DNA of 51,574 nucleotides from Atractiella rhizophila. Its lineage: Eukaryota. The DNA is taken from positions 1 through 51,574 of the forward strand of contig MU271509.1 of assembly GCA_021432655.1 (NCBI GenBank). The letters are read 5' to 3'. Below the pieces are notes generated by a model, which ran no database searches, was not told the origin of the DNA, and saw only the letters and a program-made list of their open reading frames with translations. How positions within the stretch are numbered: the first letter of the stretch is position 1; every line of letters starts with the position of its first letter. A program made the translations under genes and the position numbers. Positions 1 to 51,574 of this stretch are shown here, piece by piece.

Positions 1-735
1 CATCTTTGAGCCCCTTTCCAATGGAGTTATTGATGTTGAACAGTGATGTTGTTGCTAAGTCGTTGAGTAAACATATCTAACGATGAGTTAGCGTCACAGT
101 CAAAGCTGGAGCGCGATCCCTTCCAATCAAGCTTCTTAATGTTCAACCAGGCTCTTTTGTACCCAATTTCCTCGACTGGTACACTGCACGCAAGCAGGAC
201 GACGGCTCCTGCCTCCTCTCTTTTCCTGCAGAACCACACGCCAAGTTCACCATCATCGACATTCGAGAAGATTACGGCAAATACGTTGCAGCCGCATTGG
301 AGAAAGACGTTGACACTGTTTACCCTGCTCCAGGTTGGATTACTCCTGTAGATATGGCGAGGGATTTTGAGAAATGTAGGTGTCTTTCCTTGCGTGCAAC
401 CTCTACTGAAAATGCCGACTGCAGTTTCGGGAAGAAAATTTACGTTCCAGAAGATGCACAGTATTGCTGGGGGTACCGGCAACGCAGCTGTAGCAAAGGA
501 TGTTGTTGCTATTCACCGTGCGATCAGGGAGATAGGATGTGAGTACCCTCCTGCATTCCTCTTTAGACATTGAACACCTAAAGCAGATCTTGGCAGGAAA
601 GGCGTTGGGTTAGCAACACATTACTTTCCACTCCAGCAAGGAGATTTGCGCAGAGTCTTGGGGGCAATAAAGCAGCTGTTGACAAGATCTTCGCTTGAAC
701 GGACACATCACTGTAAATTTATCGGTCCTGGTTAA
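1..735 (+). CDS. NmrA-like NAD(P)-binding protein, 3' part (starts upstream of window, spliced)
   Basis: Spliced translation VTVKAGARSLPIKLLNVQPGSFVPNFLDW...FTIIDIREDYGKYVAAALE...TPVDMARDFEK/SGRKFTFQ resembles the C-terminal half of the NmrA family. GT-AG introns present. Exact last exon uncertain. Confidence 0.6.
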
Positions 736-1091
736 TTCAATCGACTTTCTACGTTCACATTGCCGCGCAGCTCTCATCCTTCCCCGTCTTCCCGCAACAT
801 CCTGCGTTGTGTCTGGCACGGGCTCCTCTTCAGCGCTAGCTTCAGCTTTCATGAGCTTTCGCTGAGCCAACTCCTTGTTGCTGCGCCGCGTCAAAAGCTG
901 CGAGCTCCTGTTCCGCAGTTTGCCGCAGCGACAGCACTCTGCTTGCGCGCGTCTCAAGGGTGAAATCCACTGGAGACTGGTATAGCTTATGGCATGAGAA
1001 TAGGATGGCCTTACGTGTACAAATCGATGATTTGTGAGCCATGAGCCCACGGGCTGGGCTGCGGAAAGAGGGTTCGAGGCGGAGGACGAGG

Positions 1092-1100
1092 TATAAAAGC
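1092..1100 (+). promoter_or_regulatory. TATA box of the SDR gene
   Basis: GTATAAAAG about 90 nt upstream of the ATG at 1191. Confidence 0.45.
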
Positions 1101-1190
1101 CCAGTCATCCAGGCACGTTTCTTCTTCCTCGTCAACAAAACTCACCAGCCTCACGCTTCTCTTGCTCCAGACATATCAAAAGCGTCCAAT

Positions 1191-1951
1191 ATGATTACTC
1201 TCGCGGGATCTAAGATCGTCATCATCGGCGGAACGAGTGGCATAGGGTTCGCGGTATGTCATCGCCTTCCCGAAAAGCTCAAGCATGACAAGGAGTGACA
1301 AAACTGTCACGGAAAGGTCGCAGTGTCGTCCATCCAATCCCTCGCTTCTCATGTAATCGTCGCGTCCTCGAACCCGGAACGCGTTGCAAACGCCGTGACT
1401 CGCGGCGAGAGCGCGATCAAAGCGTCTGACCTCACGCACGAGTACAAGTTGGAAGGCAAGACGCTGGACATCTCCAATCTGGAGCAGATCACAAAATTCT
1501 TTGAAGAGGTAGGAGAGATCGACCACTTGATCATCACTGCGAGGTATAGGAACATTATGCCTGATATGGACACTTTGAAAGGTTCGCTGTTCCTCTCCCT
1601 AGCCAAGTTGATCATTGATGAATGTATGTACAGCTGGAATGGATACCCGTTACTGGGGACCCATGCATGCAGCTCAGATTGCAAAAGTGAAGCCTTTAGG
1701 CTCTGTGACCTTCACGACCTGTGGGTGCCACGTCCCTCCAAAACCTTTATGTAATAACACAAAATCCAGCGTCCGTGGTCTACAGACCCTCTACTTGTGA
1801 GCTATGCCTACCTCCTAATCAATGCATAACGCTCAAGTTGGCGATAGTCATCGGCATATCTGTCGGATTTGGAGGAGCGATTGAAGCATCTATGAGAGGT
1901 TTGGCACAGAGCAAAGGGCCCGTCAGATATAACGTAATCGCTCCAGGAGGC
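1191..1951 (+). CDS. Short-chain dehydrogenase/reductase, 5' exons (3' exons are in the mirrored block)
   Basis: MITLAGSKIVIIGGTSGIGFA (GxxxGxG), DHLIITA, RGLAQSKGPVRYNVIAPGG, then donor GTAAGT at 1952 with no continuation on either true strand. Confidence 0.85.
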
Positions 1952-1996
1952 GTAAGTTTCTTCCCCCTTCCTTCCAGCAAATCATTAAAATCATCT

Positions 1997-2240
1997 TAAG
2001 AAAGGGAAGGATGTTCGTCGTGTACGGGATGACGGGGAGAAGCGGCAGAAGCAAAGCGGGAAAAGCAAGAAGAGAGGTCATGGTAAGGGCGGCGAGCACG
2101 ATGGGAGGCACGAGGGTGAGGGCAAGGGTAAGAAGCGTCGTCGTCGCTACTCACGTACTAGGCAGGGTCCGCCAAGCTGACGGACCACGCTGACGGACCA
2201 CACTGTGGCTTCCGAGACTGCGTCCACCTATTTAGAAGTA
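1997..2240. CDS. Zn2Cys6 TF first coding exon, mirrored (ATG at 2240 reading leftwards)
   Basis: MKIYPPASEPSVSHQAVEPPGTDHALIAAAAKNGNG...KTAKRGSRACAACRKGKN once one copy of a 13-bp tandem duplication is removed. Mirrored TATAAAAG at 2415-2408. Confidence 0.85.
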
Positions 2241-3760
2241 GAAGACGAAGGAATTTTATTATTTTATAACAGTCGTATATGAATCTAATGCGCGTGCTTA
2301 GCAATAGAGCTGAGGTTTTATTAGACAGACCTACTCACCCGTCCAGCTCCGACGACCGACCTCTTTCCCGGCTTCTCGGTTTTCGCCAGGCGTACGGTGG
2401 CAGACGGGAAAATATAGACGAGTTTTGGCTTTTGAATGCGAGTTGTACTCCCCGGGGCGAAGGGCGTCGGAAAAGCGGCTGTTGCTCTGCTGCTGCACGT
2501 AGTCTGGAACCTTCTCCACGAAGTACCCGTGAGGGCCTGAACCAGTCCTATCAGAACAGTGAGAGTTACCGCAACCAAGTGCCCCACCTCTTCGACGCGA
2601 TACGTAACATTATAAGCTTTGTCCCTTCCTCCCCTACCTACCCCTACAGCCCTATAAACTAACCGCTAATCGCTTATCTTTTCCCAGTCAGGAAGGAGGT
2701 TCGTACACAGGCAGTTAGCTACCTAACGCTAGTCACCCTACCGCGCTCACCACGGTGAGAAGTGTGTACGTCTTTCCTTAGTGAGACACTGCGCAAACTC
2801 GGAGGGCGAAGGTAGAGAGAAGGTAAAGAAGGGAAACATGGCACCGTTATGTTACAAGGAGTGCGGTAAACGGGTTTCAACTGTAAAGAACAAAGTTTCA
2901 CCTCGAACAGAGGGTAAGGTGCAGTTCTTTCTATAAGGCTTAGTGCTGCATCTTTCTACTCCAAACACACCGCGAACGGATGGGAGCCCTTCGAGCTTAA
3001 CGGTGGACTTTTGGTAGCTGCAGCGTCAGCTTCGAGTTTCAACATACATGACTCGCCCAAACCTTGTTCGTACAGACGTCATTCGCCCAGCTCTTTTAGA
3101 GTCGAGCGGTAGACCGGCTCCTGTGGACCAGGTTAGACGTAGATCGGGACTAACAACTCACGTCGACGAGACTTATGTGAAGAGGCAGAGGGCAGCTCGA
3201 TCCGCAGGCGAGCTGAGCGAACGTTTACCACAGCACTAGGGCCGCGAGTCCTAACACAGAGTAGCAGAGAAAGTACGGCTACGGCACTCCACCTGGTAGC
3301 GAAGTTCTCGAAGTTGGTAGTGGGTCGCACGGCCGCGAGCTTGAACTACGGACTTCGATTCGAACTTCGGGAAGTCTGAACTGGAACTTCTGTCAGAACT
3401 ATCAGTACTTAGTTTGACCGACTCTTCTACAAGCGCTGGAAACTCATAGTGTCATGAAAATGCGCCTTCTTGTAATACCTATACTCACTTCTCAGATCAA
3501 ACGAGACCAGACTCGAGCGTCGAAAACTCGAATTGACAGTAGTGAGTAGACTGACTGAACATGTTACGTGGAATTTTTGTCAGAGACTCGTAAAGCATAC
3601 ATTGCAGATTAAAGCTCCGTACCAATCCGGACGGTACTTCAAACAACCTAGCAGAAGTATAAAACTAGCTCTTATATATTCTGCCTACGAAGTAAAGTTG
3701 GTTTAAGTAGGGTCTTGCAAGATAAGGGGTAACAAAACAGAAACAGAAGGTGCTGGATTA

Positions 3761-4127
3761 AATTCGAACTTCCAGTTGAGGTGGCAGCTAGGAGTTCTGG
3801 ACACTAGCGCGTCTGTCTCGTGTAGTTATGAGAAAAGAAAGTATACGGGACCTTCTTTCTGGTTGGACAGGTCAATACATAACCGTGAAGTACTGTTTCT
3901 CCATCCGAAGGCGGCGGACTAGCGGGTATCTACTCGCAAGAGAGTTCCTAGGGCCTCTCGTCCTTTCGATTGGAGAAGCCCTCACCGTTGTACGAACTGC
4001 CCGTTGAACCGGAGACAGAGGAACTAGTAAACGAGATAGTAGAGGAAGCCCTTTAGAAGTCAGTAGACCGAAAGAGAAGTTAACCTTCCAGTAGCAGCCT
4101 GTAACAACCTGCTTGGAGACACTCGTG
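3761..4127. CDS. SDR 3' exons, mirrored (read 4127 to 3761 without complementing)
   Basis: Four exons: VLTE / MTEDFPKEMIEQMIKETEAKLPVKHVATPEE / AAEAYLFVMKCQYITGQ / VLRIDGGVDLQA*. This is a typical SDR C-terminus and is in phase with the donor at 1952. Confidence 0.9.
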
Positions 4128-4135
4128 GACATAAA

Positions 4136-4412
4136 NNNNNNNNNNNNNNNNNNNNNNNNNNNNNNNNNNNNNNNNNNNNNNNNNNNNNNNNNNNNNNNNN
4201 NNNNNNNNNNNNNNNNNNNNNNNNNNNNNNNNNNNNNNNNNNNNNNNNNNNNNNNNNNNNNNNNNNNNNNNNNNNNNNNNNNNNNNNNNNNNNNNNNNNN
4301 NNNNNNNNNNNNNNNNNNNNNNNNNNNNNNNNNNNNNNNNNNNNNNNNNNNNNNNNNNNNNNNNNNNNNNNNNNNNNNNNNNNNNNNNNNNNNNNNNNNN
4401 NNNNNNNNNNNN
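4136..4412. other. Assembly gap (277 N)
   Basis: Run of N. Confidence 1.
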
Positions 4413-4574
4413 CTCCTGTTGCGATTATAATCTTCCTCCGTCGCCTTCCGATGGTGATCATCTTCCGCCATCGTTTTCTCTTGCCCCGCCGCGCTTATAA
4501 TCTCCTCACGCAATACCCGACACTGTTGTGTTCTTGTGCTGTTACGGACTTGGCTGATCAAAGTTTGAATGCAG

Positions 4575-7500
4575 CTGCGAAGGATGGGAGAACCCTCCGT
4601 GAGTGAACCCGCCATTGGATGCGTAGCAAAAGCTCATGATTGTCACACTGCTTCCGATATAAAGCTGCAAGCGTTGCCGCACCACTTCCACCACCTGTTA
4701 CTTCGAGAAGCCAGCCAAAGAACCGTCCTCGTTCGACGTCGCTTCACTCGAACGCATCTCCTCACTCGAGAACCAGATGACTCGCATGTCCTCCTCCCTC
4801 TCCGAACTCATCTCCATCTTCCGTCCTTCCCCTCCTCACCTNNNNNNNNNNNNNNNNNNNNNNNNNTCCAACCCCCAGCAACATCAACAGCAGCCACATC
4901 ATCCGCAACAGCAACAACCTCAGATGTTACCCCAGCCTCCACCAGAAATGGCTTCGTACGAACCTTACGCCCCTTTCCCCCTGCCTTCCGTACGCAATTC
5001 CCTCCCTCCATACGCCGAGGATCGCAGCCGTCTCTCCGGCGGGGGGTCAACGTGAACGGATTAGGCATCGGAGGGATGGGACTAGGATTGGGGATCGGGG
5101 TCCCTCAACAACACGCCCATCCTCATGGTCACAGGTCACGGTGGACACCCTCAATGGTCTCCAGTGCCAGTGACGTCTGTTCCCACTCCCTTCCCTCCCT
5201 GGCTCTTCCTCCCTTCCTCCGCTCCCTCTTCCAGTCCAAAATTCGGTCCCGACCTCCATTCCTCCTTCTGCCTCCTATGCCATCCTACCACCTCCCAACA
5301 GCTCCGCCGTCCCGCAAGCGGCGAGCATACCCCCTCCCGCTCCTCCTTCTTCCTCCGGCGGTACAAGGAAGGGCAGGAAGAGGAGTGCCTCTCAGACTGG
5401 CAGCGGGAACGGGCAGCCTGCAGCACCACAGAAGAGGGCGAGGATAGCGGGAGAGGAGGATGGAGTGGCAGAGCCGACGGATGCAGCGGAGGGGAATAGG
5501 TTTCCTCGGTTGCCCAAGTATGCCAGTCCTAATCATGGTGCGTGGCTTTATTCTCGTTCGCCATCTGGAAGAAGCGGAAATAATTACTGATTTTGGCGAT
5601 GACTATGCATAGCTTTGGCTCACTACGGATTGACCGCTCCTCCATCCCCCACCCTCTCGTGAGTCTCCCTCGTCCTAACTATTTCCCACAAGAAAGAGGC
5701 TGAAAGGCACTCAGTGACTCAGATCTACCCTCTTCCACGCTCACCGCTCCATTCGAAGCGCTAGCCACAGCGGCTGCAACTGCAGCCGAAGCCGAGGAGG
5801 TAGCATCAGCAGAATGCTCTCCAACAGACGCGCGAGATCGAAGGGAGAGGAGGAAGGGAAAGGAGGGTGGGACGAAGGAGGGTGGAGGGAGTAGGACGAG
5901 GAGGACGGGGAGGAGGAGGGTCCCTCCGCCCCCGAATGCGTTTCCGGACGTCGTGCAGAAAGGAATGGTGGCTGAGGCGGAAGCGAGGGAATTGTTCGAG
6001 TTGTGAGTGTCTCCCAATCTGCCATTCTTCACTTCTGGCCTCGCATCGGCGACGGTCTTCCTCTACGCGTGTAGTAGTGATGGCTGATGCAATGCTGGAA
6101 CAGCTATATGGCTTACTGCCATGCTTTCATTCCCCTCCTCGATCCTACCTACGACACCTATGCCGAATTCAAGGGACGCACCCAGTTCTGTTTCGACGCA
6201 GTCCTTAGCGTCGCCGCCAGGGTTAAATACACGCAAGGGAGTACGTGCCACATTCTATCCAGCGTTTATAAGAGGGAGAGAGAACTGATGGATGGAACAG
6301 CTACGAGCTTGGAAGTCCTCAGGGCGACGAGCGAAGAGGCGCACGGCATAGCGAGGAGCACACTCTTTGCAGCCACAGTCAGGATCGAGGCTGTACAGGC
6401 TGGTTTGTCGTCCTTTCTACTACCGGTGGAGGAAGAAATTTGCTGATTGTTTACATGGCTGCATGTAGTCACCATCCTCGCTGCGTGGAGTGACAAGGGA
6501 TACCTTGCTAGTGGACTCGCCTCTAGGATGGCCCTCGAGATGGTTCGTTTCTTCGGCTCCATATATTCATTCATGATATCGACGTTTTGTGAATTCAGGG
6601 CTTGAATCGGGCTCTTGAGAAGCTGGAAGACGGATCGAAAGAGCGTACGGAGGCAGAAGGACGAGATCTAGTCGTCAGTGCGAGGACTTGGTTGAGTGTT
6701 TACTACCTCGACTACGTGTTCGTACCCTCGCCTTCTTCAATGTTAGGACGATCTAAATGATGACGGGTGCACTCCAGCATGTCTGTAGGAAATGGTCGCC
6801 CAGTCCTTCTCTCCCCCACCCACATTCCGACCCGTGCCTTCCTTAGCTCTCCGTATGCGACAAAGACAGACATCAAGCTCGTGGCCGATATCGAGCTCTT
6901 GTCTCACAAGAGTAGGATAGGCGAGTCGATCGCGAGCTTTGGAGGGGCGGTGGATGAAAGGACACTCGGGTTTGTGAGGAGGGCTAGGGGAGATTTGGAG
7001 GGCTGGTTCGCGAGTTGGGATGGAGAGCTTTGTTCGTCTTTTCCTCCTTCACCATTCTCTGAGAACTATACTCATACTTATGTTCGCTTAGCGAAACACT
7101 TTGCGGACGACAGCTTTGAGAGATTGAGCTTGAAGTTTAATTTACATCAGGCTATCATCTACCTTTGCTGTACTGGTCCGTCGAGTTTCTTTTCTACCCA
7201 GTTAAGTCGGTGTTAAGTTGGAAATTGGTACAGCATTGCAAGGAAGAGGGACTTCAATTGATTCTCCACATCCCATCGAAGTCCGAGAACTCGCCCTTGA
7301 AGCAAGACTGTCCGCCCTCCAATCCCTTCACATCCTCCTCCACACTCCCTACCGTTCCTTCCTCAAGTACGGCACGCACAACACATTCGTGGAAAGTGCC
7401 TTCTCCGCCCTCTTTCTTCTCAAGATGTCCAAGCTCTTCCCAGATGGTACTGACGTGGACCTCGCGCGAGAAGTGCGAGAGGTGGACTTGTTGGCCGAGG

Positions 7501-7976
7501 AACTGAAAGCTTGTCCTGGTGCTCAGCGGTTCGCTTGGACGCTCAAGATCGCCACAAGGAGGTGGAAGGAGGAGATGAACCTCGCCTCCTCTTCCTTCCT
7601 CATCAACGATCCGTCACCCCTGCCCCCTCCCACGACTTCTCAATATCAAGCGATCGACTGGCAGCAGCATCAACAGCAACAAGGACAACAACAGGGGCAA
7701 GCTGCTGAAAGTCCAACTGACAGTTTAGAGATCTACAACCTGCTCTCGTCCATCCTTGGACAGGACAATGGGGCGACATCCGCCAACGGAACTAACTCGA
7801 ACGGAATATACAATCCCACGCAGATGCAATCTCTGCCTGGATGGATGACGCAGCAGGACACGGCTTTCGATTTCGGAGATCTCGCGTTCCCGGCGATGGG
7901 TCTCGATAGCATGTTCCTCCCCAGTTGGTTTGGGGCCCAATGGGTGGCAGGAGAGGAAGAAGGTCAGGCTTGGTAG
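4575..7976 (+). CDS. Zn(II)2Cys6 transcription factor with fungal-specific TF domain (remainder of gene, many introns)
   Basis: Second half of the binuclear cluster CEGWENPP/CKRCRTTSTTCYF, coiled coil LERISSLENQM, Q/P-rich region, NAFPDVVQKGMVAEAEARELFE/YMAYCHAFIPLLDPTYDT middle homology region, acidic C-terminus. Contains a 25-N gap at 4842-4866. Confidence 0.88.
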
Positions 7977-9064
7977 CTTCGGCGTCATCTGGTTAGTTTC
8001 GTATAGTCTTCTTGGATTTGAACCTTTCGCATTTGTGGAATGATTCGATGCTTCCTTCTTTGGTATCATTGGTGCTTTGATTTGGGTCAAAATGTAAATT
8101 ACATGCTGAAACCATAGTCTGAGCCTTGAAAGGGGATTCGGGTTGTCCTATACCACAAAAGCTGATCTTACTCTGATGGCGATCAGCTCGTGGTTCGAAT
8201 GCCAGAGTCACGTGGCAACTAGACCTCTTCGCTTTATTTCCACTTTCTACCAACGCTATTAAACCTAGTATAGAAGGTCCAGTTCGCGGCTTATATCCAA
8301 GGCAGATCATCAGCGTCCAAAGTAAGCCCAAACGCGTTACCTTAGCTCAGGTTACAGTAAGCTTTACTCTTGGTGTGGGTGGAGAGTCGCAGATATGAAC
8401 AAGTTGCTCCCCTTTTGGCGTTCGTTATTTCTGAGCAGGCTGCCTGTGCCAATCCGGCACATCCTAACGTAGCATCAAACTTTATACTGTTCGGACGCTT
8501 TGTTGATATGGACTGACCTCCAAAGGTGAAATGGCATTCAATACGGTAATTGTGTTGTGAACATAAGGACAAGTGAATAACGTCCGAGACCTACATGTGC
8601 GATTCCAATCACCTTATCGCAGGACGTTCTTTTCTTGTTAATGATAATGTTACTCGCCTCTTCGTGCGGTCAAGCACACGGGCATAATAAGCCTTCTAAA
8701 TAGCCGTCGCGCCTGCTTTCACTTCCTGCTGGTGCCTTCTCGCCTTGGTGAAATTGTGAACCCCTTTCCCGCAAGTTCATTTTGACAAATAATGTACTCA
8801 CTGTGGCTAATCGGAGCAGGACCATTGTCCAAAACGACTGTTGTTCAAGTTTACGGCGATCGTTGGAATGAATCGCATTCGTGTCAGCTCTTTCATGATG
8901 TTGGACTGTCAGTCTAATCACCGTTATAGGAAGAGTATCAGCGATTACTCTATGCCATTAGATACTCCAAACATTTCGCTCTATCCACATATATCCGTCT
9001 CAAACACACGTATAAAAACGAGAAGCACTGTTTCTGGGAACATTTCTGGTATCTCTTCTGGCCG

Positions 9065-9622
9065 ATGCCCTGGTTCCATTCGATCCCTGCCCCTTATCCT
9101 CCTCTACAACTGCACCAAGATGGAATCAAACTGATAGAACCCCGAATCCTGATGATTGAACGTTCGCGACACATCCCACTTTGGAAAGTTCGAGATACGC
9201 CTCTCGCTGCACTTTATAGACTTTACGAATATTCTTGCAGCCATGCAATTTCCTTTGTCCACGAGGTAACTTATATCTGGTATCGCTTCGACTGGCCAAT
9301 CTTCGATTTTCCGGATCCAAAAGATCCCGACCCTGTACGATATGCAATTCTAGCCTGCTTAGTCGAGTCTATGGTTTATGCTTTCAACTGGAGAATTGAA
9401 GAGCATGGATTCCGACGTGAAAAACATGAAATTCTGTATTTTGGCCGAAATCCGCTTCCGTTGACTTTAGAGCGCGTACCTGAATGGTGTAGGAAAGTGC
9501 CACCTTCTCCTATTGAGGTCGACATCCACAGGGAACCATGTTCTGAAACACGGCGAGGAGCCAAGATGCTAAAGAGGAAGAATATAATTCACGAAGGATT
9601 TGCAGCGATGTTCTTTGTTTAA
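9065..9622 (+). CDS. Conserved fungal hypothetical protein (185 aa, intronless)
   Basis: ATG-to-stop ORF with motifs RDTPLAALYRLYE and PDPKDPDPVRYAILACLVESMVYAFNWRI, which I recall from an uncharacterised fungal family. TATA-like TATAAAA at about 9011. Confidence 0.7.
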   Translation: MPWFHSIPAPYPPLQLHQDGIKLIEPRILMIERSRHIPLWKVRDTPLAALYRLYEYSCSHAISFVHEVTYIWYRFDWPIFDFPDPKDPDPVRYAILACLVESMVYAFNWRIEEHGFRREKHEILYFGRNPLPLTLERVPEWCRKVPPSPIEVDIHREPCSETRRGAKMLKRKNIIHEGFAAMFFV

Positions 9623-10743
9623 CCTGGAACGAGATTTGCGTGTTACAAACCTAAGGACATATGGAATATTCTAATTCATCCCATACGCCGAATGTACGAT
9701 ATGATTACTGCCTTTGATTCTCTAGTAACCTGTGTGCTCCACAACCCCTTTCCCAGTGGCCCATCAGTAAGATGTAAGTCCCTCCTCAACTATGTCGCCT
9801 TAACTGACTAGCGATTGTTTACCAGCTTCAACAGCCACCTAAAATGAAGTAGTTCCTTGTCCTGGTGTATCGTAGGGACAAACTGAAGAGGCTTTCAGTC
9901 GAAATTTCATCGGAACGAACCTCATGAGGAGGCTTGTAGACTGTATCTCGAACCTAGGAGTCTCGCATTGAGACACAGTAAGAAGACACCGACATACCAC
10001 TATAGAAGCAAACTTTGCTCGCTTCTAAACCTCTGAACGTCTGTTTACCGGACAAAATGGAAAGTGCCTTTTACCACTTCAGCAACCTTCTTCAACACTC
10101 TCTGAGGAATCTGATCCATATACTTGATTCTGAACGAGTCTGCTTCGGCTACGTTTCACGTTGCCCTGTGTGAGAATGTTCCGAGCGATTGAAAGCCTTC
10201 TGCCTCGTTTTTGGGGAGCTCAAACGCTTTCCCCTTTCCTGCCTTTCGAATGCTAAACTTGTCCGTCGAACAGTCTGATAACCTCTTCGGCTATGACAAT
10301 CCTGATTAAAACCTCTTGCCGTCAACTGTCTGCTCCGACAATGCTTATTTTCTTTGATATAACGTCTGGTTATTAGCTCTCAGACGTTGCCGACCTATTA
10401 TCGTGATCATGCTTCGAATCTTTCCGGGAATTGTCCTGCAGTTATTCCTGCAACTTTCTTTACACATTACAGATGGCACCTACTTCCCGGATATTCTGCC
10501 TGCTTGACGATGGAGTACGGGCTCCGGCCCGCTACCCACCACCCACACAATTTCCATCTATGCCTCCCATTGCTCCTCTTTAGCAATCCAAAACTTGCAT
10601 CTCTTGGAATCTATTGGACCGAACACGGTAGGCTGGCTGTCATAACATCTCTTACCTTTATATCGCCTCTTATTTCTGTAGAAATTGATCCACTGACCAA
10701 TTCATCTCCACGTAGATTAATCGATTCGAGAGATAGGGAAACT

Positions 10744-11668
10744 ATGGCAATCCCTCAACTACTCCTTGGAAAAACTGCAATCATCACAGGCGGTCTCACG
10801 GGCATTGGGCGAGCACTCGCGATTGGATTCTCCCAGCACGGCGCAAATGTCTGTGTAAATTATCTTCCATTCCCGTCGTCAGAGGAAGCTTTGTCTTCCT
10901 TACAATCCCAGATACCTTCTCTTCTCGCAGTTCCCGGAGACATTTCGGAACCAGTCACCTCAATCACACTTGTCGAGGAGGCGGTGGAAAAGTTCGGAGG
11001 GTTGGATGTCATGGTCTCCAATGCAGGGATCTGTACATTCCACGAATTTCTCGACTTGCCAGCCGAGTTATACTCGAAAACAGTTCGTGTGAACCTTGAC
11101 GGAGCATTTTATGCTGTGCAAGCTGCAGCGAAACAAATGGCTTTGCAAGGGAAAGGAGGGAGCATTATTGGAATTTCGTCAATTTCGGCTCTCGTGGGCG
11201 GAGCAGGGCAGACACATTACACGCCGACTAAAGCGGGAATTCTTAGCTTGATGCAGAGCACAGCCTGCGCGTTAGGTGGAAAAGGGATCAGGTGTAATGC
11301 CATTTTGCCAGGGACTATCGGGTTTGTTCTTGATCATTCCAGGTCTGGTGTTGCATCAACAATGAGCTTTGCAGAACTCAGCTCAACGAGGAGGATTTGA
11401 ATGATAATAAGAAGAGAGAATACATGGAAGGCAGGATCCCACTTGGAAGGCTAGGCCAACCGGAGGACATCGTCGGTCCTGCTGTGTTTCTCGCTAGCGA
11501 TTTAAGTGGTTATGTCGTGCGTATCCATTATTTGCTGCTCAATTACTTCGTGCTGAAGGGATGATTAGACTGGTGCTCAACTTCTCGTCGGTACGTGTCC
11601 TTTTTCCTTCATGAGTCGCAGAATGCTTACCCGAACCAGATGGAGGCTTATTCGTCAACTTGCAGTGA
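10744..11668 (+). CDS. LRA1: L-rhamnose 1-dehydrogenase (SDR)
   Basis: TGGLTGIG, NAGICTFHEFL, ISSISALVGGAGQTHYTPTKAG, and the C-terminus LLVDGGLFVNLQ* typical of fungal LRA1/RHA1. Three 3' introns. Confidence 0.85.
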
Positions 11669-11939
11669 GATCACTGACCTAGGCACCAATTGACTACAAC
11701 AACAAGACAATATCGATCTGGCAGTCAATAGCTTGTGTGTTCAAGTTACAAGGATTCGCAAGTTTTGCATTGAATTTGTACTCTACATGGCTCAAACAGA
11801 ACGATCAGGATGTATGCCGAGATAACCAAATGTATGATTGATACGAAGGAACAAAGAAAGAATTTAAGGACGATAAAAGACTAGTTACCTGGCAGCAGGA
11901 TTCGAAAGGCGAAACGAATTGATCTCTCCCCTCCAACTG

Positions 11940-14681
11940 CTACTCGTATTCATCGAATCCCTCTTCCTCTACACCCTCCTCCCAACCGCCTGCGTCTCCT
12001 TCCATAGCTTCCTCCACAACCGGCATTGCACCATGTTCTTGATAATTGACCTCCTCTTCCTCCTCTCCGGCAGCTGATGGCAGGGGAGCAGTCGACCCTT
12101 TCTTTTGCCTCTCGATCGCGGCAATGACATTGTTGGAATCGAGCATCCCTTCGATGGCTGCATAATTAATCTTTCGAGAGAACTTTTTGCGCATCATTTC
12201 TGTCGCTGCTTCGGCTGCTGTAGCTTGTTGAGTTCCAGCGGCGGCCGGGTCGCCAGGTTTGAGCTTTTTCTTGCGCTACAAATGGGCAATTGTCAGAACA
12301 TCGTCTGTACATCAGAAGAAGGAACAGACAGGTTTTCGTTTCCTCTTCGGTTTATTGATGCCCTCCTCTTCTTCTCGCTGTTTCTCTTCCCATTTCCCCG
12401 CATCAGCTTCATTCTGAGATCGGGAAAGCAAGACACACCGGCTAACTTCTCGAGATAATCCCGATTGAATTCCATCCACACCCTCGCCTTCGCCTCGGAT
12501 TCCTCTTCATCGAGTATGAACGCATCAAGCTCCTCATCGTCCAGATCGTCAACGTATAGTATCCCCTTCTCTTCTCCTGGATACCGCACTCCTCCGTACT
12601 CCCCATACCGCACTTCTCCATTCTCATAAGGTTGGGGGACGAGGAAGGAAAGACCATTGCCGGTATCGATAGCTTTGGAGGTGTCGACTGCTTTATCGAT
12701 TGCAGATACATTTGCAGCAGTCTGAGGTGCAGGAAGGGGAGCTTCAATGGTCTGTTCGCCCCTCGCCATCCGCTCTGCCTCCTCTTGTAACTGTCTTCCC
12801 AGCTCAGAGTCGAGGACGAATCCGACTTCCTCAGTCAGTGCTTCCTCAATGACAGCCTCAGTCGCGTCTTGTTCATTAGTCGTTCCGCTCCTTTCATTTC
12901 GTGGATCGTCCACTTGATCAGGAAATCCAAACGTCTGATTTTCAATGTCGTCTAAATTCTTCTTCTTTCCACTCTCTTCCGCTTCCTCCTCGCCCTCCTC
13001 ATCAGAATCCTCCCTCTTTCTCTTCTTCCCCCGTTCTCCATTCCTAGCAGCCGTAAAAGCAGGCGGGTCTTCCGCATCCTCCAACCACACGCTCCTAAAC
13101 TCCTCCACGCTCAACTTTCCGCTCTTCGAATTCTTGAACTCTTCCAACCGCTTCCTAATAGTTGCGTCTCCAATCTTAGCGACCTGAACGACCTCAAGGA
13201 CGCTCCTTCGAAAGTTATTCATCCTCGCTGCTAGGATGAGGCAGGCTCCACAGATGCCCGCCGGTCGACGTCCAGTTTGCATCCAGTCCCTGTCGAATCG
13301 CTTCACGAGCCTCGTCGCATCCTGGGACACTTTTGCGGTTTCCGAACCGAATTCGAGCAACGAGGCGAAGCGGGTGATGTAGATGGAAGGGTCGACTAGA
13401 GGAATGTTTTCCAAGGAGAGGGCTTGGACAAGTTTGAGGTAAGTGGCGCCAAGAGTGAAGACATTAACCTGTGCACCGGGTATCAGCTTTTTCCTTTGAC
13501 AGGAAAATGGCGAGGTCTCATGTAAGAAAGAAGGCTAAAGGAAGACAGACCTGCAAACACTCTGAGAAGTCGATCATCATATGGCTCGTCTTCTCCAGCC
13601 TGCATCCGACATAAAGACAGGCAGCTGCGACATAAACCGTCTTACGTCCCTATCCCCACCAGAGATCAGCAACATTTTCCATAAAATATCGAGGTTCAGA
13701 AAACATCTTTCTGCTATAGCGCTATAGGTGTTTGAAGACGGTTGATGTCAAGTTTTAGTGCCTTTTTGCAAGTGGGAGCTATGATCGCGTCAGGGAAGCG
13801 GGACGGAGGCGGTTCGAACCCCACTCAAATATTTTTTTCTCGCTTCACATCTACTAATGAAACTCCCACTTGCACTTATGGAATGTTATTTAGCTACAAC
13901 GGATTAGATTGAGGAAGAGAGCAAAGGCAGAGGAGCGTGCAATATGTCTTTTGACAAAATAGCCAGTCACGTTAAACGCCGTGATTATTTGACAATACTT
14001 CTGAGGATTGAGACAAGATGTTCAACGATGAATATAATTCTTTATCGTGACCTTAAGACTTCCGATTTCTCTGGTCAAGTCGGAATTCTTTCCCTGACCC
14101 TGCTCGCATCTGTAACGGCCATCGGTTCCACTCCTTGCGGGTACACCCGCCTCTCGCACTTTCACTCTCGCCCTGGCGGAGCGACACAGCAATGAAAACA
14201 AAAGAGACGCACCTTACAGAATCCCTGATCGACAGCAAGCGTATAAAACCTCGTTCCCCTCTCCACCAGGTAATCCGCCATCTTCAACGCCATCCCGACC
14301 TGAGTGATCTTCCTCCTCCCATTCCTCAACACAGTTTCTCTGCTCGACTGTCCAGCGTGGAAGGGCGCTTTTATTTGAGTCCTCACTATCACCACCGCAT
14401 GGACACAATTCAGCATTCCCGCTCACTCTCAAACTCTTATCCCGCAAATAACAACAACATAGGAAGAATAGAACAGAGGAGGAAAGCATACCTTGATCTG
14501 CTCCCACAAATGATCCAGTAACAATAGCAGCCCCCGTTGCAGCCTCTCCGAAGGTCACTTCGTCAGTAACAATGTCGTTCTCCTGCAGGACGATGCCGCA
14601 TTGCATGCAGATGGTCGCGCCTTGGGAAGGATCGTACGTTATCGAAGTGCCGCCACAGGCGAGGCAGGTTTGGAGACCCAT
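11940..14681 (-). CDS. BRF1: TFIIIB subunit Brf1
   Basis: Zn ribbon CLACG...CMQCG, cyclin repeats (GRKTVYVAAACLYVGCR, DWMQTGRRPAGICGACLILAARMNNFRRS), C-terminal KKFSRKINY. Includes a 563-nt intron at 13650-14212. Confidence 0.95.
13767..13874. repeat. Inverted repeat (12-bp perfect arms) enclosing a B-box-like palindrome inside the BRF1 intron
   Basis: TGCAAGTGGGAG (13767-13778) and CTCCCACTTGCA (13863-13874). GGTTCGAACCC at 13811-13821. T7 at 13832-13838. Confidence 0.75.
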
Positions 14682-15374
14682 TGTGTTGTCGGCTCTTGAG
14701 GCTTTGCAGTGAGCGACGAGGCCAGCACAGAGAGGTACGGGATGCTGAGCAGCAGAAATGAAAGGGTGAGTTTGCGTGAGTGGGAGGAAGAGTAAAGTTA
14801 GAACTACAGAAGGAAGTAAGTTGAAGTCAGCTGACTCTTCTGGAAGGTAAAATACAGAATTGAACTGGTATGCTTGTCAACGAGAATAATTTTCTGGATA
14901 GGTGGACATAATAGTGGTACATTAGTAACAAATGAATTCACATTTATTAGATTGCAGTCTTCTATGGCCGTCAGGTCTTCTATGCATTGTTTCAAGTTCT
15001 TACATACCACCAAAGTGGAAAGGGATGATTAATGAGGACCTTTAAAGTGTTCTGCACCAATGCGAGCGGAAAGTGACCAGTGAATGCAGGGGATCCTCCA
15101 CAACTTGAATCCGGGAATCGATTGAAACCTCTATCGACTTAACGACTCTAGATTCTTCGACAGACCAGTACTATGCCGAACCCACCTGATTATGAAGGCT
15201 GTTATCATTGGAGAACTGGATAACGGGCATTTCTGTCCAATGACACCGGGGCGGCTACACCTCCAAGCGGCAATGGGGGGATGATGACATGTGGGGAAGC
15301 TGGGACGAAGCCATGTTATAACATAGTGAGAATGAAATTGATGCATAGAAACCGCTCGATCAATACATGCAGGC

Positions 15375-15990
15375 TCATGCTCCCCTGGTACCAGCAGCTG
15401 CACTGACGGCACTATTCACCAATATCTGTCAGTAACCACACACTCTTGCGAATCAGAAAGAACGCACGCGGCGGCGTTGGCGTTGATCTTCTTCCCTTCC
15501 TTGTTGAACCTAATCCTCGGTGGAGGAGCTCGGTTCCTCCGTCCTTCCACTGAGCGGACACGGACGACGTGGGAGTGAATGGCACAGGAAACGCAGTAGT
15601 GACTGTTTCTCTCATCAGATCCCTCCAGAATTGTGGAACAGAAGGAAAGCAAACATCTTGATGTAGAGCTTGGGGAGGACGTATTCTATTGCCACCAACA
15701 CTCAGCCACATTCTTACGAGCAGGAGCAGCAGAAAAACGTACCGCTGTAGACGGAAGCCTCGGACATATCCCTAATAGCGGCAGTCTCAACGATATTCCT
15801 GACCGTAAACCTCTTGATGGCCTTGTCTTTGGGGACACAACGAGAGCAATTCGAGCATCGAACGCTCTTCACGTGTCCACGGCCATTCTTGTTGCGCCCA
15901 CCGTTTCGTCGTTTTTTCGTCTATCAACACAGTTCCGATAGCAGCATCAGTCTCGATTCGATGAGAGAGGGACAGGAGAGAGCGAACCAT
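15375..15990 (-). CDS. RPS26: 40S ribosomal protein S26 (eS26), complete copy
   Basis: [46 protein letters not shown]...[17 protein letters not shown]. Four introns. Confidence 0.97.
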
Positions 15991-16333
15991 TTTGGAAGTA
16001 TGGATCGAGTCGAGGATCAGACAGGAAAACAGAAAGCCACTTTGGTTACGACTGTAGTGTCGGAGGTTGTAGTATGAATATCGGTCATTCCGAACCTTCA
16101 ATCAAAATAGCCAAAACGAGAAACGACATAGCCAAAGTCGTCACAGCAGCTCCCAAGGCAAGGCAAGCAGACCGCCACGTCGTCTTTTGCGACCGTCAAC
16201 CATATATAGAAAGGGGGCTTGAAGTGACTGGCAACAGTTGGATATTGAACGACACGAGAACTTGACACGTATGCTGTCACCACTTCTCTTCTTCCAATCA
16301 GCATGCTGACGCTACGAAAGGACACAGGACGAA

Positions 16334-16750
16334 ATGTGGCTAACAGACGCCCAAAAAATCGGTGTGGGCCTCACCTCCTTCGGCCTGCTCTTCTTCTTCC
16401 TCGGCATCCTCCTCTTCTTCGACGCACCCCTCCTCGCGCTCGGCAACATCCTCTTCCTGGCCGGAATAGTGCTCCTGATCGGTCCACAGAAGGCCTTTTA
16501 CTTCTTCGCTCGAAAACAAAAGCTCCGTGGAACACTATGCTTCGTCATTGGGATCGTCCTCGTTTTCGTCAAGAGACCGTTCGTGGGAATGTGCCTGGAG
16601 AGCATAGGATTCCTCAACCTCTTTGGAGACTTCTTTCCCGTCGTTCTCAGCTTCTTACGACAGCTGCCAGTTGTGGGAAACTTCTTGCTGCTACCAGGGG
16701 TCAGGCAAGTGACGGATAGGCTGGCAGGTGTTAGACAGAGCCCAGTTTAG
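16334..16750 (+). CDS. GOT1: Got1 family Golgi vesicle transport protein, copy 1
   Basis: MWLTDAQKIGVGLTSFG...LLALGNILFLAG...GFLNLFGDFFPVVLSFLRQLPVVG, 138 aa with 4 hydrophobic segments. Confidence 0.93.
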   Translation: MWLTDAQKIGVGLTSFGLLFFFLGILLFFDAPLLALGNILFLAGIVLLIGPQKAFYFFARKQKLRGTLCFVIGIVLVFVKRPFVGMCLESIGFLNLFGDFFPVVLSFLRQLPVVGNFLLLPGVRQVTDRLAGVRQSPV

Positions 16751-17420
16751 GCAGGATGTGGTGGGGGATATGGATTTGGCTTGGAGTTCATCTGTGCAGG
16801 TTACGTATTGTATGAGGAGATAATGACACATTCTAGGTCTGTTCATAGTTCCAATCGCTGTTCCTCAACGGCTTGGACCTCTGCCTCTGCCTCCCAAGTT
16901 CACGATGGTCACTCATGTATCTGCTAACAACGAACTGCTGTGAACTGATGTCTTCGTTCCTTAGACGGATAAGCTAGCATTTCTACCTTTGTATGGTGCT
17001 ATGACGTTTTAATACCTTGAGATTTTTGAGACAGACCACATCCTTGAAACGTTCCATTTTTCCAACATTCCTCTCTTTCTTTGTCACAGTGCTTTGCTGG
17101 TATACCGACTTTATAGCTTCCCTTTTTCCCTCGTGAGAGCAAGAAAACAAGGAAAACACAAGAACCTGATGCAACTTGCACAAGCCTGCGCAGCCGAAAT
17201 TGTCCAAGAAGGGAATTTCGGGATCGTTCTCTGAACCTTCTCACGCGGCCCATCCATTAGTTTCCATCCGACGACCTCAAGGTTCTTCGCACTTGGTGAT
17301 ATATCCCTTCGCCCTCCCAACTCCCCTCGTAGACTCCCCAGAACGACCGACACTCTTTTCAAGCCTTTCCTTACAGCTCCCTAGACTCTCCCCTAGACAC
17401 CTGCTGCCGAGAAACAAAAA

Positions 17421-19035
17421 ATGAAGGCCTCTCTTTTCGCTGTCGCTCTCTCATCCCTTCTCGCCGCCACCGACGCTGCTCATATCACTGGTGGTCACCA
17501 CGCTTTGAGCCTTCACAAGAGGGGCACATTAGCTAAAAGAGGATTCCACGGACAGTATGTCTTCCTTCTCTCGTCCCCGACCTTGAACTTTTGAGAGGTC
17601 CCCAAAAAATATGCCAAGCCTTTGTACTGACCCCTGACTGACTTTTTCTTTGTCTGGCGGATGACAGAGCGACTTGGTGGGATGTAGAGGACTCCGAGCT
17701 TGCTTGTGGTGGATATAACAAGCTGACGGATTTCGTGGTCGGTGCGTTACACCAACCTTGGTCGCATCCCTCCTCACCTTTGAGTTGCTGATATGTTTGG
17801 TGGGTTGGACAGCTATGAACTTCCCTCAGTATGGAAACCCCAATGCTCGCTCCGTCCACTGCAACAAGAAGGTAACCATCACTTATCAAGGTCTGTCTCA
17901 CTTTCTTCGCTGCTTGATTGCGCAATCGTCCATGGTGCTGATGGTACCTCTTGGACGGAACAGGAAAGAGCACAACTGCGACGGTCAGGGACGCTTGTGC
18001 TGGTAGGACTATTTCATGAAGAAACACAAGGAAGATACTAATATTCCGTTGTGGCGTGAAAAGGATGCGCATACGGCTCCCTTGATATGTCTCCTGCTCT
18101 GTTCAAGTTCTTTGAGCCTTTGGATGTCGGAGTCTTCCAGTACGTCTCTCATCCTTCATTCAGGCTTAGAATGCTAAGTTGTGGTGTTTGCAATAGGTTC
18201 GACTGGGTCTTCGCGGATGGCTCTGGCGGTGACGACTCCGGCGATGACTCTGGTGACGATTCTGGTGACAATGAGGATGACTCTCCCAAGACCACTAAGA
18301 AGCCTGATCCCACTACGACGGAGGAGGATGACGAGCCCAAGACAACTAAGAAGCCTGATCCCACCACGTCTGAGGAGGAGGACGAGCCATCGACTACCAA
18401 AAAGCCTCAGCCCACGACGACCAAGGAAGAGGATGAGCCCACGACTACCAAGAAGCCTAAGCCTACCACGTCAGAGGAGGATGAGCCGGAGACAACGAGC
18501 ACGAAGGAGAAGGAGACAAGCACGAGGTATGCCCATTTCCTGTTCCCAGGAAGTGCAGCTTAATGTGTCGTTTGCTTTTAGCTCCAAGAAGCCCAAGATC
18601 ACCACGACCGCCTCCTTGAACTCTACCGCCACGGCCACCCACTCCTTGAACATCACCATCTCTTCCACTCAGTCTTTGAACAGTACCATCTCTGCGACGA
18701 ATTCCTTGAACAGCACCATCTCGGCTACTGGGTTCGTGATCGCACCCACTCTTGTTCTCCTATCTGCAATGCGTTCTATCACTAATGTCGTTCATCCATT
18801 GGATGTATAGCAACTCCACTGTCTCTGCCACCAAGACGTCTACCTCTATCGATGCCTCCTCCACCTCTAAAGTCCCCAAGACCGGATCTACGACTTTGAA
18901 GGGAGGCAACCTGGATAGCTTGAACCAGTTCGTGCTTGGAATGGTACGTCACTGATAACAAACATATGGAGCTGATAGATTTGATGGATACAGTCTGGAT
19001 TGATGGCTCAAGCCGCGAACAACGCCAAGTCTTAA
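17421..19035 (+). CDS. Secreted RlpA-like double-psi beta-barrel (expansin/loosenin-like) protein with T/K/E/P- and N-glycan-rich repeat tail, copy 1
   Basis: Signal peptide MKASLFAVALSSLLAATDA, GQATWW...ACG...VVAMN...CNKKVTITYQGKSTTATVRDACAGCAYGSLDMSPALF, PKTTKKPDPTTSEEEDE-type repeats and SLNSTIS repeats. Confidence 0.88.
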
Positions 19036-19835
19036 ACTGATCTTGGTCGCCGCTCGCACGAATGAGTTGACTTGACAGTTCTAGGTGTGGTCTGAGGAAA
19101 GGACAATACATCCCAATCCCACTTCTTTATTGCTACCATCCTTGTGAACACACTGTCTTTTCCCATTCTTTACCATCCATTGGATTTGCATTTCATCTGT
19201 CCACATTGACAGTCCAAGCGGACGTTTTCGTTTCGATTACACTACTTAATTCGTTGGATTGGATTCTTTGAGAGTTTCTAGAGTGTCGTTGCGATGGATA
19301 GAGGGAGAGGGTGTATTACATTTACATACATTTCATACACTTCACACATTTACATATCTAGTCAGAGTACCATCGCACATTTGAACTGATGCTCACACTC
19401 ACCCAGCAGCTCGAGAAGTAGCGAGAACTCTGGCGAGAGTGTAAGGGAACCACGTGATGCAAAAAAACAAGGTCTTCGGCGCTTTTCCGGCCCATCATCC
19501 CGTGTTATGACGTCGGGACCAAATGAACGGTTGCGCCTCAGAAGCTCAGAGCGGGAGAAAGAAACGACCATCAGTCCTCCATCTCCCATCTGCCGCAATC
19601 CATCCTCCATCAGCCAGTTTTCGCACTCCAAACTGAGTATGCCCTTGTCTATCTTTGCAAATGAGAGATTGTTGAGCTGACGTCGCGTCGATCGTACGAA
19701 ATGAAACCACAGATTGTATCTAAGTGAGTTTCCCCCTTTCCCCTCACTTCGCGAGAAGAGCTTTCGCGACGGCAGATGGTAGCTCAAGGTACTGATACCG
19801 TGTAGACAGGCTCACGCAAGAAATATCAAGACAAC

Positions 19836-20154
19836 ATGGCTGCTCCTCAGATCCCCGAAACGATGACGGCTCTCAAGTATTCTGAGGCCAGAAATTTCTC
19901 TGTCATCGTATGTCATGTTCCTCTGAGCTTCTGGAGGTACAGGGTGTGTCGCGTTGCTGATTCGCACTGTAGAACGTTCCCGTTCCTACGATCAAGGATC
20001 ATGAGCTCCTCGTCAAGGTTAGGGCTTGTGGTGAGTCCCTGTTTCCTCAGGAGGCGGGAGGGTCGCGCGGCGAGAAGCTATAAATTCTGTTCGCTGCAAG
20101 CGACTTTTAGCTCTTCAAGTCCGGAGGACCCTCTCGTCCTCCTGCTTATCGGTA
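19836..20154 (+). pseudogene. Truncated 5' copy of the Zn-dependent dehydrogenase (first two exons only)
   Basis: Same start as the gene at 24445, cut inside intron 2 at the duplication junction. Confidence 0.85.
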
Positions 20155-20595
20155 ACTGAGCGGACACGGACGACGTGGGAGTGAATGGCACAGGAAACGC
20201 AGTAGTGACTGTTTCTCTCATCAGATCCCTCCAGAATTGTGGAACAGAAGGAAAGCAAACATCTTGATGTAGAGCTTGGGGAGGACGTATTCTATTGCCA
20301 CCAACACTCAGCCACATTCTTACGAGCAGGAGCAGCAGAAAAACGTACCGCTGTAGACGGAAGCCTCGGACATATCCCTAATAGCGGCAGTCTCAACGAT
20401 ATTCCTGACCGTAAACCTCTTGATGGCCTTGTCTTTGGGGACACAACGAGAGCAATTCGAGCATCGAACGCTCTTCACGTGTCCACGGCCATTCTTGTTG
20501 CGCCCACCGTTTCGTCGTTTTTTCGTCTATCAACACAGTTCCGATAACAGCATCAGCCTCGATTGATGAGAAAGGACAGGAGGGAGCAAACCATT
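20155..20595 (-). pseudogene. RPS26: 3'-truncated second copy of RPS26
   Basis: Matches 15549-15990 and ends after VVRVRS at the duplication junction. Confidence 0.85.
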
Positions 20596-20945
20596 TTGGA
20601 GTGGAAGTATGGATCGAGTCGAATCAGACAGGAAAACAGAAAGCCACTTTGGTTAGGACTGTAGTGTCGGAGGTTGTAGTATGAATATCGGTCATTCCGA
20701 ACCTTCAATCAAAATAGCCAAAACGAGAAACGACATAGCCAAAGTCGTCACAGCAGCTCCCAAGGCAAGGCAAGCAGACCGCCACGTCGTCTTTTGCGAC
20801 CGTCAACCATATATAGAAAGGGGGCTTGAAGTGACTGGCAACAGTTGGATATTGAACGACACGAGAACTTGACACGTATGCTGTCACCACTTCTCTTCTT
20901 CCAATCCAATCAGAATGCTGACGCTACGAAAGGACACAGGACGAA

Positions 20946-21362
20946 ATGTGGCTAACAGACGCCCAAAAAATCGGTGTGGGCCTCACCTCCTTCGGCCTGC
21001 TCTTCTTCTTCCTCGGCATCCTCCTCTTCTTCGACGCACCCCTCCTCGCGCTCGGCAACATCCTCTTCCTGGCCGGAATAGTGCTCCTGATCGGTCCACA
21101 GAAGGCCTTTTACTTCTTCGCTCGAAAACAAAAGCTCCGTGGAACACTATGCTTCGTCATTGGGATCGTCCTCGTTTTCGTCAAGAGACCGTTCGTGGGA
21201 ATGTGCCTGGAGAGCATAGGATTCCTCAACCTCTTTGGAGACTTCTTTCCCGTCGTTCTCAGCTTCTTACGACAGCTGCCGGTTGTGGGAAACTTCTTGC
21301 TGCTACCCGGGGTCAGGCAGGTGACGGATAGGCTGGCAGGTGTTAGACAGAGCCCGGTTTAG
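20946..21362 (+). CDS. GOT1: Got1 family protein, copy 2 (same protein, a few synonymous changes)
   Basis: 138-aa translation identical to copy 1. Confidence 0.9.
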   Translation: MWLTDAQKIGVGLTSFGLLFFFLGILLFFDAPLLALGNILFLAGIVLLIGPQKAFYFFARKQKLRGTLCFVIGIVLVFVKRPFVGMCLESIGFLNLFGDFFPVVLSFLRQLPVVGNFLLLPGVRQVTDRLAGVRQSPV

Positions 21363-22043
21363 GCGTAGGATGTGGTGGGGGATATGGGTTTGGCTTGGAG
21401 TTCATCTGTGCAGGTTACGTATTGTATGAGGAGATAATGACACATTCTAGGTCTGTTCATAGTTCCATTAGCTGTTCCTCAACGGCTTGGACCTCTGCCT
21501 CTGCCTCTCAAGTTTACGGTGGTACTCATGTATCTGCCAACAACGAACTGCTGTGAACTGATGTCTTGATTCCTTAGACGGATAAGCTAGCATTTCTACC
21601 TTTGTATGGTCCTATGAGGTTGTAATACCTGGAGATTTTTGAAACGGACCACATCCTTGAAACGTTCCATTTTTTTCAACATTCCTCTCTTTCTTTGTCA
21701 CAGTGCATTTGCTGGTATACCGAATACCGACTTTATAGCTTCTCTTTTTCCCTCGTGAGAGCAAGAAAACAAGGAAAACACAAGAACCTGATGCAAATTG
21801 CACAAGCCTGCGCAGTGCGAAATTGTCCAAGAAGGGAATTTCGGGATCGTTCTCTGAACCTTCTCACGCGGCCCATCCATTAGTTTCCATCCGACGACCT
21901 CAAGGTTCTTCGCACTTGGTGATATATCCCTTCGCCCTCCCAACTCCCCTCGTAGACTCCCCAGAACGACCGACACTCTTTTCAAGCCTTTCCTTACAGC
22001 TCCCTAGACTCTCCCCTAGACACCTGCTGCCGAGAAACAAAAA

Positions 22044-23645
22044 ATGAAGGCCTCTCTTTTCGCTGTCGCTCTCTCATCCCTTCTCGCCGCCACCGACGCT
22101 GCTCATATCACTGGTGGTCACCACGCTTTGAGCCTTCACAAGAGGGGCACATTAGCTAAAAGAGGATTCCACGGACAGTATGTCTTCCTTCTCTCGTCCC
22201 CGACCTTGAACTTTTGAGAGGTCCCCAAAAAATATGCCAAGCCTTTGTACTGACCCCTGACTGACTTTTTCTTTGTCTGGCGGATGACAGAGCGACTTGG
22301 TGGGATGTAGAGGACTCCGAGCTTGCTTGTGGTGGATATAACAAGCTGACGGATTTCGTGGTCGGTGCGTTACACCAATCTTTGTCCCATCCCTCCCACC
22401 TTTGAGATGCTGATATATCTGGTGCGTTGGACAGCCATGAATTTCCCTCAGTATGGAAACCCCAACGCTCGCTCCGTCCACTGCAACAAGAAGGTCACCA
22501 TCACTTATCAAGGTCTGTCTCACTTTCTTCGCTGCTTGATTGCGCAATCGTCCATGGTGCTGATGGTACCTCTTGGACGGAACAGGAAAGAGCACAACTG
22601 CGACGGTCAGGGACGCTTGTGCTGGTAGGACTATTTCATGAAGAAACACAAGGAAGATACTAATATTCCGTTGTGGCGTGAAAAGGATGCGCATACGGCT
22701 CCCTTGATATGTCTCCTGCTCTGTTCAAGTTCTTTGAGCCTTTGGATGTTGGAGTCTTCCAGTGCGTCTCTCTTTCTTCATTCAGTCTTAGCATGCTGAG
22801 ATGTGATGTTGTCAACAGGTTCGACTGGGTCTTCGCGGATGGCTCTGGCGGTGACGACTCTGGCGACGATTCTGGTGACAATGAGGATGACTCTCCCAAG
22901 ACCACCAAGAAGCCTGACCCCACCACGACGGAGGAGGAGGAGGAGCCCAAGACAACTAAGAAGCCTGATCCCACCACGTCTGAGGAGGACGACGAGCCAT
23001 CGACTACCAAAAAGCCACAGCCCACGACGACCAAGGAAGAGGATGAGCCCACGACTACCAAGAAGCCCAAGCCTACCACGTCAGAGGAGGATGAGCCGGA
23101 GACGACGAGCACGAAGGAGAAGGAGACAAGCACGAGGTATGTCCATTTCCTGTTCCCAGGAAGTGCAGCTTAATGTGTCGTTCGCTTTTAGCTCCAAGAA
23201 GCCCAAGATCACCACGACCGCCTCCTTGAACTCTACCGCCACGGCCACCCACTCCTTGAACAGCACCATCTCTTCCACTCAGTCTTTGAACAGTACCATC
23301 TCTGCCACGAATTCCTTGAACAGCACCATCTCGGCTACTGGGTTCGTCATCGCACCCACTCTTGTTCTTCTATCTGCAATGCGTTCTAACACTAATGTCG
23401 TTCATCCATTGGATGTATAGCAACTCCACTGTCTCTGCCACCAAGACGTCTACCTCCATCAACGCCTCCTCCACCTCTAAAGTCCCCAAGACCGGATCTA
23501 CGACTTTGAAGGGAGGCAACCTGGATAGCTTGAACCAGTTCGTGCTTGGAATGGTACGTCACTGATAACAAACATATGGAGCTGATAGATTTGATGGATA
23601 CAGTCTGGATTGATGGCTCAAGCCGCGAATAACGCCAAGTCTTGA
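22044..23645 (+). CDS. RlpA-like DPBB expansin-like protein, copy 2
   Basis: Same exon structure as 17421-19035, one GDDS unit shorter, TGA stop instead of TAA. Confidence 0.86.
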
Positions 23646-24444
23646 ACTGATCTTGGTCGCCGCTCGCACGAATGAGTTGACTTGACAGTTCTAGGTGTGG
23701 TCTGAGGAAAGGACAATACATCATCCCCATCCCACTTCTTTATTGCTACTATCATTGTGAACACACTGTCTTTTCCCATTCTTCACCATCCATTGAATTT
23801 GCATTTCATCTGTCCACATTGACAGTCCAAGCGGACGTTTTCGTTTCGATTTACACTACTTAATTCGTTGGATTGGATTCTTTGAGAGTTTCTAGAGTGT
23901 CGTTGCGATGGATAGAGGGAGAGGGTGTATTTACATTACATTTCATACATTTCACACATTACATATCTAGTCAGAGTACCATCGCACATTTGAACTGATG
24001 CTCACACTCACCCAGCAGCTCGAGAAGTAGCGAGAACTCTGGCGAGAGTGTAAGGGAACCACGTGATGCAAAAAAACAAGGTCTTCGGCGCTTTTCCGGC
24101 CCATCATCCCGTGTTATGACGTCGGGACCAAATGAACGGTTGCGCCTCAGAAGCTCAGAGCGGGAGAAAGAAACGACCATCAGTCCTCCATCTCCCATCT
24201 GCCGCAATCCATCCTCCATCAGCCAGTTTTCGCACTCCAAACTGAGTATGCCCTTGTCTATCTTTGCAAATGAGAGATTGTTGAGCTGACGTCGCGTCGA
24301 TCGTACGAAATGAAACCACAGATTGTATCTAAGTGAGTTTCCCCCTTTCCCCTCACTTCGCGAGAAGAGCTTTCGCGACGGCAGATGGTAGCTCAAGGTA
24401 CTGATACCGTGTAGACAGGCTCACGCAAGAAATATCAAGACAAC

Positions 24445-26141
24445 ATGGCTGCTCCTCAGATCCCCGAAACGATGACGGCTCTCAAGTATTCTGAGGCCAG
24501 AAATTTCTCTGTCATCGTATGTCATGTTCCTCTGAGCTTCTGGAGGTACAGGGTGTGTCGCGTTGCTGATTCGCACTGTAGAACGTTCCCGTTCCTACGA
24601 TCAAGGATCATGAGCTCCTCGTCAAGGTTAGGGCTTGTGGTGAGTCCCTGTTTCCTCAGGAGGTGGGGGGATGGCGCGCCGAGAAGCTATAAATTTCTGT
24701 CCGCTGCAAGCGACTTTTAGCTTTTCAAGTCCGGAGGACCCTCTCGTCCTCCTGCTTATCGGTTACGCAGTTACTAACTGATTTGGTGCAGGTGTGTGCG
24801 GGACTGACCAGTGAGCGTTATTCCACGCGTCAAATGTACACGCAGCTGAAGGAAGAAAAGGCACATCCACGAGGGAGAATTTATCTCCAAGTTTCCCCTC
24901 ATCCCGGGTCACGAGGTCGTAGGCTCCATTGTCAAGCTTGGAAAAGATGTTAAAGGGTGTGTCTTTTCCACTGCGACGCTAGTTATTCCTCACCGCCAAA
25001 CTGCTTGGTGATAGATTTAACATTGGAGACCGAATCGTCGCTGACGTTGGAGAAACCTGTGGAAACTGTTTCTATTGCGTTCGAGGGAATACTTTGTTCT
25101 GTGAACACTTCAAATCACATGGAGTCAATATCGATGGAGGCTCGTCCATTTTCGCTGCAAAGAAAAGTAATTGCTGATGATCGCTTAGGATTCGCCGACT
25201 ATGCCTCTTTCCCTGCTGAAAAATGTTTCGTGATCAAGAATTTGAGCGATGAGGAGGCGACGCTCGTTGAACCAGGTGCGTCTGATAATTCTATCTATTC
25301 GCCGTACTAAGCGCTTCCATGAAGCTGCTTGCGCGCTCCACGGTCTCGATAAACTTCGTCCCCCGGTCGGCTGCTCCGTTCTCATGATCGGGGCTGGTCC
25401 TACTGGCTTGTGTCTGGCTCAGCTTCTCAAGCTCAATGGAGCAGCTAAGGTCACGCTGGCCGCTAACAAGGGAATGAAGATGGACATTGCGCGCAAGATC
25501 AACGCTGCAGACGAATACATTGACCTTGACAGGAAGGACGCGGAGGCTCAATGGGCGAAGCTCAAGCAGGACAACCCCTACGGATTCGATGTCGTCGTTG
25601 AGGCGACTGGTGTCGAGAGCATCGTCAACAAGGCTATCAACTATGTCAGGAGGGGAGGAACGCTCATGGGTTGGTTTTTCTTGCTTAGGTCGGAGAAGGA
25701 CTTGATGGAATCTGTGCAGTTTACGGTGTTTACGCCGATGCTGCTAGAGTCAGCTGGAGCCCGACGAGGATCTTCAACGATGAGATCAGGTTTGTGCTTT
25801 CCTGGATTTTCTCCCGTCTAGAACATGTGCCTGATGGAAATGGATAGGATCATCGGTTCCTTCTCTCAGACTCACTGCTTCCCGCGAACTGTCGAATATC
25901 TGGAAAGCGGAAAGATCAACGTGAAGGGAATGGTCACCGATGTACGTTTCCTCGTTCCTTCTCCTGTTGAAGGTCCTGATATGGTGACCGTGTAGGTCTT
26001 CTCCATCGAGGACTACCAAAAGGCATTGGACAAGATGGCGTCCAGGCAATGGTTCGTGTTCACTTCTTCCTGCTAGCGTCAGGTTGACAGAATTGTTGCA
26101 GCTTGAAAATTGCGGTCAAACCCAAAGGAGCCAGCTCTTAA
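24445..26141 (+). CDS. Zn-dependent medium-chain polyol dehydrogenase, similar to rust-fungus NADP-dependent D-arabitol dehydrogenase
   Basis: [20 protein letters not shown], structural Zn motif CGNCFYC...[30 protein letters not shown]. About 10 introns. Confidence 0.88.
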
Positions 26142-26771
26142 AGGGTAATGTGAATGAATACAGAACTGAGATCCTCGAAGATCCCTGTGTATCACCTTGT
26201 AGACACGCAATCTGATTCTCTGTGCCCATTACAGCTTCCTCAGTCAATTCACTGGTATTCTCAGCTCGTTACAATTCGGCGTGAGGGGATCGATGTGGTC
26301 CATTCCGTCTTCCCGACTGCTCCCTCGCATTCTCATCATCCGTAGCACTCATTCAATTCACCGCCGTGACCCCCTCACCACCGTCACTGCCACCTAGCCA
26401 GCCGAAAGACTCCTTCCACGGTGCATCATGCATCATGCGTCAATGGTCGACGACAGATTTGACCCAGCAACATGTTTGGCTCACTCACACAAGCATTGAC
26501 CCCAGCTTCCTTGTCACACGTCAAAATAAAAGGGAGAACAGTTAACGATGTCGCCCCTTCAAGTTTGGATTCTAAACTGTTCTAAAATACTTTAGAAAAC
26601 TATTACAACCTATTGCGTTTCAGGGTAGCTATATCACTGCCTTGAATTCAGGAAGCCTACACATTTTCAGTGAAAAGTATTGACAGCTTGACGTTTAGAA
26701 GGTGCGAACACCATAACTTTCAGGTGCGTACTCGAAAGGAAGTATGAGCTAAGAAAGATGAGTTGTGCAGG

Positions 26772-28130
26772 ATGCCCGTTTCCCCAGCACTGCCAGGGAT
26801 TCCAGACGACATTGTTGTGCTGATATTCTCTTCCCTCTCCAACGAGTACCTCGCAAGATGCTGTCGTGTTTGTCGGCCTTGGAACGCTATCGCGCAGCCT
26901 ATGCTGGATCGAAGACGTGTCTTCACGTTCTCTGCTGTGGAAGGGAACGACGATTGGGAACGGAGGCAACTGGAGCACCAGAGCCGGCTGATCCACCCTT
27001 CCAATATGGGGAACGTCCGTCATTTGGTTCTGTCAAACCCAGTGATCACAAGTGAGCGCATCATGAAGGACAATGCGAGCTTTACTTTGATGTTTCGAGT
27101 CTTACACGATGTTGCTCCGTATCTGGCATCACTCCGCATCGGAGGATTCAACTTTGCCGCACTGGATAGCTCATTTACTTTCCCCCCGGTGCCTATGCTG
27201 AAAAGTTTGACGATTGACAATACTCATTCGAAACTCCCCTTGGAACTCGATAAAAGTTTGCCTCACTTTCCTATCAGCAACCAACTGCGCTACCTCGTCC
27301 TCCCACTGATTAGCCAGCTTTCAGCACATCTTCTGTCATCTTCCGTCCTCACTCGCCTGGAGGTGACAACTCAAAGCGGGGACCTTGACGAAGAGGCGAA
27401 CAAGAGAATCAGCTGTCTGCCGTGCTTGAAAAAGCTCAAATGGGGTTTCAGGGCGCCGCCGACTAACTGTGTCCTTCCGATCTCCATCACTGACCTCACA
27501 CTTCGTTCTGTGTCCGAAACCGACAAACCCGTCCTTTGGTCCATCCAGGATGCTTTCCCCAACTTTCCTGATCTCTCAAACCTTTCTTCTTTGGTCCTCG
27601 GCCATTTTCTTCCTTTACCTTCCAATTTTCCACCGTGCCAATTCCAGCTCTCGAAATTGCACATTGGTGAGAAGATCGAGCACCAAGACAGTATCGTCAC
27701 ACTTTTGGACGCCTCTGCCGTGTCTTTGGTCGACTTTCGAATCTCAGCCACAAGCCTCCAGGACCTTCGCCAGCTTCTTTATTTCTTTTGCGGGGGACGA
27801 AACAACTCCAGTCCGACATTTGTTGACGTTTTCAAAGTGTTAAACTCTCGACTGAGGAATGTACACATTAACGTGTCCACTTATAAGTGGACAGAGTTTG
27901 AAGTGCGAGGGAATTTTAACGCTGGCGAATTGCGATTTCGCTCTAGTGACATCACGGGAGAGACCGAATTTGCAGCTGGGCTGAATTCCGCTATCATGGA
28001 AGGACTGCTACCGAGTTTGAAGGAAGTTTCGATCCCGGTTGAGGTTGAAAGGGACACACTGAAAACACTCGACGGTTTAAAAGAGAAGCATCAAATCAAA
28101 GTTACAAGTAGGTCCTTTTTTGACGTATGA
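26772..28130 (+). CDS. F-box protein with Leu-rich repeat-like C-terminus (intronless)
   Basis: LPGIPDDIVVLIFSSLSNEYLARCCRVCRPWNAIAQPML F-box pattern and repeated LxxLxL segments. Confidence 0.8.
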   Translation: MPVSPALPGIPDDIVVLIFSSLSNEYLARCCRVCRPWNAIAQPMLDRRRVFTFSAVEGNDDWERRQLEHQSRLIHPSNMGNVRHLVLSNPVITSERIMKDNASFTLMFRVLHDVAPYLASLRIGGFNFAALDSSFTFPPVPMLKSLTIDNTHSKLPLELDKSLPHFPISNQLRYLVLPLISQLSAHLLSSSVLTRLEVTTQSGDLDEEANKRISCLPCLKKLKWGFRAPPTNCVLPISITDLTLRSVSETDKPVLWSIQDAFPNFPDLSNLSSLVLGHFLPLPSNFPPCQFQLSKLHIGEKIEHQDSIVTLLDASAVSLVDFRISATSLQDLRQLLYFFCGGRNNSSPTFVDVFKVLNSRLRNVHINVSTYKWTEFEVRGNFNAGELRFRSSDITGETEFAAGLNSAIMEGLLPSLKEVSIPVEVERDTLKTLDGLKEKHQIKVTSRSFFDV

Positions 28131-28904
28131 ACAGAAGTACTGATCATTATACATTTGGTCCGATTCTGAAGAGTACCGTGTGCGCTCGTCGACCCCTATA
28201 AGATTTCGAAATGGCTGGATGTAGTTCTGATTCTTCGCCTGACAGCAATTCATTAATATTCATCTTTCATTGCCATTGTCTCCTCCAGAAGTTTAAGTTG
28301 GCTACACCAACCCTTGTCTGTCCCCTTCAACTTTGTACTCTCTTCCCTTGCAAAATCCAATTTAATCCCCAAACCGGACTGCGTTCTTGTAACAAAGAAG
28401 AAAAATGGGAAGTGCGTGGTGAATACTGTTAGGAGCAACAGGCACAAATGCTTCCTTCCCTTCCTTTTCCTTCCTAACGACTCGTAACAACGAAACGAGG
28501 CTAGATCTACAAAAGCAACGCGACACAAGGCCAATCCAAGGCAATCCTTTAATTTAACGCGCGTCAACGTGTTTGCGGCGAATAGGAACGGGAGCAAATT
28601 CCGCAGATAAAAGAAGGTCCGTGGTGGCGTAAAAATCCCTCAGTCCCTTGACTGTTCCACTTGGATCATCGGCCCTTGACTCTTTCTTTCGTTGTTCTAC
28701 CTTCCTTGTCGCCCCCAATCCTTCGAGCATCTCGATCGCTACCTATAAAACTTGAAGCAAGCAGACTTCGACCATATCCCATCAGAAGGAACTTCGATAG
28801 TTTAACTCGGATACCGAATTTCGCTCAGGAAGACGACTTTTCTTTTGATCTCCTCTACTTTCGTGCTTTGAACCTAGCTTTCAAACCTCAGAATCGATTT
28901 CAAG

Positions 28905-30454
28905 ATGTTGTCCGGAAAAACCGTTTTCTCTCTCGCCACTCTCCTTGCCGTTGTGAACGCACACGGATTCATCAGCTTCGCTGTACGTTTCTCCTTTCGT
29001 TGTGTCTGTCAAAGGGAGCGGAAAGGTTGAGTCTGGCGTGGCATAGAAATCCGACCTCCAAGATATGCAGAAAGCGCAAAAGACCGATCTTAGCTCGTCT
29101 GCTTGGAGGGCTGTTCCCGATAACACTGGCTGGATCGGAGCTAAGTTCCTTACCAACGAAGCCATCGCTTGTGGAAGCTCTACCACCCCTTTCGGTACCG
29201 TTGCCTCCCCTGGTGGACGTCAGTTCGCCGAGTCCAATCAGAGTGCTGGAAAGCACATGGCCGTCAAGGCTGGTGGAAAGGTTACCCTTGTGGTTAGCGG
29301 AAACCCCGGTACGTCACTTGCGATTTTCCCAGCATGTGGCGAGTGGTATTGAAGAGTCGGATCGCTTGTAGGTGAAGGATGGCCCCATCCCAAAGGCCAC
29401 GTCCAGACTTACATGGCGGACTGTGGAGATTCTTGTGTTGGGAAGGATGCTACAACCTTGAACTTCTTCAAGATTCAATCAGAGAAAAACGGAATTCAGA
29501 ACACTCTTCGTGCGGGCGGCGTCAACTCCCAGTTCGATGGTAACCTTTACAGTGTTGCCATTCCCGCCGGCCTGAAGAACGGAAAATATCTTATGAGGTA
29601 CGAACTTATCGCCTTTGGCCAGAGCAGTGGTGCCGAGGGAGGACAAGATCAATATGTATGCCTTCTTCTGCCCTTCTTCCTGGTTGCTAAAAGCCAATGT
29701 CTCTTCCAATCAGTATCCCTTCTGTGCCCAACTTGACGTTCAGGATGGGACTGGAGCTATTAACTTGAACAACATCGAGACTGTCAAATTCCCGGGTGCT
29801 TATCAGAACGGAAACATCGACCAAAACACCGTTCCTGGACCCGCTGTCATTAATGCTGCTTCATCTGGATCGTCTTCTGGATCTTCATCCAACAATGGCG
29901 ATAATTCCAACGGCGGCGACTCTTCCGTCTCCACTGGCTCCGACAACAACGGAGGATCCCAAACTTCGACTGACTCTGGAGACAACTCTACAGGCAATGA
30001 TTCTTCTGACGATGAAGGAGACTGCACCGATGTTGAAGGCCCCATTACTCTCTCTGGCGTCTCCGACTGTGCCAACATGTGTCTCTCGATCAAATTCTCG
30101 GAAGCTGGATCCCTTGCCCCATCGTGCTCTCTCGATGGAGATGCTAACTGCTTCTGCTCTACCTCCTCCTTCACTGGTGCCTTTGCCCAATGCTTGAGCG
30201 ATAACTGTTCCGCCTCTGAAGCCTCGAAGGCCGTCGATGCGATGTCGAGCACTTGTGGTAATGCGGCTAGGAAAGCAGTGAAGGCGAGGATGATGATCAA
30301 GAAGCGACACGCTCGATCCGTCGCTTCTCACTCCAAGAGGGCCCACCCGACTTCTCACCGTGTGAAGAGGTCCACCATCCAAGCTGATCGTGGTCTCTTC
30401 GAGGATGTCGTCGTACGACGTCTTGCTCGGTCCGTCGCTCGTGAGCAATCGTAG
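28905..30454 (+). CDS. AA9-type lytic polysaccharide monooxygenase fused to a C-terminal CFEM domain
   Basis: 19-aa signal peptide then His1 (HGFISFA). AA9 motifs AIACG, VKAGGKVT, TYMADCGDSC...FFKI, IPAGLKNGKYLMRYELIA, QYYPFCAQLDV, VKFPGAY, VPGPAV. S/G/D/N linker. 8-Cys CFEM at 30068-30256. Three introns. Confidence 0.88.
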
Positions 30455-30868
30455 ACCCCTTCCTCTCCTCCATCGTCATTAGCAGTCGTCGTTCTTCTGT
30501 TTTGGGTCGTCGTCTTAGCATTTTCGTCTTCGTTACTTTTCACGCTTCGTTGCATGTCAATGACCACTAATCGACCACTTGACTGTGGTACGATTTACGA
30601 CTTCTGTTGTTGTCGCTTTTATTACTTGGTTCAAACGAGCCACACATTGAGTTGTGTAGGCTTGATGACCACTGGCATTACTTGACCTTTTCTTTTCTTG
30701 ACGAATTGAAGATTTGCATGCAAGGGTAGTGTCATTCTTTGTAACGCATTTGTAATGCATAACCAATTGGTCTATACACGTTTTTCCACAGGTGAACTCG
30801 TAACTTGAATCGATATTAAACGTGAGCGCATGAAGTATATCACACGGCCACGAAGGAACGAAAAACTG

Positions 30869-31923
30869 TCACTTTTGCGGCTCAGGCACGAAATCCTTGC
30901 TCAAGTCGATACCCTCTACGTTCTTTAAATGGGTATTAGTGATCCTAACTCTCCTGTTATACCTCTTGTCCTTTCCTCCCTTCTTCTTCGCCCCGCCACT
31001 CTTCTTCCTCCCCCCATCAAGCGGTCTGACAGAAACGATGCCCTCCGCCGCCAGCTCAGCAGCCAAGTCGACAGTGGCGGGGAGTGGTAAGGAGCGATAA
31101 ACTTCTTTGAATTCTAGTTAAGAGTGTGGTTGAACATCGTGAAGACAAGGAGAGGTGGCAAAACAAACCTTCGTCAACTTTGTCCACTTTCAAGTCCAAC
31201 AATCCCTGCTGTAACTTGTCAGCAACCTCGTCGAGGAATACGTTCTTCATTTGCCCATTGTTGGGATTGCGGATGACGATTACTTTGCCCTGCTTCTCCA
31301 GGGACTCAATCATGGGTCCCACCTATTGGTCATGCCATCAGTTAAAGGTAGGCATTTCGGAAGGAGGATGTGAGGTTGTTGACGCACTTCTTTGTTGGAG
31401 TCTTTCAGAACCTTCACGCTCTGACCACCTTGGGAGTTTGTCGTTCGTAAAACGTGGAGAAGTGCATTGGCAGTGGGAAGATGATGGTCTGGCTACGCTC
31501 CCATCGTCAGTGGGACTTCAACCGAAACAAACGGACAGAAGGTGGACTGGACGTAGGCGAAAGGAAAGGGTGAGACATACCTTATACCTCCACAGCTCTG
31601 TACGGTCGTCATATATGACTTTCTCGTGATTCCTAAATGCCTCAAACAGATCTTTATTTGTTAGCAAGTCGTCCACGCCTGAGCGTATCGCAAGGTCTTG
31701 TAACCGAATAGGGCCATTTTGATCCTACGTCCACCACGCCGTCAGTGAACAACCACTGGCTATAAAGCTAGAGCTGATAGGGAGGAATGCAGACCTTGAG
31801 ATGCTGAATGGCATAGACCAGCCTTGTCTGTACCAAGTTGCCACTGCCTGTGTCCGCTGGTTGGGAGTAGACCACCCCATTGACGTTGGGCTTTTTCTTC
31901 TTTTTCAGTGGGGGCTGCGACAT
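30869..31923 (-). CDS. TFA2: Transcription initiation factor TFIIE beta subunit
   Basis: VYSQPADTGSG..LVYAIQHLK, winged-helix region WRYK/PDH, C-terminal RVRITNTHL...GIDLSKDF. Confidence 0.9.
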
Positions 31924-32174
31924 CTGTCTGTATTCTAGAAATCCGCAGAGCTGTCCTGAAGCAAAGTGGAAAGAGAAAAATGTCTGGAAAATGGTGACTT
32001 TGTCGTCCCACCGGTTCCGAACTAACTTATAACTGAGCCGAATGCATTTCCCACCTTTGTTGTCACCTCACTATCGCTTAGAAGGGTTAAGCTAGCTGTT
32101 CAGGCTAACACATTCGAGCGCATAATTTACTCCTATGCATTTTAGGTAGGTATACCAGACATTCAATACGTCAA

Positions 32175-35100
32175 TTAAAAGTCACTTCCTTCTATCCTGA
32201 ACACCTGAGCATACTGGAAGTAGCCCTGCATGACCTGCTTCAGGATGCTCTGAGGCAGATTCATGGAGACGAGGTTATTGGAAAATTTGAGAAGTCCTTC
32301 CTGACGGATGAGCTTGAACAGATGATGTGCAACCGCCGTTGGATACTGCTCCCCCTAGTCAGGACAACTGCCCGAAGTGAGTAAAGATGAATGAAACGCA
32401 CAGCCATCTCCATATACCAGCGGTGCTGGTACGTTGACAAGCGGACAGCAGCGTTCAGGGCACGATTCACGTCGCCTTCATCAGCGTAGTATTCCAACAA
32501 CTTCATCCATGCCTTAGCACTGAACTTGAGGTCAAGACACCGTTGATAACTGATGCTTCCTTGAGAATGACTTGGAAAGATTGAAAGACGGGTACTGACG
32601 CATCCTTCGCCTCCTCCTTGTGATACAACCTCTGAGCAAGGTCTCCTAATATCTCCCACTCCGTTCCTGTCTTCTTGTATACCATATGCTGAGCTTTCCA
32701 GTGCGCAACTTCCGCCCTCCATATTGTGTAGACTCTCAAATCCTTTCACAAATTCCATTAATCCTTCTGAGGAAAGCCATAGCAAACGGCATACCTCATA
32801 GATAACCATAAACAAATTATCAAGCCATCTCTCACACAACCTCTTATTGCTGAACGCCAAACTCGACGGCGTGCTCTTCAGCCCATTGACCTCCTTCTGA
32901 GTCTCAGCAAGGCTCTCCTTCGTCCCATCTTGCGCTACAATCTGTGGTTTCGCCAAGCCAGGAGCTTCGCCCCCTAAACTAGTCTTCGGTTCCTCCTCCT
33001 CCCCTTTCTCCTGCTCCTCGGAAGAGATAGTGATGGTAGGTATCGACTGACCAGACGGCGTCCGCTCTACCCCCGGTCTCGGGGTAGGGGAAGGGGATTG
33101 CGACCCATTTGGCTCCTCAGGCAGCGGATCCTCCTCCTCCTCCTTCTTGTGAACAGCACGTGTGGAAGCTGCATCGTCTTCATCTTCGTCATCGTGCTCC
33201 TTCCTCGTCCCATTGCCATTGATGATAGGTTTATCTTCCCCCTCCGGCTCTCCCTGTTTTGCCTTCTGAAGTCTATACTCCTCTTCCATCACAAACACAT
33301 AGCTCCTACACTTGAGTAACTCATCCCATCCAATGCAGCTGACCAGCTTGGTTAGCAGGATGTACGCTTTCGAGAATGTACCGCGGAGAGTTCCTCCTCC
33401 TCCCCTTTCTCCTGCTCCTCGGAAGAGATAGTGATGGTAGGTATCGACTGACCAGACGGCGTCCGCTCTACCCCCGGTCTCGGGGTAGGCGAAGGGGATT
33501 GCGACCCATTTGGCTCCTCAGGCAGCGGATCCTCCTCCTCCTCCTTCTTGTGAACAGCACGTGTGGAAGCTGCATCGTCTTCATCTTCGTCATCGTGCTC
33601 CTTCCTCGTCCCATTGCCATTGATGATAGGTTTATCTTCCCCATCCGGCTCTCCCTGTTTTGCCTTCTGAAGTCTATACTCCTCTTCCATCACAAACACA
33701 TAGCTCCTACACTTGAGTAACTCATCCCATCCAATGCAGCTGACCAGCTTGGTTAGCAGGATGTACGCTTTCGAGAATGTACCGCGGAGACCAGGGGCGG
33801 GGAGGCGCAGGAGAGTGATGTCTGCTTCATTGTCCCTTGCGCTGTCGTCGTCAAGAATACCCGATTCAGAGATGAAAGTTTTTGTGGGTAGGTGGGTGCG
33901 GGCAGGTGTTGGCATGCGATGAAGATCTCGTTCGTTGTAGGTGAACATAGGGCAGGAGTTGAGCGTCAACAGAGCCTGTCAAAAGCTCAATCCCTGTGCT
34001 TTCTTAATGACGATTAGACTGGCGCACCTCATGATAATGCCCCATCTCGATATGTACCTCTGTAAGCTTCGCCCAAGTGACAAACTCGCTTGGTGCACAA
34101 TTGACAGCCTGCCCTCCCATCTCGTGAGTATACTCTCATCACGGTGCAACAAACAGCTCCAACGCACATGCTTAGCAAGAGTGAGAGCCCAATCCATCTT
34201 CCCTTTGCTTCGGAGATAGTCGACTTGGACATGCAAAAGTGCGTAACTCTGTGAATGTTGCGTCATGGCCCTATTCAGAATCTGAACAGCTTTCACTTCT
34301 TCGTCTACAACCAGTTCCTTAGTTCTTGCTCACGAAGCACTGACTGAGAACCGACTTACTCATGCCGAGATAAGCCTTCGCTAACAATGCAGCAACTTCG
34401 CCATCCTTTATCACTAGCTTCTCGAAGAGGTTCACCGCCGGTTCCCAACTATACATTCGTTCTCATAATTAATGGCAAACCCTGAAGATGGCTAGGTGCT
34501 CGTACCGGAAAGAGTCCCCGAAATATTTGAGAACACCTTTGGTTAAATGATTCTCAACTGTCGTTGCGACCTGAATTTCCGGCTCACTTCCCAACTGCCA
34601 GCCTATGTTCACATTAATTTCAGCTATGCCGCTTCCTTCATTAAATCCTCGGGAGAGCGGACCTTTAAAGAAGCAGCTTTCGACTGCAGCAAGAAACCTC
34701 TGCTCCGCCTCAAGAGTAGGGAGAGGGTCCAGTTTGCGGAAGCCTGCCAAACGGTAGTTGGTATCGTCGGCGTAGAGGATGGATCGTAACACTGCAGAAA
34801 GGTAGGTTTCTTGCCATAGCGAGGGCGTAGCCTCATGCCTTTCTCCAGCAGCACATTACTTCTCCATCATATCATAGTAGGCCAAGAGCACCGTACCTTT
34901 CACCTCGCAAGTCAACGACGTACGCCTCCACACCGCCCGGAATCTTCACTTCGACTCGAAGGTCCACCCGAGAGAAAGCATTATAGGCACAATAACACCC
35001 AAACTTGATCTTCCACCCCTTTCCCTGTCCTCCCCAGCCTCCCTTCTCAGCATTCAGCGACAGACTATAGGTGAGCGAGTTGATGTAGGCTGCGAGTGAC

Positions 35101-35628
35101 GCGGAGGAGGAACAGTCGAGTCCAGAAACGTAGTGGTATGAGCCGATGTCCTTGTGGACATTCTGCGAGGCTTTGGAAAGAGGTGTCTTGATTACTTGAC
35201 AAAGATCTGGTGGGCCTAATTCCCGAAAGGTGGAGAGGGTCTCGGAACGTGAGTTGAGCGATTCAAAGACATCAACCTAGTTCCATAGGTAGCCAGTCAG
35301 TATTTGCTCCACCACGCAAACAGTTACGGCGCTACTGAAATAAATGCATTATGATACAAAACCACAACCAAGGTTCGACATGACACCTCACACAGTAATT
35401 GCTGCATTCCGCTTCAAGGCAGCCACACAGCCTAGGAGTTATCAGAATGTTAATGGCTTTTTATGAAATCTCTCTTCTTCATACAGTACCAAGTCCACAA
35501 CTACGACACACCCAAAACTGGCACATCTTGAAAGTTCCATCCGCCTCTCACAGAACCCGAATTGAGGCCAGAGAACAGGAAGAGCTCACCTCAAAAAACT
35601 CTGGAACATCCTTCAGCGTGTCTGCCAT
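32175..35628 (-). CDS. ChAPs family exomer cargo adaptor (Bud7/Bch1-like), interrupted by a 401-bp duplication
   Basis: MADTLKDVPEFFE / FRELGPPDLC, SYHYVSGLDCSSSASLAAYINSL, YNAFSRVDLRVEVKIPGGV, TLNSCPMF, IGWDELLKCRSYVFVMEEEYR, KRLCERWLDNLFMVIYE. Confidence 0.93.
32989..33790. repeat. Tandem duplication of 401 bp (32989-33389 and 33390-33790) inside a ChAPs exon
   Basis: Copies differ at two positions that I could see. Length is not a multiple of 3. Confidence 0.95.
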
Positions 35629-36810
35629 ATCAGCTTATCCCCTTCTAAGCCTGTCCAGATAGCCACACTATAGCCCTACACTGAGGGTAAGATACACCAA
35701 AAAGCCTTCACCGTCGTTTCGTCGGATCCGTTACGTGTAAGTCAACCCAGGGGGCCTACCAAGTCTGCCTGACGCGTTTTGGTGTTGTTCGAGGTGGTTC
35801 ATGTGTTTGGGTGGCAATGAAAGGATGTACGGAGCAGGGAAATGTTTACATGGAGTAATTGGGTGGACAAAGGTTGTTCGTAATCCACCCGAGAGAAAGC
35901 ATTATAGGCACAATAACACCCGAACTTGATCTTCCACCCCTTTCCTTGTCCTCCCCAGCCTCCTTTCTCAGCATTCAGCGACAGACTATAGGTGAGCGAG
36001 TTGATATAGGCTGCGAGTGACGCGGAGGAGGAACAGTCGAGTCCAGAAACGTAGTGGTATGAGCCGATGTCCTTGTGGACATTCTGTGAGGCTTTGGAAA
36101 GAGGTGTCTTGATTACTTGACAAAGATCTGGTGGGCCTAATTCCCGAAAGGTGGAGAGGGTCTCGGAACGTGAGTTGAGCGATTCAAAGACGTCAACCTA
36201 GTTCCATAGATAGCCAGTCAGTATTTGCTCCACTACGCAAACCGTTACGGAGCTACTGAAAATAAAAGCATAATGATAGAAAACCACAACCAGAGTTCGA
36301 CATGACACTCCCACATGAAATGCTGCATTCCCACCTCCAGGCAGTCATAGGGAGTTATCACAACGTTAAAGGCGTTTTATAAGATCTCTCGAGTTCACAC
36401 GGAATCAAGTCTACAACTACGACACACCCAAAACTGGCACATCTTGAAAGTTCCATCCGCCTCTTCACAGAACCCGAATTGAGGACTGAGAACAGGAAGA
36501 GCTCACCTCGAAAAACTCTGGAACATCCTTCAGCGTATCCGCCATATCAGCTTATCCACTTCTAAGACTGTCCAGATAGCCACACTATAGCCCTACACTG
36601 AGGGTAAGATACACCAAAATGCCTTCACCGTCGTTTCGTCGGATCCGTTACGTGTAAGTCAACCCAGGGGGCCTACCAAGTCTGCCTGACGCGTTTTGCT
36701 GTTGTTCGAGGTGGTTCAAGTGTTTGGGTGGTGATGAAAGGAGATACGCAGCAGGGCGAGAGCAGGGAAATGTTTACATGGAGTAATTGGGTGGACAAAG
36801 GTTCTTCGTA
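34963..36810. repeat. Tandem duplication of about 0.92 kb (34963-35883 and 35884-36810) covering the ChAPs promoter, exon 1, intron 1 and part of exon 2
   Basis: Exons nearly identical, intron 1 much more diverged, second ATG at 36545. Confidence 0.95.
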
Positions 36811-37031
36811 TGTGCTTCTCATCGAATCGACATGGTTTAACAGATTATTGCATCCTCGTCCACAAGTTTGGCAAGTGAAGCGATGTAATACGCGCTTGCA
36901 GTTTCTCTCAATCTGAGGGTCTAGATCTTGGGGCGGAGCAGACGGCTCAAACCATGCAGTTCTCGACCAACCTTTCTATTCAGTCTGACAGTGGACCTGA
37001 AGAGGAGTCAATGATAAAGCTAACAATACGT

Positions 37032-38228
37032 TTAGTTTATCCAATCAAAAAGATCCTCTCCTTCTTGTTTCCTTACCGCTACAGCATCCCCAATAGCCAA
37101 TCGTTGAAGCCTTGTACACTCCCGAAAGGAGCTCTTGGCCACCCTTTCTCGCGCCGCTCTACCTTCTTGCTGAGTTTCCTCTGCGTGTTTTCTCCATCGC
37201 GGTCCCCAACCGGCTCCGCCACGAGGAGGGTAGAAACCGACCCCTAAGCTCTGAGCTGGTGGAAGGGAGAGGTGCCGGAGGCTGGGGAAGGTGGACAGGA
37301 CGGGGAGGAGGGCCTATTAGTTTCTACTTTTAGGATGAGTAGAGAAACAAGAGGGGTGCGAACATAGTATGAGTCTTTCACAGTTCCTCCATCCATTTCC
37401 AGCTCTTCGAGTTTGGGGCAGGCTGTTCGGATGACTAACGACATAATCTCAATCTGATGAAGTCTGGGAGAAAGCATGCGCACGTTGAATAAACTCAAGC
37501 GAGAACCATTCGACTAATTTCAGACTTGTGATCTTCGGCATATTCGCACAACTATTGATCAGTGCGACAAATGCCAGTCGCTGATTTTCGCTTCGTCTCC
37601 CCGTTACATTTCTGGCATTGCGAACACTTTGGACATTTGGGCAGTGTGGGAGGAGAAAGTGGCAATGAGGTCCTACTTGAAGAATTTTGATGTGAGGGAA
37701 ATTTGCATCCTTGAACGCATCCTCAAAGGCTGAAGGGTCGCGCTCGAAGATGTCAAATGTGAGCTCTTCCAGGTTCTGCAGTGATGCCACAAGTTTTGCG
37801 AGTTTCTGAGGAAACTGCCCTGATGGAGCTGATATATTCTCTGCTTTGTCCTCATAATACCAATCAAGTCGCACGGTGAATTGAAAGCATCTGATAGACC
37901 CGAGATGAGTTCAGAGCCAATCAGATGCCCGTCGCGCTCACCGACATATCTGCGCCAATTTTTCAAGGTCCCTAAACGTAAGGAGTTCATCGACTTCTCT
38001 CTCTGATCGTTGCCAAGCATCTGCCCTCTCTGAGTGGTGGATGGTGATATGCCGAAAAAGCAGAGGCAAAGCTACATTTCGAAAGCCTTTGCTGACGAGT
38101 GAGAGGTTTTTGAGAGTACGGAGAGTTGGAGGTGCGCCAACTTTCTGATGGGAAGCATGCGTGCTGTTATTATACACCTCTCGCACGAGAAGGGAAAGTA
38201 TGTCTGCGTTGTTGAGAGCAGGATGCAT
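37032..38228 (-). CDS. F-box-like / LRR-like fungal protein
   Basis: MHPALNNADILSLLV...TLKNLSLVSKGFRNVALPLLFRHITI (degenerate F-box), LQNLEELTF, CPKLEELEM, FPSLRHLSLP..LGVGFYPP. Three introns. Confidence 0.75.
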
Positions 38229-39122
38229 TTCTGTTTTGCGTCGACTGGATGATGCAGTTGTAAATCACTTACGACACATGCCCACTGAGGGGCATTAAAC
38301 TCAGGGGGCTGACCGAGTGAATGACGATGATAAGGAACAGAAGGATGCAGTTGTCTATTCGTTGGTCCACCCATGTAATGAAGAGAAGAGATTCATGTCG
38401 AAAATCTCTAGCGCATCTAGCAGCTCATCCTCTTCTTACCTGGCTAGTAACAACATTAGTCGTTCAGGGAGGTAATGAGAGACCATACCCCTCGTTTCGC
38501 CTAATATGAATACGTTAGGATCGACTTTACTGATTTTCAACTGCTCATCGAACAGTTGAAAGGACAAGACATGTGCTCTTGTTGAGTTAGAAATTTGAGT
38601 ACATTACACTCGTACCCTTCTTTCACGAGTACTTTTGGAGCTAGGGCAGGGAAGTGGATTGTGCTGCTCTGGAGCGGCTTTCTCTCTTGGTTATTTTTAA
38701 AATGGCCTCGAAGTCAGCAATATTTCATGTTTTCAGAAAGCACTGTGTACAACAATGGTGCCATAACAATCAAAATACTCATTTTAGCCAACGAAAAGTG
38801 CCTTTTCCTCCCTTCTCCCTTAGGGCTAAGGAGTAACCAATAGCCAGCCTGTGTAGTCCTTTACACTCCCGAAAACAAGTCTGAGCTGAAAATTCTAGAC
38901 ATAGAATGAATGAGGTTGCAGCTTGTAAGTAGGATAATCACACGCAGAGCTCAAGGTTTCAGGAGGATTGCAGCCCGAGCCCATGAATGCAAGAAAGTTA
39001 AACGTTAACTTGTTAATTTGAACTTTAGCATGGCTTGATTCTGCCCGATTGTTGTCGCCTTTGTGCCTTATAGATCAGGATCAGATTGATGAGTACCCAT
39101 TTTTACAAATCTAGTCATCAGT

Positions 39123-39195
39123 GAACAGAACAGGCTCACCTAGAAAACCTCTGGCACGTCCTTCAGCTTTGTCCACTCTATCAGCGTATCCTCAC
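39123..39195 (-). pseudogene. Degenerate copy of ChAPs exon 1
   Basis: The minus strand reads ...CTGAAGGACGTGCCAGAGGTTTTCTAG|GTGAGC against the real ...CTGAAGGATGTTCCAGAGTTTTTTGAG|GTGAGC. ATG lost and GAG changed to TAG. Confidence 0.7.
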
Positions 39196-39629
39196 CCAAC
39201 CTGCATGATCAATATTACCAGCCTTGTAACGAGAGATCAACATGCTTTCGCCCATTGTTTCTTTGGGTCTCTTACAATCAATTGATCTCTCACCCGTTGT
39301 CGACTTAACTCAATCTTTCGTCCAAGTTCCACGTAATTTCCTGTCCCGCAAGAGAATTCCATGCCCTTTCATTAAATTTAGATATTTGAGTTTGTGTTGG
39401 TTCTGGTGACGGCACGCAGCCTTGACGTTTCAGCGCTTCCCCTGTCTAGAGGTCAGATAGTAATGCTTTCACTGAGATCTTGGAGCTGAGTGCTGAGAGG
39501 CTAAGGTCTGAGGAGCTAGTTTCCTCTTTGGCTTTGTGTCAAAATGAGCTGGTTCGTAACATTTTGTCCACTTAGAAAAGATCGAGTCTTGTCAAAACTG
39601 AGTGCTAAGTGTAAGAGAGATTTCGACTG

Positions 39630-40369
39630 TAGAGATTCAATTGAAAAATATTCGTCTAATTTCAGATTTGTGATCTTCGGCATGTTCACACAACTATTGA
39701 TCAACGCGACGAATGCTAGTCGCAGGTCCTCACTTGGTACCCCCCTTATATTTCTGGCATTCCGGACGCTGTTGACATTTGGGCAGTGTGTAAGCAGAAA
39801 GTGACACGGGGTCCTACTTCAAGAATTTTGATGTGAGGAAAATTTGCATATTTGAACGCTTCTTCAAAACCTGAAGGATTGGGCTCGTTGATATCAAAGA
39901 TGAGCTGTTCCAGCTTCAGCAATGACGCCACAAGTTTTGCGAGCTTATGGGGAATTTCTTCTGAAGGGCCAATATCTTTTCAGCTCTGCTCGCATAATGC
40001 CAATCAAGCCGCACAGTGAATTGAAAGCATCTGAAGTAGACCTGAGAAGAGTTCAACCAATCGGAAGCTTATCCAGACTCACCGACATTTCTGTCCCAAC
40101 TTGCCGAGGTCAGCAAAAGCCAGGAGCTCATCGACTTGTCGCTCCGATTGTTGCCAAGCGTCCTCCTTCCCTGAATGGTGGATGGTGATATGCCGAAAGA
40201 GCAGAGGCAAGGCTACATTTCGAAAGCCTTTGCTGACTAATGAGAGGTTTTTGAGAACGAAGACGGTTGGTGGTGTTGCGTCCCACCGATGGGAAGAGTA
40301 CATGCTGTTATCGTACACATGTCGCATGAGAAGCCAGAGACTGTCCGTGTTGTCGAGAGCAGGATGCAT
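39630..40369 (-). pseudogene. Frameshifted, 3'-truncated paralog of the F-box-like gene at 37032-38228
   Basis: Collinear homology (LKNLSLVSKGFRNVALPLLFRHITIHHS, ANFPHIKIL) with 1-nt frameshifts near 39965 and 39808. Last exons not recognisable. Confidence 0.8.
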
Positions 40370-40568
40370 TCCTATTTCACGCACGTTGACTGGCGTAGAA
40401 TGGCCGTGCTCAGATTAGGTAGATTGGAGCAGATGATATCATCATGGGGATGAACTACAGATTAGACTATGATGTCTGTGACGTCGACTACTTCTACCTT
40501 TTTGCCTTTTTCATCAAATTACAAAGCTGTTATCATCTTTTCGTTTGTCTTCCCTCAATAAAGAGGCG

Positions 40569-41469
40569 ATGGCAATAGTTAGGCTGCTCCCCAGGTCTCT
40601 CCCCATTCTCAAAAATACGGCTATCAAACAGCGAGGTGTGGTAGTCCAGAAAATGAGCTCATCAACATCCTCCGACAACAACGCAAATAGTATCAAAGAA
40701 GTGTGAGATTTCCACATTCCCTTTCCTTATGAGATGAAGGTATAGACTGAATTACCCCTGATGGCGCAGACTTCAGAAGAACGAAATATTCCCTCACGTC
40801 CTTGATTCCTTCACGCCTTCATTCGCACTCAAGGCCACGTTCCAAAACGGCAGAGAAGCAAGTTTAGGCAACACCATAGACACTGAAGACGCGCAGGAGG
40901 CACCGAAGCTTTCTCTACATTCGCTAGTCGAAAATGCGTCCAAGCAAGATTGGAGCAAAGGTACCTGGTACGCTGTAATGACGGATCCTGACGCGCCAAG
41001 TAGGCATGATCCAAAATGGTCTGAATTCTGGTGCGTCTTCCAGTCTCTATTTTCCCACACCAAGCGATAATGATTGGATTTTGTAGCCATTGGATCTTGT
41101 CGTTCTCTCCTCAATCTTTCCCCCAACTTGTCTAGTCTGAGAACACCATCTCTTCCTCAGTCTCCGAGCCGTTCCAGAAAGGCGATCAGATAATTGAATA
41201 CATGGGCCCTGCTCCACCTGAAAAGACGGGAAAGCATCGATACGTCCTCGTGCTGCTGCACGGAGAGAAGTCTGGTTTGGAAGGACCAAACGACAGGAAG
41301 AACTGGGGCATGGAGGGCAGTCGGGTTGGATTGAGACAATGGGCACAGAAGCATGGGCTGAAACCCGTTGGTATGCCTTTTTGATTTTTTCCTCCTTCGG
41401 GGCGATTACTGATGGGTGTTAATATGCGAAGCGGCGAATTTTTTCTTTGCTCAAAACAAAACACAGTAA
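40569..41469 (+). CDS. PEBP family protein (Tfs1/carboxypeptidase Y inhibitor-like), with an in-frame TAG at 41133-41135
   Basis: LGNTI, MTDPDAPSRHDPKWSEFCHW, EYMGPAPPEKTGKHRYVLVL, LKPVAANFFFAQN. Confidence 0.85.
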
Positions 41470-41711
41470 CTTCCTCGTGATGTAAAATAAACAAGGACCT
41501 GTAAATAGATCAGCAAGCAACCGATTGCATTTTCACCCTTTCTGAACCAACTCAAATTCAGCACCGGTGAGGTTGTCCAAAAATTGATTTTCAAAGATAC
41601 AACAGTTCCATTTGGTTACATTCGACCTTCTATTTTGGTTTCTAAAGACGAGTCAATCTCGATTTGAACGCAACATCAACGAAATCGCTCACCATCAACG
41701 GGTAGGAGCAC

Positions 41712-42476
41712 TCACTTCTCCTGCCCAGCGTACCAAATGCCTGTAAAATCTGGTTTCAAGCTAGCACCTCCAACAAGGAATCCATCGATGTCCTCCTTCT
41801 GCCTCAACTTTGCGCAATTATCGTTATTCACGCTTCCACCATAGATGATCCTCGTCTCCTCCTTCACCTTCTCTCCCACCTTGCCCAATGCATTCCTTAT
41901 CAAGGCATGCACCTCCTGGGCCTGTTCAGGGGTAGCCACCTTCCCCGTACCAATCGCCCAAACGGGTTCGTAGGCGATGACGACGGATTTCCAGTCCTCC
42001 TCTTTCGGGAGCAGGTCGATGACAGCCTGCAACTGCCCAAGAACAACATCCGCAGTCTTGTTCGCCTCCCTCTCCTCCAGCGTCTCTCCGATACACAGAA
42101 TAGGCTTTACACCCTCTTTGATGGCGGACTGGACCCTCTGTGCCACCAACTCTGAGGTCTCGTGGAAGTATTGTCTCCTCTCCGAATGCCCAAGGATGAC
42201 CCATGGGATATCGTTGTCTTTCAACATTTTAAGGGACACCTCTCCGGTAAAAGCGCCAGAGGGGATGTTATACGCGTTCTGAGCAGCGATTTGGACGGGA
42301 GATTTGGCAGATGAGAGAATTTGGTGAAGAGGGAGGAGATAGATGGATGGCGGAGCAATGACGACCTCGACAGAGGGCGGAACTGTTGCTTGTGCGAATC
42401 CTTGGACAAGGGAAGTGAGGGACGAGAGAGTCCCGTTCATCTTGAAGTTCCCACCGACAAAAAATTCTCGAGGCAT
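41712..42476 (-). CDS. TPI1: Triosephosphate isomerase
   Basis: FFVGGNFKMNG, GAFTGEVS, ILGHSERR, IAYEPVWAIGTG, IYGGSV, DGFLVGGASLKP. Uninterrupted 254-aa ORF. Confidence 0.98.
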   Translation of the reverse strand: MPREFFVGGNFKMNGTLSSLTSLVQGFAQATVPPSVEVVIAPPSIYLLPLHQILSSAKSPVQIAAQNAYNIPSGAFTGEVSLKMLKDNDIPWVILGHSERRQYFHETSELVAQRVQSAIKEGVKPILCIGETLEEREANKTADVVLGQLQAVIDLLPKEEDWKSVVIAYEPVWAIGTGKVATPEQAQEVHALIRNALGKVGEKVKEETRIIYGGSVNNDNCAKLRQKEDIDGFLVGGASLKPDFTGIWYAGQEK

Positions 42477-42952
42477 CTTGGGCGTGTTTCAGTTGGTCAA
42501 GGCGATCGGAGAGGCAGGTGGACAAGTTGAAAGGAATTCGACTGCTTTAAGGCGATTCGTCACCCGATTTCTACCGACTGGAATCAGCGATGCTCTTCGA
42601 GAACTCGAACTGAAAGGTACTCGCAAAAGCTCGCTGAACGCTCAGAGTCAGTGCGAGGATGTACTTTGATCAGTTGATTCTGGCAAACCTGGTACAGATC
42701 AGAACAGCCCCCTGGCGATTCAAAACTGGCCCCAAGGGCAAGTGCTTCATCACATGCCAGCAGCATTTCACCAAATGTAAATGAAGACGTAAATCTATTC
42801 ACAAGAACACAGATATCTACAATAACTGAAATATTTGACACATAGGGGGAACAACATTTGGAAAATGAAAATGAACAGATCAATGTTTGTAAGCACAGCT
42901 TGCAAGAGGATAAATGAGTGAGATTTGGTGAGATAAATTATTGCATGCGTAT

Positions 42953-45244
42953 TCACACTTGTTCGTATCCTCTCGGGTTCTTCTCGACCCAAACCTAACC
43001 GCGCTCTCATCAGCTTTCCGGAAACGCCAAACCCCAACAAGTGGAAGCATACCCACTGGTCCCGACACATATCCAGTAGCGATCGCTTCGCTTTCCACCC
43101 CAGCTCCCTCTCCGCTTTCGACGGGTCGCAAACGACAGAACCGAGGTCTCCCGCGCGTGGGTTCTCCAACACCGTCTTGATGGGCGACTGCGATATCTTC
43201 GACAGGGTCTCTATGATTTCCAGGACGCTCACTCCCCGTCCAGTCCCAAGACTACATAGAACAACTGAGACTGAGCGATAACAGGAGGGCGGAGGGACGC
43301 ACTTGTACGTTCGGCAGTTCTCCTTTAGCATTGAACTGTTCTCTAGGAAGGAGAGAGCGTTGTAATGAGCGTCGGCTATGTCCATAACGTGACAGAAATC
43401 CCGAACCCCTTTCATCACAGAATGGACCATTATTACTCCGAGAACTCCACAAGAAGGGATACGAACCTGTCCCATCGGGTGTATCAAACCGTGTGCCATA
43501 TATCTTGACAAAAGGTTTCCGGCCTTGCACTACCTCTCCGTCAGGCGAAGTTTTGAGCTTTGAGTGGAGTCAGACATACAAACGAGTGAAACGGTCGGCA
43601 TGAGATTGGTAGCCTCCAACGGATTCTCTCCAATCAATCCACTCGGATGGCAGCCTGACGGATTCGCATACCTGAGGATGATGACTCGCCAATCCGGATC
43701 AGCAGCACACCTAACGAGCGACTTCGTCAGCAACGCTCCTCTGCCCCAGCTGTAAAAGGCTCACAAATCGTTCAGGATCTCCTCGCACATCAGCTTCGAC
43801 CGTCCATAAGGATTCGTGATCTCCCCTCCCTTCTTTCCCACGATCCTCATCTCCTCTTTCAACCTCACATCCTTTCCCATCCCCTCCAACTTTCCATAAA
43901 CGACCACACTACTACTAAACACCATCTTCTTGCACCCCATCTTCTCCAAGACCGAGATCAAATTGAGGGTCCCAGTGACATTGACATCATAATAATCTCG
44001 GGGTCGTCTCAAGCTCTCCGAGATGCTTTTGAGCGCCGCAAAATGCAAGCAACTCACGATCCGACTCTGGCCGTTTGAACGTCGATACTTTGCCAACCGT
44101 TGTTCTAAAACGGTTCGCTCACGTATGTCGCATTTCTCGAAATATATTGGAGGGCGATTCGACACCGGGATACCTGCTTTGTCCCATTCCATCTCGACCA
44201 GGAGACGGACGCGTGAGATGGCGGAAGGGAGTGAGTTTGAAAAGTTGTCCAGGATGATTATACCATATTTCGTCGTGGTTAGGATTGGGAGAATGGAATG
44301 TGTCGGGATGTAGCCTACGACAAATACGAGTTAGTCGTCAATTTCACTTCTCTTGTGACCATGCCAGATGATCTTGACATCCAGGATCGAATACGATATC
44401 AATGGACGCAAGGGCGCAATAACCGTCCTCACCTCAACCATTATCCGGATAGTAGATCTTAGGGTACCCTAGCCACATCGGGAATCTTAGACAAATTGCG
44501 TAGTCGCCAATAGGCGCATGACATCAATCCAAAGGGTAATATTAACTCAGTTGAGGGATCGGATTACGAAAGAGGGAACTGTCAGATTCAGATTCATGGA
44601 GGGGAAAAGCGAAAGCGCATAATACGTAATGATGCAACTGCCATCCTGGTCTTTCACCCTTGGGTTCGTGTAGAAGCAGGTAATATGGCACCGCGAAAAA
44701 CGTATCATGCGAAGGAAGCGAGAACAAGAATGAAACAAAAGTGGAAGAGATAACAAAAGAGCTGCTACCTTCTAGGCCTTCATGTTATAGGGCCTTCATC
44801 ACCATACTGTTCTTCGACCTCTCCTCTACTCTCTACTCCAAGACAGATCTCACACCAAGCAACAAGCAATAAAACTAAAAGAAATTACGCACCAGCACCA
44901 CCTGTGACCAGTACCAACTCCCACTCCTTCGCACCTCCTTTCTCAGCACCAAGACCACCAAGCGCAGCCTCAATCGGATCAATCTCCTCAAACGTCGGCG
45001 TCCTCAAGCTGACCACGGGCAACGTCTTCGGGTCCACTCTGGGAAGACTATTAGGGGGTATGATCGGGAAGTACCCAGTGTTCGATGGCTCCGGGGAGGA
45101 GGTAAGGACGAATGGAGTGTGCGGTGGCGAGAGGGAGGGGAGGGAGGCGATGGCGGAGGAGAGCGAGGGGAAGGTCTGTTGCTGGAGCGTGGGAATGGCG
45201 GGCGAGGGATGGCGTCGCGGTGTGCGCGTTATCTGAACTGGCAT
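42953..45244 (-). CDS. UDP-glucose/UDP-GlcNAc 4-epimerase (GalE family, Uge3-like) with Pro/Ser-rich N-terminal extension
   Basis: VLVTGGAG/YIPTH, LDNFSNS, HFAALKSISES, VFSSSVVVYG, TNPYGRSK, LRYANPSGCHPSGLIGENP, DGTG/VRDF, LGTGRGVSVLE, RAGD. 578-nt intron at 44315-44892. Confidence 0.9.
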
Positions 45245-46253
45245 GTTGTTGCTCTGGGAGATCTGAGTCGAGGGGAGCAAGCGAGGGCAGATGCGGGTGG
45301 CTGGCGATGGAGAAAAAAGAGAGAGAAGTTAAGCGATCGTCGTTTCAGTTGTGGATTAATCGATTGACAGTTTCAGCTGCAGCCCGCTTATGACATCATA
45401 ACACTTGCACCCGCCTCCTTCCGACAAATAACAAAACTGCCATTGATTCAGATTTATTATTTAGCCATGTCAAAGCCAACGTCTCATTTGCATTATGTTA
45501 AGGTCCAATATCCCCAGATCACTTCCAAGCAGTAAACCCAAGTGACATGTCAATGTTTCGGGAGAGGGAGGATGGAAGGACTAGGGCAACCAAGACAGAA
45601 GGATTACTCTGTCAGTCATGTGGTAACAATAAAGCTCGTATTTTTCTCGCAACAGAAGAAAAGGGGTGCAGAGCAGTGAGAATGAATGGGATTGTTGCTC
45701 TATAAGTTACAAGTGACGACACGCTCTAAGTTGGTTTTCTCTTCAATGGTCTTTCTTGGAAGTGGGACAAGCGGCTTCCATCCTCAAAGAATATTCCTTT
45801 ATCGAGGAAACTGTCAAGTTTGAACGAGAATATGCAGCAACGGCAGACCGGAGAGACTTGTGTCGAGGTTGGTTTATGGGCTAATTCTGCACCTGAATAA
45901 ACGGCAGGGACGGATAGGCTGGCGGGATTTCGATTGCCTCTGATATCCATAAATTATAGACTTTGGGTACCTCTGGTGCCATCATCTCGATGCTCTTCGC
46001 TCGATATATAATTACGACGAGCATTATTGGCTGCTGGTTTCGCTGGGGACGGTCATCATGTTCTTGGGTTTGTTGCTCCACCAAATGGTTGCCTCTTGAC
46101 TAATATAAAATGATACTGTGGCACCTGAATCTAGAGTAGCTGGGAAGGCTATGGTCGGCTTGCTGTGCATCGAGAATTTTATCTACGCCGTGACAGTTGG
46201 ACCACTCGCGCAAGCTTCTTCCATTTTGATCGTCTAGTGAAGCCGACAATCAC

Positions 46254-46403
46254 ATAGACATAGAAGGCCAGTGTCTACGAAGTTGGACATTTGGGATCAT
46301 ATTTCTCATCCGATAGCATTGTGAAAGCAGTGAGCTCTCACTCGATGCTTACCATGCCGATCCCAAATGTCCAACTTCGTAGACACTGGCCTTCTATGTC
46401 TAT
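46254..46403. repeat. Perfect 45-bp inverted repeat with 60-nt spacer (MITE-like or hairpin RNA)
   Basis: ATAGACATAGAAGGCCAGTGTCTACGAAGTTGGACATTTGGGATC (46254-46298) is the exact reverse complement of 46359-46403. Confidence 0.95.
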
Positions 46404-46761
46404 ATGACAGTCTGATCTCTGAGTCGAAAGGAGAAATTAATCACTTTGACAATTGTTAGGTCCTATAACTGATCTGCAAATGCTTCCATGTGTTGTCTTC
46501 TCCTAGTCGAATTAGTCAAAACAGGAGCATCTGCTTATTATGACCGATTCAGGCTTAAATGGTTGAAGGGGTTATTCTAATTAAAAGAATGAGGAAATAC
46601 TGCTTGGCAAGCCATATTCAAAGCGTACTCCACAATACCAAACTAAACTGGAAACCAACTCAAGCTTTACAGACGAGCTGTCACCAACGGTAACTAGGAA
46701 GAATGTTGCGAATTAACTATCCTTTCATCAAGTCATAATCTGCCGTTCAAATCGTAGTGTC

Positions 46762-48892
46762 TCAACTTCCAATCCTAGGCCGCAATCAGCAAGGTGTGTG
46801 CGGGAAAAAGACTTCGACCAACCCATTTCCATCTGCATCATCCAATCCTTCCATGAGCGAATAACTCTTCTGCAGCACGCATTCTCCTCCATTCTCCAAA
46901 TCAATGTTGAAGCTATAAAACACGCCTTCCGATGTGACAACCATGATTTGTGGTGTCGTGCTATGTTATCAGAGTTAGGTTGCCCCTTGAGAAGAAGTAC
47001 AATGAACATACTTGCTGATGGCTACGACGCTCCTCACACCGCTACTAGGCAGCTTCAAAAAGGCAAAATCTCGCTGAGGTTCCCAAATTTCAGTCAAAGT
47101 GTTTGGAAGGTATCCGCCCACTGATCCGGCAAGATTTCTGCCTAGGTTCAGCGATTTTCGTCTTAGCGATCCCCTACGATCATACCTCAACATAAAGAGA
47201 ACAGCTGCCTGATGAAGGAGACGGAACGTACGACATTCCTTCGTTCTTCTTTCCTTCAATGAACGCCTCGTAACCGCCTCCACTTCCCTCGCTCCCGCTC
47301 CTCCACTCCTCTCCATCCTCATCATCTCTATTCTTCTTTCTCGCGGTCCAACTTCCCCTCTTATTACCTCCCTTTTGACCTCCAATCTTGAAGATGTGCA
47401 CAGTTTCGGTATCCGATGTGACAGCCAACAGGGTTCCCACAGCATTGAAAGAAAGATCGTAAATCCTAGCCGGATAACTGCCTCTCCTGAACTGGGCCAC
47501 CTTCTCGCCATTCGGGATCCCAAACACTCGAATGACCGTTCCTTTGTCTGAAGACGTTGCGAGGAGGAGACCGGACGGCGATATCCGCAGGGCGGAAATA
47601 GGGGATTTGTGGGCTTGGAGAATGTTGGTCACGCTGAGCGATAACGCGTCGAAAAGCAATACATCGCCAGTTGGGGAAGAAGGATGAGGAGGAGGTGAAC
47701 TGAGTGGGGAAGGCGTGGGTAATGGAGATGGGTAGGCGAGGTAAGAATTTTCGGATGATGGAGACAGTGTGCAAATGGCTGCAAAACCAAGTCAGCAAAC
47801 GCACTGCAATTGTGATGTCAATTAAATAATAAATAATGCGATAAGATCGATTATCGTTTAATAACGGCGATTTAACATTACGTCAAACATGTATTTATGG
47901 GATTGGGAAAATATCCCAGACCAACATTCCAGATTAATGAAAGAAAGTCGATGGAATAGTGTCGAGGCATATATTGGAGCGGCATGTCCTTTCTGGTATT
48001 ACTGCAAGCTCCAACCCAAAGTACAAGCGCGCACTCGGCATTATACGCCGTGCACTAGCAAAGATCGTTCTTATCGAACCCTGGTGCCATCAACGCATGA
48101 CTTCGTGAGATAGATAATCCGCATTTCTTAGTACGGGTTATGCGTCGCTTCTCTCACCCTTCCTTCGTTCCTTCCATCATGCAAACCTCAGCAAACCTCA
48201 AGATTCACAACCCACATCTTCTAGAAGAAAACCAAGAACCGAAGGAAAGTACGCACCCCCAGGATTTGGACTGGTTTCGATAGTATGAAGGAGCTTCATA
48301 TTCGAGATATCATAGACGTAGATCTGCTCCTCCAACACCACCACGAGGCGTTTGCGGTTCATTTTCACAGCGAGGATGGAAGTGGGAAAAGTGAGTTCAC
48401 AGATTGTTGATTGTCTCTATTCATCCCACATCACCAACAGTCAGACATCAGCACTCTGCTCTTTGGCTACAGAGAAATGTGGAAACGGGAGAAAAGGAAA
48501 CGGAGATTAACCTTGGTGTTCACGATCTGAAGACGGCGAGTGGACGAGTTCGGCTTGTCTCCCGTACCCACCAAGGCGACAAGAGAAGTGCAGAAGAGCA
48601 TCTCGACGATGGAGGTGGCACCATCGTTCCTCGCGTACACCTTGCCAAAGGGATCGCAGTTTGTTATCGTGTACCCTTTGCGGTGTCCAGTTGAGATACA
48701 TCTTTACCGCGCAACCACACTTCATCAGCCCAAGACTACCCATAACAGTACATAAAAGGGAATGGAAGCAAGTAAGGGGTGGATGTGGGAAACATACGTA
48801 TTGTCTTGGTTGAAATTGGAGAAGAGCAGGTCTGGATGGGACGTGCGCGGCCCACCGACGGCGTTGAGGGGGGACAGAAAGCGGGATGTCAT
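46762..48892 (-). CDS. ATG18: Autophagy protein Atg18 (PROPPIN WD40)
   Basis: [86 protein letters not shown]. 478-nt intron at 47779-48256. Last micro-exon inferred. Confidence 0.95.
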
Positions 48893-49319
48893 CGTTGCTT
48901 CTTGTCACAGGAGTCGCTGCAGGAAAATCGAGGAAACGTAAGAAGTGGTCGTCGTGGGAGGTGGCTGACTAGCCGGTAGTCGAGTTTCGGATCGAGACTA
49001 CGTGTCAGGTGACTTGGAAATCGTATGGAAGCCATTCATCATCCAGCTGATTCCCCCAGCTTCACAGAATAAGGTACTACGTTGTGATGCTGTATTGACT
49101 GCCTTATATTTGACAGAATGCATTTGTGGTCCAGTCAATGACACTAGCATGAGGCGGGAAGTAAGAAATAAGGTAGGATTATGAGGTGACTTGCGTGAAG
49201 TATTCTACAATATGCAACAGCTCCGAGTCTTGGTCCATGACAAACTGAGCACACAAACCAACCAAATTGTCCACCACACACCAAACAATACTGTACAGTA
49301 GTCTAAAGCAAACACTGAT

Positions 49320-51574
49320 CTATGTTGAGCTCTTACTATAAGCAAGAGATAATGTGCTATCAAAGCATTGACACTCGCGCTTCTTCGCCAACCAATCACT
49401 CTCCGGACAGCTCTCTACCATCCTGGGGTCCTCGCACTCGAACATTGTTGGCCATGACCTTTCCACAGAATGTCCGAAAAAAGGGTTTTCTGGTCCTGTA
49501 ACACAGTTAATTATTTTTGGAAGTTAAAGGGGGAACCACGAACCATTATTCCACCACCCCTCTTTATAGATGTCGCTTCCTTCCGGCGCTTCCAACATAT
49601 CGTCCAGCTCCTGGTATGTTGAGAGCAGGTTTCTCTCAATTCGTTCTCTTGAAACCACAAATTGGCCCGAATACGTAGCCTTGAGGGAAATCAGCAGCTC
49701 AGGCTTCTCAAAACAAGAGAAAAGCGCACCACTTGGTGTGTCCCATCGATACACTCCTTCCCCTTGAACATCCGATAAATATCCTTCATTCGCTCATACT
49801 CCCCATTTCCAACTCCATGAAACAGATCCTTTCCGCAATTCGAAGGGAACACCACCGTGGTGGTAAGGAATCCGGTCGAGTCCGTGATCAGTTCGATCTT
49901 AGGAGTTGATAGTTGAGCCCAAGCCAGATGCGGCTGCATGAACAAGGTGAGAGGAGCGAGGGCCGTGGTGCACTCTGCTCTCATTGTCAATATGATAACT
50001 TTTGGAGTTTCTGGCGACGCACCAGAAAATTGATTAATCGTGCCCATAATGCAGGTCGAATTGCCTTCCCCTTCGCGATCCAGACCATAATTTCTCAGAA
50101 TATGTCTCAAATATGTCCCTCCCTCTCTGCCAGTGTTGGGAAGCCCATGAACCACAATATCCACCTGCTCAACCAACCAGTCTGGTACCACATTTCCTTT
50201 CGGGTAGACGATAACCCTGGGTTGGCGGTCCGAGATGGGACGCACGGAAAAGAGGGTAGAAAGAGACGTTCGCAGGACGTCCGGAGTCTCTTCAAAATAC
50301 GAGATAACGATGTCAATCTCTTTCGGCTTCTTGGGAAAGACTGGGGAGGTAAGGAGGAGCAAGCCGAGGGGCAAGAGAGCGATAAGCGTCCGCGACAGGC
50401 GTGGGTGGATGGGACTGCGAGTAACGAGCACATCTTCGTCTTCCTTCTCCTGCCCAGTAGAATAAAGCGGGACGAGGACTTCTGCCTTCTCCGACGACCG
50501 AAGCAAACGCGACCATCGCCTCTCCAGTGCCATCACTATCCCCAGGCAGAGCGCTCCACTTATTACCCATGCTGTCGCATCGTCAGCCTCGATCCCCTTC
50601 CCGCCACCTAGCCATCCTTTTTGATTCACGATCTGTTCCATTCCCAGGAGAAGAAGCATATTTCCTAGAGCAAAAGACGAGAAGAGGTCCACCTTCCTTG
50701 TTGCAATAAACGCCGTAAAGAGTAGATCACAGCTGAGGAGGACTGTGTGGAGGCTCGGTATATGAACTAGGTAGTAATTTTTAAATGTTGGCGGACGGAA
50801 CAGATAAGTTGGCAAAGGTGTTCGGAAGGAGGTTGGTGTGGTGGAGAAGAGAAGCGGTGACAAATGCGGGAGGGAAATGAAGACGTATGAGATGAGAGCA
50901 TACTAAAGTCCTTCGGTCACTGCTTATTTCTCGACCAGTGAGATAGTACTAACAGGAGATATATTCAGAAGGAAGTAGAACCACCCCACGCGTTCTTCTT
51001 GTTCTTGACCACCGTCCAGATACTCTCTCGCCAGAATGACGAATGCAAATGTCGGTAGACTTGTGAGCACAAAGTAGAGAAAGGTATCGGCTAAGGATTG
51101 GGAAGAGACGGGTGCCGAGAAATAGGAAAAGAGGAGGATTGGGACGGGAAGGAGGAATGACAGAACACAAGTGGTGGCTGGTAAAGGTGACGGGTAATTC
51201 GTCCGTGAAGGCAGATATTGCAGCAGAAGCGGTAAAATGACCACCTGTGAGGAATAGTTAGTTCTCTTCTCTGTTCTTCTCTATTCTTTCAGGATTGTAA
51301 AACGTTTCCGAAGAGGATACGATAAATGCTAACGTCAGATGTTGATTGCTACTAGATGCGAAAAACTACAAAAATCGATCGTTTAGTTTGGACTTACCTT
51401 CAGGCCTTCTCTCATCCCCAAGCTCACTGTCGCCTGTCCTGCTCTCCCTCCAATATTGTGCTCAGCCCACCACGCTATCGCGAGTGCTGCTCCTGCGGTC
51501 GCAAACAAACGTCTCCTGAACTTCTTGCGAGCTCCATCGCTCCCCCTGCTTCGACACATGAGGAAAAGACTGTA
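49320..51574 (-). CDS. Multi-pass membrane protein with C-terminal DUF3431-like (putative glycosyltransferase) domain; 5' end outside window
   Basis: Several hydrophobic segments, then DIVISYFEE, LPNTGREGGTYLRHILRNY, LTLFMQPH, GQFVVSRERI, FGHSVERSWPTMFEC. Confidence 0.7.

Follow-up and report, generated by a model that had tools for sequence, protein, structure and literature searches.

The window analysed here is the entire 51,574-base scaffold of Atractiella rhizophila. It carries a gene for an SDR-like dehydrogenase and a gene for a Zn2Cys6 transcription factor (TF), and a mirror-written block that adjoins the left side of a 277-N gap holds parts of both. "Mirrored" denotes here letters read in reversed order without complementation. 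The features of the region are collected in Table 1, in which X1 to X4 are four public runs found by run search, whose assembled contigs (Logan) were aligned on positions 1-8000.

Table 1. Features in and around the mirror-written block ("down to" marks stretches read in reversed letter order)
Feature	Positions	Strand	Evidence or remark
SDR exons 1-5, correctly written	1191-1252, 1316-1579, 1632-1720, 1770-1796, 1848-1951	+	GT..AG joints in X3, X4
Block with letter order reversed without complementation	1998..4135 (2138 nt)	.	contigs, k-mer score, tblastn
SDR exon 6, 12-nt micro-exon	4127 down to 4116	uncomplemented	X3/X4 join to exons 5 and 7; exon model
SDR exon 7, 93 nt	4065 down to 3973	.	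tblastn HSPs at mirrored positions 62-169; exon model
SDR exon 8, 51 nt	3916 down to 3866	.	tblastn HSPs at mirrored positions 214-270; exon model; alignment
SDR exon 9 with stop, 39 nt	3799 down to 3761	.	codes VLRIDGGVDLQA and stop; exon model
Mirrored interior, SDR stop to TF zinc-cluster exon	3760 down to 2237	.	k-mer score negative throughout
TF exon open stretch, cysteines 1-2	2236 down to 1998	.	X4 joint to 4574; six-cysteine pattern; P0003 alignment
277-N gap	4136..4412	.	real sequence missing, including TF exon end and donor site
N runs	4136-4412 (277 N), 4842-4866 (25 N)		only two in scaffold
TF exon, third cysteine (..RCEGWENPP)	4574-4598	+	acceptor 4573/4574; joint 4598->4665; translation
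TF exon, cysteines 4-6 (CKRCRTTSTTC)	4665-5536	+	split by surplus 25-N run and three indels

As the preliminary description of this DNA had noted, the SDR gene as written halts at a donor site, with exon 5 ending at 1951 and a GT at 1952-1953. The missing acceptor was proposed to lie in the mirrored block, and there AAATACAG (4135 down to 4128) closes a 54-nt intron, followed by the four predicted in-phase exons (exons 6 to 9 in Table 1), which end in VLRIDGGVDLQA and a stop codon and are separated by introns of 50, 56 and 66 nt, all GT..AG. The corrected gene comprises nine exons and 741 nt and encodes a protein of 246 aa without an internal stop. Residues 1-244 of this protein align with residues 1-253 of the homologue P0005 at an E-value of 1.9e-65, compared with 2.8e-32 for the deposited 143-aa model, and the protein has the conserved C-terminal motifs of the family, including the xDGG motif, with which exon 9 aligns. 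For exon 8, the tblastn HSPs reach 94% identity over 16 aa, and the first 20 letters of exon 7 are present in a loose end of X4 (20/20; 19/20 in X3). The 12-nt micro-exon codes for VLTE, equivalent to the conserved "V.TE" of the homologues, and is confirmed by two spliced contigs.

The corrected protein carries the glycine-rich dinucleotide-binding motif GGTSGIG at residue 13, aligned with GGxSGIG of the homologues. The deposited model scores 42.5 bits against PF23441 (cut-off 27) and 26.0 bits against PF00106, just under the cut-off of 26.6; the full-length homologues P0005, P0010 and P0012 reach 96-116 bits on PF23441. The classical catalytic Y-x3-K was not found in the corrected protein and, within residues 120-190, occurs in only 2 of the 44 full-length homologues. 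Judged by its sequence, the protein is a member of an atypical SDR-like clade (PF23441) and not a classical SDR, given that the motif is missing from it and from 42 of the 44 homologues.

The TF gene mirrors this situation at the other end of the block. As written from 4574, the first 30 residues of the TF include four cysteines and do not match the six-cysteine pattern, in agreement with what had been noticed earlier. The first two cysteines had been placed in the mirrored block, and indeed KRGSRACAACRKGK, read from 2041, completes the cluster to C-x2-C-x6-C-x7-C-x2-C-x6-C. The joined peptide was assembled from 2236 down to 1998, the letters CC from X4, 4574-4598, and 4665 onward; according to the X4 contig, the zinc-cluster exon runs these two letters past 1998, into the gap. 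Only once the block is mirrored does the TF satisfy the Zn2Cys6 test pattern C-x2-C-x6-C-x5-12-C-x2-C-x6-8-C. Aligned with residues 24-128 of P0003, a Zn2Cys6 protein of Botryobasidium, the joined peptide yields an E-value of 4e-20, compared with 1.4e-11 without the block. P0003 has both PF00172 and PF04082.

No in-frame start codon is present in the mirrored open stretch of the TF (239 nt), and 54 combinations of an ATG with GT..AG introns are possible for the start, so that the TF model is incomplete even after correction. Farther upstream in the mirrored reading, the word TATAAAAG occurs at 2415 down to 2408, as a putative TATA box; a 5'UTR intron, also proposed in the preliminary description, is likewise putative. 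The TF intron around the 277-N gap measures at least 161 nt (4413-4573) plus about 122-210 contig letters, much more than the introns of 49-101 nt at the other 15 joints.

The prediction that both genes would be mis-annotated is borne out by the public records. The SDR gene is represented in NCBI by P0001, "NAD(P)-binding protein, partial [Atractiella rhizophila]", of 143 aa. The TF model, P0002, is a "hypothetical protein" of 780 aa that starts at 4948, lacks the zinc cluster and matches PF04082 only (29.4 bits, cut-off 23), with no PF00172. P0001 ends in ..SSVVY at about 1783, inside exon 4 and approximately 170 nt short of the final donor that is correctly written; thus, the mirrored block alone does not explain the shortening of this model.

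The orientation of the block was assessed with three lines of evidence: contigs from the public runs, homology and k-mer composition. The contigs of X1 and X2 are unspliced, whereas those of X3 and X4 lack 15 GT..AG introns of the flanking sequence and thus come from spliced RNA. One contig of X1 (1079 letters) and one of X2 (1133 letters) follow the scaffold up to 1999 and then continue into overhangs of 85 and 42 letters, respectively, that are unlike the scaffold as written. A by-eye comparison showed that the 30-letter consensus of these overhangs is identical to the mirrored 4133 down to 4104 (30/30 letters). X3 and X4 depart from the scaffold at 1953 and proceed to the mirrored 4125-4116, joined to 4065-4046 (30/30 letters in X4, 29/30 in X3). 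At the far end, a spliced X4 contig runs through the mirrored 2024 down to 1998 (27/27), then CC, and then continues at the acceptor, 4574. Sequence from other data sets thus links each end of the block to its true neighbour. At the left junction, the contigs of X1 and X2 (30/30) show the mirrored order immediately after 1997.

These contigs also fix the extent of the block. The earlier claim of a reversal without complementation at 1997-4135 holds as to the mirroring, on the evidence of contigs, k-mers and tblastn, but its start was set one base early, the first mirrored letter being 1998. Letters 1998-1999 and 4135-4134 are both AA, so that the true join is that of T1997 to A4135 and the block comprises 1998-4135. 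The contigs show ..CTT ahead of the mirrored AAATACAG, and past the mirrored end the spliced contig has C, not T; therefore, T1997 is part of the left flank. The two peptides quoted previously were recovered from 3799 (VLRIDGGVDLQA) and 2041 (KRGSRACAACRKGK) in one frame of the uncomplemented reading from 4135 down to 1997. The left edge of the block has no Ns, and on its right side the block borders directly on the gap that remains. The true layout is 1-1997, 4135 down to 1998, the sequence missing in the 277-N gap (starting with CC), and 4413 onward.

In X1 and X2, about 1% of the letters depart from the scaffold (8/994 and 20/1846), and these runs may represent another haplotype or strain and not the source reads of this assembly. 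Indels at part of the depth only were seen at 939-942, 4429, 4474 and 5591; together with the differences of about 1%, they suggest a second haplotype or strain in X1 and X2. Read depth is zero in the eight bins covering 2137-4272 in all four runs, with the flanks covered; this zero cover was not counted as evidence. Shares of the 432 sampled words of 1-4135 (0.38 in X1 and 0.34 in X2) were likewise not used as evidence, being compatible with presence of the first 1999 bases alone, and the same sampled-word search had no RNA run among the holders listed.

For the homology analysis, P0001 was compared with 1.84 billion representatives, which gave 763 relatives at E<=0.001, the best 150 of which were listed. 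From a set of 152 proteins, P0001-P0003 were set apart, and of the other 149 the 105 outside 225-300 aa were removed, leaving 44 full-length-like SDR homologues, and the TF relative P0003 was added for a set of 45 tblastn queries (threshold E<1e-3). An earlier protein search with 113 candidates had recovered only this scaffold's own protein. None of the 45 queries matched the block as written, reverse complement included, at E<1e-3, whereas 14 of the 45 matched the mirrored block. All HSPs in the mirrored block are on the plus strand and collinear with the C-termini of the homologues (residues about 175-249), and residues 47-60 of P0003 match the mirrored far end. A true inversion written correctly is ruled out by this result, that is, by no match on either written strand and 14 on the mirrored block. 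The same lack of matches bears out the earlier claim that the hidden exons cannot be seen by a six-frame search.

Real DNA is strand-symmetric, in that a k-mer and its reverse complement have similar frequencies, but it is not mirror-symmetric. A strand-symmetric Markov model was trained on the scaffold outside the block, and 500-bp tiles were scored as written versus mirrored. At k=4, all four tiles inside the block were negative (-4.0, -21.1, -11.7 and -14.0), and none of the 97 tiles outside it was (mean +10.3, minimum +0.5). At k=5 and k=6, 1 and 5 of the 97 outer tiles, respectively, became negative, with the inner tiles still negative. In a sliding 300-bp score, the negative run was unbroken for window starts from 1901 to 4101; elsewhere in 1-8000, all values were positive except for one zero (5601-5900). 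The unbroken run implies that the block, together with its non-coding interior, is a single mirrored piece. Elsewhere in the scaffold, the score of the 500-bp tiles revealed no second mirrored piece of at least 500 bp.

Reads and homology speak for mirroring at the two ends of the block, and the k-mer score for mirroring of its interior (about 3760 down to 2237). Mirrored, the interior (2237-3760) probably consists of intergenic DNA and the 5' region of the TF gene. A third gene within the block was considered and rejected: the longest mirrored ORFs of the interior, of 157, 155 and 144 aa, fall in the range of 300 shuffles (mean 121, 95th percentile 164; 9% reach at least 155 aa), and their translations look non-coding. 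The block as written contains ORFs of up to 130 aa; the earlier statement that the defect creates spurious ORFs holds in this mechanical sense only.

To the right of the block, the scaffold has further defects. Contigs extend leftwards past 4413 by a median of 122-210 letters that do not match the scaffold. The 25-N run at 4842-4866 is almost wholly surplus, since contigs of X1, X2 and X3 cross it, omitting 24 letters. There are also surplus letters in the scaffold, two at 5041, one at 5133/5134 and one at 5182/5185, partly in runs of G or C. They are absent from every covering contig of X1-X3 (and of X4 at 5133/5185) and shift the frame in the big TF exon, which accounts for the frame hops of P0002; this model bridges the surplus letters by invented introns and frame hops. 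The 25-N run and the three frame-shifting indels in 4842-5185 fit an automated low-quality patch.

Taken together, 1998-4135 is, with high confidence, genuine DNA of the organism that the record gives with its letters reversed but not complemented. Both strands of DNA are polar (5'->3'), and a reverse complement is what any physical rearrangement produces. It follows that inversion, recombination and transposition cannot give a mirror string, the source of which has to be software or hand editing. The mirrored block is thus an artefact and not biology, and it is almost certainly a software error beside the gap. This agrees with the explanation offered in the preliminary description, as the contigs carry the mirrored order and either written strand is without homology (0/45).

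The error probably arose during gap extension or patching, when a piece from the opposite strand was merely complemented, or one from the same strand merely reversed, before being appended; the two operations produce the identical string. From the left edge without Ns and the right edge at the remaining gap, we infer that the contig end at 1997 was lengthened by 2138 nt into the gap by such a strand-mishandling step. Given the form of the left edge, extension of a contig into the gap would be a better fit than misplacement of a whole contig. In consequence of the error, the last four SDR exons and the first zinc-cluster exon of the TF cannot be seen in any six-frame search.

Among the alternatives, one combines biology with an error: the isolate would have a true 2.1-kb inversion, and the record would show the inverted segment complemented but not reversed. 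The written string is indeed the complement of a truly inverted segment, such that the string alone cannot tell the two cases apart, and X1 and X2, being about 1% off the scaffold, may come from another isolate. This explanation, however, requires a rearrangement in addition to a software error, and the inversion would have to break two genes exactly at intron positions. Moreover, all four runs, including the spliced contigs, show the uninverted order, and both genes are perfectly restored by mirroring in place. We consider it very improbable. It is scarcely credible, too, that the public record is correct and that the mirroring came about only later, say in a derived copy or through a test insert placed on purpose: the public protein models are truncated or N-terminally shortened, as expected from gene callers working on defective sequence, and a nine-exon SDR gene with clean GT..AG introns would be easy to call on a correct one. 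That the block as written is genuine, such as an unknown or foreign insertion, with the mirrored matches a coincidence, can be practically dismissed, as no supporting point was found, the mirrored order is matched exactly at the junctions, over 30, 30 and 27 letters, which is beyond chance, the k-mer orientation is unlike that of all 97 other tiles, and neither written strand gives a protein match.

The recording error favoured here resembles an ordinary misoriented contig, or false inversion, in that a piece adjoining an N gap faces the wrong way with respect to its flanks and the genes at its edges are split. An ordinary misorientation, however, is a reverse complement, still found by six-frame search and read mapping, whereas this block corresponds to neither strand; its left edge, unlike that of an ordinary misoriented contig, has no Ns. 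Database entries submitted reversed only or complemented only exist, and these are whole short entries. They share with the present block the same string operation, that is, omission of one step of reverse-complementing, but here 2.1 kb in the interior of an annotated genome scaffold are affected. Natural mirror repeats are short, low-complexity, H-DNA-forming homopurine/homopyrimidine tracts, symmetric about their own centre. The likeness lies in reading alike both ways without complementation; the block, in contrast, consists of 2138 nt of complex, gene-bearing sequence that is not symmetric but is the mirrored copy of a forward-only sequence. Among the papers listed for non-complemented reversal, no title or abstract mentions an assembly error of this kind. 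No paper describing the Atractiella genome was found in the literature search, and a passage in PMC13347111, a study that used Atractiella genome data, calls them unpublished.

A strand-handling bug of the pipeline might have left other gap-adjacent blocks of this assembly, and possibly of sibling assemblies built with that pipeline at about the same time, mirror-written as well, although we regard this as rather unlikely. If such a bug were systematic, no six-frame search or read mapper would find the exons concerned. The strand-symmetric k-mer score, which separated the block cleanly from the rest of this 51.6-kb scaffold, could serve as a cheap assembly-wide check.

The consequences are chiefly a matter of data curation, and their value is modest. 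Two public models are in error, in that the dehydrogenase is cut short and the zinc-cluster regulator, lacking its DNA-binding domain, is presented as a hypothetical protein, and 2.1 kb of the scaffold are like nothing in nature and can mislead screens for orphan sequences or "novel DNA". For the organism itself, the biological interest is low: with the block in its proper order, both the Zn2Cys6 TF and the SDR-like dehydrogenase are ordinary genes, and the biology is not new.

Follow-up and report, generated by a model that had tools for sequence, protein, structure and literature searches.

A candidate antisense TFIIIC/Pol III docking module in a lineage-restricted intron of a fungal BRF1 gene

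To our knowledge, the way in which cells set the levels of Pol III initiation factors has been worked out in two cases only, that of TFC6 in budding yeast and that of mammalian Polr3e. A B box alone suffices for TFIIIC binding, and the B-box site ETC6 represses TFC6 approximately 2-fold (PMC3334521). The ETC sites of Saccharomyces cerevisiae have been described as occupied by TFIIIC without TFIIIB or Pol III and as having, 3' of the B box, a conserved extension of 10 bases (PMC3395662), which need not apply to basidiomycetes. ETC sites are further characterized by being conserved among close relatives and by lying in divergent intergenic regions. For its part, mammalian Polr3e harbors in its first intron an antisense Pol III unit, a MIR, that acts as a roadblock (PMC5358760), and TFIIIB and TFIIIC have each been found able to block Pol II (PMC5052057). 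An earlier sequence-only reading of the locus studied here cited TFC6/ETC6 and the antisense unit in Polr3e intron 1 as precedents, and the relevant passages of the published accounts agree with both (PMC3334521 and PMC3395662 for the former, PMC5358760 for the latter). In the open-access literature searched, no account was found of fungal BRF1 genes carrying a B box or a Pol III unit.

The window analyzed was the whole 51,574-nt stretch of Atractiella rhizophila contig MU271509.1. It contains, on the minus strand, the gene for BRF1, the limiting subunit of TFIIIB, which was recognized by Pfam matches to the TFIIB zinc ribbon, the TFIIB repeats, and the BRF1 domain. The 563-nt intron proposed for this gene turned out to be genuine. 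Thus, an RNA-like contig of 1210 nt from run X3 was spliced exactly across it, joining 13648/13649 to 14212/14213 and skipping 563 nt with CT..AC ends; the same contig also joined across an 82-nt BRF1 intron (13467-13548). The exon translations around intron 2 read ..DQGFCK before it and GRKTVYVAAACLY.. (GRKTVY...) after it. A contig from run X4 joined 14213 to 13947 instead (265 nt skipped, CT..AC ends) and continued to 13873, and translation from this alternative acceptor at 13948 brings the BRF1 frame to a stop after 17 codons. A putative unspliced form extended from exon 2 into the intron as far as 14052. The sequences from runs X1, X3, X4, and X6 are assembled contigs that carry no strand, RNA ends, or levels, and their depth stands for neither copy number nor isoform ratio; stretches of the intron left uncovered in X3, X4, and X6 are uninformative. 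The coordinates of all the features are collected in Table 1.

Table 1. Positions in the window of BRF1 intron 2, its neighboring exons, and the elements within the intron
Feature	Position	Strand	Basis or remark
BRF1 intron 2, 563 nt	13650..14212	-	GT 14212-14211, AG 13651-13650; join in X3 contig
BRF1 exon 2	14213..14387	-	Contig pieces, loose ends at 14387; translation
BRF1 exon 3 (TFIIB repeat)	13549..13649	-	Pfam match and contig join
Alternative acceptor within BRF1 intron 2	13948..13949	-	X4 contig
Perfect B box GGTTCGAACCC, 10-bp palindromic core	13811..13821	+	Sole exact GGTTCGAANCC match in window
T7 run	13832..13838	+	Starts 10 nt past B box, where a tRNA-gene terminator would start
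A-box-like site TTGCAAGTGGG	13766..13776	+	Script score 8/9 specified positions, one N dropped
14-nt palindrome CTATAGCGCTATAG	13714..13727	+	blastn self-match
Left arm, 12-bp perfect inverted repeat	13767..13778		Repeat search, 100% complementary
Right arm, 12-bp inverted repeat	13863..13874		Past T7 run; altered in one locus version
Inner helix GAAGCG (13795-13800)/CGCTTC (13841-13846)	13795..13846		Predicted in folds of both strands

The B box and the T7 run lie in the intron exactly where the sequence-only reading had placed them, both antisense to BRF1. That reading had seen no convincing A box, in contrast to an A-box-like site scoring 8/9 that was found upstream. In tRNA genes, the A box precedes the B box by approximately 44 nt, start to start, and an oligo-T terminator follows; the A-box consensus used for scoring was TRGCNNAGTGG. 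The A-like site of the intron starts at 13766, 45 nt ahead of the start of the B box, and overlaps the left hairpin arm. It is one base short and has a T in place of the expected purine, and it was sought only after the sequence had been seen. Further upstream, 30 to 40 nt before the expected Pol III start, the palindrome CTATAGCGCTATAG could, speculatively, be a TATA-like element. The minus strand also offers a B-box-like match, at 13810-13820 with 1 mismatch; a Pol III unit in that orientation was rejected, given an A-like copy of 7/9 (by eye) and no downstream T-run. Among the differences listed for the locus versions in runs X1 and X3, none changed the GGTTCGAACCC B box or fell within 13803-13863, while the right arm and the flanks did differ; going by the differences listed, which are a weak point in favor of the module, its motifs were kept in every locus version compared.

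The arrangement of these signals suggests, tentatively, a candidate TFIIIC/Pol III docking module resembling a tRNA gene (type 2) and placed antisense in a lineage-restricted intron 2 of BRF1. Equally tentatively, we regard this promoter module of A-like site, B box, and T7 run without a cloverleaf as the object of interest, rather than the hairpin around it. The docking-module reading is closely rivaled by an inert relic and by chance.

Taken one by one, the B box, the inverted repeat, and the fold were not above chance. With up to 1 mismatch, GGTTCGAANCC had 5 matches in the window versus a shuffle mean of 3.32, and 27/100 shuffles reached 5; B-box-like matches were therefore not enriched in the window. 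Exact matches were expected at about 0.09 per window, and 23/3000 shuffles of the region 12000-15000 contained one. The lack of enrichment is in line with coincidence, whereby an unremarkable inverted repeat of a long, neutrally evolving intron would happen to enclose a chance B-box 11-mer near a T-run, and so is the picking of the feature from a very large scan. Against such a coincidence stands the very low joint background of an A-like site and a T-run at the right spacing. In all, 35 A-like sites scoring at least 8 were counted across both strands of the window; one scoring at least 8/9 lay 30 to 60 nt upstream of just 1.05% of window positions, and a run of at least seven Ts starting 3 to 25 nt past a given 11-mer was found for 0.09% of them (0.43% for at least six Ts). 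A stricter A core, GC-N1-2-AGTGG, which was selected after the sequence had been seen, combined with the six-T condition, held at 22 of 102,748 positions, and according to the printed coordinates all 22 were the module locus. The A-like site, B box, and T-run, considered jointly at tRNA-gene spacing on the plus strand, are thus probably above chance, and pure coincidence is unlikely.

The hairpin described by the sequence-only reading is physically there. Its 12-bp arms, separated by 84 nt, gain a U-G and a U-A pair on their inner side on the sense strand to reach 14 pairs; an inner GAAGCG/CGCUUC helix also forms, its 6 bp being at chance level. The sense-strand fold reached -41.6 kcal/mol, with 1/200 shuffles equally good, and the local z values were -3.8 and -3.2 on the two strands for a stretch chosen after the fact. 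As part of a mechanism, it was not supported, being statistically ordinary, with a right arm that lies past the T7 run and differs in one locus version. Of 100 Markov shuffles of the window, 22 contained one or more perfect inverted repeats of 12 bp whose arms were no more than 100 nt apart, the hairpin was outside the best 25 of 6788 GC-corrected local windows of 123 nt, and the whole intron folded no better than its shuffles (z of 0.07 on both strands), all of which is in line with coincidence. The right-arm changes, present in one X1 contig and in record 10 of X3, were 13864 T>C, 13865 C>G, and 13868 A>C, plus small insertions after 13865, 13866, and 13869. We propose that the right arm is outside the Pol III unit and a by-product.

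A function of the hairpin in the RNA would be to shorten the effective intron or to hide cryptic splice signals that lie within the hairpin, namely AG dinucleotides and a branch-like CTGAC, steering the choice between the normal and the 13948 acceptors. The stability of the 14-pair sense stem would fit such a role, as would the X4 contig, whose alternative acceptor just upstream of the hairpin leads to the premature stop. However, the stem covers 112 of the 563 nt and links neither donor nor branch point, the hairpin (13765-13876) starting 336 nt after the donor and ending 114 nt before the acceptor, so that it is not a zipper-type stem joining the 5' splice site to the branch point; the whole-intron z of 0.07 likewise led us to reject zipper-like compaction. 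In addition, the right-arm changes came with no compensating change among those listed, and the stem was equally stable on the antisense strand, which makes it a property of the DNA palindrome. A role of the hairpin at the RNA level is therefore improbable.

The statement that no full tRNA cloverleaf is present was borne out. ARAGORN reported 0 tRNAs in the window and, run on the intron with default or -ps settings, again 0, and a recognizable tRNA gene, with its cloverleaf and anticodon, was discarded. A match at 13751-13834 under the relaxed -ps80 setting was considered noise, since the window gave 31 such matches versus a mean of 31.4 in 20 shuffles. In accordance with this, Rfam searches of 1101 nt and 106 nt at E values up to 10 gave no tRNA match, the 106-nt search yielding nothing. 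A predicted Pol III product of 82 nt folded no better than shuffles (z of +0.37), and a structured product was rejected. Two readings of the palindrome as a protein-binding site were discarded by eye: a Zn-cluster CGG-N6-CCG site, the CGG/CCG ends being missing from the matching site in an Agaricales relative (L002, see below), and a heat-shock element, whose TTC/GAA spacing is wrong here. A small RNA gene, snoRNA or other, hosted in the BRF1 intron and processed from it is highly improbable. No Rfam family, snoRNAs included, matched at gathering threshold anywhere in the window, the only two weak matches (E values of 4.1 and 7.5) lying away from the hairpin, one in an exon and one antisense, and no C/D or H/ACA box layout could be recognized by eye on the sense strand.

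Descent from a Pol III-type element would account for the same layout of A-like site, B box, and T7 as well: a tRNA-derived or SINE/MITE-like insert would have landed in the intron, helped swell it to 563 nt, and now be inert there, whether unbound or bound to no effect. The inverted repeat of 12 bp at its ends, which the docking module leaves unexplained, looks like transposon ends, another fold-back with 54-nt arms lies in the window at 46245-46412, and the intron is lineage-restricted. Nevertheless, reading of the sequence flanking the 12-bp arms gave no direct repeat or target-site duplication, blastn found no second copy of the element in the 51.5-kb window, and the sequence index searched contained no look-alike. 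Moreover, in a tRNA gene that decayed uniformly, one would not expect 10/10 B-box positions and the T7 run to survive the loss of every stem, and a stemless neutral remnant should rarely retain both a perfect B box and T7. The inert relic, which also leaves unexplained a B box at the BRF1 start of another fungus (see below), is on balance somewhat unlikely.

The docking-module reading was next set against BRF1 relatives. The comparison set comprised 80 metagenome BRF1-like loci (498 kb), 4 of them fungal-like (L001, L002, L015, and L075); scans of the genome-contig and viral-contig sets gave no BRF1 relatives. L001 begins too late to be informative on the GFCK|GRK junction, and the three informative loci, which are distant from the window gene (approximately 71 to 77% identity in the conserved repeat), had no intron there (3/3). 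Thus, the module site is not old. The alignment of this intron among orthologues, proposed earlier as a check on the B box, fails because the intron is missing at that position in all three. Overall, the sequence-only reading stands with respect to the B box, the T7 run, the antisense orientation, and the precedents and finds no support with respect to the hairpin as mechanism.

One of the four fungal-like loci did carry the exact B-box 11-mer. L002 is an Agaricales contig, its conserved repeat being 98 to 99% identical to those of named Agaricales BRF1 proteins, and its identical 11-mer (2980-2990) is antisense, located between divergently oriented genes at 15 nt before the putative ATG. The B-box consensus occurs outside a Pol III gene at both 13811-13821, where there is no tRNA, and L002 2980-2990. 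The site in L002 had no Rfam match, and it has neither an A-like box nor a T-run, so that the two sites represent elements of different kinds. Beyond the B box, they share only an "AC" after the C-run, which is unconvincing as a shared extension, and the BRF1 promoter of the window gave no B box even at 2 mismatches. An exact match was obtained in 47/3000 shuffles of L002 and in 54/3000 shuffles of the four fungal-like loci. Across all 80 loci, approximately 1.0 exact match was expected and 1 was seen, as chance predicts and as coincidence would have it; what speaks against coincidence is the position of this second B box, at the very start of BRF1 in the full-length fungal locus that is closest to the window gene.

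If the docking-module reading is correct, TFIIIC would bind the B box, with the A-like box as a possible second contact, and it could perhaps recruit TFIIIB and Pol III, giving rise to a short unstructured RNA of approximately 80 nt. The bound complex would impede Pol II crossing BRF1, and a rise in TFIIIC/TFIIIB occupancy would then lower BRF1 output, constituting a negative feedback. Binding, transcription, interference, and feedback are all deduced here from the arrangement of the motifs. An X3 contig spans 13758-13912, straight through the module, so some molecules at least do cross it.

A broader proposal, which we consider rather doubtful, is that Agaricomycetes have repeatedly set an antisense consensus B box in the 5' part of BRF1. 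It would lie just ahead of the start codon in an Agaricales species and, in the early-branching lineage of the window, belong to a complete A/B/terminator module within an intron that was newly gained. TFIIIC or a full Pol III complex would there throttle the TFIIIB subunit that it recruits, making these sites a convergent fungal counterpart of TFC6/ETC6 and Polr3e/MIR. If the feedback holds, BRF1 would provide a third, independent case, in another fungal phylum, and self-limitation through a factor's own DNA signals would appear as a recurrent solution; it would also mean that a tRNA-type promoter can persist with no tRNA to encode, solely as a regulatory obstacle. If, on the other hand, the site is unbound, it would serve as a warning that neutral intron DNA does give rise to perfect B boxes in convincing surroundings.

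Compared with known systems, the locus shares with fold-back and MITE elements a local inverted repeat in an unusually long intron of a short-intron genome, still spliced exactly, but its arms are only 12 bp long and have no target-site duplication. Unlike the zipper stems of S. cerevisiae introns, its hairpin bridges neither donor nor branch point. The A-like site, B box, and T-run are spaced much as in tRNA genes, where bound TFIIIB and TFIIIC stop Pol II (PMC5052057); however, the module lacks a cloverleaf and an ARAGORN or Rfam call, and the yeast units described lie between genes and not within an essential gene (PMC5052057).

With ETC6, the locus has in common a non-tRNA B box at a gene for Pol III initiation, and in yeast TFIIIC binding at that site lowers TFC6 transcription (PMC3334521 and PMC3395662). 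The window site differs in being intronic, in having A-like and terminator signals, and in belonging to BRF1, not to a TFIIIC subunit, whereas the lone B box of L002, in the divergent intergenic region before the BRF1 start, closely resembles ETC6. As for Polr3e, the MIR is conserved across mammals (PMC5358760), while BRF1 intron 2 is missing in 3/3 informative relatives; furthermore, the gene here is a fungal BRF1, encoding a TFIIIB subunit, and the candidate element is not a recognizable SINE or tRNA and has an imperfect A box. The likeness to Polr3e/MIR lies in the type 2 layout of A and B boxes placed antisense within one of the first introns of a Pol III machinery gene, as found here with the module on the plus strand, BRF1 on the minus strand, and intron 2 as the host, and in the effect proposed, a Pol II roadblock that would link Pol III activity to the expression of one of its own components (PMC5358760).

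The BRF1 pieces on the minus strand match the TFIIB zinc ribbon, the TFIIB repeats and the Brf1 TBP-binding domain; exon 2 ends in ..DQGFCK and exon 3 starts with GRKTVYVAAACLY. The 563-nt intron proposed between them in the sequence-only reading was borne out by a 1210-nt contig from X3, a sequencing run with RNA-like contigs, which spans it and the next intron (82 nt) by exact joints, both with CT..AC ends on the plus strand, so that the long intron is real and removed. Another X3 contig covers the entire element (13758-13912). An unspliced X3 contig runs from exon 2 over the donor to 14052, with a fold-back at that end. This contig (14052-14241) extends 161 nt unspliced past the exon 2 donor and ends directly after a CTTAAG palindrome, before GT; the 12 letters past 14052 are the reverse complement of the contig's own end. 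The contig may stop at 14052 because of an artefact of the library, because the RNA ended there or because an alternative donor lies there. In X4, another run with RNA-like contigs, the normal donor was joined to an internal acceptor at 13948 on the minus strand (joint 14213 to 13947), omitting 265 nt with CT..AC ends, and the contig reads on to 13873, the hairpin edge. The frame of this form is closed by a stop after 17 codons, and it may represent an unproductive BRF1 isoform. Since the contigs from X3 and X4 carry neither strand, ends nor levels, they bear on neither a short antisense RNA nor a Pol II roadblock.

Features of the BRF1 long intron and the B box of the Agaricales BRF1 locus L002
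Feature	Position	Strand	Remark
BRF1 long intron	13650-14212	-	563 nt, between exon 2 and exon 3
A-box-like site TTGCAAGTGG	starts 13766	+	overlaps left arm; 45 nt before B box
Perfect 12-nt inverted arms	13767-13778 and 13863-13874		
B box GGTTCGAACCC	13811-13821	+	
T7 run	13832-13838	+	
L002 B box	L002 2980-2990	antisense to BRF1	15 nt upstream of putative start codon

The B box, the T7 run and the perfect arms listed in the sequence-only reading were all found. Judged from its motifs, the plus strand resembles a Pol III gene that lacks a tRNA. The A-box-like site agrees with the A-box consensus at 8 of 9 specified positions once one of the two N positions is dropped, and the A and B boxes of a tRNA gene lie 44 nt apart from start to start. 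The T7 run begins 10 nt past the B box, matching the position of a tRNA gene terminator, which comes after the acceptor stem. With the window itself as background, 1.05% of positions have an A-like site (at least 8/9) at a distance of 30-60 nt on the upstream side, 0.43% have a T-run of at least 6 starting 3-25 nt downstream (0.09% for at least 7 T), and the stricter A core and T-run condition together holds at 22 of 102,748 positions, all 22 being, by coordinates, this locus; these figures flatter the A-like site somewhat, since it was sought only after the sequence had been seen.

ARAGORN at default settings yielded no tRNA, and its relaxed match at 13751-13834 occurred at noise rate (31 in the window versus 31.4 per shuffle). 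Rfam gave neither tRNA nor any other family, and this also held when 106 nt were searched with E up to 10. The ARAGORN default and Rfam results thus uphold the earlier statement that a full tRNA cloverleaf is absent, which excludes the element from the class of tRNA genes. For the 82-nt transcript that the unit would give, folding predicts no structure (z +0.37). A small RNA hosted by the intron is a minor and very improbable alternative.

The hairpin (13765-13876), taken as an inverted repeat, is ordinary. When the window was shuffled by a Markov model, 22 of 100 shuffles held a perfect 12-bp inverted repeat whose arms lay no more than 100 nt apart. The window itself holds two such repeats; the second (46245-46412) is a fold-back with arms of 54 nt, far stronger than the hairpin. 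The fold z-scores of the hairpin were -3.8 and -3.2 for a stretch chosen after the fact. After GC correction it fell outside the 25 best of 6788 windows of 123 nt (both strands), about 2 sd from the mean by arithmetic on the scan's printed regression, and the intron as a whole showed no excess of folding over its shuffles (z 0.07 for both strands). The stem does lengthen inward to 14 pairs on the BRF1-sense strand and encloses the GAAGCG/CGCUUC helix, as had been claimed; the antisense-strand stem is equally good, so that the stem reflects the palindromic DNA itself. A role of the hairpin in splicing at the RNA level is likewise minor and improbable. The element could also be an inert relic left by a MITE-like or tRNA-derived insertion, a somewhat unlikely origin that would account for the inverted repeat as well; however, a neutral tRNA relic that had lost all four stems would, we infer, rarely have kept 10/10 B-box positions and seven T.

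In the fold-back at 46245-46412 the arms show 94% complementarity across a spacer of 60 nt. Once GC is corrected for, no local structure of the window is more stable, and it is possibly a MITE or a fold-back element. The window also contains a direct duplication (16389-20153 and 21001-24763) of at least 3.8 kb, with 96.9% identity and an offset of ∼4.6 kb; on its left side the second copy reaches the boundary of the segment compared, so that the repeat may extend further. Two N runs (4136-4412, 277 bases; 4842-4866, 25 bases) break the window.

Several versions of the BRF1 locus were present in 26 contigs of X1, a run with DNA-like contigs (11 at ≥99% identity, 9 at 95-99%, 2 at 90-95% and 4 under 90%). 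One has an altered right hairpin arm, with substitutions at 13864, 13865 and 13868 and small insertions after 13865, 13866 and 13869, and identical changes occur in record 10 of X3. Read jointly, four bases are added before the arm and its two middle bases become one; in our reading, two 5-bp halves are kept. Another version carries a T inserted after 13779 and G>A at 13802. Among the rows listed, none differs within 13803-13863, a missing row being no proof of identity. Over window positions 13400-14500, X1 holds about three versions, up to 13% apart even in exons, some without an 88-nt stretch (13913-14000) and without a 21-nt stretch.

A single metagenome scan, for which the second, conserved TFIIB repeat served as query, gave 80 BRF1-like loci, only four of them fungal-like (L001, L002, L075 and L015). 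L001 begins too late to show the GFCK/GRK junction; coding sequence is uninterrupted there in the other three, so that the intron is missing from 3/3 informative relatives and, among these distant relatives, is apparently lineage-restricted. These loci thus offer no counterpart for the intron alignment proposed in the sequence-only reading. An exact B box was found in 1 of the 80 loci, L002, as the same 11-mer as in the window. L002 is from Agaricales (98-99% identity to named Agaricales BRF1 proteins in this domain), and the window BRF1 protein shares no more than 71% identity with it. The L002 B box lies in a ∼400-nt divergent intergenic region beside an F-box-like gene; no tRNA or Rfam family was found at the site and, by eye, neither an A-like box nor a T-run. 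At L002 3005-3066 the putative start codon, inferred from the frames, forms the final three bases of exon 1 (ATG/GTACGC), followed by a 59-nt intron and then the zinc ribbon.

Shuffling L002 gave at least one exact B-box match in 47 of 3000 cases, and shuffling the four fungal-like loci jointly did so in 54 of 3000; across the full set of 80 loci (498 kb), the single match observed equals the roughly one that chance predicts. No B box, even at two mismatches, was found in the window's own BRF1 promoter. The B-box statistics across BRF1 loci therefore cut both ways. Coincidence is an unlikely explanation, and an inert relic would leave the L002 B box unaccounted for. The composite layout, the same 11-mer at a second BRF1 gene and the literature precedents point, tentatively, to a working module, on which TFIIIC, perhaps with TFIIIB and Pol III, would dock and impede Pol II within BRF1, giving negative feedback. 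We place working module, relic and coincidence close together. The precedents are that a B box alone is enough for TFIIIC binding and that ETC6 has a roughly two-fold repressive effect on TFC6 (PMC3334521), that Pol II can be blocked by TFIIIB and by TFIIIC (PMC5052057), and that intron 1 of Polr3e harbours an antisense Pol III unit which reduces expression of the gene (PMC5358760).

No account of a fungal BRF1 gene with a B box or a Pol III unit came up in the literature searched. Were the proposal true, it would describe a known kind of feedback in a new form; otherwise, the case is an instructive false positive. The nearest systems are Polr3e/MIR, which the BRF1 intron element would resemble if active, and TFC6/ETC6, which it would resemble if TFIIIC alone binds, so that assignment of the candidate to a Polr3e-type unit or an ETC site hinges on occupancy.

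What the first reader, a model, noticed from the sequence alone, without database searches (positions are those of the whole stretch)
28905..30256. AA9 LPMO fused to a CFEM domain that retains the candidate heme-ligand Asp
Seen: signal peptide, His1, AA9 fold motifs, an S/G/D/N linker, then C-x3-C-x14-C-x7-CxC-x11-C-x4-C-x15-C with D-x2-C-x-C (GDANCFC). Established: AA9 enzymes usually carry CBM1 or disordered tails and need an external electron donor such as the heme domain of cellobiose dehydrogenase; Candida CFEM hemophores such as Csa2 bind heme through an Asp in this region. Inference: CFEM may anchor the enzyme at the cell surface or bind heme and link it to redox or metal handling. I do not recall a characterised AA9-CFEM fusion, but could not search.
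Basis: partly seen in the sequence, partly recalled or inferred. Interest (0 to 1): 0.7.

Follow-up and report, generated by a model that had tools for sequence, protein, structure and literature searches.

The report
Remodelled copper enzyme with CFEM module
A fungus makes a secreted copper enzyme of the cellulose-oxidising kind whose active-site surroundings and binding face are rebuilt and which carries a fungal surface module; the pairing was already listed in a genome survey, appears never to have been tested, and its heme-binding role is doubtful.

Summary
The fusion is real and expressed: four exons, 454 aa, all three introns spliced in 4 of 4 laid runs, with Pfam AA9 and CFEM hits. The heme idea is weak. 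The Asp is a general CFEM consensus residue and is missing from about half of the CFEM units in this group. The Csa2 lid Tyr has no counterpart, and 7 of 22 relatives have no CFEM at all. The architecture is already catalogued (3 proteins in a 218-genome survey) but I found no characterisation. The more interesting part is the enzyme. It belongs to a long-branch basidiomycete AA9 clade (polypores, Auriculariales, rusts). The clade keeps His1, the second brace His, Gln and Tyr. It has lost the stacking His, has His or Asn at a normally fixed Pro, lacks the LC-loop substrate Tyr and carries an ~18-residue insert. Best reading: a copper oxidase/peroxygenase for a substrate other than crystalline cellulose, held at the fungal surface by CFEM and the tail. 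Activity is inferred, not shown.

The parts
28652..30776 (+). Spliced transcript span (longest laid contig, poly-A behind 30776)
   Evidence: run X15 record 8; contigs show presence and splicing, not level or true start
28905..28961 (+). Signal peptide, 19 aa, ending just before His1
   Evidence: sequence; homologues have an equivalent leader before HG(F/Y/W); no predictor run
28962..29848 (+). AA9 catalytic domain, aa 20-253, split by three introns
   Evidence: Pfam PF03443; 59-63% identity to closest homologues; homologue model matches AA9 structures at Z 24.3
28983..29046 (+). Intron 1 (64 nt, GT..AG)
29309..29371 (+). Intron 2 (63 nt, GT..AG)
29656..29713 (+). Intron 3 (58 nt, GT..AG)
   Evidence: near-identical spliced protein P0025
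28962..28964 (+). His20 = mature His1, copper brace
   Evidence: 19 of 19 non-redundant clade rows
29176..29238 (+). Clade-specific insert after the first Cys (about 18 extra residues; conserved T-P, P-x-G, F)
   Evidence: Cys68-to-His119 distance: median 51 in the clade vs 33 in other AA9; pLDDT 87-94 over this stretch in the homologue model
29386..29388 (+). His119, second brace His (WPH)
   Evidence: aligns with WPH of HjCel61B, HiLPMO9B and HjLPMO9A; 19 of 19
29398..29400 (+). His123, at the Pro of the AA9 G-P motif
   Evidence: 28 His, 5 Asn, 1 Pro of 34 clade rows; Pro in 85 of 88 other rows
29617..29619 (+). Gly196, where AA9s usually have the second-sphere stacking His (ALH becomes AFG)
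   Evidence: 27 Gly, 2 Asp, 1 His, 1 Leu, 3 gaps of 34; other rows 61 His and 20 Gln of 88
29650..29716 (+). Gln207-x-Tyr209: second-sphere Gln and axial Tyr (spans intron 3)
   Evidence: 17 Gln + 2 Glu and 19 Tyr of 19
29801..29842 (+). Shortened LC segment (Tyr238 to PGP) with N-I-D in place of the cellulose-stacking N-I-Y
   Evidence: median 10 vs 21 residues; Tyr/Trp in 2 of 31 parsed clade rows vs 67 of 71 parsed others; register
29849..30052 (+). Acidic S/T/G/N/D linker, aa 254-321, with lone Cys312 (30023-30025)
   Evidence: 82% S/T/G/N/D, 12 D/E, no K/R; low pLDDT
30050..30256 (+). CFEM domain, eight Cys; Asp351 at 30140-30142; no Tyr, His or Trp
   Evidence: Pfam PF05730; best fold match Csa2, rmsd 2.2 over 72 columns, Z 7.6
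30260..30454 (+). Cationic tail (18 K/R, 4 His, several dibasic sites) with X283-like KRHAR at 30302-30316; no GPI-type end; stop codon
   Evidence: X283 consensus RXHAR from PMC10990093

Best explanation
A secreted mono-copper LPMO of a distinct basidiomycete AA9 clade. After signal cleavage His1 and His119 bind copper over Tyr209, with Gln207 in the second sphere (residues shown; copper binding inferred from the family). It is reduced by small reductants and uses H2O2 or O2 to cleave a polysaccharide oxidatively (inferred). The stacking His is gone and a His/Asn has appeared at the G-P proline, which may take over its hydrogen-bonding role (inferred; geometry not measured). The binding face is rebuilt (LC Tyr lost, ~18-residue insert), so the substrate is probably not crystalline cellulose but a glycan of the fungus's own wall or of the hypha-host interface (inferred). 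CFEM is an optional, non-catalytic module that, with the cationic tail and possibly a Cys312 disulfide, keeps the enzyme at that surface; it does not supply electrons.
For: Brace and Gln/Tyr invariant in 19 of 19 non-redundant rows. AA9 fold at Z 24.3, rmsd 2.2 over 196 residues, AA11 only 12.5. The clade is one side of a 100/100 branch about 1.6 substitutions per site long. LC and insert statistics; Tyr212 of TaAA9A is a cellulose-binding residue (PMC10166503). CFEM is absent from 7 of 22 clade rows, 6 of which show His or Asn at position 123 and no stacking His, and the label needs 4 changes on the tree. CFEM mutants share wall-defect phenotypes (PMC4183699). Stand-alone CFEM-like proteins of similar subtype occur in this genome, one followed by a Ser/Ala-rich stretch. 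An AA9 acting in wall integrity is known in Cryptococcus (PMC10166503). The gene is spliced in two root metatranscriptomes.
Against: No activity, substrate or localisation data exist for any clade member that I could find. Loss of the stacking His is not unique: 27 of 88 other AA9 rows also lack it. Mutating it lowers oxidase rate in MtPMO3* (PMC11079946), so activity may be low. Polypores and rusts also attack plant walls, and expression in roots fits a plant substrate equally. There is no GPI signal, and dibasic sites may cut off the tail. CFEM binding to wall glycan is not demonstrated in what I read. The folded catalytic domain was a 60%-identical homologue, not the window's protein.
Confidence: 0.5

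Rival explanations
1. A plant-wall LPMO (amorphous cellulose, hemicellulose or soluble oligosaccharides) used during root, leaf or wood colonisation; CFEM acts like a dispensable binding module or contacts a host protein.
For: AA9 fold and Gln/Tyr pair as in cellulose-active enzymes; named carriers are wood decayers and rusts; spliced transcripts in two root metatranscriptomes; an X283-like tail like that of the cellulose-active CoAA9A (PMC10990093); secreted CFEM proteins act on plant immunity (PMC13586796).
Against: The LC Tyr and about 11 residues of the binding face are missing; no CBM1 was found by Pfam in any clade member among the 39 proteins scanned.
Confidence: 0.22
2. An LPMO-fold copper-binding protein with little or no polysaccharide activity: His123 and the His-rich tail serve copper capture, buffering or H2O2 handling at the cell surface, as is recalled for X325/Bim1-type proteins.
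For: Loss of the stacking His and of the substrate Tyr; an extra His beside the brace; LPMO tails can bind copper through His and dimerise through a lone Cys (10.1101/2025.11.04.686606 abstract); a degenerate clade member without the second brace His exists (P0055).
Against: Gln207 and Tyr209, which serve catalysis, are kept in 19 of 19 rows; His123 is Asn in 4 of 19, which suits hydrogen bonding better than metal ligation.
Confidence: 0.15
3. One reading: CFEM binds heme through Asp351 and either feeds electrons to the copper or couples the enzyme to iron/heme handling.
For: Asp351 is in register with the Csa2 ligand; the domain folds most like Csa2; all named agaricomycete members keep the Asp; a flexible 68-residue linker would allow contact.
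Against: The Asp is a general CFEM residue and some CFEM proteins do not bind hemin; 14 of 28 parsed clade units have it in register; no Tyr, His or Trp for the lid; CFEM is lost in 7 of 22 clade rows. Recalled, not read here (Nasser 2016): Asp ligation holds ferric and not ferrous heme, which suits a carrier and not an electron donor.
Confidence: 0.1

Closest known systems
AA9 LPMOs (PF03443): HiLPMO9B 5NNS, HjCel61B 2VTC, TaAA9A 2YET, HjLPMO9A 5O2W
   Same: Fold (Z 23-24), His1, internal His, Gln-x-Tyr, two disulfide-position Cys pairs
   Different: Only 20-30% identity over aligned residues; stacking His replaced by Gly; His at the G-P Pro; LC loop about 11 residues shorter without its Tyr; ~18-residue insert; CFEM instead of CBM1
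AA9-CFEM entries in Berlemont 2017 (PMC5428031 supplement): Exidia glandulosa 665838, Melampsora lini 203373 and 203374
   Same: Same domain architecture, same fungal orders as named clade members
   Different: A listing only; no search hit for CFEM in the main text; I did not test whether those three sequences fall in this clade
Candida albicans Csa2, Rbt5, Pga7 hemophores
   Same: Eight-Cys helical CFEM fold (rmsd 2.2 over 72 columns) and the Asp before CxC
   Different: 22% identity; no Tyr lid residue in the linker or domain; fused behind an enzyme; no GPI signal
Cryptococcus neoformans Cel1 (AA9, PMC10166503)
   Same: Basidiomycete AA9 with altered surface aromatics, long C-terminal region, unknown native substrate, role in the fungus's own wall
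   Different: Cel1 keeps the TaAA9A Tyr24/Tyr212 equivalents and has a disordered tail with no CFEM mentioned; its sequence was not compared here
Colletotrichum CoAA9A (AA9-X283, PMC10990093) and Pycnoporus PcoAA14A tails
   Same: Cationic RXHAR-like or His-rich tail and a lone Cys
   Different: Here a folded CFEM lies between the lone Cys and the cationic tail; the motif is KRHAR and was found in 2 of 21 clade rows checked

Membership tests
AA9 LPMO | Pfam PF03443 above cut-off | tested here: met
   58.8 bits vs 27.8 on exon 3 alone
AA9 LPMO | N-terminal His after a signal peptide plus internal His (His brace) | tested here: met
   His20 and His119; sequence alignment to solved AA9s; cleavage site read by eye
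AA9 LPMO | Second-sphere Gln/Glu and axial Tyr (Q/E-x-Y) | tested here: met
   Gln207, Tyr209
AA9 LPMO | AA9 beta-sandwich fold | tested here: met
   model of homologue P0001 (60% identical), pLDDT 89, Z 24.3
Canonical cellulose-active AA9 | Second-sphere stacking His | tested here: not met
   Gly196; 1 His among 34 clade rows. Typical of the family but not universal: 61 of 88 other rows have it
Canonical cellulose-active AA9 | LC-loop substrate-stacking Tyr (Tyr212 of TaAA9A) | tested here: not met
   segment 10 residues long, N-I-D, no aromatic
AA9 LPMO | Copper binding and oxidative polysaccharide cleavage | not testable with these tools
   needs purified enzyme
CFEM domain | PF05730 above cut-off; eight Cys in CFEM spacing | tested here: met
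   41.7 bits vs 22
CFEM domain | Helical-basket fold of Csa2 | tested here: met
   top hit in both searches: Foldseek probability 0.96 but E 0.59; Z 7.6 vs 4.7 for the next entry
CFEM hemophore (Csa2/Rbt5/Pga7) | Axial Asp before CxC | tested here: met
   Asp351; necessary, not diagnostic
CFEM hemophore (Csa2/Rbt5/Pga7) | N-terminal loop Tyr stacking on heme (Tyr36) | tested here: not met
   no Tyr, His or Trp in aa 254-390; the aligned stretch is the low-confidence acidic linker around Cys312
CFEM hemophore (Csa2/Rbt5/Pga7) | Heme binding | not testable with these tools
   needs spectroscopy on the purified domain
GPI-anchored CFEM or LPMO proteins | Hydrophobic C-terminal GPI signal | tested here: not met
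   best 15-residue hydropathy in the last 35 residues 0.63; below 1.0 in all 21 clade rows checked; simple window test, no GPI predictor
AA9-X283 | C-terminal RXHAR motif | tested here: inconclusive
   KRHAR, one conservative change, 45 residues from the end

The most novel reading that the evidence does not exclude
The clade is a separate LPMO subfamily with a relocated second-sphere His, and in members that keep Asp351 the CFEM binds heme, giving a single-chain copper/heme enzyme that reduces or protects its own copper site without a partner such as cellobiose dehydrogenase.
Probability: 0.07. Interest if true: 0.85.

Novelty: new variant of a known kind. Interest (0 to 1): 0.5.

Why it matters
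The stacking His of AA9 enzymes is debated in mechanism papers and studied by point mutants. A natural clade that has dropped it, placed a His or Asn at a new position and rebuilt its binding face, and has kept this from polypores to rust fungi, is a ready test of what that residue does and a likely source of a new LPMO substrate. If it works on the fungal wall or the host interface it adds to the short list of LPMOs with non-nutritional roles. It also offers a case for asking what a CFEM domain does when it is not a hemophore. The domain pairing alone is catalogued and would not merit a high score.

Tried and rejected
Complex prediction of AA9 domain with CFEM domain of homologue P0001, zinc and heme riding along: no answer, score 0.00 in two runs, no contacts given; not evidence either way. 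No model coordinates were available, so the position of His123 relative to the metal site was not measured. A search with the CFEM domain for longer proteins returned only the near-identical P0025 among 31 candidates (weak). The ESM Atlas gave only general AA9 clusters. Scan-wide look-ups by words and by sequence found nothing; the one nearby note concerns another gene. Main-text searches for CFEM gave 0 hits in PMC8615602, PMC10354095, PMC10990093, PMC10166503, PMC5428031 and 10.1101/2024.06.17.599355; 'AA9-CFEM' gave 0 papers. PMC4530338, PMC7990074 and 10.64898/2026.05.08.723727 gave no relevant passage. Rejected: annotation artefact joining two genes (the end of AA9 and CFEM share exon 4; contigs in three runs bridge intron 3 into the CFEM region). 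Rejected: pseudogene (open frame, second copy with identical protein over aa 176-454). Rejected: functional gene cluster (neighbours are an F-box gene, ChAPs, TIM, BRF1, dehydrogenases). A first exon model had wrong boundaries and was corrected.

Full report
Gene and expression. The feature is a four-exon gene on the + strand (28905-28982, 29047-29308, 29372-29655, 29714-30454) coding for 454 residues. Of 24 runs listed, 18 hold the stretch. I laid 4 of them, and all 4 skip the three GT..AG introns; two are recorded as root metatranscriptomes, and one contig runs from 28652 to a poly-A at 30776. These are contigs, so they show splicing, not level. A second copy on contig C1565 is 99.2% identical over 2.17 kb and codes for the same residues 176-454; it is probably the other allele (inference). 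The genome search found two AA9 loci, this one and an ordinary one (a lower bound, since introns split matches). The organism is a basidiomycete by its closest named homologues; I did not resolve it further.

Observation. Pfam gives AA9 on exon 3 (E 9.3e-16) and CFEM on exon 4 (E 1.2e-10). The Cys spacing and GDANCFC are as reported. A model of exon 4 is confident over the CFEM (pLDDT 87-97) and its top structural match is Csa2 (Foldseek probability 0.96, E 0.59, rmsd 2.2 over 72 columns; Z 7.6, next entry 4.7). A lone Cys312 sits in the acidic linker; 11 of 21 clade rows checked have such an unpaired Cys outside the domains. There is no GPI-type hydrophobic end.

Relatives. Searches returned AA9-CFEM proteins from Polyporales (Polyporus, Lentinus, Daedaleopsis, Cerioporus), Auriculariales and rust fungi (Hemileia, Puccinia coronata, Phakopsora), a CFEM-less member from Meredithblackwellia, and unnamed records. 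Of 177 proteins held, 122 had a near-complete catalytic domain; 34 scored above 150 bits with a profile built from the group (so partly circular; near-duplicates and faulty gene models included) and 88 scored 107 or less. In a tree of 44 rows (the window, 21 relatives, 22 of the other AA9s, midpoint root), the group is one side of a 100/100 branch about 1.6 substitutions per site long. CFEM is present in 15 of these 22 rows, in one to three copies, and needs 4 changes on the tree. A local CFEM profile hit only group members among the 177 proteins. So CFEM goes with this clade but is optional within it.

The catalytic domain is the unusual part. In 19 non-redundant rows His1, His119 and Tyr209 are invariant and position 207 is Gln (17) or Glu (2). 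A model of homologue P0001 (60% identical to the window's domain, pLDDT 89) matches AA9 structures at Z 24.3, rmsd 2.2 over 196 residues. Four things differ. First, the stacking His (ALH) is Gly in 27 of 34 rows and His in 1; among the other 88 rows it is His in 61 and Gln in 20, so its loss is unusual but not unique. PMC11079946 (passages) calls it highly conserved and reports slower oxidase turnover when it is mutated; PMC10472438 (passages) gives His-Gln-Tyr as the AA9 combination. Second, the Pro of G-P, found in 85 of 88 other rows, is His in 28 and Asn in 5 of 34. Third, the segment between the LC Tyr238 and PGP has a median of 10 residues against 21, with Tyr or Trp in 2 of 31 parsed rows (of 34) against 67 of 71 parsed (of 87); this removes the N-I-Y Tyr, at position 211-212 in the solved AA9s aligned, which PMC10166503 (section 6) names for TaAA9A as a cellulose-binding residue. 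Fourth, about 18 extra residues lie between Cys68 and His119. That His123 replaces the stacking His is my inference; I had no coordinates to measure it.

The heme idea. Csa2 holds heme with Asp80 and Tyr36 (PMC13586796, passages). [quoted passage not shown] All 3 of 3 unrelated CFEM loci parsed in this genome have the Asp. In the clade 14 of 28 parsed units have it in register (15 if one mis-parsed row is corrected; two proteins did not parse, of which P0056 shows the Asp; near-duplicates are counted), and 5 have an Asp one place earlier. The named agaricomycete members keep it and the named rust members do not. The window's residues 254-390 hold no Tyr, His or Trp. From memory, not read here (Nasser 2016), Asp ligation binds ferric but not ferrous heme, which argues against an electron donor. 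Heme binding is not excluded, since the Asp and the fold are there.

Mechanism. Most likely (0.5): a secreted copper LPMO, primed by small reductants and driven by H2O2 or O2, acting on a glycan other than crystalline cellulose at the fungal wall or host interface, and held there non-covalently by CFEM and the cationic tail, perhaps dimerised through Cys312 as in CoAA9A. Shown: gene, splicing, residues, fold, clade, optional CFEM. Inferred: copper binding, activity, substrate, localisation. Rivals: plant-wall enzyme (0.22), non-catalytic copper protein (0.15), heme-coupled enzyme (0.10).

Novelty. The supplement of PMC5428031 (rows seen) lists AA9-CFEM for 3 proteins in 218 genomes; its Table 1 counts 1,795 AA9 proteins. 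I found no study of such a protein, nor of this active-site pattern, in searches. The library lacks most subscription journals (Lenfant 2017 and Nasser 2016 were not read), bioRxiv supplements are closed, and I searched the supplements of one paper only, so other listings may exist. Other papers seen: PMC8615602, PMC10354095, PMC10282164 (passages), 10.1101/2025.11.04.686606 (abstract and two passages). Verdict: a new variant of a known kind, interest 0.5, earned by the rebuilt active site and surface more than by the CFEM Asp.

Noticed in passing
L014:1402-1692 (+) and L016:1429-1875 (-); similar hits L015, L017: Small secreted-looking stand-alone proteins with a CFEM-like unit resembling the fused subtype but lacking the third and fourth Cys; the L014 locus has a Ser/Ala-rich stretch downstream. 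Possible relatives of the fused module.
   Followed up: partly
G000 contig C1565 (L004): Second copy of the 3' part of the gene, 99.2% identical at DNA level, same protein over aa 176-454; probably the other haplotype.
   Followed up: yes
protein P0055 (unnamed record): Long-branch clade member that keeps His1 and CFEM but has lost the second brace His, Gln and Tyr: a probable non-catalytic derivative.
   Followed up: partly
proteins P0012/P0033 and P0040 (unnamed records): Clade members with three and two CFEM repeats; the repeats differ in whether the Asp is in register.
   Followed up: partly
protein P0014 (Meredithblackwellia eburnea): Clade member without CFEM but with a hydrophobic, probably transmembrane stretch after the catalytic domain, i.e. 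a different way to hold the enzyme at the surface.
   Followed up: no
window 26748-28130 (+): Long open frame with an F-box domain directly upstream; no link to the AA9 gene seen.
   Followed up: partly
window 32261-33978 (-): ChAPs (Chs5p-Arf1p-binding) gene about 1.8 kb downstream; the family traffics chitin synthase (recalled). Adjacency may be chance.
   Followed up: no
L002:700-1750 (G000 contig C370): The genome's other detected AA9 locus, with ordinary ALH and QFY motifs.
   Followed up: partly
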